The notes under the pieces were generated by a model. The model was not told where the DNA came from. It did no database searches and saw only the letters and a program-made list of their open reading frames with translations. DNA of 64,000 nucleotides from Podarcis liolepis. Lineage: Eukaryota. The position numbers and the translations under genes were made by a program. Shown one piece after another: positions 1 through 64,000 of this stretch. Position 1 is the first letter of the stretch; the number at the start of each line of letters is the position of its first letter. The DNA lies in the NCBI GenBank assembly GCA_965112155.1, contig OZ218107.1; one strand, written 5' to 3'.

Positions 1-1195
1 TTCTTTGTAAATAATTAGATATCTTGACATTTTAGGTACTTTTCTATGGAGGCTACTGGGCATCAGATAAGAAACTGCTAGATAAACCCTGACTCTTAAC
101 TCTAGGATCTGAACAAAATAAGTCTTGGCTGCCCCACTACGAGTGTGGTTTTTTTAAAAGCCACAACAGGGGATTTTAAACATTTAAATGATTTGGGGTA
201 CTTGACCATTGTAAGTTGTGACAGCTTGCATTTCCAAAAATAAATGGACATTTCTGGAAATGCAAGCCATCAAAACATAAAAAGTTCCCCAAATCATTTA
301 CATTAAACAAAAATCCAGTTTTACACATGGGGTGTCTTGTTTGCTTTTGCAACGACCATTGGCTAAAACCAATGCAACTTTGACTTTGCCCCCCTCCCCT
401 GGGCTGTGAGCCTCCAGACTTCAACCCTAAAGTACACGCTCAAACTCTGCCACCACTTGTCCTATATCAGGTTGGATTCAGCTGGGCTTGCACAAAGAGT
501 ACATGAGAAGTTGTCACATGAAACTTTGGTCTGTGAAGAGCTTCACCTGTGGATCAAAGGCACAGTTCAAAAGTTGCCTCTAATTTCTCCAGGCTTCGCT
601 TATTCTGTTTCATGATGGAAACAAAATCTAAAGAAAGCTGCAGATTTCAGCTAGGAATTGAGGGGGCAACTTAACCATATGATCTTTAGCTGTTAATTTA
701 AAGCTGGACTCTGCGTCTATTACCCTCTCCTTATTTCAGCTTGACCCATTCCTCACTTCCTCCTGATTCCCTAGTGGAATTTATGGTTTAACCACAAAAC
801 TTTAAATGACCTAGTGTTTCAGATAGTACTGCTTCCTTTCTTACTCTTAGCCAGAAAAGATAATAGTGATTTTCTTTGAAGGCCAGCAATTCACTCAGCC
901 AGACTTTTCCTTAATTATGGTATATGATGCACATTCCCACTCTCAAATACAATGTTTCTTCACATCCTTGCACCTTATGCAGTCACCTCCTCATGCGAAA
1001 ACAGTGGCTGTAAACAAACTAGCCATGCATGTTGGCAGCAGTGTTTCAGATAGTGTTCTTAGGTTTCCTCCCCTGAAGCTGCAATAAGAAATTAAAAACA
1101 TGACCTGTACTATTGTGCCCCTAGTGGAGAGGAGGATTCAATGCATAAGGGGGGAACCTAGTAGACAAACCATCACTCTGAATGACTGTTTACAG

Positions 1196-1329
1196 CAGGC
1201 TTCCTCAAACTCGGCCCTCCAGATATTTTGAGACTACAATTCCCATCATCCCTGACCACTGGTCCTGCTAGCTAAGGATCATGGGAGTTGTAGGCCAAAA
1301 ACATGGAGGGCAGAGTTTGAGGAAGCCTC
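1196..1329. mobile_element. Palindromic hAT MITE
   Basis: Near-complete inverted symmetry (actacaattcccatcatccc / gatcatgggagttgtag) and 8-bp TSD gtttacag/gtttatag. Confidence 0.88.
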
Positions 1330-4300
1330 GTTTATAGGATTTTAGTATAGGATATAGTATATGACAGTATATGCAGAAGGTCCCAGGTCCTATCTGCAGC
1401 ATCTCCAGGAAGGTCTGGGAGAGACCCCAGTCTGAAATCATGGAAATCTGCCCCCATTCAGTGTAGCCAATACTGAGCTATGTGGACCAGCAGTCTGACT
1501 CAGTATAAGGCAGCTTTCTGTGTTCCTTCCTAAATGTTTGAAAACTGGATGAGAAAATATGTAGAAAGATTATGGGGGAAGACTTAAGTCATTAACATTA
1601 TGGTGTCTTTAAATTCTTACGGATTTTTGAATGTTCAAATATTTAGAATTTTCAAGGCACTGATATTTCCCAGCTACAGTTGTAGAATAAGCATTTAATC
1701 TTTACCAGCTGCAGTTTGGCATCTACTGTGTCCATAAAAACCAGTGTAAACTACGTTAAACATAGGCAATAAAGTGAAATTGCCATAGATTATGAAATAT
1801 TTCTGAAGTTGACCTCAGTGTTGAACTAGCGTGACTCTTACAGTGACACAATATTACCATCAAAATCCTTTATTATCTTTCTCTTTCTCTTTCCCTTTCC
1901 TGTTAGATAAGTGTCATTATAACTTCATTTTTATGTTGGGTACTGTAAAGCGGTGGTTCCCAACTGTTTTTTATATGGTGAATGACGGCACTTTTTTCAC
2001 TCGGGAGTGTGCTGGAGCATAGTTCCGAATAACAACTCTTAGCCCTGAGTCTTGGTACGAACCAATTCCCAAAACAAGAACCCTTCTCCTCTTCCTTCCC
2101 CCTCTCACACACACCCAACCCTGACATGGCCATGCCATTGCTCCTCCCCATGCGCTATGCTGGGCAAAGCAATGGATGCACATGTTACCTTTGTGCAAAA
2201 GATTAGTTGTACATCTTTCTTTTTTCCATCTAGGCATGATAGAGGCATTTTTAGAGTTCAAGGCTACATTCAAGCCAGCCAAAGGCACTTAAGGAGAGTA
2301 CGAAGCAGAACCAATGAGGGATATGGCCTGGGGAGTGCAGGAGTAGTAGTGGCCTCTTGAGAGTCCAAAGAGGCAAACATAGTTGCTTGGAGGGCCACAT
2401 TTTGTCTCCGGGCTTCGATTCCTCACCCCTGATCTAAGCACATAGAAGGAATAAGCAGAACGCTCCATCTGTGCAAAATTAACCACCAATACCTGCAATT
2501 ATCTCATCCCCTTCTGCAACAACTGCCCATTCAAGAGCAAAGGAGCAGCCCTCTACTGCTGCTGAAAGGATCATTGAGGACAGAGGCATTAACAGCCATT
2601 AAATGTTCATGGCTTGTAGTTGATCATAATGATCTACATGTGATTTGCATGCTTTCTCTTACACAGAAGTACTATTGATGTAGGGAAAACATCATATTAG
2701 AAATGGTTGAAGTTCCATAGTTCTTGTGGTGTGGTGTGTGTCCTCAGTGCCCCAGTTTATTCTCTCCCACTTACATAGTCTCCCTCCCTGCAGTTATCAA
2801 CCATGCTTTGTTTTGTTATTCCATCAGAGCCTGCGATGATGATGGTTTGTTATATTTATATCCCAACTTTTCCTCCAAGGACCTTGAGATAAAGCTCATC
2901 CACACTTTTGTCTCATGATTTCTTCTGCTTCTCCAATAATTTCTAGGCATGGGTTGAAGAGGTTTTTCTTTTGTCCCACTGCTTTCCCCTGGAAAGCCCA
3001 CTGTTTACTGCTGAATCAGAACAAACATCAATCTGCAGATGGGGGGAGGGTGTCTTCAGCATAATTTTTAGCACTTTGGGTGGGAATGAGGAACAGGGAC
3101 TTTTTTGTGGTGGTGCCAAGGCAATGAAACACTCTGCATAACAAAGGAAACTTGGTTGACTCTACTATTGCTCACCAAAGATCCATATTTTCCAGCAGCC
3201 ATTGTCCTGTGTGGGTTTTTACTAGAGATTTCTCATTGTTACTGTTTTCCCCAATAGCGTTTGACTTGTTGATTTTAATACATTGGTTTCTTTTGATGTA
3301 TGATAACAATATCTTGTTTCTCTATGGCTGTATTTGCATGTCATGGTAAACTATGATTAATGGCTTATGAAACGGCCGATAATTACCTGCTTGTGGATAA
3401 CTCCTTGCAGATTATTCCCATTCTCAAGTGGGAGCAACAAACCATGATCCTTGCTTAATGTTCTGTTTGCACTGGGGATCATGATTTGTTTCACCCCAAA
3501 CAAACCACAATCTGAAGCCAAGCTTTGTTCTTGGCTTATCAAACATGGTCTGTTTTGGCAAAACAAACTATGATCCCCAGTTTGGATGCAATGCTAATTC
3601 AAGGATTGTTGCTCCAGCTCGCTGGTGGGAAACCATGAAGCAGGAATTATCCATGTGTTCACAGTAAACCATTGCTTACTGCAAGAAGTCTATATATGTT
3701 TGCCACCTGGGATATAAAATATTGTGAGTAAAGTATCAGAAAAGCTGCAGCTCAGTCGAAGGATCACAGGCTCTGCATGCAAAGTTCCTAGGTTCAATTC
3801 CTGGCACCTTCAGGTAGGGCCCTTGTTTGGAATTATGGAAAACCAATGCGGGTCACTGTAGCTAATACTAAGTAGTGCAAACGTTGTGGTATGAGGCAGC
3901 TTCCTATGATCCTAAATAAGCAATATGCTACTCATGTAGAAGTATTGCCTTTTCACAAAAATGTCCCCATCAAGTAAAAGACAAGTACGGATGGAGGTGT
4001 CAACCTGAGAACATGCCTCCACTTCTAAAAAGTGGATGCAATCCCCAGAGATGTTCACCTGGTGCCTACCTTGATGTCATTTCAGTGCCTGACCACAACC
4101 ATTTCCCCAAGCTTTGGACTATCCTATTTTTAGTGGAGGAAGCTAGTGAATTAGTTTTGCTGTGCTTTCAGATAAGGCCTGCTGTTTTATCTGCTGTTGC
4201 TGCACTTGACATTTTGCTGGTGTGTTTTATGTTCATTTCACCCTGGAAACACTGTGTGTTGGAAGGTGTGGGGTTGTAAATTCAGGAAATGCAATGACTG

Positions 4301-5620
4301 AAAAGGACTGAAGTGGCAAAGGACGCTGCATCTCTCCTTGAGAGAACCCATGCTTTCCTTGCAAGTAGTCTTGGTATTTCCAATTAAAATAAGCTCAGGA
4401 AGCAAGGCTGGGGGAAAGACATCTGCTTTTGACTCTGAAAAGATCAATACTAGGCTAGGTGGACCAATGGTCTGACTCTGTCGGCTTGTTCAAATGTTGC
4501 ACTGAACACAACTGCAAGCTGTCTATACACATGGATGAGTGTTTGTGTGAAAGGAGGTCCAGCTCAACTAATTTGTACACAGGTACACAGATTGTACACA
4601 ACTTGAATATAATATGTAAGCATCCCTAGGAACATGGGAAGCTGCCTTATATTGAGTCAGACCATAGGTTCAGTTTAGCTCTGTATCGCCTAATCTGCAC
4701 TTCCAGGGTTTCAGACAGATCTTTGCAAGACTTACCTGGAGCTGCTGGAGAGTGAACCCAGGACCCTCTGCATGCACCGCAGGTGCTTTTCCAATGAGCA
4801 CCATCTCCAAGCTTCAAACACTCTGCTGTTGAGCCTCTGGGCCTGCTACTCTTTTCACCACCTGCTCTGGGGCAAAACTAAATCCCTGCTTCCTACTGCA
4901 GGTGGTGGAAGAGTGTTTTTTAAAGAGATACTTTAGCAGAGCTGCATTCTTGGCCATGACTTTCAGCTTGGCACCTGGGGACTCTAATTGCAAATTCCCA
5001 AACCAAATTTGGGTGTGTTGGAAATAGCCCCAAAGTATAATCATATGGACTGGAAAGGGCTTCATAAGCTACATGTGACTTTTTTTTTTCTTAGTCAACA
5101 AGGAGCGTGACAGAGTCTCAGTAACTGTGTCAACAGCCATACGTGATAGAAGCCATCTCCACACAAGGGGTCTGTAACAGCCGGTGGCATTTAGGATGTG
5201 TGCCGAAAACTGTCATGGTCTGTGCCTTGAGCCTCTTGGTACATTGTGTGCACAACGGCATCGCAGCGCAAGTGACCTCACAGGGCTCAGCTGGGCCCAG
5301 AAGCTAAGGAGACATGTAGTCATGGCTATGATGACAGGAGGGCCATTCAGCATCTTAAGAGACAATAAAGGATCCGTGTGCCCACTTTTTCCACCACCAC
5401 CACCCCTTCTCCTCTCCTCCTCCCCCTGCCCTCAAAAGCTGAAGCCCAGGCCAGAGTCCCACATCATGCAGATGAATAGCAGGTCTGTTCCAGCAGCTGT
5501 GCTTTCCCTCCCACCCAGCAAAGGCACTGGGAGACTCCAGAAAGCTGCAGAGACTTGGTCTCTTGTCCGGGCTGAGAGGATTGAAAAGAAAACCTGGGAA
5601 GAAAAAAAGAAAAAAAAGAG

Positions 5621-5653
5621 ATGGGATCGGAAGGAGAAATGATCAACCTTCAT
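5621..5653 (+). CDS. NINJ2: Ninjurin-2 coding exon 1 (MGSEGEMINLH), phase 0
   Basis: ATG at 5621, 11 codons, then donor CAT|GTGAGT at 5654. Same length as, and similar to, the 11-aa mammalian NINJ2 exon 1 peptide (MESARENIDLQ, from memory). Phase matches exon 2. In-frame TGA upstream at 5582. Confidence 0.85.
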
Positions 5654-6532
5654 GTGAGTCCATTTTGGGCATATCAAGGAGGGGTTGGGGGCTGGTGAGT
5701 GAGGCCTAATGCTTGTCAGTCACTTCTTTGTCTCTTTTTTATTTCACCCTCTGCCTTTCTTTGAAGTCTCTTTCTGGATATATCTCCTCTCACTTCCTTC
5801 ATGCTCTCTGTCACTTTCTGGGCTGTTCACAGGAGCCAGATCCCAACAGGGCCCATCAAAGGACTGATAAGCTTTTCTGATAAGGAGGAGAGTCCCAGAC
5901 AAGGAGAGCGGCTTAGAAAGAGCTTTTCTTGAGAGAGGCAAGCGTGCCTGTTTGACAAGCTGGGGAAAGTTATTCCATCTCTCTCTGTCCTTCCTCACAG
6001 AGCCCTTCTGTGCTTGATTAGAAAATGTTCCCAACCCGAGGCATGAGGGGAAAAAGAAATAAACACTGCAACACCGAAGCGAGTCAGCCCTGGACCCAAA
6101 TTCCTACCTGGGGTTCCTAGAGAAACAAAACCTCTTGATCCAGCCCTCTCAGGCTCCTCTTTTTCTGCTCCTCAGAGTTTGTTTGCTGAGGAGAGGCGCT
6201 TCCTAGAACTCGGGTGTCTCTTGAAAGGGCTGCTTATTGCAGATGGATTGCATTTTATTTAAAATAAACCCCGCCAAAGCAAAGGAGAGAGTTGAGTTTT
6301 AAGAGTTTTTAAAGTTTAAAGTTGACCACATAGCAAGACTTAACAGATGTTGAGGTATTTTATATCTTGTTTATTTATTTGCCATAGTTATAACCCACTC
6401 TTCCTTGTTAATGCAATCCCAGAACGAGAAAGGACACTAAGGGAGCACAAGGAAATAATATTTTGTTTTAATGCAACTTAATGTAAAAAGAGACAGGGAT
6501 AAATAATCTGACCAAACCCAAAGAGTACTCAT

Positions 6533-7127
6533 TAATGGTTCCTCATCATCCTGGAAAAACGTGGCCAGTTTTTCAGGGCCCATCGTTCAAAATCTTTGTA
6601 AACAACTTGGATGAAGGGATTGAGGGGGTGCACATCAAATTTGCAGATGATTCCAAACTGGGAGGGGTAGCTAAGGCTGCAGAAGACAGAATCAGATTTC
6701 AACATGACTTTAACGAGCTGGGCCCAAGATAACAAAGACAGAAATCTAAAGTTCTGCACTTAAGCAGGAAGAACAAGATGCACAAATATAGGATGGGGGA
6801 CACCTGGCTTACTAGCAGTACATGTGAAAAGGATCTAGTAGTCTTGGTGGACTGCAAGTTGAACATGAGTCAACTATGTGACGCAGCAGCAAAAAAAGCT
6901 AATGCTCTTCTAGGCTGCATCAATGGAAGTCTAGTGTCCAGTTCAAGGGAAGTAATAGTACCACTCTATTCTGCCTTGGTTCGACCACATCTGGAATACT
7001 GTGTCCAATTCTGGGCACCACAATTTAAGAAGGATGTTGACAAGCTAGAACGTGTTCAGAGGAGGGTAACCAAGATGACAAAGGGTCTGGAAACCAAGCC
7101 TTGTGAGGAATGGTTGAAGGAGCTAGA
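6533..7127 (+). mobile_element. CR1 LINE ORF2 (RT C-terminal) fragment
   Basis: NNLDEGIEG..IKFADDSKLGG and EKDLVVLVD..LYSALVRPHLEYCVQFWAPQFKKDVDKLERVQRR, disrupted by stops and frameshifts. Confidence 0.95.
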
Positions 7128-8319
7128 GCCAGCAAATCATTGAAGCCCCTATCAGAACATCTAAATCAGAGATTGCCAACATGGTGCCCTCCAGATGTTT
7201 TGGACTACAACTCCCATTATCGCTCAGCGTTACCAATTATGAGGGACTATTGTAGTTGTAGTCTACATCTGGAGGGAACTGTGTTGGTTACCCCTGATCT
7301 ACTAAGGCATTTTGTTGGTCACTGTGGGAAATAGGATGCTAGACTAGATAAGGCTTTAATTTAATCCAGCATGGTTTTTATGTTCACCCCTCTTGCCTCC
7401 TTCGAAGCCCACCTTTTCTTGTGAAGTCCTTTATTAATTTCCCTGTCCTAGTCTTTCTAGCCATGCATACTGATAACATTGTTTCAGCAACCTCCTATAA
7501 TTGGCAGTGCATGAAAATATCTGACTTGCTAGCATGCCAAAAGATGGGAACTTTCAAAATATTTGTTGTGGATTCCTAAAACTGTTTGTATTATAGCATT
7601 CTAGTACCAGAAATGAGGGGAGATGTTGCACCAGGGATGGTGACTCTCGGTTTCAGTTTCTCTCACGTCTGCATTTTCCCAATTCAGTTATCCATATTTT
7701 AACATAGTCTGCAATTTTTTAAAAAATTATTATGTAAATTATCAATATTTCAGTGCAACTATATTCTAATATACTTTTTTTAATGATGTTTTCATTAATA
7801 TGCACATTTTATTCTTGTGTGTGCATTTTTGTCCACGTTACATGGTTGGGGAATTGCATTGCCAAATTTGGAGAAGTGTGACTTTAAAAGATGGCTGTGT
7901 TCACGTATTGTTTCGAAAAGCATGAACTGAATCAAAGGTGGTCAGGAAAACACCTGCACTGTGTGATTTACTATGGAAACTACAAATACTTTTTAAATAA
8001 GCCTTTAAAATAAACTTGGGCAGCAGCCTAGGCATTCTCCTGGTCGGCTCCCACAGAATACCTGTCTCTGAAGAAGGACCCCTCTTTGATTCCTTCTCAG
8101 AGACCAGATGTGGAAGAGGTGGCAGAGAAGCAGCTGCTGCTGTCACTGTTGCAATGACAATAAAGCTGTTTGTTTTTCAAAGTAACGGTGGCAGGGACAG
8201 AGAAGTGGGAATAAGGGGCACTGTCACTGCAAAGAGGACAATTGTGGGGACACCTCATCAACTGGATCATTCTGGGGAACCCCTGTAATCTGGTGCTGGA
8301 CCTGAATAGATCTGAGTTA

Positions 8320-9414
8320 CCGTATTTTTCGCTCTATAACACGCACCTGACCATAACACGCACATCGTTTTTAGAGGAGGAAAACAAGGGAAAAAATATT
8401 CTGAATGAAACAGTGGACGTATCATTTTTGTGATTCATGCTGTGGCCACAGACATGTGATCTGATGGTGAATTTGGGGTGACCCAATGCAAAAATCCTGA
8501 GAATCCCTGTGGATCCATGCTTTGTAACCACGTTTTTGCACCATTGCAGCCCCAGGCAACAGTGGGTGCGTGATTTTGGGGGGGGGGCAGGCTGTAGCCA
8601 TGGACATGCTATGTGCTCTGGTGGTGAATTTGGGGTGACCCAATGCAAAAATCCTGAGAATCCCTGTGGATCCATGCTTTGTAACCACGTTTTTGCACCA
8701 TTGCAGCCCCAGGCAACAGTGGGTGCGTGATTTTTTTGGGGGGGGACAGGCTGTAGCCATGGACATGCTGTGTGCTCTGATGGTGAATTTGGGGTGACCC
8801 AATGCAAAGATCCTGAGGATCCATGTGGATCCATGCTTTGTAACCACATTTTAAGTGGGGAGGGAAGGAAAAACACAGAAGGCTAAGAATGCAGGAGAGG
8901 GCTATAACGTGAGGAAAGGAAGGCAAAAGTTTCCCCCCACCCACCCACACAAGCCAGCCACTGTTTAAGGATTTCATCCTTTTAAATGGAAGAAAGCATA
9001 TTTGAATGCTGTGTGTCTCCAAAAACAAAAAGCAGGAAGTCAAATCAGAATTTTAAGCCGAACCTGTAATCTCTCTTCCCTTCACAAACATTGTTCCCTC
9101 CGGAGCAGGGACAGGATAGAGCGACGCTCTGCTTTCCTCTCTACTTGCCTGGAGGGGAGGGGCTTTCCCTGCTCTTTGTTCCGTTTGAGCAAACACAGCA
9201 ACGAAACAGAGCAGGGTGGGCAGTAAGACCCTGAGGCAGAATGCAGGGAAGCTGCCACTTCCTCTCTTCAGGCTTCCCTTCTCCCTGAAGCGCGGTTTGA
9301 TTTTTGCCTTATTTTTCGGCTACAGGGACCACACATTCGCTGCATAACACGCACAGACATTTCCCCTTCCTTTTTAGGAGAAAAAATCTGCGTGTTATAG
9401 AGCGAAAAATACGG
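8320..9414. mobile_element. Non-autonomous Tc1/mariner-pogo (Tc2-like) DNA transposon
   Basis: Perfect 26-bp TIRs CCGTATTTTTCGCTCTATAACACGCA, TA on both sides, subterminal ATAACACGCAC repeats. Confidence 0.92.
8461..8851. repeat. ~158-bp tandem repeat, about 2.5 copies, inside the transposon
   Basis: Units start at 8461, 8618 and 8777 and are near-identical. Confidence 0.95.
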
Positions 9415-11141
9415 TAATTCACTTTGGCTTTAAGCAGATCTGACTGTCTTCTGTTGGACAATACCCCCTTTCTGCCATAAGGCAGAAAGGATGGTTCCAA
9501 AAATTGGTGCTCAGTACTTCTTGGGGCATGAAAGAGAGCTCAGACCCAGAAACCTGCTGAATACCCTCATGTGAAGGAATATAAGAAGAGCCTGCTGGAT
9601 CAGACCACTGGCCCCTCTAGTCCAGCATCCTGTTCTCACAGTGGCTAATCAGATGCCTGCAGGAAACCCAACAGCAGGATTTGAGCACAAGAGCACTCTC
9701 CCCTCCTGTGGTTTACAGCAACTGGTATTTTGAAGCATTGCTGCCTCCAAGGAAGCCTGAATTGGAATTGAGAGAAGCTGTGAGTCAGAAAATGTTGTGA
9801 GGAAACAGAGCTGAGAAGTAGAAACTGGAGGAAGGCCCAGGCCAACCCCCAATGTCTCAACCACCTCCTTCAACAACTTAAAAGCCAGCATTTAGAGGCT
9901 TGCCACCTCTCCCTAAGGGAGAGAACGAAGAAAAGAGCCATTGCTTATTTCCCTGCAAATAAACGCAGAAAAGTGACTCTTTCAGGCAAAGTGTAGCTAG
10001 CAGTCTTGCCCACGCATGTTTGTCTGTGTAATGCAGAGGTAGAGGCTCTTTTGGGGTGGCCAAGGGCTGCATTACTGGGGTGGAAAGCTATGGGGGGGCT
10101 GCATTCCAAGAGTGGGTTGGTCTGGACTAAAAGTGGGTGGGGCTCAGCATATGCACACACTTAACAAAGGCACACACACACTTAGCACACAGACACACTT
10201 GACACACACACTTAATAAAGACTGTTTCCTGTCCTCTATTTCTCCTCCGCCTTCTCACTCTTATTCTCTCACTGAATTGCATCTCTGTGCACTGAGAAGC
10301 TCCTGCCTCTCAGTGTACAGAGAGGAAATGCTGCAAACTGTTCTTACTGGATCACCAACTCCCTGCTTTCTATCACCGGGTGCTGAGAAAGGACTCCGCT
10401 TTTCCCAGTATTTGGAAAGAAATAAACAGTGAGCTGGCCAGACAGAGAACTAGCATGGGTGTGGCTTAACAGGAGAGGCCTGGCAAGCTGGATGGAGAAG
10501 TCTGGTAGTCCGGATCTGGCCCACAGGCCAGTCAAGCCAGTCATTCCCTCAGCCCTGATGTAATGTGGGGAAAATATAAAGACGGCTTTGTAAAAACAAA
10601 AACGAACGAATGAATGAAATGATCTGCCTTTCCATTTCTTCTGTTTAACCCAGGAGTGGGGAACACTTGACCCACAGTTGTAATTAGGGCCAGTATGGGC
10701 TCCAGTTTGGCCTGCAAGGCCATTTACTCAAACCACACCCACCTTCCCTATACCTAACATCAAACATGATGGAACTCATGTTTGATGTCATATGGAACTC
10801 AGTAGTGCAGCCAACCCCTGCTGAAAGCAGAGCTTGAAGTAAGCACCTTTCAGCTCTCCCTTTAACCCAACTAAGGACAGAGAAACACCTTTGCTTTTTG
10901 CACTTAGAAGGGCCAGCATCAGGAGCTGGTGTTATCGGGCACCTGCCAAGGCCCACACCCCTTCAAGGGGTCCACTGCCAACCCCTAGAGTTTCTTGGCC
11001 CTGCTGCAACTTCTCCTTATTGTACGTTCACCAATCCATAGCATAATTTTTATGTGATTTCATTTTTAAGCTATTTGAATGCTGTAAGTCACCTGCGGAA
11101 GAGTGAAAGTGCAGAAAGGCTGAATATAAATTGTACTACTA

Positions 11142-11482
11142 GGTAAAGGTAAAAAGGTAAAGGACCCCTGGACGGTTAAGTCCAGTCAAAGGCAACTATG
11201 GGGTTGCGGCGCTCATCTCGCCAGCATTTGTCCACAGACAGCTTTCCGGGTCATATGGCCAGCAGGACTAAACTGCTTCTGGCGCAACGGAACATTGTGA
11301 CAGAAACCAGAGCGCATGGAAATGTTTACCTTCCCACCGCAGCGGTACCTATTTATCTACCTGCACTAGTGTGCTTTTGAACTGCTAAGTTGACAGAAGC
11401 TGGGACAGAGCAATGGGTGCTCACCCCATCGCGGGGATTCAAACCGCCGACCTTCTGATCCACAAGCCGAAGAGGCTCAGTG
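11142..11482 (-). mobile_element. Sauria SINE (5'-truncated) with ~33-bp target-site duplication
   Basis: Sauria core (gcggtacctatttatctac, aactgctaagttg, ggggattcaaaccgccgacc) and (ACCTTT)n-type tail. Flanking direct repeats at 11109-11141 and 11483-11515. Confidence 0.9.
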
Positions 11483-11510
11483 GTGCAGAAAGGCTGGATA
11501 TAAATTGTAT

Positions 11511-11546
<36 letters not shown>

Positions 11547-11793
11547 TGCTAGTACAAATGACATTTATTGATCAAGTTTACAATGGATGCCAGTTACCTG
11601 ACATAAATGCAATCACACCAAAACCTCTAGCGTCTGTCTGAAATTTGAAATGACATTAATTGGAAGCATTTGTTCCTCTCCATGGCCAAAGCAGAAATGA
11701 AACCAACCCTGGATGTTTCTTCCTTTTATTGTTCTGTTTTGGTTGTTGTTGTTTTAGCTTGTGTGAAACAAATAGAGTGCTTTTGTTTGTGCA

Positions 11794-11815
11794 TTTATTT
11801 ATTTATTTATTTATT

Positions 11816-11865
<50 letters not shown>
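11794..11865. repeat. Compound microsatellite (TTTA)n(AGTA)n
   Basis: Read directly from sequence. Confidence 0.95.
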
Positions 11866-11866
<1 letters not shown>

Positions 11867-13885
11867 TGTGTTTGTAGTCCACTTTCCCTTTTTAAGCCAT
11901 GATGCCTTTGGCAACATTCTCAGTGCTGCCCTGCTGTTCATCATTTTGCTTTTATCTTACTGTGTCCCTGATGTGAAAATTGAACTAATCAGTTTCAGGA
12001 ACTAGGAAGTGTACATTTATAATTTAAGTACCCTATTTTGACATACTGGAAGTACCTTCTAGGAAATAACAACTTGTGTAGTAATTGGTGATTGTAGAGT
12101 TAAATATTGCCTGGAGCTAAGACTCCACCTGTTAGTTTGATCTTGTGGTTGCTTTCATTTTCCTATGTAGTTGTGTGTGAGCCTATTCATCAATAAGCAG
12201 CGTCTTTTTCTGGTCACAAAGTGAGTAACGTTGCCTTCTATTGAATAAAAGCTTAGCGACTAGTTTGTAGGAGCACAACAGCTGAAAGCTGTTTTCACAA
12301 ACTGTTTAGAAACTATTGTATTATTTGCAAGAATCCAGATGGGTATGATTGTAATTTCTGGCTGGAAATTTGTGCATTCGTTTTCAGTTATTTATCAAAC
12401 GACACCCTTTGACTCATCCTACAATGCGATGATAGATGTTCTGCCTTTGTGCATCGGTCCAACAGAACAAGTGCCATCAAACTTGCTCATCTTTCCTTGG
12501 ACCCCACTGCCCCACATGGTGGTGACTCTTTGCCAGTGTTGTACACATATGAGCCAAGACACTGCATAGAATCAAGCCACGATAATAGCTTCCTTTGCGT
12601 GTCAAGAGATGGGAGGATATGACGATGATGGACAGGGCTGGCTCTACTATTAGGCAGAGGGAGGTTTCCGCTTCAGACAGATGATTATGAAAAGGCAACA
12701 AATGTTTAGTTGCATTCTTACTGACAGGGAGTGGCAAAGAGGCAGATGCAGGATTTACTTCCTTGTGCCAAAATAACTTGATTGGCCTTGGGTACTGTGT
12801 GCACCTTGATTAGTGGAGGGGGTGGTTGTCATTTGCTGCTCTGCCTTCAGCAGTATGTTGTCTAGAGCTGACCCTGAGCATGGAAGAAGAGTTTCTGTAG
12901 CAAGACACTTTGTTAACTTCCACTTAAGCTGAAACTGAGACACCACCACATGTACTCTGTGAATGCACACACTTGTGCACTATTTTGTAATGCACGAGAG
13001 CCGAATCTTAACTTGTAATTCGCCTTGTAATTAGCTTGTAATTGGCATTGTGATTTAAAGTGGGAATGGGGAACATGGGGCCTACCAAATGCTATTGGTT
13101 TGGAGCTGTCATCATCCCTGGCTGCTGGCCAAGCTGGCTGGTACTGATGGAAGTTGGAGTGACATCAGGTGGGGATTCAGGTTCATCACTCTTGTTTCAA
13201 AGAAAAGGCAGGCTTGGAACTAGGTTCAGAATTGGTACTAGGCTCAGAATTCAGCATCCTGCAAATTTCTGCATGTTTCTAGTCCCTAAGGCTGTGAAAG
13301 TCAGCTTAAAAGTGAGTACAGGTGGTAACTATTTTGCGCATGTCCAGTTAATGCATGACCGCTGATGCACAGATCATTTTAGATCCGGAAGAGGGCAGAG
13401 TGGAGTCGTAACAGGGTGGGCTTGTGTGTGCTGTGTTGACACACACAGGGGCCAAGAACAGAATCCCTGCACAAAATAGTTGCCGCCTGTATTTGGTTAA
13501 GGCTGCTTACTAAGAAGTAAATCCCACAAAATTCAATAGGGCTTACTTCTGAGTAGGCTTTATATAGGATTGCAGTGTCAACCTCAGAGGTCAGGATGGC
13601 TTGTGGGATTTTCCAATAGCTGTGGCCCAGTCTTGATTGTCCTGCATAGTTTTTGCCATGCCTCATGGCTAACCAATAGACTATGTAAAATAATCAAATT
13701 GCAGGCAGATTAGCATAATTAGCATAATTTATAGAAGTCATAGAATCCAGTTCTTCTTGCTGCTAAATTTAGATGCAGAATATGCACATGGCCTGTTGTC
13801 ACATGGCTTTATTCAGAATGTAAAGGGCTGCAGAGATACATAGAAAGAGAGAGTAAAAGATGAAAGCACTGAAAGCACTGAACAG

Positions 13886-13887
<2 letters not shown>

Positions 13888-13933
<46 letters not shown>
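13888..13933. repeat. (CA)n(TA)n microsatellite
   Basis: Read directly. Other dinucleotide tracts at ~15230, 27569-27630, 49552-49579 and 55738-55782; (TAC)n at 11511-11540. Confidence 0.95.
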
Positions 13934-14607
13934 CGTTTCCTTCATGGCATTGACAAGAAAGTAGGTTTGGTTTGGTAACCAAAGAAAGAGACTTCCATTT
14001 TTCTGCTTCTGTGACTTTAAAAGTGGTTTCTGAGTGGTTACAAAATCTTTACCTTGAAAGCACATTTGTTGGCATGTGCGGAAATGGTCAACTAATGCAT
14101 GCTTTCTAGTGCAACAGAGCCCTTTGCTCTCTTTTAGTGGTTTTCCTAGAAATGTGACCATCTGAGGTTGCTGACTGATGAAGCCCTGCCCCTCTGCTGT
14201 TAGACTTAAGCAAGGCCTTTTAGGGTCAAAGAGCATGTGGCCTGGGAGGCCCATGATCAGATCTCCTGTTACCTTTTTAAAAGCAATCCCGGGTGGAAGG
14301 ATTTGAACTGGGCCTCTAGCACTGGAGAAGTAGGGAAGGGGACTTTGGGACTGCTTATCTAGCAGGAGATTCCAATCAGCCTGAAATTTAAGTGTGTAGT
14401 TAGAATGAATAAAAGCACCCTGTTGTGCTAGTGCAAAAAAACCTGGACTTTCTGTTTTTAGGAAAGTGTGACAGTGGGAAAGCACTGAAAAGTGTGATTA
14501 ACGGAAGACACATAAACACTCAGTTATCAAATTAGGGTGAATGCTCATTGTTGTTCTAAAGAATCCAGACATCTTCATAATATTCCACTTCTTCCCATAG
14601 GTACCAC

Positions 14608-15123
14608 CTGTGCTTCCCCCCCCCCTCTCTTCAGGGGGTCCTCAAGGGTACGCAGTACTGGCACCTCTTTTTGTTGTTAAAAAGTATGATACTTACTGTA
14701 AGAACTTCATGGTGAGTAAAAAGGTAAAGATAAAGGTACCCCTGCCCATACGGGCCAGTCGTGTCCGACTCTAGGGTTGTGCGCCCATCTCACTTAAGAG
14801 GCCGGGGGCCAGCACTGTCCGCAGACACTTCCAGGTCACGTGGCCAGCGTGACAAAGCTGCTCTGGCGAGCTAGCACTAGCGCAGCACATGGAAACACCG
14901 TTTACCTTCCCGCTAGAAAGCGGTACCTATTTATCTACTTGCACTTAGGGGTGCTTTCGAACTGCTAGGTGGGCAGGAGCTGGGACCGAACGACGGGAGC
15001 TCACCCTGCCGCGGGGATTCAAACCGCTGACCATACGATCGGCAAGCCCTAGGCGCTGAGGTTTTACCCACAGCGCCACCCGCGTCCCTTACATCACCTA
15101 TTTTTCTAGAAGAAAAAGCACTG
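14608..15123. mobile_element. hAT MITE carrying a Sauria SINE
   Basis: c(t)gtgctt...aagcactg ends, TSD ggtaccac/tgtaccac, related to 25025-25153. Confidence 0.75.
14718..15088 (-). mobile_element. Full-length Sauria SINE, CpG-rich, nested in a hAT MITE
   Basis: Head GGGACGCGGGTGGCGCTGTGGGTAAAACC on - strand, B-box-like GGTTTGAATCC, Sauria core and ACCTTT tail. Confidence 0.93.
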
Positions 15124-16508
15124 TGTACCACTTCCAGAGGCGGTTTTAGGGTAGTGTGACTGGTGTGGTTGCACTGGGCGCCAAGCTGCTGGGGTTGCCA
15201 CAACAATGGTGTAGAAGGCAGTGTGTGAAGTGTGTGTGTGTGTGTGTGTGTGTGTGTTGAATTTTAACATCACTCTGAGTGCTACTGAAATTTGAGAGCC
15301 CAAGATCCACCACTGCCAATGCAAGTGCTCTACAGAATGTATTTTTGTAGTGGGTGTAGGTGCCTATTGGGTCATGGCTGTGTTACCACTAACCACCAGC
15401 AGAACGTTTCCACCTCCTGTGCCTTGCCTAGGTTCAGTGTGTCCTAGGGCAACATTCCAGTGCACGATCCTTGTCTAGCCCTTAAAAAGACTTCCATTTT
15501 TATTTATTAAATTAAATACTATATTTTTCATCCAACTATGTAAGCATCCCTTTTCCAGAGTTATATCTGTCCTAATTATTTTGTAAAAGTATACTTAACA
15601 TATAAGCACATATAACTCGGCAGCAAGGGTTGTTCTCCTATCACCTCTGCACGGGAGGATTGAAGGATATTCTGCAAAAGGTTCCGTGCAGTTGAGGGCA
15701 CTTCAACAGCTAAAGGTCATCTGTATAACCTGTAAGTACAGAAGGAAAGGGGAGAAAGAAGTGGAAGGGAACATATCCAGGTGGTATCTGAAACTTGTCC
15801 AAACTCTGTAGCCAGGACCAGATAATATTGCCAATATAATGGTGATTTAAGATGTGGAGCAAAAGTTATGTCTGTTCTGCAACTCGCACAGTGCTGTGAC
15901 TATACTCTGAGCTAGAAAGTGTTCCACAAATAGCCTAACATTGTGATGCTAGAGAGCTTGAGGCATGAAAATATGCACAGAAGGGATTTTTTTGTAAGTT
16001 GCCACTAACTTGATCTTTGTTCTATAATTGAACTGTGATATTTCTCCCCTATCCTCTAAATTGTCCTTTGCTCGTTCATCATAACTACCCTGGGGTGCAT
16101 TTTTCTGCATATTGGAGAAAGGGAACCTATAGATAGTCACTCTGCATGGAGCAACTGGAGCATATATAGAGAGAGAAATAGAGAGGTATTGTGTATGAGC
16201 CAAGAGTATGAGTTGAGAGATACTTAATCCAGAGCTTACCTGCGGGTAGAATTAGACACGAAAGCAGATGCGGAACTGCCATGGTACCATGTTGTTTCCT
16301 GCCCCTCTATCTGCTCCATAACATCTAGTTTGCCACCATCCAGAATGTGCCACCACTGTGCTCTGCACTAGCCCTAGGATGGCCACTTAGCCATTGCCAG
16401 ATATGAGGAAATGCATCATTAGAAATAGGACACAGATTTGCAGGAAAGTTGCTTGTGCTAATTTATATAGATGGAAATTTGTAAATAGTCACTGTAATTT
16501 ACATGGAA

Positions 16509-16970
16509 CAGTGGTTCTCAAACTTTTTTCTCTGGGTCACACTTTCAGGATAAAATTTTGCTCTCGAGTCACTCCACACCAAACCTTTTATTGATAAAAA
16601 ATACACTGGAAAACAAAAAGAAACAACTCCTAGCAGTGTTTGATTTATAACATAGAACACAACTGCTTTATTATATGATCATGGGACATCCAGAAAATAT
16701 AAAACAATGCAGCTACATAAGAACATGACTCATTCCCAACTTACGATTATAAACGAGCCTCTTACATAGGTACCTTAAGTATGTATACAAACTCAGTGAG
16801 AGGTGTCAGCTTGCTTTTGCCAGGTCTTTATATTGGGTCTAATTCGAGACAAACTCTTATCTCCTCATCAACACAAATGAAACGTTTACATGATTCTGAG
16901 GCTGTCCTTGAATCTTCAGTCACAACTCCTGCCACACCAGTGTGGCTCCACACACCATTGAGAATCACTG
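16509..16970 (-). mobile_element. hAT (Charlie-like) internal-deletion derivative
   Basis: CAGTGGTTCTCAA / TTGAGAATCACTG TIRs, degenerate 8-bp TSD acatggaa/aaatagaa, transposase C-terminal remnant (VDEEIRVCL..IRPNIKDLA..QADTSH*) on - strand. Confidence 0.8.
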
Positions 16971-18321
16971 AAATAGAAACACAATACTGTACATCTCACT
17001 ATGGTGGGGACAGTGACCAGGTGAGCTGTGTGCCTGTCCAGTCTGCTGTACAAGTGGACTACTTCCATGCTCCTGATTCCTTGCTGCCCTCCCTTCTTAT
17101 GGGTCTATATCTTTAAACCAGGCTTGGAGCAGACAGCCTTTCAGATAGAGGACTACTTCAGATAAAAGACTGCAAAGTAGCTACTCAACTGCCCTGCCCA
17201 GTCTCACCCTCTGTTCGCCAAGGGAGTGGGCCACTGCCCAGTGCAATGAGAGGCAAATCTGTCAGTTACATTTTCTATCAGCTTATTTTTCCAATCCTAA
17301 ATTCAGTTCTCCACATTTCTGCATCCCTTTGCACGTAAAAACAAGTAAGTCCTCACGATAATTCATCAGCAATTTAGTGTGCATTTCTCCTGATAGACAC
17401 ATTTTTCCATGCAATTTTCCCTAATATAATGCTTTTAATTTTTTTTAAAATTAATATGTACATTCTCATGCAGTTTTCCTTTTTATACACATTTTGGTAG
17501 ACATTATTTAGTTGGAGAACTGCATTGCAAAATTTGGAGAAGTGTGACTTTCAAAGGATAACTGTGTTTCAGTTCCTGTATTGTTTCAGGAAACATGAAT
17601 TTGGTAGTTTTAACCAAACCAGAATCTTTCTCCAGGCCCTAACTCTAACATTCTGGTATTTGCCTCTGGTTTAGTTATCTACTGCTGCTGCTTTTTTAAG
17701 CAGCCAGTGCTACTTTTGTTTGTTTGATATCTCCACTCTGAAGCTGATGGTGTCACCATCAACACCTGATTATTACTTACGTTAATCAGGCTGAACTTTC
17801 CATCAGTTGAGGCCAATGATGGGAGGGTGTGGGAAACTCTCTTAACTATGCTTCAGAATTGTAAAAGGCTTCAGCTTCGACATTGTTAAGTTAGAGCCAA
17901 TTGCTTATTAAGCTGTTCCAAGTGCTTGATTAGATAGAATAATGAACTTGGGCAATTTAGTATTTTAAGTCTTTGTTTGGATGCTCTTGGTGGGCTACCA
18001 ACAGTGAATGCAGACATTTTGATTGAGCTATATTTTGCTAATGGTATTGCTGCTGAGCAATTATCTGTCACTGCTCAACTGCATCATGCAGTCATTGTCA
18101 ACATACTTCCACATCAGCCAGTCATTGGCTAGGGAAATAAATTGTGAAACACATTGTTGGGAACTTGAATGGCTAGTCTTCTGGTTGTAAATCAACTGTA
18201 GCATGCTTTGTGCAAGAAATTGGACATGCTGAAAGGTTTTTTTCTTTAAAAAAAGGTAGGTGTGTGCACAGACATAGAGTAGGAATGCAAGAAACTGCCT
18301 TTTACTGCAGCAGACCATCTA

Positions 18322-18543
18322 CAGTGGTACCTCTGGTTACATACTTAATTCATTCCGGAGGTCCATTCTTAACCTGAAACTGTTCTTAACCTGAAGCACC
18401 ACTTTAGCTAATGGGGCCTGCTGCCGCCACACCGCTGCTGTGTGATTTCTGTTCTCATCCTGAAGCAAAGTTCTCAACCCAAGGTACTATTTCTGGTTAG
18501 CAGAGTCTGTAACCTGAAGCGTATGTAACCCAAGGTACCACTG
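18322..18543. mobile_element. Tigger-like MITE nested in a SINE
   Basis: CAGTGGTACCT...AGGTACCACTG TIRs with TA TSD. Confidence 0.9.
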
Positions 18544-20520
18544 TATCTCAGTATAGTCTACACTGATTGGCAGGAGCTTCCTTAGCCCTACCTAGAGATG
18601 CTGGGGATTGAATTTAGGACCTTTTGCTGACAAAGTGGTTGCTCTGTTACTGAGCAAAATAATGGAGTTGCAACAGGGAATGCTGTTGACAACCTTTGTA
18701 GAAGGCTGTGGTGCCTAGAGCCATAACCAAAAGATAAAACCATTTAAAACTCAACTAAACTTCTGATACCATGTTGAAAGTTTCATAGAAAGACCCCCTA
18801 AGTAAGATTTTGAAGTGCAAAGTCAGGATGGTTTTTCAAAAGCCCGACAAAGATTAGAAATAATGCTATAAATTTATTTACCACCACCTGCAGGCATGAT
18901 GGAAAGTAATGATTTGCTAACATATGCAGCATTTTCCCTTATAGCTGTGAATAAAAAATATAAATAGCTCTGCCCCTCTCATGCATACCAAACTGTATTG
19001 TAGAAGCTATAATTTAATGTGAAGTTTGGAATAAGAAATAAGGCTGTCGATGTAATTATTACTCATTGCTGCTCAGCTCTGATGCATTCTTTGGCTTCTC
19101 TTTGGTATAGAGTTTATACAGCCATGGACATGATCCAGCAGGAGTGTTAAAATATGCTATCAGGACTGTCCAGGTCGGACCTCAAAATATTGTTGAACTA
19201 CAGCTCCCATTGCTCCTCATTGTTGACAATGTTGGCTGCAACTGATGGGAGATGAATTCCAACAACATCTGGAGAACCAGATTTCTCACCTCTGTTCTAG
19301 GCAGTGGTACAGCTAAGTAACTTCAGATCATGAATTTATGACCCTCCTTTTTTGATGGTCCTGTTTAATACTTCAGTTGTGAAGCACACAGTTCACATTT
19401 ATCTTCTCTTCCCCACTGGAGCCTCCAAATCTGTGCTTTGCTGCCCCCAGTGGTGAGGTATTTGAGGCCTGGAAAACTGAAAGCTTTCCAGGGTGATTAT
19501 GTCCTCTCAGGTTTCAGAACGACTCCACCTCTCCAGGCAGCCCATCGGTTTCCCCTGACCAGGGCAATGAAGACAGTAATTCTGCTTATTGCATAGATAA
19601 TGCAGTCTCTTTTCTGTATGGTCCTTTGCACAGCTTGAGTTTGAGGCTGCTGCTTTTTAATCTGAAATACTTTTTGTATGTCAGAGTCCAAACAGAGTAA
19701 TGTTATATTTGCAGGAGAAAATAAAGTTCTGTATTGTTTGATGGGGGGGGGGGCAACCGGGACAATAGATGGTCCCTGGTGGCATTCTGGTTTTCTTTGG
19801 GACTTTTCTTATTTGTGAAAACGAAATATTTTTATTTTCTTTTAAGTAAAGAGGTCTCTTGTCTGGCCTTCCAGTATCGTTTTCAAAATCCTGAGGCCAG
19901 ATTTCAGTTCTAACCCATGCATAAGCAACCGTCTCTCTGTACAATGTGCAGGACAGATCTCAAAATGTCTGTTTCTTGGTGTCTTTGAAATTTGAATCAA
20001 GCACCTTTTGTACTGCCAGGGGTTGGCTGGTTTGAAATTTGAGTAAATTTGTTTGTTGAGTTGTCTTGAAATTTGAATAAAGCAGGTTGCTTACCATCAG
20101 GAGTTAAAGCCACCCATTATGTAACTCCCACCGAAGCTAATAGATTTATTCTAGGGATTAATTTAGCCTCCAGGGTGACAATCAGGCTGAAGAATCTTGT
20201 GACAACAGGCTCCATCATGACTGCATTCTTGTGGGGCGGGAGGAACAACTTCTTCATTATCTATGTCTCCATAAGCAGCAGAAGAGCAAACCAATTCTCA
20301 GCACAAGCCTCTGTGTTTTTCCTCAGAAGTAAGTCCCGTGGAGTTCAGTGGGACTTCCTAAAGGAAACATTTGTGGCAGGCATGGGGACTCCTGAGGACA
20401 GCCTTCCAGGGACCACATTCTGTCGGTGGGTGGGGCTAGAGGGGAAAATGGGCGGGGCAACAGATGCAACACTTACTTTTTGTACAGCTATATTTCAGCA
20501 ACAGCATCAGCAACAACAAT

Positions 20521-20643
20521 TTATTATTTCTACCCCGCCCATCTGGCTGGGTTTCCCCAGCCACTCTAGGCGGCTTCCAACAAAATACTACAATACAATA
20601 GTCCTTCAGATATTAAAAGCTTCCCTAAACAGAGCTGCCTTCA
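20521..20643 (-). mobile_element. L2-type LINE 3' end
   Basis: tttattatttctaccccgcccatctggctgggtttccccagccactctaggcggcttccaaca, recognised as a lizard L2 terminus. Confidence 0.65.
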
Positions 20644-22225
20644 CAAAACACAACACAAAAGCCAGAGGGTTCTCTGCACACACCCTTCTCTCTATTCTGG
20701 CAAGCAAGAGGCTTTAATCACAGTTCAGCAACACATTCCTGCCAGGCAACACAATGAGAGTGTGAAATAAGGAAGGTGTGGGGAGAGAGGGTGAGGTGTG
20801 AGGAGGGATTTGGCCTGGGAAGAACCCTCATAGAGAGATGTGGAGGGCCACATTTGAACCCTGAGCTTCCCTGCCACTGGTGTATAGCAGAAGCTAATCT
20901 AGTATTGGGCCAGCCTTGTGTTTCTTGGCCAAAGCAGGATTTGAATTCTGGTCTCCCAGGCCAACAGTTGAACCACTGCTCCACCATTCAGCTGGCATTG
21001 AGAAGGAGAGCATGATACTGTGCAGCTGAAGAAGAGACATCACTATGTAACTGCTGTAATGGGAGCTGGTGATGCCTGCGTCCTTTGCATTGAGTGGCAC
21101 CATTTTTCTGTTGAAAGCCTATGAGTCAGCACAGCTGCAGAGAGACCATGAATGAAGGGGCAGAAAAACAAGGTCAGCTGACACAGGCAAAATAAACATA
21201 CACATCAGGGCAGGACACAAACACCCCCCTCTCCAGCCCGCCCTGGTTTGTTTATCTTTTTAATCTTTATCTTTAAAAAACCCCCACAAAAAACCCACCA
21301 CCACTATACGTCATTATCCTGTGCTGGTTCTTTTCTCATTGGCTTTGGGGCCTCTCTGAGTGAAGGTACGAGCCACGAGGATCCCTGGCCTATTTAGCAA
21401 TATTTTAAAAGGTTAGTCCAAATAGCAAACAAGACAGCTTGATCCACACGCAGCAAAAGTCGCAGAAGGGATGAGAGAGGGAGCTGTGCCCTTCAGCTCC
21501 ACGAATATGAATAGGCACTAAAGCACGCTTAACTTTCTGCTGATTGCATTATGGGGATGTTATCCTCAGCACGTAACTAAAGTGGTGAAAATAACGTCCA
21601 CATAGGTAGCTGCAATCTGTAGGTTAAGTGCACTTTGAGGCCCATTTAAATCAATGAGATTGAAGGCCACAATTAATTGTCCACATACCATCAGTTTCCT
21701 GCATTACTCTCTGCCTCTGTTTTTAATAATAATTTTATTATTTGTACCCCACCCTAATTGCTGCGAATCACAAGTGGAGAGAACAGCCCATTACATCAAA
21801 GTTAAAGTGAGGAAGCATTTGCCCATGGCAGGATTTCTCCACCAGCATGAAATTGCTGGCCGTGGGGTGGTACTGTTTGAGACTAGAAGGCCAGGCTTCA
21901 GGGGGATTAAGCATGCTCCTCCAAACAGAAACTAGTTGGGACTTCAAATAAAATGTTTTGAGGAGTTAGGCCTTTAAGAAAAAAAATTAATTTCTGATTC
22001 CCTGCTCACTTAAAGAACTAATGGGGTTTATACAGGACTTTCCCAAATTAATCTGTTTTGAGTGCTGGCAAAAGAACAGATCCTCCCCAGCCTGTTTTGT
22101 ATGGAATATGGTGGTTCAAGACAAGAGGATAAAAAAAAAGGTTAACGTTTGTAAGAACCTGGAGAAAAATGGTTCTGTTGGAAATATTTCCCCAGCATGA
22201 TAATAGATTTCTTTTTTAATGGCTT

Positions 22226-22428
22226 GGTATGCACATAATGCTAAGCCATGGTTTACATAAACCAAGGTTTATAAACAAGCAGCAAACAATGGTTTAGGAG
22301 TGTGACTTTTTCATGGTTAAGAAACCATTGTCAAGACACTAGGGCAAGTTTGGATGATCAAATTAAACCTTGGTTTACTAAATTAAATCATGGTTTATAA
22401 ACCATGGCTTCGTCTTATGTGTGAACCT
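22226..22428. mobile_element. Palindromic MITE with repeated AAACCATGGTTT motifs (Harbinger-like)
   Basis: Inverted termini gcacataatgctaagccatggttta / taaaccatggcttcgtcttatgtgtg. A relative lies at ~3350-3680. Confidence 0.6.
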
Positions 22429-24241
22429 GATCAGTGAGTTGGAAGGAACTCTGGTCATGCCAAAACAAAGCATTTGTCCCTTGCTCCTTTCTTTTTCTCA
22501 TATGCCAGAACTGAGCCCTTTCAGATCTTGACTTAGTACAAATTAATTCCACCTAACATATCCCTCCAATGGCTAGTCAGATCTCCAGGACTTAGTGGTC
22601 TTTTGGGCACTGCTTTCTCCCTGCCAGTAGCGATTTCACTTGACAGAGTGGATTTTTTGAAACTCTAGGAACTGGGCCAGCTTTGTGGTGAGCTCAGGTA
22701 TTTACGCTTTGGGTGGGGAGAGCTTTCATTTGAATGGGTCACTTTAAAGCTCTTTCTCCAGGCTCATTTTCACAATGTATAAACAAGGAGTGTTCTGGCT
22801 CCGGTGGAAGCAGCTGACTTCACTGTTCTGGCCAGCTGCAGGGAAAGGTGTTGCTCCAGCAGCCATCAATGTAGAAAGGATATAGAGGGAGGGAAAGACA
22901 CATGATGATGTTGCTGTTGAGCCAGAGAGAAGCGGCATGCTCAGTTTTGACCTGAGAACATTTTATACAAGCAAAAGGCTTGTCATTGTGACAGGCAGGG
23001 ATGTGAATTGAACGGGAGACTGGGGAGGTTACAAGGCACTGTGCACTTTGCAGAAATTCTGTAAACTGGGCTATCTTCACTACACTGAGTGCAAGTTCAT
23101 GTTTGTCTTTGCTTTTAAAATTATTATTTTTAAAAAGCCATGTGAGAGTGAGTGGGAAACAGGTTCAAGGCCATGGCATGCAAGAAATGGGAGACAATCC
23201 CCTCCATGCTTCCTTCCTGGAAAATAAATCCCTTTTCCCTGAAGCTGCTTATTTTGTCCAGGTGGGAAGCTACTCTTGGCAGCAAGGTAGGCTCTGAACA
23301 GTAGACATTTCAGATCCACAGTGAAATACACTGCAAAGTATTGCAAGATCTTGTAAAGCTGGCATTCAGGGCATTAGGCGTGCGTGTCGTAGGGATGGAG
23401 ATTATTTTGTTAATTTTGGAACAGTCACGAGCAGGCAAGTGGACACAATGGTGTAGGAAATGCCAATTGTTATGACAGCTCTTAGTTTGAAAGCAGCTGG
23501 AGTGATCTGAGGCAAGGCCCTTGCAGAATACATTTTAATAGTTTTAACCTTCCTGAGGAGTTCCTATAAAAACAAGGCTGCATGTTGCCAAGTTCAAGGG
23601 CAGAGGAAAAGATCAGGAAAGATCCTGCTAAATAAACAGATATCCTCCTGACTGGCAGGGTACCTTATCTCTGTAGGAATCTAGAATGGTGGAGGTTTGT
23701 TATTATTAATAAAAGTCATCTTGTTAATAATAATAGTTTAATGTATTAAGGTAAACAAAGTTTCCTCCTTGCTTCTTGATGATATATATCTATATATAGA
23801 TATTGTACTGGACAGTAATGATATAAGGACACTCCCTAGATTGTGTGATGGAAAGTTGAATGTGTTCATAAGCTTATGCATTTGGCAATGATGCAGATTG
23901 CTGCCCACAAAATCTCATAAGCCTTGATGGATCAGACCAAAAGCTCACCTGGTCCAGCATGCTGTTCTCCTAGTGATTTAAGGCTGATTTAAAGAAACAT
24001 GGGGCAAGTGGGCCAAAACCTAACTGTGACCAGGTCAGAGAGAGTGGGATTGGCACTCACCTACCCAGCTATATGGTCATGTCTCCATATACATTCTTCT
24101 CACGGGTGACCATGGTCCCTGCTTTACAGAATATGACCCTCTATTTTGAAAAACTATCAGAGGTCAGTGCAGTTTTTGAAAATGTCTTCTGTTTTAAGGG
24201 CTGTCAAATTGAAATATAAAGAAGCCTAAGAAGGCAGAGTA

Positions 24242-24449
24242 CAGTGGTACCTGTACAGATGCTTCAGGTTACAGACTCCGCTAACCCAGAAATAGTACCT
24301 CGGGTGAATAACTTTGCTTCAGGATGAGAACAGAAATTGCGTGGCGGCAGGAGGCACCATTAGCTAAAGTGGTACCTCAGGTTAAGAACAGTTTCAGGTT
24401 AACAATGGACCTCCAGAACAAATTAAGTTCTTAACCTGAGGTACTACTG
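24242..24449. mobile_element. Tigger-like MITE
   Basis: Same family as 18322 and 45580 in opposite orientation, TA TSD. Confidence 0.88.
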
Positions 24450-24706
24450 TAATTGGGCCTTCAAGTTATCAATTAACAGTGAGAACCTGGACAGCAGACA
24501 GAGAAAGCACTCAGGCCACCTGCTCACACTGTTAGGGTGAGATGTACTTTTTTATTTATTTAAATTATACGAATTCTTTCTAAATTTGCATAAATTACCT
24601 TCATGCAAATCAGTGTCCTCATTTTTTGGGTGAGACATCTCTTTTGACAATGTTCAACCCTTTTCTCATCATATGGCTGGTATCTTATTAATAATCATAT
24701 ATTACC

Positions 24707-25388
24707 CATGATTACAGAATTATAGTGTTGGAAATGACCCCAAGTGTCATCTAGTCCAACTCCCTGAAAGACTCCTTGACAGATGACCATTCACCCTCTA
24801 TTTAAAGATCTCCAATGAAGGAGAGTCCACCACCTTCTGAGGCACACCATTCCACTGCCAAGCAGCTTTTACCATCAGAAAGTTCTTCTTAATGTTTAGA
24901 CAGTTTTTTTTTTTTGTAATTTTCATCCATTGATACAGTTCCTACTTTCTGGAGCAGCAGGAAACAAGCTTGTTTCATCTTCCCTGGGATAGTCTTTCAG
25001 ATATTTGAAAATGGCTATCATATCCACTGCTATTTTTCTAGAAAAAGAGGTGCCACAACTCACCACGAACACCTTACTTGTTCCCTTAGAATGTCAATGG
25101 CACCCACCTGAGAGCTGCCGGAACTGAGTTCCAGCTGGGGGGGGAAAGCCCTGATCATATCACCAGTCATTCTTCTCTTCTCTAGGCTAAACAATTCCTC
25201 ATAAAGCTTGATTTCCAGAGTCTTTTTCATCTTGGTTGCTCTCTTCTGCACATGTTCCAGCTTCTCAATATCCTACTTAAACTATGGTGTCCAGAACTGG
25301 GTGCAGACCCCTGGTGTGTTCTGACCAAGGCAGAATAGGATGGTACTATTACTTCCCTTGATCTGGACACTATACTTCCGTTGATGCT
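24707..25388 (-). mobile_element. CR1 LINE 3' fragment, interrupted by a hAT MITE
   Basis: SINGSIVSRSREVIVPSYSALVR and QKRATKM..ELFSLEKRR remnants, plus a degraded ATTCTRTG-type tail near 24707-24725. Confidence 0.9.
25025..25153. mobile_element. hAT MITE inserted in CR1
   Basis: Perfect 8-bp TSD ATCATATC at 25017-25024 and 25154-25161. Confidence 0.85.
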
Positions 25389-25559
25389 TCTGAGTAGAAA
25401 ACCAGCCACATGTTTTAGCAGGTCAAGGAAATAACAGTGTGGCAACAATACTGTTGAAATGAACACACGACTACCAGTTGCAAAGATTGCGACAGCTATG
25501 ACTGAGAGATAAGCAAACACCAGGGATGAAGAAATAGTCATGCATGGTGCCTGCGGTAC

Positions 25560-25960
25560 TAGGGATGAGAGAACCTGTCAATCTTAGTTTCTTTCAGTTT
25601 CTCATTTTTCCTGTCTTATGCTCAATTCTCCACAAATGTCTTGTCATTTTTTTTTCATCTTCATGAAAATTCACCAGTATTTTAATGCAAATTTCTCTGG
25701 GCATTTTTGCCTAATAGACACATTTTTGCAAACAAATTCCCCATAATATATTGCAGTAGGAAGCATGCAATTTTCACTAATATATACCCTAGCATATATT
25801 TTTTTGGTAAATATTACTTGCCTGGAAAATTGCATTTCAAAATTTGGAGAAGTGTGAATTTCAAAGGATGATTGTGTTTCGTTTTCTGTATTTATTTTGG
25901 AAAGTGTAAATTAGGTCAGTTCACCTTTAAATACAAACTGAATTAAACCCCTCTCCCATT
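25560..25960 (+). mobile_element. AT-rich non-autonomous DNA element (TAGGGATG end, hAT-like)
   Basis: Shares tcagtttctcatttttcc, tcatgaaaattca and aaaatttggagaagtgtga with copies at ~7632-7960, ~17250-17640, ~30537-30790 and ~36240-36665. Confidence 0.7.
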
Positions 25961-26877
25961 TTTTGCCAAAACAAAGTTACTTTATTATCTGAAAAGAAAT
26001 GACATACACCCAGGCTTAACAGGCTAGGAGTTTCTGTATGTTGTTTCTTTGCTAATTCCTGTTTAATTGCATCTTTTTCCTCTCCTTGCTACCCTTCAGC
26101 TGTTGCTACTCCTTTCCTAGGATAATCCCTTCGCAATTCAGGAATAGTCACCATTTCACCAGATATGTACTCTGCCCCTTCTTTCTGTCCCTCTGTTTGG
26201 TTTAGATAGTTTCTAGAATTGGTCCAAAAAACTTGTGTTTTTATGGCATGCATATTATCATTATGATGGTGGTGCATATTGCAGTAGGAAGCATTAAAAT
26301 CTAAAATTGAAATGTTGTATTCTCACTATTCAACTGATCTCATATAAGAGGGGCTGCCTGGGGATGGGGAAATCTGGGTCAAAAGGAAAGCTGTGTGGGC
26401 ACTGGTGTTGTTTTAATTTCAGTTCCATGGGACACAGAGTTGGCCTTATTTTTCTAAGCATTTCTGAGTACAAAATGCATCTTTGAAATAAAGTGTTGCT
26501 TGAATGATGAGAGGCGAAGTAAACAAAGACTCGTGCTTCATTGTATTCATGCTTTTGCAGTATTCGCCCATATCTCTGACTTGACCAGTTCATGCTTCCA
26601 GTGACCTGTCTGTCTGTTGATTAAAGTTATATAAGAGAGAATTAAGGTTATGAGCTTTAGAACATCCTGTTCAGGGCAGCATGCAACATTAGACTATGTA
26701 TGTATTAAAATGAGACAGCAATAATGTTGGCATTTCTCTTTCTTTGCTGTTAAAACATTCAAATCATGTTAAATCGGTCCTTGGTGAAGACTGTGAAGGA
26801 TGTTGTGGGAAAAACAAGGAGAAGCTGAATGCATTGTACATGGCAGGAGGAAGCACTTTAGCGGGATGGTCAACAAA

Positions 26878-27249
26878 TGTTATGTTATGTTATGTTATGT
26901 TATGTTATGTTATGTTATGTTATGTTATGTTATGTACTAAGCTTGGATCCTAGAACAATAGACAAGTAGGATCCTAGAATGCAACAACTGATTGGCTTGC
27001 AGGAGAAGACCAATCAGGCTCCAGGAGGAAGTTAATCAGCCTATTAGGCTGGTAGGATCGTAGAATGCAACAACTGATTGGCCTGCAGGAAAAGACCAAT
27101 CAGGCTCCAGGAGGGAAGCAGAATCAGCCAATCAGACGGGGGACTCATTGTGTAAATAATGTATACAAAAGTCTGAGGTTTGGGGGCAGTTCAATAACTG
27201 TTTTACAAGCTGCAATAAAGAGCATGAAATATACTCTGAGTATATTTCA
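26878..27249 (+). mobile_element. Solo-LTR-like element with (TGTTA)11 at its 5' end
   Basis: TG...CA ends, five CCAAT/ATTGG boxes, an 86-bp-period internal duplication, a TATA-like segment and AATAAA near 27214. No clean TSD found. Confidence 0.65.
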
Positions 27250-27567
27250 GAATCCATGTTTTTAGACAGCATGATCTTAACAGTTAATTGATTCACTCTG
27301 TTGCTTGCTTGCTTTCCCACTTCCTCGAGTGGTGACAAATTCCTCGGGCAGCGCTACCCAGGCTTGGCCTCCTTTAGATGAGAGAGCACTGAAGACTTGC
27401 ACTGTTTTTGCAATGCTTGCTTCATTTACAAATATAGAAACAGCGTAAGTGGATGCAAACAGTCAGCAGGCACTCTTAGAAGGCAGCAGATCTGCCCTAT
27501 AATCACATCAGGTCCTCAGAGAGGCCTTCAGCCTTTAACCAACTCACATAGCCTTACCTCTTCCAAA

Positions 27568-27631
<64 letters not shown>

Positions 27632-29375
27632 TGCTGCCCCACAGTGCTGAAATCAATGAGAAGGTGAGGCAGAGTTCTGCTGGTCAGACTCAGAATAGAT
27701 ATGGAGCTTTGGTTCAAAGCCACTGCCTGGGTAGTAAGGCCCTGTGAGTGCAATGGAACTTACTTGTCTCACAGTAAGAGTGCATGGGAGTGCCCATGCT
27801 CTCTGATGCATATAGAGTTCTTGTGTCTGTACGGATCTCCATTCACTTCCATGGAAGGAGGTGATCCAAATTTGCATGCATAGATCAGCTCCCTACATGG
27901 AAATGATAGACTTAGCAACAGAATTCTGTACACCAGACCTGATATTTTAAATGTTAAGCATATATGCTGTTTTGCTAAAGATGGGTCTCAGCATACAGCC
28001 TACTCCCTCCTCCCCCCAAAACCCCTCATAACACTACGTTTGTATATTTGTATAAGATGCAGGACAAGGATGTGGAACCTCTCAGGCTCCAGATGTTGCT
28101 GGACTTCCATCAGTCTCAGCCAGCATGGCCAATCAACAGGCACTATGGGTGTCAGTCCAACAACATGTGGAGAACCCCAAGTTTTTCATTTACATCTATC
28201 CATTTAAGTTGAAGGTGAAAGAGCTACTGCTACTGAAACTAGACTTCACTTTGAGGGTTGTTTGCTCCAATTTCACATGTGTAAAAATTATTGTCTTTTC
28301 GGATAGAGATATTCCAAATTACAACCTTAAGTAAATTAGATCTTCTTAAACAGCTACAACTCAAATCATTTTAGTCTTTTTTTAAAAAAAAAAAAGGGGG
28401 GGGGGAGAAATGCAACCATTTTCCATTGCCAAGGTGATCACATGCAAAAACCAGCTTTTCCCCTCATGATTTTTTTCAGTGTTCAGAGAAAAAAATGTTG
28501 CTGGAATGTGAATCAAAGATCTGGGTACTTTCCAGCAGTCCACACTATGAAGGATTTTGGCAATGGGAATGAGCTGTTGGTTTCAGTGAAAAGTAACAGA
28601 TGCAAACTGCAGCTCCATATGGATGATGCCCTTAAGAGTTTCCAGTAACTCCTCCAGCACCACTGGCAAAGGGCAGTTATTGGTCTGCATCCTAGGAGCA
28701 GACAAAGTTTGGCTTTCACTGTAGTAGGAATAAGTGCATCATGCGGTAGATTCTCTCCCCCTCCCCCCACTGAATTGTTCAATTAACTACTGGGGAAACT
28801 TGCAATGGGGAATTGAAAGTGGAGATCGCTTGCAGATGTCATCTTGGAGGCAATATTTGACTGTGCACATTGTTTTTCAAAACTTTCTTCCAAGAAGCAG
28901 CAGTCTTCGGTTTCCACTCCACAATGATGGAGAGTACACTGCCTTGCTCATGTAAAATAATAATGATATGAATATGAAGTGAGAGACAATTTCCTCTTGA
29001 CCTACTTCCTAAGCAGCGCTCAGTCAGTGCTCTTTGGTTTTGGGAAGGTAAAACAAAACCAGAAAAGAAAAAGCACCACCCACCCACATTTCCCAGGCTC
29101 CATGTGTTGCTTGGTGCCAACCACACAGCCAGTTACTTACTCCTGATAGGCAGTTTCCTTAACAATTTCCTTTCATCTTCTGGCAACACCCAGAGTGACT
29201 TGCCAGACTGGTTGTTTGACTTTCAGGTCCAAACTAGATGAAGTGACAGCGGGTCCATTTGCTTAAACCCAACTCTGCTTTGTTCATGCTTTAAATCAGT
29301 GGTGGCCAAACTTGGTCGTGAACTTTAAATGTGCTTTAAGTGTATGATGCAGATGTGATAAGAGAGAAACTGATA

Positions 29376-29654
29376 CAGTGGTACCTCACAAGACGAATGC
29401 CTCGCAAGACGAAAAACTCGCTAGACAAAAGGGTTTTGCGTTTTTTGAGCTGCTTCGCAAGACGAATTTCCCTATGGGCTTGCTTTGCAAGACGAAACGT
29501 CTTGCGAGTTCTTGCGAGTTTGTTTCCTTTTTCTTAAAGCCGCTAAGCCGTTAATAGCCGCTAAGCCGCTAATAGCCGTGCTTCGCAAGACGAAAAAACC
29601 GCAAGACGAAGAGACTCGCGGAACGGATTAATTTCGTCTTGCGAGGCACCACTG
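29376..29654. mobile_element. Tigger-like MITE, CpG-intact, with GCAAGACGAA internal repeats
   Basis: CAGTGGTACCTC / GAGGCACCACTG TIRs with TA TSD. Confidence 0.9.
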
Positions 29655-30014
29655 TACTGCAAAGAGATAAGCCACAGGTGGGAGAAGGTTCAGCACCAAC
29701 TCCCCTATTGTTCCTTTCACTGTCCAAATTGGACTCTCCTCCCCTTTGCTAAGTGATTCAGGCAGATCCAGAATTGATCCTCAGACATAAGCACATCCCT
29801 CCTGTAGAAGTAAACCATGCCTTAATTTCATACATTTGCACATCAGAACATTGGACTTCCATTGTGAAGGAAGTGGAGAGGATCAGCATTGCAATACAGC
29901 ATTGCTTTCCTGTAACGGCTCTGAATCATGCTCAGAGACTGCATTCCTGTGGGGTGAATTGTGCCGAGTGCTTTTCAGAAGTCAGTGTCTTTCCACTGCA
30001 CTGTTCACATATGC

Positions 30015-30150
30015 CAGGCATAGGCAAACTTGGCCCTCCAGATGTTTTGGGACTACAACTCCCACCATCCCTAGCTAACAGGACTAGTGGTTTTAGATGA
30101 TGGGAGTTGTAGTCCCAAAACATCTGGAGGGCCCACTTTGCCTATGCCTG
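30015..30150. mobile_element. Palindromic hAT MITE
   Basis: CAGGCATAGGCAAA / TTTGCCTATGCCTG TIRs, same internal hairpin family as 1196. Confidence 0.88.
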
Positions 30151-31285
30151 ACATGCATTTTATGCTCAGGGCCTACATTCTTTACTAGAAGAGTCATGTT
30201 ATACAAAGTCATTCTAGGAGAGCCCCAATTTCTCTCTGCCCTACTTTCTAGAGAGGAAGTAGTTCTTCCCTTTCCTTGTGGTGAACAGAGGCAATCTGGG
30301 ACTAGAGCCCAACCCTTGTTCAATGGTAGTCATGTCATTTGTATGTAGAAGGTCTCAGGTTCAATTCGTGACATCTCCAGATGAGGCTCGAAATGTCTCC
30401 AGGGTGAAACCCTAGAGACAGCTGCTGTGCTGGATCAATGAATGAAGTGACTTACTGCCCCGGTTTGGTGTGGGGAAGTAGGGTTTTTTCCTGAACCTCC
30501 TGGCTGTGTCCTTCCGTTGAAAGACAGAGTGGTGTATAGGGATGGAGAAATCTATCTACTTTGGTTTCTCTCAGTTTCTCATTGTCCCAGTTTTAAGTAC
30601 AGTTCTCCACATTTCCACATCAGCTCACAATTTTCTTTTGAAGTCCTCATGAAAATTCACCAGCATTTTAATGCAAATTTCTCCAAATATGCATGTTTGT
30701 TTGCAGTGTTGCCTAATATATACATTTTTTTTTTTGCAAATCAATTGCCCCTAATGTAATGCACCTTTGTGTGTTACTTTCCGTAATACAGGCACATAAG
30801 TCCATTTTGGCTCAACTGAAGAAGACGAAAAAATATGTTTCAACTGCCTGATCAGTTAGATATAGAAATAACTTTTTAAAAGTCCCATGCATTTCAGTGG
30901 AAATGAAATTTAAGCAGACTGTTATCCCAACTTCAAAGTGCTTAACTTTGGCTAGATTTCCAAATAATAGTTGGGCAGATGACAAGCCCTCACACTTTCT
31001 AGATTCGCTTAGAATTTATATGCCACTTCCCCACAAACAATGCTCCTCAAAAGCAGCTCACAGTACATATAATCAACCAAAATTGATACTCCTCACTTGC
31101 TTGAGTGTCAATAAGACCCAAGGGCCGGTTTCATTTGGAGGAGAGAGTGCTGGAGATTCATGGCATTTTTGCAATGCTTTGTATATAACTACAGCCCTAC
31201 AGACTTCTCTATCTAGCTCTTGGGACACTCCCCAGGCCGAAAATCCTCTCTGGACTGCACCTCTGATTTCCACGCTGTCACCCTC

Positions 31286-31375
31286 CATAGCTGTCAACTT
31301 TTCCCTTTTCTTGCGAGGAATCCTATTTGGAATAAGGGAATTTCCCTTTAAAAAAGGGAACAGTTGACAGCTATG
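31286..31375. mobile_element. 90-bp hAT MITE
   Basis: CATAGCTGTCAACT / AGTTGACAGCTATG TIRs, TSD tcaccctc/ccagcctc. Confidence 0.85.
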
Positions 31376-32639
31376 CCAGCCTCACTGGCCTGCTTTATGC
31401 TTTCCTGTATCAAAACTCGGGTGAGGGGAAAAGAATTATTTATTTATTTATTTATTTCATGAAATTAATATACTGTCTGATTATTTTTTAAAAAAAACCT
31501 AAAAGTGATCTACAAAAGGAACAAAACAATCAGGTTATCAGTAAAAAACAGTTCAAAAGACTCAAACAATAACAATTAAAATCAGTGCTAAATTAAAAAC
31601 AGATTAAAACACATGTCAATGTTTTATATATCTTAGTAGGCTTGCTTAAACAAAAAATGTGGGGGTTTTTTGCAGGCAGCGAAAAGAGTACAGTATAATG
31701 AAGGCACCTGTCTGGTGGCAATAGACAGGTGGGTGCTGTCGCACAAAAGTGTGGGAGCTGCCACACGAAAAAAAGGTTGATTTCTTGTATCAGTGCTACA
31801 TCTGCCCTCCGTTTCTCCAAGGGACATGGAGTGGTGGAGACATCCAAGATGGTGGCTTAATTTTTCAAAGCACATGCCAGCTCCTCTCCCAGCACATTAA
31901 TGTGCCCCAATCCAGCGTGTAATTTGATAATTGTTGCCTCAAGCTGGATCCTCAAGCTGCTTGTATGTTCTTCGTGGCTTGGTTTTCCTGTGTTTCTTCT
32001 TTTCTAGTGCTGCTAGGATCCTAATATAGGTTTTCATGCAGCACAGAATGATCACATCCAAGAGCCCTCGTTAGTGTATGTATTTATATGGGCAGGGTAG
32101 CTCTCGGTCCTTGATAAAGCTGCGGTCCTTTGCTCTAAATAAGTTGCATTAAGTGTCTGGAAATATAAATGAGCATTTTGTGTTGGTTTCTGAACTCTTA
32201 ACCTCCATCCTTTCAAGTCCTAATAATAATACAGGTTGCCTCTGAATTACACAAATGCACTTTTGTGGTTTCTTGCAGGAGTGGGATATATTATCCTGAT
32301 AACATATGACCCCTTTTAGGCGTTATCACATCTAATCCATAATGCACTGGAAATCTGCCGGTGCATTAGGCCGACAAGGATGGAGAGCATATGATTAATG
32401 CACTAGGAAAGATTACTCAGGGCGGGGGGGGGGGGGCAGGCAGAGAGCAGGCTCAGTGTAGATTTACCACCCAGCACCACCTGCTGGTTAGCCCATGTGT
32501 TTGCTTTTAGAAATAAGAATACAATAGAATAATGGAAAGGGGAAGAGAACAATACAGAGAAGGCAAAGATAGAAGAAAGAGTGAGAAGGAGAAAAAGAGA
32601 CAGGCTTAAGGAAAAGGGCATATTAAAGACAGAAAAGGC

Positions 32640-33110
32640 AGGTTAGTGACATGGTGGAAGAATATAAAATTACGCATGGTGCATAAAAAGTGGACGGAGA
32701 AAAGTTTTTCTCTTGGCATAACGCTAGAATCCAGGACATCCAATGAAGCTGAATATTGGAAGATTAAGGACAGGCAAAAGAAAGTACTTCTTCACACAGT
32801 GCATAAGTAAACTGTGGAACTCACTGCCACAGGAAGCAGTGGTGGCCACAAACTTGGATGGCTTTAAAAGAGGGTTAGAGAAATTTTGGAGGAGGAGGCT
32901 ATCAATGGCTGCTAGCCATGTTCTGCTTCTGCTGTTGGAGGCTGCATGCTGCTGAATGTCAGTTGCTGGGAGTCACAAGTGGGGAGAGCCCAGTTGCACT
33001 CAGGTCCTGCTTTGGGGCTTCCCACGGGCATCTGATTGGCCCCTTTGAGAACAGGAACTTACTAGATGGACCTTTGGCCTGATCCAACAGGATTCTTCCT
33101 ATGTTCTTAA
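32640..33110 (+). mobile_element. CR1-type LINE 3' end
   Basis: MKLNIGRLRTGKRKYFFTQ..LWNSLPQEAV..LDGFKRGL, then a 3' UTR ending cttatgttctt. Related pieces at 9575-9750(-), 46283-46600(+) and 60890-61260(+). Confidence 0.85.
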
Positions 33111-34957
33111 GGTCTCATGTTTCAGGTGGTGTTAGAGGCTGACCCTACTATGATTAAAGCCCACCAGTTTAAAGCAAACTTGGACTCCATTGCACACTCC
33201 TTGCTGTGCTCCCAACGGTAGAAGTATGTTCTGTATCTGCTCTTCCTGAGTTATTCTGGAGGCCGTGCAGGAATGCTGCTGCTGCTGCACTACCCCATGC
33301 ATCAGCTGTTAGGCAGGGAGGCTGAACAGCCCAAACAAAGCCCCGCTGAGTCTCCGATCTCTTTGGGGCTTCCTTCGCTCTCACGGATGTCCTCTTTGGG
33401 CTCTGGGTGGGGGTGTCTTCTTGCGAGCCCCACGGACTCTCTAGCTCTCTTCCGCCATTTCCTGGTATGGTTTTATTTATTTATTTATTTATTTCATGGT
33501 GCCATACATATACGGTACGTGATCACATGCGAGTCAACCACGCATAAGTGGGGGCCCGCATCTGTACTGCATCATGCGTCACATGCACACACATTCCACA
33601 TACAGAAGGACGACAAGCAAACTTAGCGGGGCAGGCTGTGTAGCACACTCAGTTTTCTTCCCCCAACAACTTGCTGTGACCTCCAGCAACCGCTGCCTGA
33701 GGGGGCCACTGCACTCTGTCTAATTGTAGGGCTGGCCTGAGTGTGGAGTTAAAAAAGAAAAGATCAGCTGCTTGAAGAAAAAGAGACGGCCCATAGATTG
33801 TTCCATTCTCCTGCCTCACATAATTCCTCTTGCTGATCTCCCTGTCAAGGCAGATCACGTGGACAGGCAGCAACTTGAGAAACGGTTCAGGGAGCATTGC
33901 ATTAAGGTTTCTATGGTGCAAGTGCCATGAAAAGCATCACTCATTTCAGAATGGGTCAAGAGTTTATACACTGGGTATATCTTGATTTTCCAGTTGTGGA
34001 AGAAACATATATCTCTCTGCTTGACAACAGGTACATTCCAGGGCAAGCCCATGCCTTTCGCTGTAGACATTCTCACATTTGCCCACCAAAGAGGTAAAAG
34101 GGATATATTTCATTCGACCAACTGGTGTGTGTGTGTGTGTGTGCTCTTAAAAAACAACCTTAGAAATAGTTGAAGTTTATGAGGATTTTCAGGAGCAGGT
34201 ATTCACAGTACAAAATAAATGCAAAACAGGTTCATACAGGTCCCTAGCTATTATTGTTTGGCAACTTTGTGAGGGGGCTGCAGTGCTGATTACATTTTCT
34301 GTAGTCCAAACCAAAGATATAATTAAAAGTGTGACATATCTTGCCTCAGTGGCCAAAAATGCAGCAATTAAGGGCCCACCAGAATGACAGATCTTTAGGC
34401 AAAGTGCCCATAATTTCTATGTCACATCTTTGCAAGCGAGGAAATGTTTCACTTTTGCAGAAGGCATTAAAGAATTGTCTATTTTTCTGTAACTATAGAG
34501 ATTGAATGTAAAATATCCAAAAAAAAAAACAAAAAACAAAAAAAAACAACCCATCTGAATAAAACAAAGAGGCCTATCAGATGTCTATATGGGAATCCCA
34601 CAAACAGGCCATAAAGGCAACATCCTTCTCCAGAAGCTACGTGTATCTTCATTTCCCCCTGATAAAGATACCATCATAATGCATAAGAAAGGCCTTGTTT
34701 CAACAGGCCAAAATCCCATCTAGTCCAGTACCCTGTTCTCACAGTGGCCAACCATAGAATCATAGAAATGGAAGATACCCCAAGAGGTCATCTGATCCAA
34801 ACCCCTGTAATGCAGGAATCATGGCTGAAGAATCCATGATGGGTTGCCATCCAACCTCTGTTGAAAAACCTCCCACGAATGAAAGCCTGCCACCTTCTGA
34901 GGCCGTTGAATTGTAGGGTTGGAAGGGAACCCCAAGTCCAACCCCTTGCAGCTAAGG

Positions 34958-35207
34958 CAAGTCCCAGTGTGGTGTAGTGGTTAAGAGTGGTGGACTTGTA
35001 ATCTGGGGAACCGGGTTCGCGTCTCTGCTCCTCCACATGCAGCTGCTGGGTGACCTTGGGCCAGTCACACTTCTATGAAGTCTCTCAGCCCCACTCACCT
35101 CACAGTGTGTTTGTTGTGGGGGAGGAAGGGAAAGGAGAATGTTAGCCGCTTTGAGACTCCTTAAAGGGAGTGAAAGGCGGGATATCAAATCCGAACTCTT
35201 CTTCTCC
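34958..35207 (+). mobile_element. tRNA-derived Squam3-like SINE with (CTT)n tail
   Basis: A-box tggtgtagtggtt, B-box-like gggttcgcgtc, MIR-like core ctgggtgaccttgggccagtcac. Older relatives at 38790-39003(-) and 61900-62109(+). Confidence 0.85.
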
Positions 35208-36784
35208 TGGGATGCTTGCAAGCGGAGCCTGAATGCAATAGCATTCTCCTCGCTTGTGGGCCCCAGCAACTTATATTTAGAGGCACACTGTGTTCAGAGG
35301 CAATGGAAACAGCAGCAGCCCTTTTTGGTAATTTTGGTAAAAGTTGTGGTCAAAACATGCCAAGCAACTTCCATAGATAAATTGTAGCTTTCAAGCTACT
35401 TCTTTCTTTTGAAAGAACTGGTTTTAAAAATAAATATTCTTAAGTAGTTCTCAAGATGACATGCTAGGACGTCTTAATAGTCACAGGAAGTCACTAGATC
35501 ATCACAGGGTCCTCTCAGCATGAGAAAAGCACCTACCCCAAAATTTCTGCTCTCTTCTGCACAAATCCATTACTCTTTTGTTCTGGATGAAACATTGATC
35601 TTGGACCTAAATTTCACAGAAAAGCTCTTCAAATTGGGATCATAACTGTGGGTAAGAAGGGAACTACTTGAACCTCAGATGTAAAGGCCATTTATGTTTC
35701 TTAGACTTGGCTCTTAGGATTTGGGGGCATAAGCATGCAATCCTGGGAAACTAGTTACCTTTACACTTTTATATTTGTAAGAATAATTATGCACTTATTC
35801 CTGTGCTTCCCTATTTCTCTTCAGTTTTTAATACATGCCTCCCCCTCCACTTCCTGCTAACCTACTTTTAATTTCAGGGTCTTTCTAATTTGATTTCTGT
35901 TCCTACCTTAAGCACTGTTGGTGAGGAATCCGCTGTGGTTGCTAAATAGGAGTGAGTCAAATATATAGAGCTTCTGTGTCCTGGTTTTTAAAATAATTAT
36001 TCTAAGTAATCCTCCTTGTACACATGACACTTCTCATCTTGGAAAGGGTTTCCCCTGGGAGCTACTGTATATGAAACTGCATTAGCAAGTCGCAAGAGCT
36101 TCTGCAAAGCAGTTTTTAGGCTCATGTTCATTTGAAGTTACTTTAACATCAAGAAAATGGGGCTTCATCAAGCAAAGAGAAAAAATATTTCTTAATGCCA
36201 CCTCTCAGCATTGCTAAGCATCAATCAATATCAATCAGTGTTCAAGCTGATTTCAGTCTCACACATTTTCATTTATAAGTGAATGCCAGTTTCACACATA
36301 TTCATTCATTTCATCCTATTTCTGTATCAATCTGAGAATCTTTGTAAAATCATTCAAATTCAAATTCTTATTTTTACTGTGTTTTCCCACAAAATGCACT
36401 TATTTTACTCATTTTACTATAAAATACACTTGATATGCATTTTAGCCTAAATTATGTACTTTCATACCATCCTAAAACAAAAACGCACATTTTATATGCA
36501 TTTTGTTTTTTGTTATTTTTTGAGCTGGAAATTGAATTGCAAAATTCAGAGATGGATGAAAATCAAAAGGCAATGGTGCTCCAATCCACACATTAGTCCA
36601 GGAACTGCAAATCAGGCTGCTTCACTTAAAAGTGAAATCTGAATGAAATCCTCAAGCAGCCCCACTGGCAATGACATCATTTGGGGCTTGTCCACAAATC
36701 ATCATCATCATCACCTACCCATTTCTACTTGTTATTCCCAATCAACAATATGGGGGTGATAATGATTCATCTGACCATTATGTG

Positions 36785-37073
36785 CCGTATTAGCCTGAAT
36801 ATAAGCCGCACCCGAATATAAGCCGCATCTTTAAAATTCAAGGGGGGAAAAGAAAAAAAGACAATAAAAAGACAATGTACCATATTGGCCTGAATATAAG
36901 CCGCTCCCTTAAAATTCCACAGGCACTGACACCCATTCCATTTTACCGTATGTCTCTTTCAGCAGTGATATTGTAAAAGCCAGTTTTGGTAAGGCCCCTA
37001 ATTTAAGCCGTACTTTAACTTTTCACAGTCAGAATTTGGGGGGAAAGTGCAGCTTATATTCAGGCCAATACGG
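36785..37073. mobile_element. Tc2/pogo-like MITE with duplicated left end
   Basis: CCGTATT(A/G)GCCTGAATATAAG TIRs at 36785 and 37073, plus an internal TIR copy at 36880 preceded by TA. Confidence 0.8.
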
Positions 37074-40062
37074 TACATTGTGTGTCTACCAAACCAATCA
37101 ACTGCCCATTGACATCTATGTCTGATGTTCCTCTACACAAGGGCTTGGTTAACTGTCCTGTTCTCCTAATACCCTCAACAAACTGCAGTTCCCAGGACTC
37201 TTTGGAGAGGCCATGACTATTAAGAAGTTGTGTAGGAGTGATTTCAACTTACAGCGTGACTATGACCCCAATTCCTCAAAATAGTGAGCAAGCTTTCAAG
37301 ATAGCCAGAGCTCTTTATCAGGCTGGAAGTTAAGCAAAGGTGTGTGTGGGGTGTGTGGCCAGCTTGGTGTTAAAACCACAACGTCTGCTTTGATCTGCAT
37401 TAAGAGGAGCATCCTTAATAGGCTAGGCTTTCCTAGGTGCTACATGGTAGGTTTTAAAAAATATATATGGAGGTAGCAGAGTTCGAGGAGGCTTTGTGGA
37501 GTGTGCTGCACTTGATCTGACAGGCAAAGTTTCTGAAGGTTCCAAGCAACCAGACAGCTGAGAAGCAGAATTGTGTTTCAATGTCAGCCAAAGGACAAGG
37601 GGGAGAGAGAGTGTGTGCACATCCACAAGAAATCTCCCCCCTCTGAGACTTTTGCAGGCCTGCTCCTCTCGTTCAAGAACAGTTGGCGTTGTCTCTTGTG
37701 GGCCACAGCAGGGAGACAGGTTGGTCTCAAATAACTGTGCCGCGAAAGGCATGTGTCGTCCTCATTCTTTGCTCATGCTGAGGTTTCCGCTTAATCTGCC
37801 TTTATTCACAGTAAGAGCTATCCAGTGTGTGCAACCTGTCCTAGCCGCTCCTGGAGGTGAACCCTCACTTACACCAGCTGAGGAGATTAATACATATTTT
37901 GGGCGGGTGAGACTTAGTTACTAAGACACCATCTCTGTAGACGCAGCACACGGGAAATGGCTTTACCCTAAAGGACTGTAAGTGCTACTAGAAAAGTGCC
38001 CACATCTAAACCAGTGAAGCATGTGGGATTTTGGAGATATATAGCCTATGCACTTAAAGTAGTAAATAATAATAATAAAAGCAGCTTTTTCAGACTACCT
38101 TTAAAGTAAAATGGAAGCATTGTTTTTGCGCTATGTGCAAGGGCATGTCCCAATATGAGACACCAGCCTGTGGAATGGGTTCAAGTAGGCCACAACGTTA
38201 TTGGCGACAAGTGTGTGGGGTTGGCATGGCAACCTGCCCGCTGTTTGAAACCACAACCAGCTCTCCTGGCGGACACACTCCTTGAGAGTTGCCTACACAG
38301 CAGCCCCCATTGTGGTGCAGACCAAGCATTTGGGAACCAGCTAGCAGCCTGAGGTGAGCGACGTTTGGCCGGGCTGCCCTAAGTGAGGACTGTGGCCTGT
38401 TGTTGTGGCACTTCTTCAGTCGATGATCCTGCCCAAAGGCGTTTTCCACCACCGTTGTGACAGGAAATGTAACCCCTCACAATAACATGTTTCCATTTAC
38501 TAAAGGAAAGTCGAAAACCTCTTGATTTTACTCCCAGCCAGTTGTAGCTGGACATAAAAATCCGTTCTGGCCTTGACAATCCATGATGAATGACATCCAA
38601 GGTAAAGGTCTGAAACCGAGGGTGGGTGAAGAAATCCCCACAGAGAAAGGCTATGGTTGATGGGTGCCAGCTCTTTTAAAAACAATGCCAGCTTGCCACT
38701 TGTGGGCAATTGAATCTGGGACCTTCTGCATGCGAAGCAGATGTTCTGGCACCAAGCTGCAGTCCTACCCCATAATTTTCCAGGCCACTTTACTTGCTTG
38801 CTTATTGTGTTTATAGCCCACCTTTTCCCCCAAGAAGCTCAAGGGGGCACACGCGGTTCTTCCCATCCTCACAACAACCCTCTGAGGTAGGTTAGGCTGA
38901 GAGGCCCAAGGCCTCCCAAGGAGCTTCATGGCCAAGTGTGGATTTGAACTTCTGTCTCTCAGGTCCTAGTCTGACACTCTAACCACCACGCAGAACTGGT
39001 TCTCATAGGTAAGCATAGGAACCACCTTATACTGAGCCAGGCCACTGACCTACCTAGCCTTGCAGTGCACTGTCCACTCCAGCTGGCCGTGCTTCCCTGG
39101 TCTCAGGCATAAATCCTTCCCAGCTTTGCTTCCTGAGATCAGTTTAACTAGAAATGCCAGGATTGGCACCTCCTGCATGCGAAGCATTCGCTTTACCGCT
39201 GAGCTTCTCATTGATGACACTCTGAGGGGTTAAGCACATGCTTAACTCTCTGACTGAGCTCGGTTGATTGTAGAAGTGCTTAATTTTGGCTCAGTTGCAC
39301 CTGTTGTCTTTGTAAGAGCATGCTTGGTTATCACAGGCTATAGCATATCCAGAAATGTATAAATATAAATTAAAAAGGAATCTGAATCTGCATTAACGCT
39401 GAAGCGCCCCGATGATTCCCCCTGCTCACCACCCAGCAAGGTTATTTGCAACAGTATCTGGGACATGAATCTTTGCGTGCTTTTGCACACACCCATTCCA
39501 TCCCAGGTCATGCTGAAACCTGACACACTGAATACTGGGCTCTCACAGAGTGCCAGTGTCCTGTTTTTAATGGTCATGGCTGACCCAGGTCAGGTTTAGG
39601 TCAGCCAGGAGGAGGCAATGCACAGCAGCCTCCTGGAGCTTGCATCTTGACGATCTACTGTTCTTTTTAGCAGGGAACTTAAGAAGTGAATTCTGGGTGC
39701 TTCCAGATGACCTGTTTATTGATCTTCCACCCTGATTGGTTTGCAGGGTGATTAGGTGGCTGTTGGCTATTTAATGAGCATTTATTCTGATTTGTTTGTG
39801 TGGAGGTTAGATGATGTTGCATCAAAGCAAGAGTTATCCTAAGAGTTTTGCACGAGCAGGCATCTGCTTCTCATTTCTTTTTGTCCCACAAGCACCCTTC
39901 AGAACTGCTCCAGCAGGTTGGAGAACCCTTTTGATCAGATTTGGGGGTCATGGTAGAGACTTGGAGGGGTGGAATGGGCAGACCCTGGTCTTATTTCACA
40001 AGTAGGGAGGCATCATTGGATACCGCCTACTCTTGACACTAAAGACTTGCCTAATGAAGATA

Positions 40063-40298
40063 CAGTGGTACCTTGGTTTACGAACTTAATCTTTTCCGGA
40101 AGTCCGTTCTTAAACCAAGGCGTGCTTTCCCATAGCAGCAGGGGACTTAATTTACAAATGGAACACACTCAACAGGAAGCGAAACATGTTCTTATTCCAA
40201 GGCATAGTTCACAAACCAAAACACCCACTTCCGGGTTTGCAGCATTCTTAATCCAAGTTGTTCATAAACTTAGCTGTTCTTAAACCAAGGTACCACTG
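40063..40298. mobile_element. Tigger-like MITE
   Basis: CAGTGGTACCTTGGTTTA / TAAACCAAGGTACCACTG TIRs with TA TSD. Confidence 0.9.
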
Positions 40299-43200
40299 TA
40301 GAGACAAAAAACCTATTTTTGTGTTTTTATTTACTTTGAGTATTTATGTGCTGTTCATCAAAAATAAATTCCCAGGGTACTTTATAGTAAGGATAAAAAC
40401 GTAAGGAAAATACTAAAATGTATATAATAATAAAAACCTAAAATATCAGCTGGTAGAGCAGCATAAAATTAACTAGGGGGAAATGTTACATTATAGAAAA
40501 CCCTTAATTTTTTTTTAAAAAAAAACTTGTAGGCTGAATATATATCTTTCCAATGAAAGATTAAGGTAGCATCAAAGGCATTTCATCAAGTCAGCTGTGT
40601 TTTAAATTTGTCCCAATGAGTGATCTGCATAATTGAGAAAAGGTGGTATAGAAATATTTCTTGCAAACTCTGCCCTTCTGCTGCCTTCATTTGCTTGAGC
40701 AAACTTTCCATTACAATGTGATCCCAGAGGCATTCAAACCAGATGGCAATACTGGGATTTGATGAGCTTTCCCAGTTGCTTGCTGCTTCTGTAGCTCTAA
40801 GGAAAGCCAGATGAAGCCTTTGTGCAGGATATGCAGCCGATTTTGTTGTAGTTTGGCAAGTGACAGGGAAAATGTGGGATGAACAAATAACTAGCAGGAA
40901 GACGTGTAAACACCCCACAAGCAAGTCAGGATGAATGCAGGATGGATGCTCATTGTCGTTAAACTACCCCATTAACACCAGAATGGTTGGTCAGTAATGG
41001 CTAACCACCATGTAAGCTTTGTGCAGCAAATCAGGAAGTCACCTGGAGTGGTCACCTGGTGCAGCCTCTTATTAGACCAAACGAAGTGTCACAAAATAGT
41101 GTGCAAGCTTTGAGTTCAAGGAACTCCTCAGGTTAGATGGTAGACAGAGCTGATGGGTCGGTGGAGAAAAATTGACTAAGGTGAAGCTATGGAGTTTGCA
41201 TCTGGTAAGCAAGATAGAATACAGGGGGAAGAGGTTGGAGGCACTGAAACGAGGCTCTGCTGGGTGGTGTGTAGATTTCAGGCTGCCCTCCCAGGACTGC
41301 AGGGATGGAGCATGCAATGCTTGTTTTCTCCATAGCCTAAATTATAAAACCCAGCTGTCTCCATCCTTTGGTGAAACACGGGTTCCTTGTAGGGGAAAGA
41401 CATCTTTGGGACTTCCTTAAAGAAGGGGCCTGGATACGGTACACCCCCAATACTCCCTAGAAGGCTAAAAAAAATTAGACTTGCTGTTTTTACATTTGTC
41501 TGCAATCCCAATTACAATATTAGGGGAGTGTGATGGAAGGATGAGAAACAATTAATTGGCATTTGATTCTGATGGAATGACTGTGTGCCTTTTTAAGTGT
41601 TCCAAGGAAGCCATAAAGCTGTCCACTGGCATCCTTTTGCAGTGATTTACCTGCACTTTAAACGTTGTGCGCTGCAGGGCCAAAGCCAAGATCTCGTTCT
41701 TGTCCTTTATTCCATGTTGTTTCTTGGAAAGGGAATGTGTCAGCAGGGGCACGGCACCGCATCTATTAACAGTTTGAATGTTGTCTGTTAAGCTCAGATT
41801 TGGAAACAAATCTTTGTCTCCCGTTTGATCACTATTGGCAGCCTCTTCTGTCCCTTTGCCTCCCCGCCCAGTTTCATGAGGACAACATTGAAAAAGCACA
41901 TCTGGGAAGTGTGTAGCTTTGTGAAATCTCAAACAAAAGACTCCCAAGTAAAATGAGAAGTTTTAACATTTGAGCTTCAGTTTTGCACATTTAGAACATG
42001 GGAAGGAAAACCACTTAGTGAATAATATTGCCATTTTGGGGAGGTTATTTTTTGCAAAGTCAGGATCTAACCTGAGCAATTATTAGTTGGTATGTTTTAA
42101 ATTAGAGAGGTGTTACTGATTTTTGCCTTGGATTTTATTGTTGTTTTAAACTAGTTTATATGATAAATGTTTAAAATCATATGAGACATTTATTTTATTA
42201 TGAACCACTCTGAGGACTTCATCTGGGAAGTGATCTACAAATTTAATAAACAGTTAAATAAAGAAAAAGTGTGGTATTTTCCTAACTTGCAATAACTCTT
42301 TGTGGGAGGTTGCTGGCACACATATTTCAGGAAATGGGTACTGGTGGAAATGTTAACAGAATGCAGTCAATGCAGTTGGATTGTACCACCTGTTCTTGGT
42401 GCAGAGCTTCAAATTTGCTCCACTTCGCAGACTCAGCCCTTATTTAAGCAGTCTGGGGCACAACTGATCTCTGTGTGCATCTGTTATGAGACTGGAGGTT
42501 AAATAAGACAGGGTTTATGTGTTAGACTTGCTGGTCAGGTGTGGCTAGACACATCCTTCTGCTATGTAAACAACAGGTGATATGTTGCCATGGGAATGAA
42601 AAATGTGTCAAGAATTACTTATTGATACAGGGCCATTTACAGGATGAAAGATTGAAAGTTGGAATTTAACACTAGCTTACTAGCAGTGCGCTTTCATTGG
42701 AGTGTTAAATTCTGATTAAACTACCATATTTTTTAAAAAATCCTACCTTTCAGTTAAAGAAGCAAGTACCAGAAAATGGAAAGCATTGCAAGAGAATATC
42801 AGAAGATGTATTATGTTTAAAATGTCATGACTGTTAATATAGTACAGTATTTTGGCTTTGAGGCTTTTGAACATTGAGATTGGCAAACCCAGAGCTTTTG
42901 AACAGCTCGGTTATGAATACCTTGCTGATGTAAATGGCCTTCTTGATGCCAATGAGAATATCAATTTATATGTATTTATATGCTTTCCGTAATATGCTTA
43001 ATGTGGTTTACATCAATACTTGTTGCAAATCCCAAAACATGTCAGATTTCTGAAATTTGTGTGTATTCATGTATTTTAAATACAGGTTAGTGGCAGATAA
43101 AGCTGTGGGGGGAAATCAAGATTTGGTGACATTCAGTAGCAGATGTGTTTTAGAAATATGGATTCCCCATTTTTCTGTTAAGCTAAGAAATAGGGACAAG

Positions 43201-44256
43201 CTTTTGCAAAAAGGGGGCTGTTTGGCATTCCTTCTTCTCCTATTGCCTTTTGGCTCAAGTTCTAGTGGTGACCTCAGTCAGTGCTGAACAAATTCTGTAT
43301 CTCTAGCCTTCAGGAAACAGTGTGATTGTACAATCATAAAGTGCCTGGACTCCTGCACCCAGTAGATGGGGTGCCTTTTTTGTTCCCTGTGTGTGAATTG
43401 CCTGGGTGTCTTTCTGCGTTTTATTTGGAATCCCACAGCAACTTGCTTGGAATTAATGGCTTTTTAATAAAGTGCCTCCACAGCTAGTCTCTGCCAGCAG
43501 ACACTCTCAAAGAGGGTTATTTATCATTCACATGATCCCTGTCTTTCTGTCTCGTGCTCTCCTGTTGCCCTTTTGTTTCTTTCCTCAGTGCCTAAAGACC
43601 TCAAAGCGGGCAATGACACTGGTAACTAGGGATGTAAGAAGGCATTGATTCCCTTCCTGCCCCATATTTGTCATATGCTGCCCTGTTTCTGTTCCTCTGC
43701 AGTTTGGCTTCCAACAAAAAAAACCTTTATTCGTCTCACTGTCTGCTATGGTGAAATTTTGCACAATTAATTACGTTATCATTACATTGTTCCACATCAT
43801 TGGTTTCATTGCAAAGGAAACACAATACAAATGGAATGGGAAGGTGAGTAATCAATTTCGTATTGTCATGTATCATCTGCAAATTGTAAACAACAGCAGT
43901 GATGTATTAACTGGATTTATTTCTGTTCTGAACATGGGATGAGCAAGTGAGCATGAGCAGTTTCCACTCCCAGTAACCTAGGGGGATATGAGCAACCTAT
44001 GATAGATATTTGTTTACGATAGCTGCTTCCAGAAGGATAGTCATGTTAGTCAGTTGTAGCAAAAGCAGCAGTCTTGTGGGGCTTAAAGGCTAACAGACAG
44101 AGGGTCAAACAAAACCAGGGACCCCACACACAATGTCCATGGGTGCCTGGGTGCCCACCAGTATCTCCTGTGCCATAGGGCCTTTGCTGCCCATGCAAGG
44201 TCTCTGCAAATATTCCTTCAAAAACCCATAATGGATGCCACCTGTAATAATAATAG

Positions 44257-45511
44257 GGCTTGCTCGTGCGTAAGTTGCCGCCACTCCTGGCTAGGTTGCC
44301 TGGTTAAACCTTTCTGTCTGGACAGCCCTTCACTTTGTGGCTGTTTCAGTCGCTAGCAGAATCCGTCAGTGGGCGTTTCTTAAACCTTTTCCAGCATAAA
44401 AGCTGTTTGACGCCAAGTCTCTTCCTACTCTCCCTGCGCGGAAGTCTTCTGCGCAGGGAGGGTGTGGGTAGCGGAGGACCCGTGCTCTCCCCGCTGGTGT
44501 CCGGCGAGGAGTCCTGGAGCCCTCTCGCCAATTCCCCCATCTGCCCCCCTTTATCCCTGGTGTTGCGCTGATTTCCTTCCCCAGCTGATGAGCTGCCTCT
44601 CTCCCTGCTGGGTCCTTCTCCAGCATCACTTGGGAGCCTTCCCTCCGCCTCTGGCTCCGATGTCAGTTCCCTGACATCCACCTCCCCCCCAGGACCCCCT
44701 CCACCCCGGCCCGACCTTTTGATCCAACTTCGTCCCTTTCTTCGGCTGACGATGCGGGGAACCCCCGGAAGGAGCTGTCGCCATCTCTGAGGATTCAAAA
44801 CCCGCTTCCCACCCGCTCTGATCCCTTCCCGCGGGGTGGGCCTCCCAGTCTGATTATTCTTCCTCCGAATCCTCTCCTCCCTCCTCTTCGGAGGCAGAAA
44901 AACCCACAAAATCCTCTTCATCGTCTGTGGTTCCAAATTGCTCCTCCCAGAATCTCGCTAGTGGTTTGGGTTTGTCCGGGAACAGGTGGTGGAATTCCTC
45001 CACAAGATACCCGTCATTGATTGCCTCCGCGGGAACCCACCTGTTTTCTGACCCGGCTTTTCCCTCCCAAGCTACGAAGTACTCCACCTGGCGTCCTCGC
45101 CACCTTGAATCGAGTATTTTCGTGGCTGGGTTGTGGTGTTCCCTCTCTTCTATCTGCGGGTGTGTGGTGACTTCTCCCTCTCGCCCCGGGAATTCCCGCC
45201 CCTCCCTGTACGGTGAGAGTAGGGACCTATGGAACACCGGGTGTATTTTCATGCTGTCAGGCAACGTGAGCTTGAATGCCACGGGGTTCACCTGCTGTGT
45301 TACCTCAAACGGTCCCAGCCGCCTTGGTTGCAACTTCTTGCACCCCCCCTTAAAGGGTAACCCTTGGGTTGACAACCACACCCGGTCTCCCACCCGTATG
45401 GTCTCCCCTTCCGTACGGTGCTTGTCTGCCTGCCTCTTGTAAATTTCCTTGGCCCGTTCCAAGTTCATCTTAAGTTGCTGGTGCAGGGCCTCCATTTCTT
45501 CCACAAACTGC
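44257..45511 (-). mobile_element. Ty3/Gypsy chromovirus fragment: integrase C-terminus, chromodomain, acidic tail, PPT and partial 3' LTR
   Basis: ORF 44854-45504 has the GPY/F module (KKLQPRRLGPFEV...KIHPVFHRSLL) and a chromodomain (ILDSRW..EYFVAWEG...RWVP). Polypurine tract GGGGGGGAGGTGGA at 44677-44690 is immediately followed by TGTCAGGG (LTR start 44676). GC/CpG-rich relative to flanks. Confidence 0.9.
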
Positions 45512-45579
45512 TAGTAATTAAAAGGGGATTATACATACTTAAAAAGATAGAAACAAGGACAAATGGTTAAAAGCGACTA

Positions 45580-45810
45580 CAGTGGTACCTCGGGTTAAGA
45601 ACTTAATTTGTTCTGGAGGTCCGTTCTTAACCTGAAACTGTTCTTAACCTGAGGTACCACTTTAGCTAATGGGGCCTCCTGCTGCCACCGTGCGATTTCT
45701 GTTCTCATCCTGAAGCAAAGTTCTTAACCCGAGGTACTATTTCTGGGTTAGCGGAGTCTGTAACTTGAAGCATCTGTAACCTGCAGCATCTGTAACCCGA
45801 GGTACCACTG
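45580..45810. mobile_element. Tigger-like MITE
   Basis: CAGTGGTACCTCGGGTTA / TAACCCGAGGTACCACTG TIRs with TA TSD. Confidence 0.92.
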
Positions 45811-46652
45811 TATAAGGGAGGGAGGGTGAAGGAGCACAGGTCTTGCATTTTGCGCCTAGTCTCTGGCGCAAGCCATCCTTTAATAAATATCCGGCATGGC
45901 AGTTTGCTGTTTATTATATTTGCTCTGAGCAACAAAACAGTCCATAAGATAGTAAGAAACTGCAAAGGCAATTAGCCGTCATGCGGGTGACCTCTTTTCC
46001 AGCTAGGTAATAATTAACCAGCAGTGACTATTTGAATGTGGTTGCAGTAAACCCAGTGAGGTTCTCTGGGCTGTACCCAAAATATTTGTTTATCTTTAGT
46101 GGTAGTATGATCTTGCTCTGGCTCCCTTTCAACAACATTTACTATCCTGTTGGGCAGTTGGCCCATTCATTCCTGGCAGATGCTGCCAGACTAGAGGTTA
46201 CTCAGAGCTCCCCCCTATGGCCACCATGAGAACAGGAGGTAATAACTATTAAAAATAGATGGTAGAATTTGAAGATCTGAATCTTTAATGATGGACACCA
46301 ACTTGCTGTTTTTTTAAAGGATTAGACAAATTGATGGAGGAGAAGGTTAGCAATGTCTACAGGATGTGATGGCTATGCTGTACCTCCCCTGTTGGAGGCA
46401 GAATGCCTCTGAACACCAGCTGCTGGGGATCACAAGTGGAAGAGAATGGGATTGTGCCCTGCCTGTGGACTTCCTGGTGCTCTTCTACCTGAATCCTGCT
46501 CCCTTGTTTCCCATGGGTATCTGGTTGGCTGCACTTAGAACAGGCTGCTGGACTAGAGGGGCCTTTGGCCTGATCCAGTAGAGCTCTTTTTATGTTCTTA
46601 AGCTAATCTCTTTCTCTGATGTGCCATGACCTTTTTCTTTCTCCTCCTCTAG

Positions 46653-46884
46653 CCATCCATTCCTGGCTCCAGGTTGGAAAACATCATCAACATCAATCAT
46701 TATGCCACCAAGAAAAGCGTGGCTGAGAGCATGCTGGATGTGGCGCTCTTCATGGCCAACGCTGCGCAACTGAAGGCAGTGCTGGAACAGGGGACGTCCT
46801 TCCAATATTATGCTGTCCTGACTGCTCTCATCACCATTTCTCTCTTCTTCCAAACTGCCATTGGGATTCTCCTGATCATTATAG
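46653..46884 (+). CDS. NINJ2: Ninjurin-2 exon 2 (PSIPGSRLENIININHYATKKSVAESMLDVALFMANAAQLKAVLEQG...IGILLIII)
   Basis: Polypyrimidine tract plus TAG acceptor at 46650-46652 and G|GTAAGC donor at 46885. Contains the ninjurin signature NHYATKKSVAESMLDVAL and the first TM helix. Confidence 0.97.
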
Positions 46885-49548
46885 GTAAGCATCTTTCTGC
46901 AGACCTCTTTGCTTCTTTCAAAAGTTCATTCCAGGGATCATCATATGAGGAAAGAGTGATACACAGCACAGTGCTCTAGTGCTTTTCACAGAGCAGTTCA
47001 GATGCTACTTTAAGTCATTTACCAGATTTCAAACATTGCCATGTGATTAGGAAGCTGGGGTGGGACTGCTCAGTGGTAGAGAATCTGCCTGGCTAAACAA
47101 ACATGCTCTCCCAAAATATGGGAGTTCCCGCCCCCCAGTAAGGAGAGGGGTGGGGAAATGCCCTGGAAAGTGAAGATAACATTTACTTTGATGCAACGTC
47201 ATCTAACCTCCCCAGAAATAAATCAGAAAAAATGCTCATAAGATAGTGAGCGTAATCTAATCTTGCAAGTAATTTTAAAGTTAGAATTAAAAGTAAGGAC
47301 CAGGAACCCGTGTAGTTTTCTCAAGGCTGTTTTGAGGGATTCTCCGTTTGACAGGCCTTAGTTAGGAATCTCATTTCCATAATGCCCAGTGTTGCTCTTA
47401 ATCAAAAGACTTTAAAAAATAGCTCTTAGGAAGAAATAAGTTGGATGCTCATTTAATGTTTGAGCACACACAGAGACATTACAGATTAGGGCAACGATTT
47501 AACATGATGGCAAAAAGAGAAATAAATGTGTCACCAGCAAAGGAGCACTGATTTACAATGAAAGTAATTTATGAAATGTATAGATGAAAACTTAGAAATA
47601 ATTACTGTATTTTAAATAGGGAAACAATAGGGACCCCCTGGCCTGTGTGCCTTCTCAGCTTGCTGTCCGGATGCTCACTGTTAATGGGACAATTTCCAGG
47701 CCACTTTTGCTCTCCCTTCTTAGGTTTCTGCATCTTTCAACCGGAGAGAGGATGCTTTCGAATACAGGGCCACCTTTTTGAAGTAGGAAACAAGGCTGCT
47801 CTACCCAAGCTGCCCTACACAGCCTCTACCACCCCCGCCTGCCTAAACCCCATCATTTGCAGCTATAACCCCCATCCCTTTCTCCCTTTCACCTCCCTTC
47901 TCCCCCGCATTCCATTGCTGCCCCTACAGTTAATATACAGAGGGCTACAGTCTCCAGAGCTGTCTGGCCCGACCCCAGGTCAGCCCCACTGTCCCCTTAC
48001 ATGATAAGACTTACATGATAAACACAGGCCTGTCTTTCTCCGCTTGTGAGTTTGGCATTGAAAGGAATGGCGGAGGTCGTGAACTTGGGCTACAGCTAAT
48101 GCTGCATCAATGGAATCTCTTCTCTCGTTATGGGGCCTGACCGCAAACATTCCTCAGCATCCGCAGCTGCTGTTGGCCTCCAGCCTCTGGCTTGCCCTAG
48201 AGAACCAAAGCCATCTAAAAATGGAAATATCTGGTGTGTGTCTCATAGTCATCTGCTTCAAGCTTTTGCCAGCTTGGCTAGGCCTGATGGGAGTTATAGT
48301 CCAGAACTGCTGGAGGGCACCAGATTCGCAAAGGCTGGATGTAGTCTGCTTTATTTTTTAAAAAATAAAATGGTCCTCGCCATTTTGGATGGTTGCCTTT
48401 GGTTTTAGAGTTAGCTCACACTGAAGAGGTGGCTGCATCTAAGGCATTGCACAAAGCGACAGACCACAGCAGGTTTTCCTCAATTTGGTGTCCTCTAGAT
48501 GGCTTGGACTGCAATTCCTAGCCGCCCCAGCATCATACAGCTGAGCTCACTAGAACTAATGGGAGATGTAGTCCAAAACACCAGGGTGTGGACACCAGGC
48601 TAGAGAAGGCTATAAGAAAACCACTTTTTGCCACTGAGCACAGCAAGTCCTGGCTCTGTGAAGAGTGTAACCTGGACAATAAACATGCTTTCCAGAACAT
48701 TTTTGGCACACTCATGCTTGACTTTTCAGGTGTATATTTGTGCATCAATAAAGAAGGGCAGGATTTAGCTTCCTTTTTGTGGGAGAGATCCCTGGAAACC
48801 TGAGGGTTGTAGCCAATTTTAAGGCTTATCCACACCTACCTTTTGCCTTGCTCTTTCCAGGCATAGAGCCATGCTTAAAAGCTCCTTGTCCAAGCCTTTT
48901 TAGACTTTGGCTAGCTCTCCGCTTCCATGTCTCTCGCCATCCTTCCCAAACTACAGCTTCCCACTTGGAGCTAGGGTGGGAAAAAATGGTTTTAGCTCTC
49001 CGTATCTTCCAGAGAAATCTCCAGGTTTTCCCCCTAGCCATTGGCTTCTGTTGAGAGGCATTTCCCAGGCCATTCTTTGCTTTGAACATGCTTTTTCCAA
49101 ATGAAAGCTGTGGCTGGCACAGCTGGACACCAACCATTAAAGGACATTAGCCACCCTTTTCTCTAAACCACAGCAATCAGGCAGAAAACTCACGGAAATA
49201 TGAAAAGGACTTTAAGCTGTACTCATGGGCAAAATTAGGTCACAGATTATTTTTTTATAAGTAAATTTTCAACTCAAGGTGGCAGGCAACATCCTAACAT
49301 TGCACCAGGCTGCAGAGCAGAGAAGGGAAGCATAGCTATTTCATCTGTGGTTTCAATGACACTTAGATAAGAATCTCGCTGGAAGAGTTTGACCCGGGCA
49401 TTGTTTCATCACCACCACCATCATCATTTTATTTGTATGCTTCCTTCCATAGTTAAAACCATGCTCATGGCAGCTGGCATGAAAACATTCATATAAACAC
49501 AAACATAACAAATGTAGTCATAAATAAAACATCAAAAACTACACAAAG

Positions 49549-49579
<31 letters not shown>

Positions 49580-49867
49580 CAGTATATCAATAAGAGCAAC
49601 GATACCCCAGCCCAAGTGTCTGTTTGGCAGCTTCGGCTTTTGTAGCTGGAGTCAATCAAGGCTCCGCCCTCCCAGGCGGAAGGAAAGGAATAGTGTGTAA
49701 AACTGTGTTTCCTGACCTTACTTATTGGAGGAAAGGAAATATAAGCCTATTGAACATTTAAGAGAGTTATAATAATGGTGGTGGTGGTGGCACACCTTCT
49801 GCAGAATGTAGTGAGCAGAAGAGTTTCCTCTGAATTCTGTCTTGGTTTTGTCTTTTGTTTTTCATAG

Positions 49868-50037
49868 CTCGGATGAACCTGAACGACGTGACGAAGCAGC
49901 AGCGCCTGAATTTGCTCAACAACATCGCCACAATCCTAGTCTTCATCATAGTCATCATCAACATCTTCATTACTGCTTTTGGTGTGCAGAAGACGGGTCT
50001 CTATCCTAGCATTTATGGTGGTCGGAGAATCTACTAA
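49868..50037 (+). CDS. NINJ2: Ninjurin-2 exon 3 coding part (ARMNLNDVTKQQRLNLLNNIATILVFIIVIINIFITAFGVQKTGLYPSIYGGRRIY*)
   Basis: ttcatag acceptor ending 49867, phase 1 matches exon 2. Second TM helix, TAA at 50035-50037. Exon continues to a GTAAGA donor at 50049. Total CDS 435 nt = 144 aa. Confidence 0.97.
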
Positions 50038-50330
50038 GCCTTGGAAGGGTAAGAAAAGAGTGAGTCTTATGCTTCCAGATTGGACAGATAAACACTCACC
50101 ATCCATTTTTGCCTATTTGGACATAGGATACTCCATCAATCATTATTCTTAGGCAGTTCATAAGTAATGAAGTGGGATGATGGCAGTTCTTCTCTCTTTC
50201 TCTCCCCCCCCCCCCATATGAAAAGGGTGGTTATCTCTAGGGAGACAGTTCCACAGCAGAGGAGTCTTATCCTTGTCACCATCAACAGTAAGATGCACAA
50301 CCTGCCTGAGCCTCTTGTTTTTCCTTGCAG

Positions 50331-51830
50331 GCTGGAGCACATGGTAGAAGATAGCTGGAATGCCTTTCCGTATAGCCTTATTGATCTCAGACTTGATGAT
50401 CCATTTAAGATACACAACTGCCTGGGTGAACCCTATTGCAAGTACATCAGTTGCTCCTTGTGGGCTACTTCTGCAACATGTTTACAGCTCTGAAGAGGTG
50501 AATAATTTTTCAGCTGATCTTGACAGCAGCCTCTCCTCATCTCAACCCATAATGATGTTTATCTCCTGTAATGGAGTAGTGGGGAATTTCAGGTCAGAGA
50601 GCCAAATGCAGCCCTCCAGGCCTTTCTCGGACTCTTCCCCAGGTTAGACTTCTTCCTCAGCCAAACACTCCTCTCTTCCCCAGCTTACATCACCCACTGG
50701 CCCTACTCTGCACCCTTTTTTCAGTGAGTGTAAGTAAAAACTAGCCTACCATACACATGGAAAAAAGTTCTTCTTTGTCTCTGACCCAGAAGGGACTGTA
50801 TGAAAAATGTTCCCAACCCCTGGTTGTAATGAGATTCCTCTGCAATTCAGAAGATTGCATTCAGCTAGAGCTTCCCAGCTCCCACCAGGAAAGGAGCAGC
50901 CCACAGTGATTCAACTTGATGTACTCCATCAATGGCAGCAGCAGTCAACGTAAGTGACAGGGACAACAGTATCAAAATAAAACATTGGAAGAGAATTACA
51001 AATGAGCACAATTGATAAGGGGCAGGTGCTAGGTCACTAGTTCAAATTTTGTCCAAGAGGTCACTAAGTTGTCAGATGAAGACAGATTTGCAAAGCAGGA
51101 GAAAAAAATGATTTAAGGCTGCAATCCTAACCACAACTGCCAAGAAGTCCTGCTGAATTCAGTGGGGCTTGCTGCCAGGGGAGTGGAGTTAGCATTGCAG
51201 ACCAAGCCATCTTGTATGAGCACACAGCATCCACCCAGAGAAGAGGCTGCCCACTGTGTTTCTTTTTGATTCACTGCTCTTGCTTGGCATCCACCTGAGC
51301 ATGAATTAATGTGGGATGCATGTCTCCGGATGAGACTTTGTTTCTGTGTTGTGTAATGGGATCAACTGCTCTCAGGGATGGGATGCAACAGAATGACTGG
51401 CCCCAAATAGTGACTCACACAGGAGCACAAGTTGTTGGCTCCTCTGAGGGTGGACAGTTATTACCCTAAAAGTAAGAATGAGAAGTGTACCTCCAGTTTT
51501 AGCTCAGAGAAGAGTCTGCCCCAGCTACTAAAACATTGAGAAATGCAATTATTAAATGAAAAGCATTATGTTACCCTGATCCAGTAATCAGTGGTGGTGC
51601 AGAGGCTCTGATGCAACTAGCTGAAACTCCTGTTATTTTGCTGGAGCTCCTGATTAGCCAAGATTCCCACAGTGTCTATGTTTTGCCCAAGCAGGAGAGG
51701 TAATTCCACACACAGAGGTTCATTGTACTTAGTCCTGCTCCTCCACGAGTGTAAATTGTTATGTAAAACTGCTTAGTTTTTTGCAATTAAGCTGTATACA
51801 AATTGTTATTTAAATAAAATAAAAAGTGTA
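50331..51830 (+). other. NINJ2: NINJ2 terminal non-coding exon 4 (3' UTR), end uncertain
   Basis: Strong acceptor cttgtttttccttgcag ending 50330. AATAAA at 50976, at 51813/51818 (followed by a GT/T-rich tract) and near 51915. Ninjurin genes have a UTR-only last exon. Confidence 0.6.
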
Positions 51831-52145
51831 TTTTTTGTGTGTGTGCACACACACAAAATGTATAAAACTAGGATCATAGTTGAAATACAGACCATCAGCT
51901 TGCATGTGGCAAAAAATAAATTGCATTATAAACCTCTGCTGGTGGCAATAATACTATGCATAGTAATGCAAAGCATTTTAAAGCTGTACAAGTTAACCTT
52001 GATTTTTGTAAACAGTGCATTGCTTCTGAAAGTTATTCCCATGCTGTCCTTAGCCACTCTTACAATATTTTATAAAGGACTTGCAATTTTGTCATCCCAC
52101 TTAGAACTGGTGCATCTTTTGCACATTCCAACTATTTGCTTTCTC

Positions 52146-52155
52146 TTTATTTATT
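52146..52155 (-). terminator. Candidate B4GALNT3 poly(A) signals (overlapping AATAAA x2)
   Basis: TTTATTTATT on + strand about 2.7 kb beyond the stop codon. Positional inference only. Confidence 0.4.
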
Positions 52156-54391
52156 AAAGTATATTTTATCCAAAGGTGTGGCTTGGTCTGTATATCAAAT
52201 TACTCAATGCAGACTGTGAATGAAAATCTTAAGCACTAAACATCTTTCTTTTATATCCTTTTATAGAATAGTACATAGCTACCCAGATACAGAAGAGGAG
52301 ACAGATCCCATATGCAAAAATTTCACATTAGATTGGTCCACTTTGCAGGCAGGCATTTGAGGGTCAGAAAAAGACACCACACACATTTTCTGTAAGGAAT
52401 CTGTATTTGTAAACGGAGGCACTTATGCTTCCTCTTGCAAGTAAGAAAAGGTTTGGGACTCATCAATAAGGCACACATTTCAGTTTAAATATACCAAAGA
52501 ACATTTCAGATATTCACACAAGCTATAAAAGGTGTAGAGGTACTTCAGTGAAGGTGACATTGATGACACTGGAACAAACAAACAATAGATTCATACAGGT
52601 AAGTCCTTTCAGCATAGGCCCTTAGAATTTCCTTCTTTGACTTCATAGCAAAACCCAATCCTGATACACACATCCAACGTTTGATGTTTATGTATCTGTG
52701 TGTCACCAAGTCAAAGAGATATTATTGAATCAATGAAATCAATGAAATCTGCACACATTTAAACAGGATTAAATAATAGTTCTGAAGAAAGAGGTTTACT
52801 TTGTTTTTAAATTGGGTTGGGGGAAGCACTGACCCACAGGCCAACCCACATCCTCCTTTCCTTGCCTCATCCCCTCCTTCTCCACACTGAGGCTTGAAAA
52901 ACTATAATAATTTTATGCTGCGTGGGGGTGGGGTTACAGTGGGTGAAGAAAGAGTTAAAAAAAGAAAGGAGTCTGGAAACTCATATGTTTCCAGAGACAG
53001 AAAATGCCATTCCCATTATCATTTGGCACACATACACACACACACACTTTAATCCACCTGCATCAATGAACCAACTCAGCTCCTCATTTTACACACAGCT
53101 GTTACCCATTTTGTGTGACCTGCTTTAAGGACTGGTTTGTTTCCTGAAGGTGTCAGGCCCAAATCTGACTTCCAATTTGCACAACTTCTTGCCACTCCTT
53201 CCAAACCTGCAGCGTAGATACCTCATTTTCTTACATATTTTCTGATGCAAGCACATACCTGGTCTTCATACATAATCAGTACCAAAACGTAGTAACAAAA
53301 CCATAACTTTAATTTATCAATTAATTTTACAAAATATATCTTGTCCTTCAAAAAAGATTATTTCCCCTGCCTCAGGGTGACTTGGAGCACATTAAGATCA
53401 GAGTACAAACCAACCAACATTAAAACGACAAAATAAATAGAAGGGGTGGGAGGACAGTGTATAAAAGCTATTGAACTCAATGGGACTTCTAAAATATATG
53501 CCCAGGATTGCACTGTAAATGAGGGATGGGAACCTTTGGCCCTTCAGATGTTGTTAGAACTCCAACTGATCAGCAGGGCCAGTTGTCAGGGATCAGCGTT
53601 TCCCAAACTTGGGTGTCCAGCTTGTTTTGGACTACAGTTCCCATCATCCCTAACCACTGGTCCTGCTAGGTAGGGATGAAGGCAGTTGTAGCCCAACAAC
53701 ATCTGGGAGGCCACAGTTTCCTAATCCCTGCTGTAAATTAATCTCTTGAGTGCTAGGCTATTCAAGGGTTGTTGTCTCAAGTTCATATTTCCAGTTCCCT
53801 GTTTTCCCCATTTCATATGACTGTCAGGATAAACACAATTCTGTGCCAAAAACCTATCTCAAGTCCTAACAGGGTTTTGACTCAGCTTAATGGTAAGAGA
53901 GAGAGAGAGAGAGAGGCTGCTTATTGAGAAATACAGATGCAGGCAAGCCACAAGGTGAAGGCTTCAACATAATTCTTTTTGCTGTACCTGAGCAGAGCAC
54001 AATGTGCATTAAGTGAGGAGAAGAATCCGCTAGGCCCCTTTAGTATGTCCTGACTGGGTTTATGTACAGGTATTCAGACACAGCCCACATATCAGAGTGA
54101 CTTTGGTCCAAAGGCATGGATTTCAGGACACAGTTTTTGTTCAAGTATCTCAAAAAAGGAAGCATCATTAAAAACAACTCGCACTACACATAACGAGGCT
54201 ATATTCCTCTTTCTAACACACTGTGGAAGGCACTCCTTTTCATTTGTACCCGTTGACCAGAGAACTGTGGCATTACTGATGCTTCTAAGAAGTGAAAGCA
54301 TTTCAGTAAAACCTTGGAAGAAGTAGGAAGGCACCACAAAGAGAGGCTTTTGAGGCAGAGGGATGATGCAGGGGAAGAGGAAAGGGGAAGG

Positions 54392-54578
54392 GTTATAGCT
54401 TGGTGGGAGAGCACTTGCTTTTTATGCAGAAGGTCCCATGTTCAATCTGCGGCATTTCCAGGTAGGGCTGACAATGTTTCCTGCTTGAAGCCCTGGAGAG
54501 CCGCTGCCAGTCAGTGCAGACAATACTGGGCTAAGATGGACCAATTGGTCTGACGTAGAGGAAGGCAGCTTCCTATGT
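54392..54578 (+). mobile_element. tRNA-derived SINE with CR1-like tail (abundant family)
   Basis: tagcttggtgggagagcac..atgcagaaggtccc..ggttcaat head and ctgac..aaggcagcttcctatg tail. Further copies near 1370, 3745, 4628(-), 18280(-), 30340, 39010(-), 56965 and 60690. Confidence 0.85.
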
Positions 54579-54849
54579 GTGCTTTTTGCATCCCAGAAGT
54601 GCATCTGTGACATGCTGGTGAGAAAGTTTGGTTTTGTGCTCTTAAAAAGATCGCTTGTCGTGGATGTAAGACACTAGAGGTAGCATCGTTTTCTTCCCAT
54701 TTTCATTTTTCTCACAAGATTAAAGCTCTCAGTTCTGCGCCTCAACTTATTTTCTCATAACGCCTAAATTAATATTCTGACTTCTGTAGTACTAGAATCT
54801 TCTCCTCGACATGCCTGGATAAAGTCTGCACTGCGAGTGCAAATGTTCA

Positions 54850-54955
54850 TCACATCTTCAGCTGCCGTCGGTTCCACATGCCCCGCTTGGAGTGGAAATG
54901 GTGGAAGAAGTTTCTGAGGGAGAGTCGTTCCACCTCCAGGCCAGCCTGAAAGATC
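54850..54955 (-). CDS. B4GALNT3: B4GALNT3 last coding exon ([34 protein letters not shown])
   Basis: Polypyrimidine tract plus cacag acceptor. Conserved [13 protein letters not shown] at 54850-54852 followed by a second TGA. Confidence 0.97.
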
Positions 54956-55481
54956 CTGTGGGAGGAGAGGGAAGGAGAGAGATTGGAACGAGAGGCTAAC
55001 TAGAACTGCCTGCTTCTGTGAAGCTTGGATTGGGAGGGTGGGGGAATCTTTAAAGCACCATGGGCCAGGTCTTTATCAGGATCAGGACTCTAAGCTCTGA
55101 TTAAGCAAGTGATCAGGAGGGTGGGAAGTTGGGACAGGAATGGCAGCCACAGGAAACTACCCCTCCAACTAAGAGTAAGGGGGACCCTTCAGTGGCAGTG
55201 GGTTTTTATTGGACCAATGGGACTTACTTGTGAGTGAATATATAAGATTGCTCTGTTTGCGTGTAGGAGGAAGTTTTTTACGAGGATGAAACTTAGTGCT
55301 TAATAGCGGTTTGGTTAATTGCTTTTATTTGCTAGTTGTTCCACATTGTGCTTTCCCCCTTAGACTTCATCCATCATTACTGAGCTAGATGAACCAATGG
55401 TCTTATTCAATATAAGGCAGCTTCCTATGTTCCTATGAGAAGAGAACCCAAAGCCAGTTGCTGCTACACATCTTCACTCAC

Positions 55482-55608
55482 CGGTCCAGGAGTTCCCAGT
55501 CCTCTCCTCCCCACTTTTCCCCAAAGTCTCTGGTGTTCATGCCTCCAACGCGAACTAGATCTGACTTGTATATACCCAGGAGGCCAAAGCCGTTCACTTC
55601 CCAGTAGC
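55482..55608 (-). CDS. B4GALNT3: B4GALNT3 exon ([43 protein letters not shown])
   Basis: tttcatag acceptor, CG|GTGAGT donor, 127 bp, GT7 catalytic WGGED motif. Confidence 0.97.
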
Positions 55609-55735
55609 CTATGAAAGCGAAAGACAAAAGCATCAGCCACATCTACATGGTTTATTAGTAAAAAATAAAGTTCCCAGACTAACCTGTGGCACCCACTGGT
55701 CCAGACATGTAACAGATTAATAGGGAAAGATCCAA

Positions 55736-55786
<51 letters not shown>

Positions 55787-56297
55787 AATGAGTTGCAGCC
55801 ACTCTTCATTGGGAAGTAATAGGATGCTGGAATGAAGAACTTCAGGACTTGGGGGTGGGGGGCCTAACTGCAGTCCTCATGAATCTCCCCAAGCCAAACC
55901 CCTCACTGATCCCTGCTTTGCACCCTCCCTGAATGGTTTTGCCTGGCAGGCATGTGTCCTGGAATTCTGATACTGCCTCCTGCTTGCCTGGAAGGAGGGT
56001 AGAGGAATGTATGATTATGCATAAAAAGTAGCCAACTAAGGAAAGTACTGTACATTCTTTCCCCCACCCACTTTTGCCTCTCCCCACCCCAAGGCCACCA
56101 CTAGCACATAGGCCCTAGGAAGTTGCCCAGAAGGGACTGCTGACTTTGGGCTGAGAAAGATTCCACCAAACTTGCTATACAGAATATTTTCCTTGTCTGT
56201 GCTAGACCTTCCCCCCTCTGTTATGAAACCGCTGTTTTAACCATCTCTACAAGGCTAAACTATGAACTGCAGAAAAATGTGATAATGAGGAAGAAAG

Positions 56298-56400
56298 ATC
56301 ATAGAATCATAGAATAGAATCATAGAATCATAGAGTTGGAAGAGACCACAAGGGCCATCGAGTCCAACCCCCTGCCAAGCAGGAAACACCATCAGAGCAC
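56298..56400 (-). mobile_element. CR1 3' terminus with (ATTCTATG)n tail
   Basis: atcatagaatcatagaatagaatcatagaatcatagagttggaagagacc on + strand. Confidence 0.85.
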
Positions 56401-56463
56401 CAAAGATGCCCAGAATAATACGGGTTTTATGCAAAAAAACCCCTCCTCCCTGCAGCACCTCAC

Positions 56464-56617
56464 CATCAGGCCATTTTGGGGATGCGCCACAGTGGAGCCT
56501 CATAACCATGGGTGCAAAGGCCATTTTCCCTTCCACACAGTGCTTCCGAATGGAGTCAATGATCCCTGACGGGAAATGGATGTGAAGATCACACAGGAAA
56601 ATGATGCTGTGTGAATC
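56464..56617 (-). CDS. B4GALNT3: B4GALNT3 exon ([51 protein letters not shown])
   Basis: ttacag acceptor, G|GTGAG donor, 154 bp, DLH metal-binding motif. Confidence 0.97.
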
Positions 56618-57031
56618 CTGTAATTGAGAAACGGAGCAGTCAGGTCGTTATCCACAGTACACTCATGCATTTGGGGAAAGGCTCACAGAAACGCCCATTC
56701 AAGGAAGATGCAAACATCACATATCATCATGCAACACCCTCCAGCTCCAAGACAGCTTCTTATATGCAGAACAAACCTGTCAGATACCTGAATTTTATTT
56801 TTTATTTTTTTTGTGTGTGTGTGTGTAAAGAGTTTCCACTACTATAGGCAGACTTTTTTTATGGATGAACCACTCTTTCAGTTAGAAAGATGAACCCAAA
56901 TGTTCAACCTACATCTACTTCCATGTGGTTTATGTTCATTCAGCCATAGAACATCTTGCCTTACCTGCAGAAGGCCCCAATCCCTATCATCTCCAGATAA
57001 GACTTGGATTATCCCACCTGAAACCCTAGAG

Positions 57032-57167
57032 CAGTGTTTCTCGACCTTGGGTCCCCAGATGTTGTTGGACTACAACTCCCATCATCCCTGAGCTCTGGCC
57101 TTGCTAACTAGGGATGATGGGAGTTGTAGTCCCAAAACATCTGTGGACCCAAAGTTGAGAAAGGCTG
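57032..57167. mobile_element. Palindromic hAT MITE inserted into a SINE
   Basis: 8-bp TSD ccctagag/ccgtagag. Related and partly nested copies at 53520-53730 and 57410-57508. Confidence 0.88.
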
Positions 57168-57529
57168 CCGTAGAGAGTCAGAGCAGGCAAGGCTGATTCC
57201 CCCCACCCCAACCCACTCTTTAGCATTCCATCAGAGCAAATGTCAATTCAGGTTTTCTGCAGATTGACATTTGCTCCAATTGAGTGCCACAGAGCTGGTT
57301 TTCATAGAGAAAGCCCCAAAGCAAAGAAAACCTTATACTAAACCCCTTTCAATCATTCCGAAGCCACCTAACATTCGGCAGCTGAGGTGCTTTAGCTCAG
57401 CCTTCCCTAGCTTGCTGCCTTTCATACACTATGGACCACAACTCCCATTACCATCAGCCAGCATGGCCAGTGGTCAGGGGGGATGGGAGTTGTAGTTCAC
57501 AACATCTGCCCTAGCCAGCTATCACTCAC

Positions 57530-57602
57530 CTTCACCAGGTTTATCCCAGCCTGCAGGCCTGCAGAGCGCTGAAAGTTCCCCGTTAACCGCAAATATTGGT
57601 AC
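57530..57602 (-). CDS. B4GALNT3: B4GALNT3 exon ([25 protein letters not shown])
   Basis: cttgtcttcag acceptor, AAG|GTGAGT donor, 73 bp. Not in the ORF track; translated by hand. Confidence 0.95.
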
Positions 57603-57639
57603 CTGAAGACAAGAAATGGGTTATATTTTTACAGACAAA

Positions 57640-58003
57640 GTAAGGCTTTGTAAGGTTCTACACTTAGGCAGGAAGAATCAGCTGCACAAATATAAGATGG
57701 GGGATTCCTGGCTTTCCAGTAGTATGTGTGAAAAGGATCTAGGGGTTGTAGTAGACCACAAGCTGATGCAGCAGCAAAACCAGTTAATGCTATTCTAGGC
57801 TGCAACAACAGAAGTATATGGTAAAAGAGTTGTTTGACAGTGGAACAGACTCCCTCAGGAGGTGGTGGACTCTCCTTCATTGGAGGTTTAAAAGCAGAGG
57901 TTGGGTGGCCATCTAGCATACATGCATTAGTTGAGATTCCTGCATTGCTGGGGGTTGGAATAGATGACCTTCAAAGTCCCTTCCAACTCTAAGATTCTAT
58001 GAG
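57640..58003 (+). mobile_element. CR1 LINE 3' fragment with internal deletion
   Basis: CKVLHLGRKNQLHKYKMGD..EKDLGVVVDH joined to a CR1 3' UTR and tail gattctatga. Confidence 0.88.
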
Positions 58004-58486
58004 TAAGGATTATTATTATTGTATACGTCCCTTATATGCTTCAAATATGCAGGCCCGTGTTCCTGTTCGCAAATGCAAAAGATCTGCTCTCACTGTTAGG
58101 ATATAGTTCTGTTCCACCTTAAAAGGAATAGGCATGACTGTTGTGTGTCACATGCCTGTTTACTTCCAGCACAGGCTTGCTGGGAACTTCCGTTTGTATA
58201 TTGCTTTTGCTATACTGCTGTATGCTTCGACACGAAGGGAAGCAGACATGTTTTCCTTTGTTCCTGAACTATGATGAATAAACTCCTGTAAATAATGCTT
58301 TCACATGTCTCTGTCCGCCACTTCTGTTGTGAAGATTTATTCACTCTGCTGATAGAGCGTGCCAAGCCTCTAAAGGTATCTGAGGCTTGTGTTTCTGATT
58401 GATGCTGTTCCGGCTGCTGGCCGGTGGCTGGAGCCAGCTGGGGGGCACCTGATGCCCCGTCTCCTCGGCAGCATCCCAACACTCAC

Positions 58487-58640
58487 CTGCGTAATGAGGA
58501 CTTTTTCAGAGCCTTTTCTACATCCATATCGTCACTGCTGTAGTCTGTGATGATGACGTTGAAATAGGGGTCCTTAGTAACCCTGAACAGCTCTTCCATG
58601 TCAGAAATGAACTGTAGCACCCAACGTGCCTGGTTTTTCA
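58487..58640 (-). CDS. B4GALNT3: B4GALNT3 exon ([51 protein letters not shown])
   Basis: aaacag acceptor, AG|GTGAGT donor, 154 bp, conserved VKNQARWV motif. Confidence 0.96.
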
Positions 58641-58867
58641 CTGTTTGGCACCGGGAACAAAGAGAAGAACAGAATGAGGGCAAAGTTGGTTTTGTGTCCC
58701 AAGGGGGCAAGACACACACATACACAATTTTCTTCCTGTTCTAGTAAACAGGGGCATGGCTCTATATGCAATTGCTGACACCTCTAACACGAGACTAGAT
58801 GGAATACAGTCTGACGCAATAGAAGGCTGCTCATCATATCCCTATTCAGCTACAGATGCAAATGCAG

Positions 58868-58950
58868 CTGCTTCCAGAGGAGCAGCCATGTCAGCCTGCT
58901 GCAGCAAAATATATGAAGTCTTGTGGCAGCTTAAGAGCTTACTAATTTAT
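58868..58950. mobile_element. Penelope-like terminal repeat remnant
   Basis: gcagccatgtcagcctg..gcagcaaaa..gtcttgtggcagcttaaga. Similar remnant at ~44025-44097. Confidence 0.5.
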
Positions 58951-59852
58951 CAAATACAGATATACAGCATCATTGCTATACAGCAAACAAAGAGGTGCAG
59001 TGAAGATAATGAAGCAGTTTGCTCAGAGGAAAGCAGGTATGCTTTCCTGGATCAGTCTTTCACTGACCAGTTTGTATTGTCCAACTATAGGCAGAGTCTT
59101 TAGTGGGCTATCTAGGCCAATATCAGGAAAAAAATTGCTAGGCTTCATGATTTAATTCTCTAAATAGTATAGCTCTATGATACTGTGGCATCAGCCCAGG
59201 GCTGTGAGTGCAAAATAATTATCCAAATTGATTCTGCGCTAAGGGAACTCAAGTTCTGTGACAAAAGCTAAGAACAAATTGTCCAAATTAAGCATGTTTT
59301 CACTACTTCCTTCCTTTTGCAATAGATATTCTGCTCTTTATTTTGGAAAAAAATGCACACACAAATAATCATATATATTATATGGTTTCAATAGTTATGA
59401 GGACTGTGAGGAGTTCAGTACCTAGACACTCCATCCCTTGACCAGTAGAATTTTTCTGGAGGAAAACCTCTGCTTAGCTCCTTTCATGTATAACTTAAAA
59501 CCAAAACAAAGCAAAACAAAACACCAACACAGCTGTGGAGTTCTTAGGATGCTGGATTCTTAGAGCCAAAGCCCACACCTATGGCTTTTCTGTGCTCCTG
59601 TGAAACACACTTATCACACATCCTTTAGTTCGACGGATGTTACCTAAAACTGGAGCTAAATATGATGACCGATTCTGTTTTAGTACCTTAAGATGGATAT
59701 TTTGTCCTAGGAGAATTTTAGTATATGTGACAATTTAAGATACATGAAACAAAATGCTGTGTCTTTCTTCCGGAAATCTAAGAAAGAGCATGGGGCATTA
59801 ACCAGGCACTGAGAGTTAGAAGAAGAAAAATTAAGGTTGCCAGATGGGAATG

Positions 59853-60183
59853 TAAAAAAAAAAAGGTAAACAACACCTGGATGCTTAAGTCCAGTCAAAA
59901 GCAATTATGGGGTTGTGGTGCTCATCTCGCTTTCAGGCCGAGGGAGCCAGCATTTGTCCACAGATAGCTTGCCAGGTCATGTGGCCAGCATGACTAAACT
60001 GCTTTTGGTGCAATGGAACACCGTGATGGAACCAAGAGCACACAAAAACACCATTTACCTTCTCGTCACAGCAGTACCTATTTATCTGCTTGCACTGGTA
60101 TGCTTTTGAACTGCTAGGTTGGCAGGAGCTAGGACAGAGCAATGGGAGCTCAGTGGTTTAGACCACAGCGCCACCTGCGTCCC
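59853..60183 (-). mobile_element. Sauria SINE with internal deletion
   Basis: Same core and head as the other copies. Flanked by AGATGGGAA direct repeats at 59842 and 60184. Confidence 0.88.
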
Positions 60184-60377
60184 AGATGGGAACTAAAAAT
60201 ACTGTTCTATAATGTAGGATATAACATACAAACTCAGAGGGAAATTATGGTTGAGACTTTTCATCTCCCTGATATAGCACCTCTACCAGGTGAAGTACAG
60301 GTGGCAGAAGCCTAAATCCCATCATTCTCCATTGCAGCTATTTTGACAAGATCATAAAGCTATCACATCCCCCTTAC

Positions 60378-60673
60378 CTGGCACTATGAAGTGGACAACG
60401 GCACGATGGTTCCAGGAAAAGCCTGCTGGCCAGCACAGGGCTGGCTCAGTTTTTCTGGCCAACAAGTGGCGCTGGCGGCCCCATGCCAGATCCTTCATAA
60501 TACCCTCCTCCTCACCGCTGCTGCTACCATGCCAGTCCCGTGCAAATACGTATTCTGAGAAACGGACAATGCGCTTATCCCGTGCCACCAGCTCCAGCTC
60601 CAGAAGGTAGCGGCTGCCTCGCAGGTGGTCCTGCCGCTTCTCTACATTGACGACGCGCAGCAGCTGGAATCTC
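60378..60673 (-). CDS. B4GALNT3: B4GALNT3 exon ([28 protein letters not shown]...VVHFIVP)
   Basis: atttcag acceptor and CCAG|GTAAG donor, 296 bp, phases 2/1 match neighbouring exons. Confidence 0.96.
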
Positions 60674-60689
60674 CTGAAATTGGCATGAA

Positions 60690-60850
60690 GGGCCACAGCT
60701 CAGTGGCAGAGCAGATGTGTTGCATGCAGAAGGTGCCATGTTCAAGCCCTGGCGTCTCCAGGGATTGGCCTGGGAACATTCCCAGTTTGAACACTTGGGA
60801 AGCCCCTGCCTATGCAGACAAGACTGAGCTGGATGGAGCAATGGTATAAG
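60690..60850 (+). mobile_element. tRNA-derived SINE abutting a B4GALNT3 3' splice site
   Basis: gggccacagctcagtggcagagca..atgcagaagg..gttcaagccctgg head, same family as 54392. Confidence 0.85.
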
Positions 60851-62368
60851 GTGTCCTCCTATTATACAAAGGAATTGTGTCTTCCTGTGTATGGCTACTA
60901 ACTGTGATGGCTATGCTCAATGTCAGAGATGCCTCTGCCTCTGAACACCAATTGCTAGGAATTGCAGGTTTGGCTTAGAGATATTGAGTTGCGTATTATT
61001 TTGGTATTGTAAATATCATTTAAGAAGGTGTTGAATTTCTTGTACAATGAATTTTTGGAAACCACATACAGAGTTATTTAGTTTGTGATATACTTCTCTG
61101 TAAGTGGAATTGAGCTTTGTGGAGGAATTGCAGGTCGGCAGAGTGCTGTTGTGCTCAGGTCCGGCTTGCAGGCTTCCCACACACAACTGGCTGGCCAGTG
61201 TGAGAACAGGATGCTGCGTTAGATGGGCTATTGGCCTGATCCAGCAGGCTTTTCTAATGCAGCACCACGTTTGCTCACCAGGTTCTTAGGCCGTGTCTGA
61301 CCAAGCACCAGGTCCACAGGCCTGATGCACAAAACATTTGCACTGTTACCCTTTGCCTAATTTTTGTTTTCACTGCAAGAGATCAGCCAATGTTTTCCCC
61401 CCAACTATGTTCAGCCACCAGCCCTTTCAAAACTAAAATAAAAATGGCAAGTTCCGTAACAAGACAAGACAACTCCTACCTCCCAAACAAACTTGTCTCA
61501 TATCCTGCAGTGGTCTTCAACCAGTCCAGACCCAAGGCCCACCGCAGATTCCCAACCTGTAGTGTTGACAGCCCCCTTTCAGCCCTTCCCTGCTTTGCAA
61601 CCATCCCATACTGACCATAGACCACTGGGCTTGTCAAGAGACTAGGACCAAGCATTGGCCAGGTCTACCCAGCTGTCCCTAAACTGACTCCCTCTAGAAG
61701 TTGTCTGACTCCATCAGCGCCAGACAATGTGGCCGGTGGTCAGGGATGATGAGAGCTGGGGCCCTGCAGAATCTGGAGGGCACCTGCTGAGGGGAGACTG
61801 GTCCAGCCCTACCCAGCTGAAGGTCAGCACCCTGGACTGAACTCCTTGTAACTCCACCCTCTAGCTATTGACTCTGTTGATGCAGAGAGGAAGGTATCAC
61901 AGCTCAGTGGTGTAGTGGTTAGTGTCAGAGTAGGACCTGAGAGACCAGGGTTCAAATTCCCACTTGGTCATGGGTGACCATGGGCCAGTCACTGCCTCTC
62001 AGCCTCACAGGGTTGTTGTGGGGATTAAATGAGGAGGTAGAGAATCATGTACACCACTTTGAGCTCCTTGAGTGAAAAGGTGTGATATAAATGCAGTGAA
62101 TTAAAAAAAGGTTCCAAGTTTAAGTCTGTGGCACTCAGTATGACAGTGAAAATAACAAAAGATAAAGACCAGATGAAATCAGAGCTCGTTCCTAGCTCCC
62201 CAAGACTACAGACAAACATATCCAAGCATCCCTTTTAAGGATGAAGAGTGACTCAGTCCTCATTTCACAATGAGATCTGACAGCGTTTCTAGCTACCTAT
62301 CCAGACCCAAAGAGTCTGTTCCATGCTGCAGTTGCCAGAGAGAGTCTGAAAGGTGACTTTTGGCTTAC

Positions 62369-63374
62369 CCTTTGTTCTTCTGGTTGAGCTTCTTTAGGAA
62401 TGCATGAGTGACTTCAAGGGCTTCCTTCTCTTTTAACAGCAGGTTCCCTGAAGTGTTGCACTTCAGGTCAATCCAGTCTGTCCGCAGCACCTGGAAGTCC
62501 AAGTTACTTGCCCTGAAAGTCTGCTGCCAGTTGACTAGTTGGTCAAATGCAGGCATGTAACGAAACTCCTCTTCTTCATTTACCTCCCCTTCCACCTCCT
62601 CCTCTTCTTCTTCCTCCTGTTCCTCAACCACCACCACTTTTTCTTCATCCTCCACCTTGTGCACTGTTGGCTGGGCAGAATCAGTCCTGACAGGTGGCTG
62701 GGGATCCAGATCCACTCTTCCTAAAATGACATTTGCAGCATCTGCCGCCTTGTGCTGGGCTATATACGAATCTACTTGGTTAAGCCATTGGTCCTCATGA
62801 GCAGGCTGTTCCCGGAGGGCTGCCTTCCCTGCTCCTTTGTCAAGCACCTGGGATTGCCTCCTTGTTTTTGTGGTTTCTAATGATGACAGGTCCATGTTTC
62901 CGTTTGCATTAAAAACCAAGGTCTCTCTTGGGATACTTCCAGCTGAATCCTTGCGACTGATGGGATTTTGTTCCCCAATCGCTTTGGTCCTTTTGTTAGT
63001 CTGCATGCCTTCATCTCCTCCTTTCCTCTTGGTAGCTGGCAACTCATGGGCACTTCTGTCACGGAGAGGAGAGTTCTCTTGGTTTCTGCTGTTCAGATAC
63101 AGCCTTCCTACTGGTGAATTTATTTCTGGGATGGTTTTATTGTTGGTCTGGTCGACCAATGTCATTACCCGCTTTTTAGCAGCTTTGCTCTGTGTACCTT
63201 TTCCAGCTACTGACAGGAGAGTCCGAGGCTTTAGTGGGGAATAATCATAAACATTGGCGTACTCAGCTGCCAGGATGGAACCACTTTTCACTTTGGGTCT
63301 GGAGGAGCTTAATGGAGGATGCACGTCATCTGGGTCTTCATACTGAGCATCATCAAAATTTTCTCCTTCATAGC
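62369..63374 (-). CDS. B4GALNT3: Beta-1,4-N-acetylgalactosaminyltransferase 3, large stem-region exon (1006 bp)
   Basis: Acceptor ttttcag at 63375 and donor GG|GTAAG at 62368. Low-complexity acidic stem followed by conserved [30 protein letters not shown]. Confidence 0.93.
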
Positions 63375-63823
63375 CTGAAAAGATCGAACACAATTACATA
63401 TCTTGTGCCTTGGTTGTTGTTGTTTTTTTCTTTCTCTCTCTCTTCTTAATTTTGAAGTAATTCTTAACTCAACTTACATGGTGACCAGGGCTTCATACAG
63501 ACCATACATTTAAGGCACATGGCTTCCCCCAAAGAATCCTGGGAACTGGTGTTTCCCCCTCACAGAGCTATCGTTCCCAGCACCTTTAACAAACTACAGT
63601 TCCCATGACTATTTGGGGGAATTCATGTGCTGTAAAGGTACAGTGTTTATGCAGCCTGAATGTACTGCAAAGTGCAATACCGGTGAGACTCCAGCCATCT
63701 ATCATCTTAATTTCCAGAGGCATCCATATATAAAAAGTTAGCATATACAAATTTGTGTCATGAACCTGTGCCCCAAGTCTATAGGTGAAAAAATACAGGC
63801 ACCCCAGGTTTCGCTTTTGATGC

Positions 63824-63963
63824 ATTTAGCCCAGTGGGTAGGGCATGAGACACTTTATCTCAAGGTTGTGGGTTTGAGCCCCACATTGGGCATTGCATTG
63901 CAGGGGGTTGGAATAGATGACCCTCATGGTCCCTTCCAGCTCTGCAATTCTATGATTCTATAA
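63824..63963 (+). mobile_element. Short SINE with tRNA(Lys)-like head and CR1 3' tail
   Basis: ttagcccagtgggtagggcatgagac..ggtttgagccccacattggg joined to ggggttggaatagatgacc..ttctatgattcta. Confidence 0.75.
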
Positions 63964-64000
63964 TTGTTGCATTTTGGACAGGGGGTGGACATGCTTCCAT

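What the first reader, a model, noticed from the sequence alone, without database searches (positions are those of the whole stretch)
44745..44961. Chromovirus integrase tail carries tandem helix-acidic-FxGF motifs resembling LEDGF/TFIIS-N-binding (IBM/TIM) motifs
Seen: right after the chromodomain the pol frame reads LARFWEEQFGTTDDEEDFVGFSASEEEGG (FVGF at 44899-44910). Reading past a TAA at 44854 (probably a mutated GAA in an E run) and restoring one base near 44787 gives a second unit, GWEAGFESSE-DGDSSFRGFPASSAEE (FRGF at 44759-44770). Established: IWS1, CDCA7L/JPO2, POGZ, KMT2A/MLL1 and DBF4/ASK bind the LEDGF/p75 (PSIP1) integrase-binding domain and related TFIIS N-terminal domains through a short helix with a Phe, an acidic CK2-phosphorylatable linker and FxGF; lentiviral integrases use LEDGF for targeting by a different interface. 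Inference: this squamate Gypsy family may mimic the host motif, in duplicate, to tether integration to transcribed chromatin, convergently with lentiviruses. I am not aware of this being described for LTR retrotransposons.
Basis: partly seen in the sequence, partly recalled or inferred. Interest (0 to 1): 0.85.

Follow-up and report, generated by a model that had tools for sequence, protein, structure and literature searches.

The report
Lizard retrotransposon mimics host LEDGF-binding motif
A group of wall-lizard jumping genes has lost the histone-reading pocket of its integrase and kept, under selection, a short peptide that matches the host's own LEDGF-binding motif, which likely lets it ride the same chromatin reader that HIV uses, although binding and targeting are untested.

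Summary
The window holds the broken 3' end of a lacertid Ty3/Gypsy chromovirus. Its integrase tail has helix-F, an 8-9-residue acidic linker and FxGF, twice. Both units lie in one open frame in 50 of 70 distinct genomic copies. The 11 key codons show 0 shared amino-acid changes against 9 silent ones; the rest of the tail shows 114 against 71 (P about 2e-6). Related families only 43-64% identical keep at least one unit, and it matches CDCA7-family LEDGF motifs read from the same genome in pattern and spacing. New here: none of the 16 motif-bearing proteins keeps the chromodomain's aromatic cage, which 187 of 203 motif-less relatives retain. Limits: the motif was seen only in this lizard lineage, not across squamates; the tandem is one sub-branch; binding and gene-body targeting are unshown; older copies pile up on one contig. 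Best reading: a host-type TIM that replaced the chromodomain as the tether, binding LEDGF/HDGFL2 (about 0.5). No such case was found in six literature searches.

The parts
45205..45390 (-). Integrase C-terminal SH3-like (Tf2-1) domain; the copy is 5'-truncated at about 45512
   Evidence: Pfam PF24626 E 1.4e-20; most sister copies stop aligning at 45512
44989..45120 (-). Chromodomain lacking the first and third cage aromatics (middle Trp kept)
   Evidence: Pfam PF00385 E 2.1e-8; cage census; column counts
44899..44961 (-). TIM-like unit 1: LARFWEEQF, linker GTTDDEED, FVGF; fits [E/D]xExFxGF
   Evidence: Sequence; selection; consensus from PMC8022399 passages
44854..44856 (-). Stop codon particular to this decayed copy
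44759..44811 (-). TIM-like unit 2 (W-x-x-x-F, 9-residue acidic/Ser linker, FRGF), split by a frame break near 44787 in this copy
44677..44690 (-). Polypurine tract, crossed by the pol frame in sister copies
   Evidence: Sequence; ORFs in sister copies
44243..44676 (-). 3' LTR, 434 bp, TG...CA
   Evidence: Paired LTRs and 5-bp target duplications in sister copies
44346..44453 (-). LTR-encoded basic C-terminal patch of the integrase tail and its stop
   Evidence: 13 silent against 5 amino-acid shared changes in codons 336-345

Best explanation
The integrase tail of this lacertid chromovirus clade carries a selected copy of the host TND-interacting motif (helix-F, acidic linker, FxGF) that likely binds the integrase-binding domain of LEDGF/p75 or HDGFL2 and would tether integration to H3K36-methylated, transcribed chromatin. 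Shown: the motif is in the pol frame, is under purifying selection, matches lizard CDCA7-family motifs, and co-occurs with loss of the chromodomain aromatic cage. From literature: every known LEDGF/HRP2 TIM partner uses FxGF, and the PWWP domain of these proteins reads H3K36me3. Inferred: the disordered tail folds on the IBD with the helix in one pocket and FxGF in the other, CK2-type S/T-x-x-D/E sites in the linker tune affinity, the tether took over from the chromodomain once in the clade's ancestor, and a later duplication gave the window's subfamily two units. Not shown: binding, phosphorylation, or any integration bias.
For: Open frame through both units in 50 of 70 copies; x varies V/E/K/G in unit 1 and R/Q in unit 2. 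Key 11 codons: 0 shared non-synonymous and 9 shared synonymous variants, against 114 and 71 in the other 79 tail codons; hypergeometric P 2e-6, FxGF-only 1.2e-3, Fisher 2.6e-4. Silent changes at those codons point to protein-level constraint. Divergent families keep a unit while the flanking tail does not align: LQEIF-EETDSEEEE-FIGF (B), LKDIF-AQTDEEEED-FFGF (D), FDDWLF-TPTLSAST-FQGF (C), FFEQVF-GPTDDEED-FKGF (P0004). Host motifs in CDCA7-family genes of the same genome: LADIF-NTPSDDED-FLGF, LREIF-REDTESENEA-FEGF, IAKIF-YEDSDDES-FCGF. Cage complete in 0 of 16 motif-bearing and 187 of 203 motif-less proteins; the nearest motif-less family keeps the cage (2 readable of 3 copies). AlphaFold2 gives folded SH3 and chromodomain and a disordered tail with a low-confidence helix on unit 1. 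PSIP1 and a second IBD gene are present in the genome. FxGF specificity for LEDGF/HRP2: PMC9987994.
Against: No binding or targeting data. Older copies concentrate on contig C20, 2.5% of the assembly: 23 of 40 best hits of the window's family and 39 of 64 of family C. That is not a gene-body pattern, though some are segmental duplicates (shared flanks) and 0 of the 24 youngest family-B copies lie there. The first F of unit 1 is M or L in P0337-P0339 and unit 1 is gone in P0005. Unit 2 misses the [E/D]xEx consensus, often has Gly in its helix, and has no predicted helix. The family C linker is Ser/Thr-rich, not acidic. Cage loss and motif gain are probably one event, so their correlation is one observation; monophyly of the motif-bearing families has support only 73/48. 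Sequence searches of PDB and the ESM Atlas with the motif gave no TIM hit.
Confidence: 0.5

Rival explanations
1. The motif binds LEDGF/HDGFL2 but not to choose sites: it stabilises the integrase, holds it on chromatin, or competes with host TIM proteins such as the CDCA7 family.
For: Same motif evidence as above. The fly LEDGF-domain protein JASPer stabilises its FxGF partner JIL-1, and host FxGF proteins compete for one site (passages). Older copies are not spread like gene-body insertions.
Against: The motif sits at the integrase C-terminus where MLV and Ty1 carry their targeting peptides, and it appears where the chromodomain cage is lost.
Confidence: 0.22
2. It is a real short linear motif for another partner: a different TFIIS-N domain (IWS1, TFIIS, Elongin A, MED26) or an unrelated reader of acidic-aromatic peptides.
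For: Helix plus acidic linker is the general TIM signature. The element's helix uses W where the three host motifs use L or I; other Trp residues in the tail are also fairly conserved (W195).
Against: FxGF is the best-conserved part, and PMC9987994 assigns it a unique role for LEDGF and HRP2; spacing matches host LEDGF motifs.
Confidence: 0.22
3. The pattern is chance in an acidic low-complexity tail, or reflects a DNA/RNA-level constraint next to the polypurine tract.
For: A bare FxGF arises in 1.6-3.9% of shuffled tails; copies are related by descent.
Against: Full motif in 8-31 of 100,000 shuffles, two in none; synonymous but no amino-acid shared changes at key codons; retained across families at 43-64% identity.
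Confidence: 0.05

Closest known systems
Host LEDGF/HRP2 TIMs (IBMs): CDCA7/CDCA7L(JPO2), IWS1, KMT2A, POGZ, fly JIL-1
   Same: Helix with Phe, 8-16-residue acidic Ser/Thr linker, FxGF; one or two copies per protein in the CDCA7 family.
   Different: Here it is on a mobile element's integrase; binding untested. POGZ is transposase-derived (reference title; PDB 6EMP) but is a host gene.
Lentiviral integrase tethering by LEDGF/p75 and HRP-2
   Same: Predicted host factor and predicted outcome, gene-body integration.
   Different: Lentiviruses bind through the folded catalytic-core dimer and N-terminal domain, not a linear host-type motif.
Integrase C-terminal targeting peptides: MLV IN tail-BET ET domain; Ty1 IN1-Pol III AC40/AC19
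   Same: About 16-20-residue conserved peptide in a disordered integrase tail that docks on a host chromatin or transcription protein (Ty1 abstract start).
   Different: Different partner and motif; these integrases have no chromodomain.
Chromoviruses with group I (MAGGY, fish and frog elements) and group II (plant) chromodomains
   Same: SH3 plus chromodomain integrase end; the cage loss at positions 1 and 3 is the group II pattern.
   Different: PMC3350952 (2012) reports group II only in plants and group I in vertebrates; here a vertebrate clade shows the loss and adds a TIM-like tail.

Membership tests
Ty3/Gypsy chromovirus | LTR pair with TG...CA ends, target-site duplication and polypurine tract | tested here: met
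   Sister copies of about 5.5 kb with paired LTRs and 5-bp duplications; only the 3' LTR is left in the window
Ty3/Gypsy chromovirus | pol order RT-RNaseH-integrase with a C-terminal chromodomain | tested here: met
   1058-aa frame in L042; Pfam domains
Group I retrotransposon chromodomain | Three cage aromatics (Y24, W45, Y48 of HP1) | tested here: not met
   Positions 1 and 3 non-aromatic in the window's family; 0 of 16 motif-bearing proteins have all three; definition from PMC3350952
LEDGF/HRP2-type TIM (IBM) | FxGF with [E/D]xEx before it | tested here: met
   Met by unit 1 and by families B and D; unit 2 of the window's family and family C have FxGF but miss the acidic consensus positions
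LEDGF/HRP2-type TIM (IBM) | Acidic Ser/Thr/Gly linker of 8-16 residues | tested here: met
   8-9 residues in all units, host motifs 8-10
LEDGF/HRP2-type TIM (IBM) | Short hydrophobic helix ending in Phe, in a disordered region | tested here: inconclusive
   Sequence pattern present; model shows helix 161-164 at pLDDT under 50 for unit 1 and none for unit 2
LEDGF/HRP2-type TIM (IBM) | Binds the IBD in a Phe-dependent way, strengthened by CK2 phosphorylation | not testable with these tools
   Needs a binding assay; S/T-x-x-D/E sites are visible in the sequence only
LEDGF-tethered integrases | Insertions enriched in H3K36me3 gene bodies | not tested

The most novel reading that the evidence does not exclude
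A vertebrate LTR retrotransposon lineage switched targeting systems: it lost the H3K9me-reading chromodomain cage and gained, possibly by capture from a CDCA7-family exon, the host's own LEDGF/HDGFL2-binding motif. That would be the first mobile integrase to reach LEDGF by true motif mimicry, convergent with lentiviruses, with a very recently expanded family whose insertions can test it.
Probability: 0.4. Interest if true: 0.9.

Novelty: new variant of a known kind. Interest (0 to 1): 0.72.

Why it matters
How vertebrate LTR retrotransposons choose insertion sites is largely unknown, and LEDGF tethering is described as lentivirus-specific. A selected host-type TIM on an integrase would show a second, independent route to the same reader, a natural switch from a heterochromatin reader to an active-chromatin reader, and a competitor of host LEDGF partners. 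It is cheap to test with peptides and with existing insertion coordinates.

Tried and rejected
Complex prediction of lizard PSIP1 IBD (P0072 288-385) with the window's unit 1 (36 aa): score 0.29 in both runs, mark 0.34, alignments not used, controls not folded; no answer either way, and the test is unvalidated for peptides. PDB sequence searches with the tail: nothing at E<=10 or four unrelated weak hits. ESM Atlas with the family-B motif: best 0.84, unnamed clusters, uninformative. The 51-row tree did not finish its careful search; only the quick tree was seen, so a 21-row careful tree was built. A gene-body test from flank composition or Pfam scanning of flanks was considered and not run, because power would be too low at 24 insertions. 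Capture of the motif from a CDCA7-family exon was looked at by eye at DNA level: too short and low in complexity to decide. Reading C20 enrichment as targeting was rejected because the youngest family is absent from C20 and some C20 copies share flanks. Tesina et al. 2015 was not held; its consensus is taken from two citing papers. Earlier findings of the scan: nothing relevant.

Full report
What is in the window. Bases 45512-44243 on the minus strand are the 3' end of an LTR retrotransposon: integrase SH3 module and chromodomain, an acidic tail, a polypurine tract at 44690-44677 and a 434-bp LTR. The host is a Podarcis-like lacertid: the closest named element protein is 94% identical and the PSIP1 exon 100% identical to Podarcis muralis records. 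Full-length sister copies are about 5.5 kb with paired LTRs and 5-bp target duplications.

Is the tandem real? Yes. Of 40 best DNA hits, 30 were fetched. With 60 further loci from protein searches and one more copy in L041, 81 of 91 loci spanned the region, and 70 remained after removing copies 99% identical or more. Both FxGF units are in one stop-free frame in 50 of the 70; 13 have only unit 1, 4 only unit 2 and 3 neither. The x position varies: V 33, E 27, K 2, G 1 in unit 1; R 50, Q 4 in unit 2.

Selection. Variants seen in three or more copies were classed per codon. The 11 codons named by the TIM model (helix aromatics and F, G, F of both units) have 0 amino-acid and 9 silent shared variants. 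The other 79 tail codons have 114 and 71, and only 20 of them are free of amino-acid variants (hypergeometric P 2e-6; FxGF codons alone 1.2e-3). Copies are related, so these P values are approximate, but the silent changes argue for constraint on the protein, not the DNA. Shuffles give a full motif in 8-31 of 100,000 tails and two motifs in none.

Range. Three protein searches and one profile search of 1.84 billion representatives gave 320 hits, 228 with a locatable SH3 plus chromodomain. An acidic FxGF unit follows the chromodomain in 16: 13 named Podarcis proteins, 2 unnamed records in the same clade, and 1 chimeric chance hit. In the own genome, families B (single unit, LQEIF-EETDSEEEE-FIGF), C (single, FDDWLF-TPTLSAST-FQGF) and D (single, LKDIF-AQTDEEEED-FFGF) carry it too. 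P0005 keeps only unit 2, and P0337-P0339 have M/L-E-G-F in unit 1 with unit 2 intact, so every family in the clade keeps at least one complete unit. Fish, frog and fungal-type relatives, four Anolis proteins, one Rhineura, one Vipera and a Podarcis outgroup family have none. Two more Anolis proteins end at the chromodomain and three squamate models are chimeric, so they say nothing. Non-lacertid squamates are thinly sampled because the searches see only annotated proteins. In the careful 21-row tree the motif-bearing families plus motif-less L117 form a clade (100/98); the motif-bearing set alone has 73/48, neither shown nor rejected.

Comparison with host motifs. A genome-wide pattern for F-x4-[DE]-x-E-x-F-x-G-F gave 392 matches against 45 for the reversed control; most of the 100 listed look like this clade. 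One of 13 inspected is a host exon, IAKIF-YEDSDDES-FCGF, 7.6 kb upstream of a zf-4CXXC_R1 exon on the same strand. The paralogue on C13 has two: LADIF-NTPSDDED-FLGF and LREIF-REDTESENEA-FEGF. A preprint states that vertebrate CDCA7 proteins carry one or two LEDGF-binding motifs [E/D]XEXFXGF (passages); which paralogue is CDCA7 and which CDCA7L is my recall. The element's units have the same pattern and linker length. PMC9987994 (first of six parts plus passages) defines TIMs as helix, 8-16-residue acidic linker and optional FxGF, says all known LEDGF and HRP2 TIM partners have FxGF, and under viral mimicry lists only lentiviral integrases.

The chromodomain. Among 219 anchored proteins of 322, none of the 16 with the motif has all three cage aromatics, against 187 of 203 without it; several of the 16 exceptions are regex mis-registrations or truncated members of the clade. 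The nearest motif-less family has Y, W and F at the cage and an acidic tail without FxGF. PMC3350952 (passages) says group I chromodomains such as MAGGY's read H3K9me2/3 and that cage-less group II was known only in plants. This is probably one evolutionary event, so it is one supporting observation, not a statistical association.

Mechanism. Shown: a selected TIM-like peptide in a disordered integrase tail beside a cage-less chromodomain, in a genome with PSIP1 and a second IBD gene (the second is named HDGFL2 from memory). Inferred: it docks on the IBD, and the PWWP domain brings the integration complex to H3K36-methylated gene bodies, as for lentiviruses but through a host-type motif placed like the MLV BET-binding tail (passages). 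Against or open: no binding data; older families pile up on C20 (23 of 40; 39 of 64) while the 24 youngest family-B copies avoid it, which fits retention better than targeting and tests neither model; unit 2 and family C deviate from the consensus. I put targeting through LEDGF/HDGFL2 at 0.5, binding for another purpose at 0.22, another partner at 0.22 and chance at 0.05.

Novelty. Six searches of the held library found no report of an FxGF/TIM motif in a retrotransposon integrase; one search was loose and only 15 of 13,706 papers were listed, and one search listed 20 of 39. Subscription papers, including Tesina 2015 and Cermakova 2021 and their supplementary motif scans, were not seen and could list such cases. 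POGZ shows that a transposase-derived host protein binds LEDGF (reference title; PDB 6EMP), and I recall acidic-FxGF ends in pogo-type transposases without having tested it. The general strategy is known; the partner-motif combination and the swap with the chromodomain cage appear new. Verdict: new variant of a known kind, interest 0.72.

Noticed in passing
window 44346-44690 (-); sister copies L032, L039, L042: The pol frame crosses the polypurine tract and runs about 110 codons into the 3' LTR, ending in an Arg/Lys patch followed by L-L-C-W; similar basic ends occur in families B, C and P0005. The patch is under purifying selection; possibly a nuclear localisation or nucleosome-binding signal (inference).
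   Followed up: partly
G000 family B, L091-L102 and L149-L155: A related family has 24 near-identical copies on 14 contigs, 20 with a 1310-1311-codon open frame; 5 of 7 fetched have 100% identical 421-422-bp LTRs and 5-bp target duplications with no shared target sequence, so the expansion is very recent.
   Followed up: partly
G000 contig C20 (40 Mb): Holds 23 of 40 family-A and 39 of 64 family-C best hits, some as segmental duplicates; probably a sex-limited or otherwise non-recombining chromosome (inference).
   Followed up: no
L141 (G000:C11:418600-420800): Two partial chromodomain-plus-motif units 434 bp apart, with identical motif DNA at further C11 sites: a tandem, amplified derivative of the P0004-type family.
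   Followed up: no
window 46653-46884 (+): Ninjurin exon (Pfam PF04923 E 1.8e-25) with acceptor and donor sites; the element lies about 1.1 kb upstream in antisense, probably in an intron of that gene (upstream exon not located).
   Followed up: partly
window 45578-45813: Short element with inverted ends (TACAGTGGTACCTC...) just beyond the 5' break of the retroelement; a related copy is at 40061. MITE-like (label from memory).
   Followed up: no
P0345, P0346, P0348, P0351 (Anolis): Cage-intact chromoviruses whose tails carry DEEENLGF, an acidic stretch ending in LGF without the first Phe or the helix Phe; may be chance or a half-motif.
   Followed up: no
L103-L112, P0009, P0010 (family C): The chromodomain has lost even the central Trp and no longer scores as Chromo in the precomputed Pfam lists, while the FxGF unit is kept with a Ser/Thr-rich linker.
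   Followed up: partly
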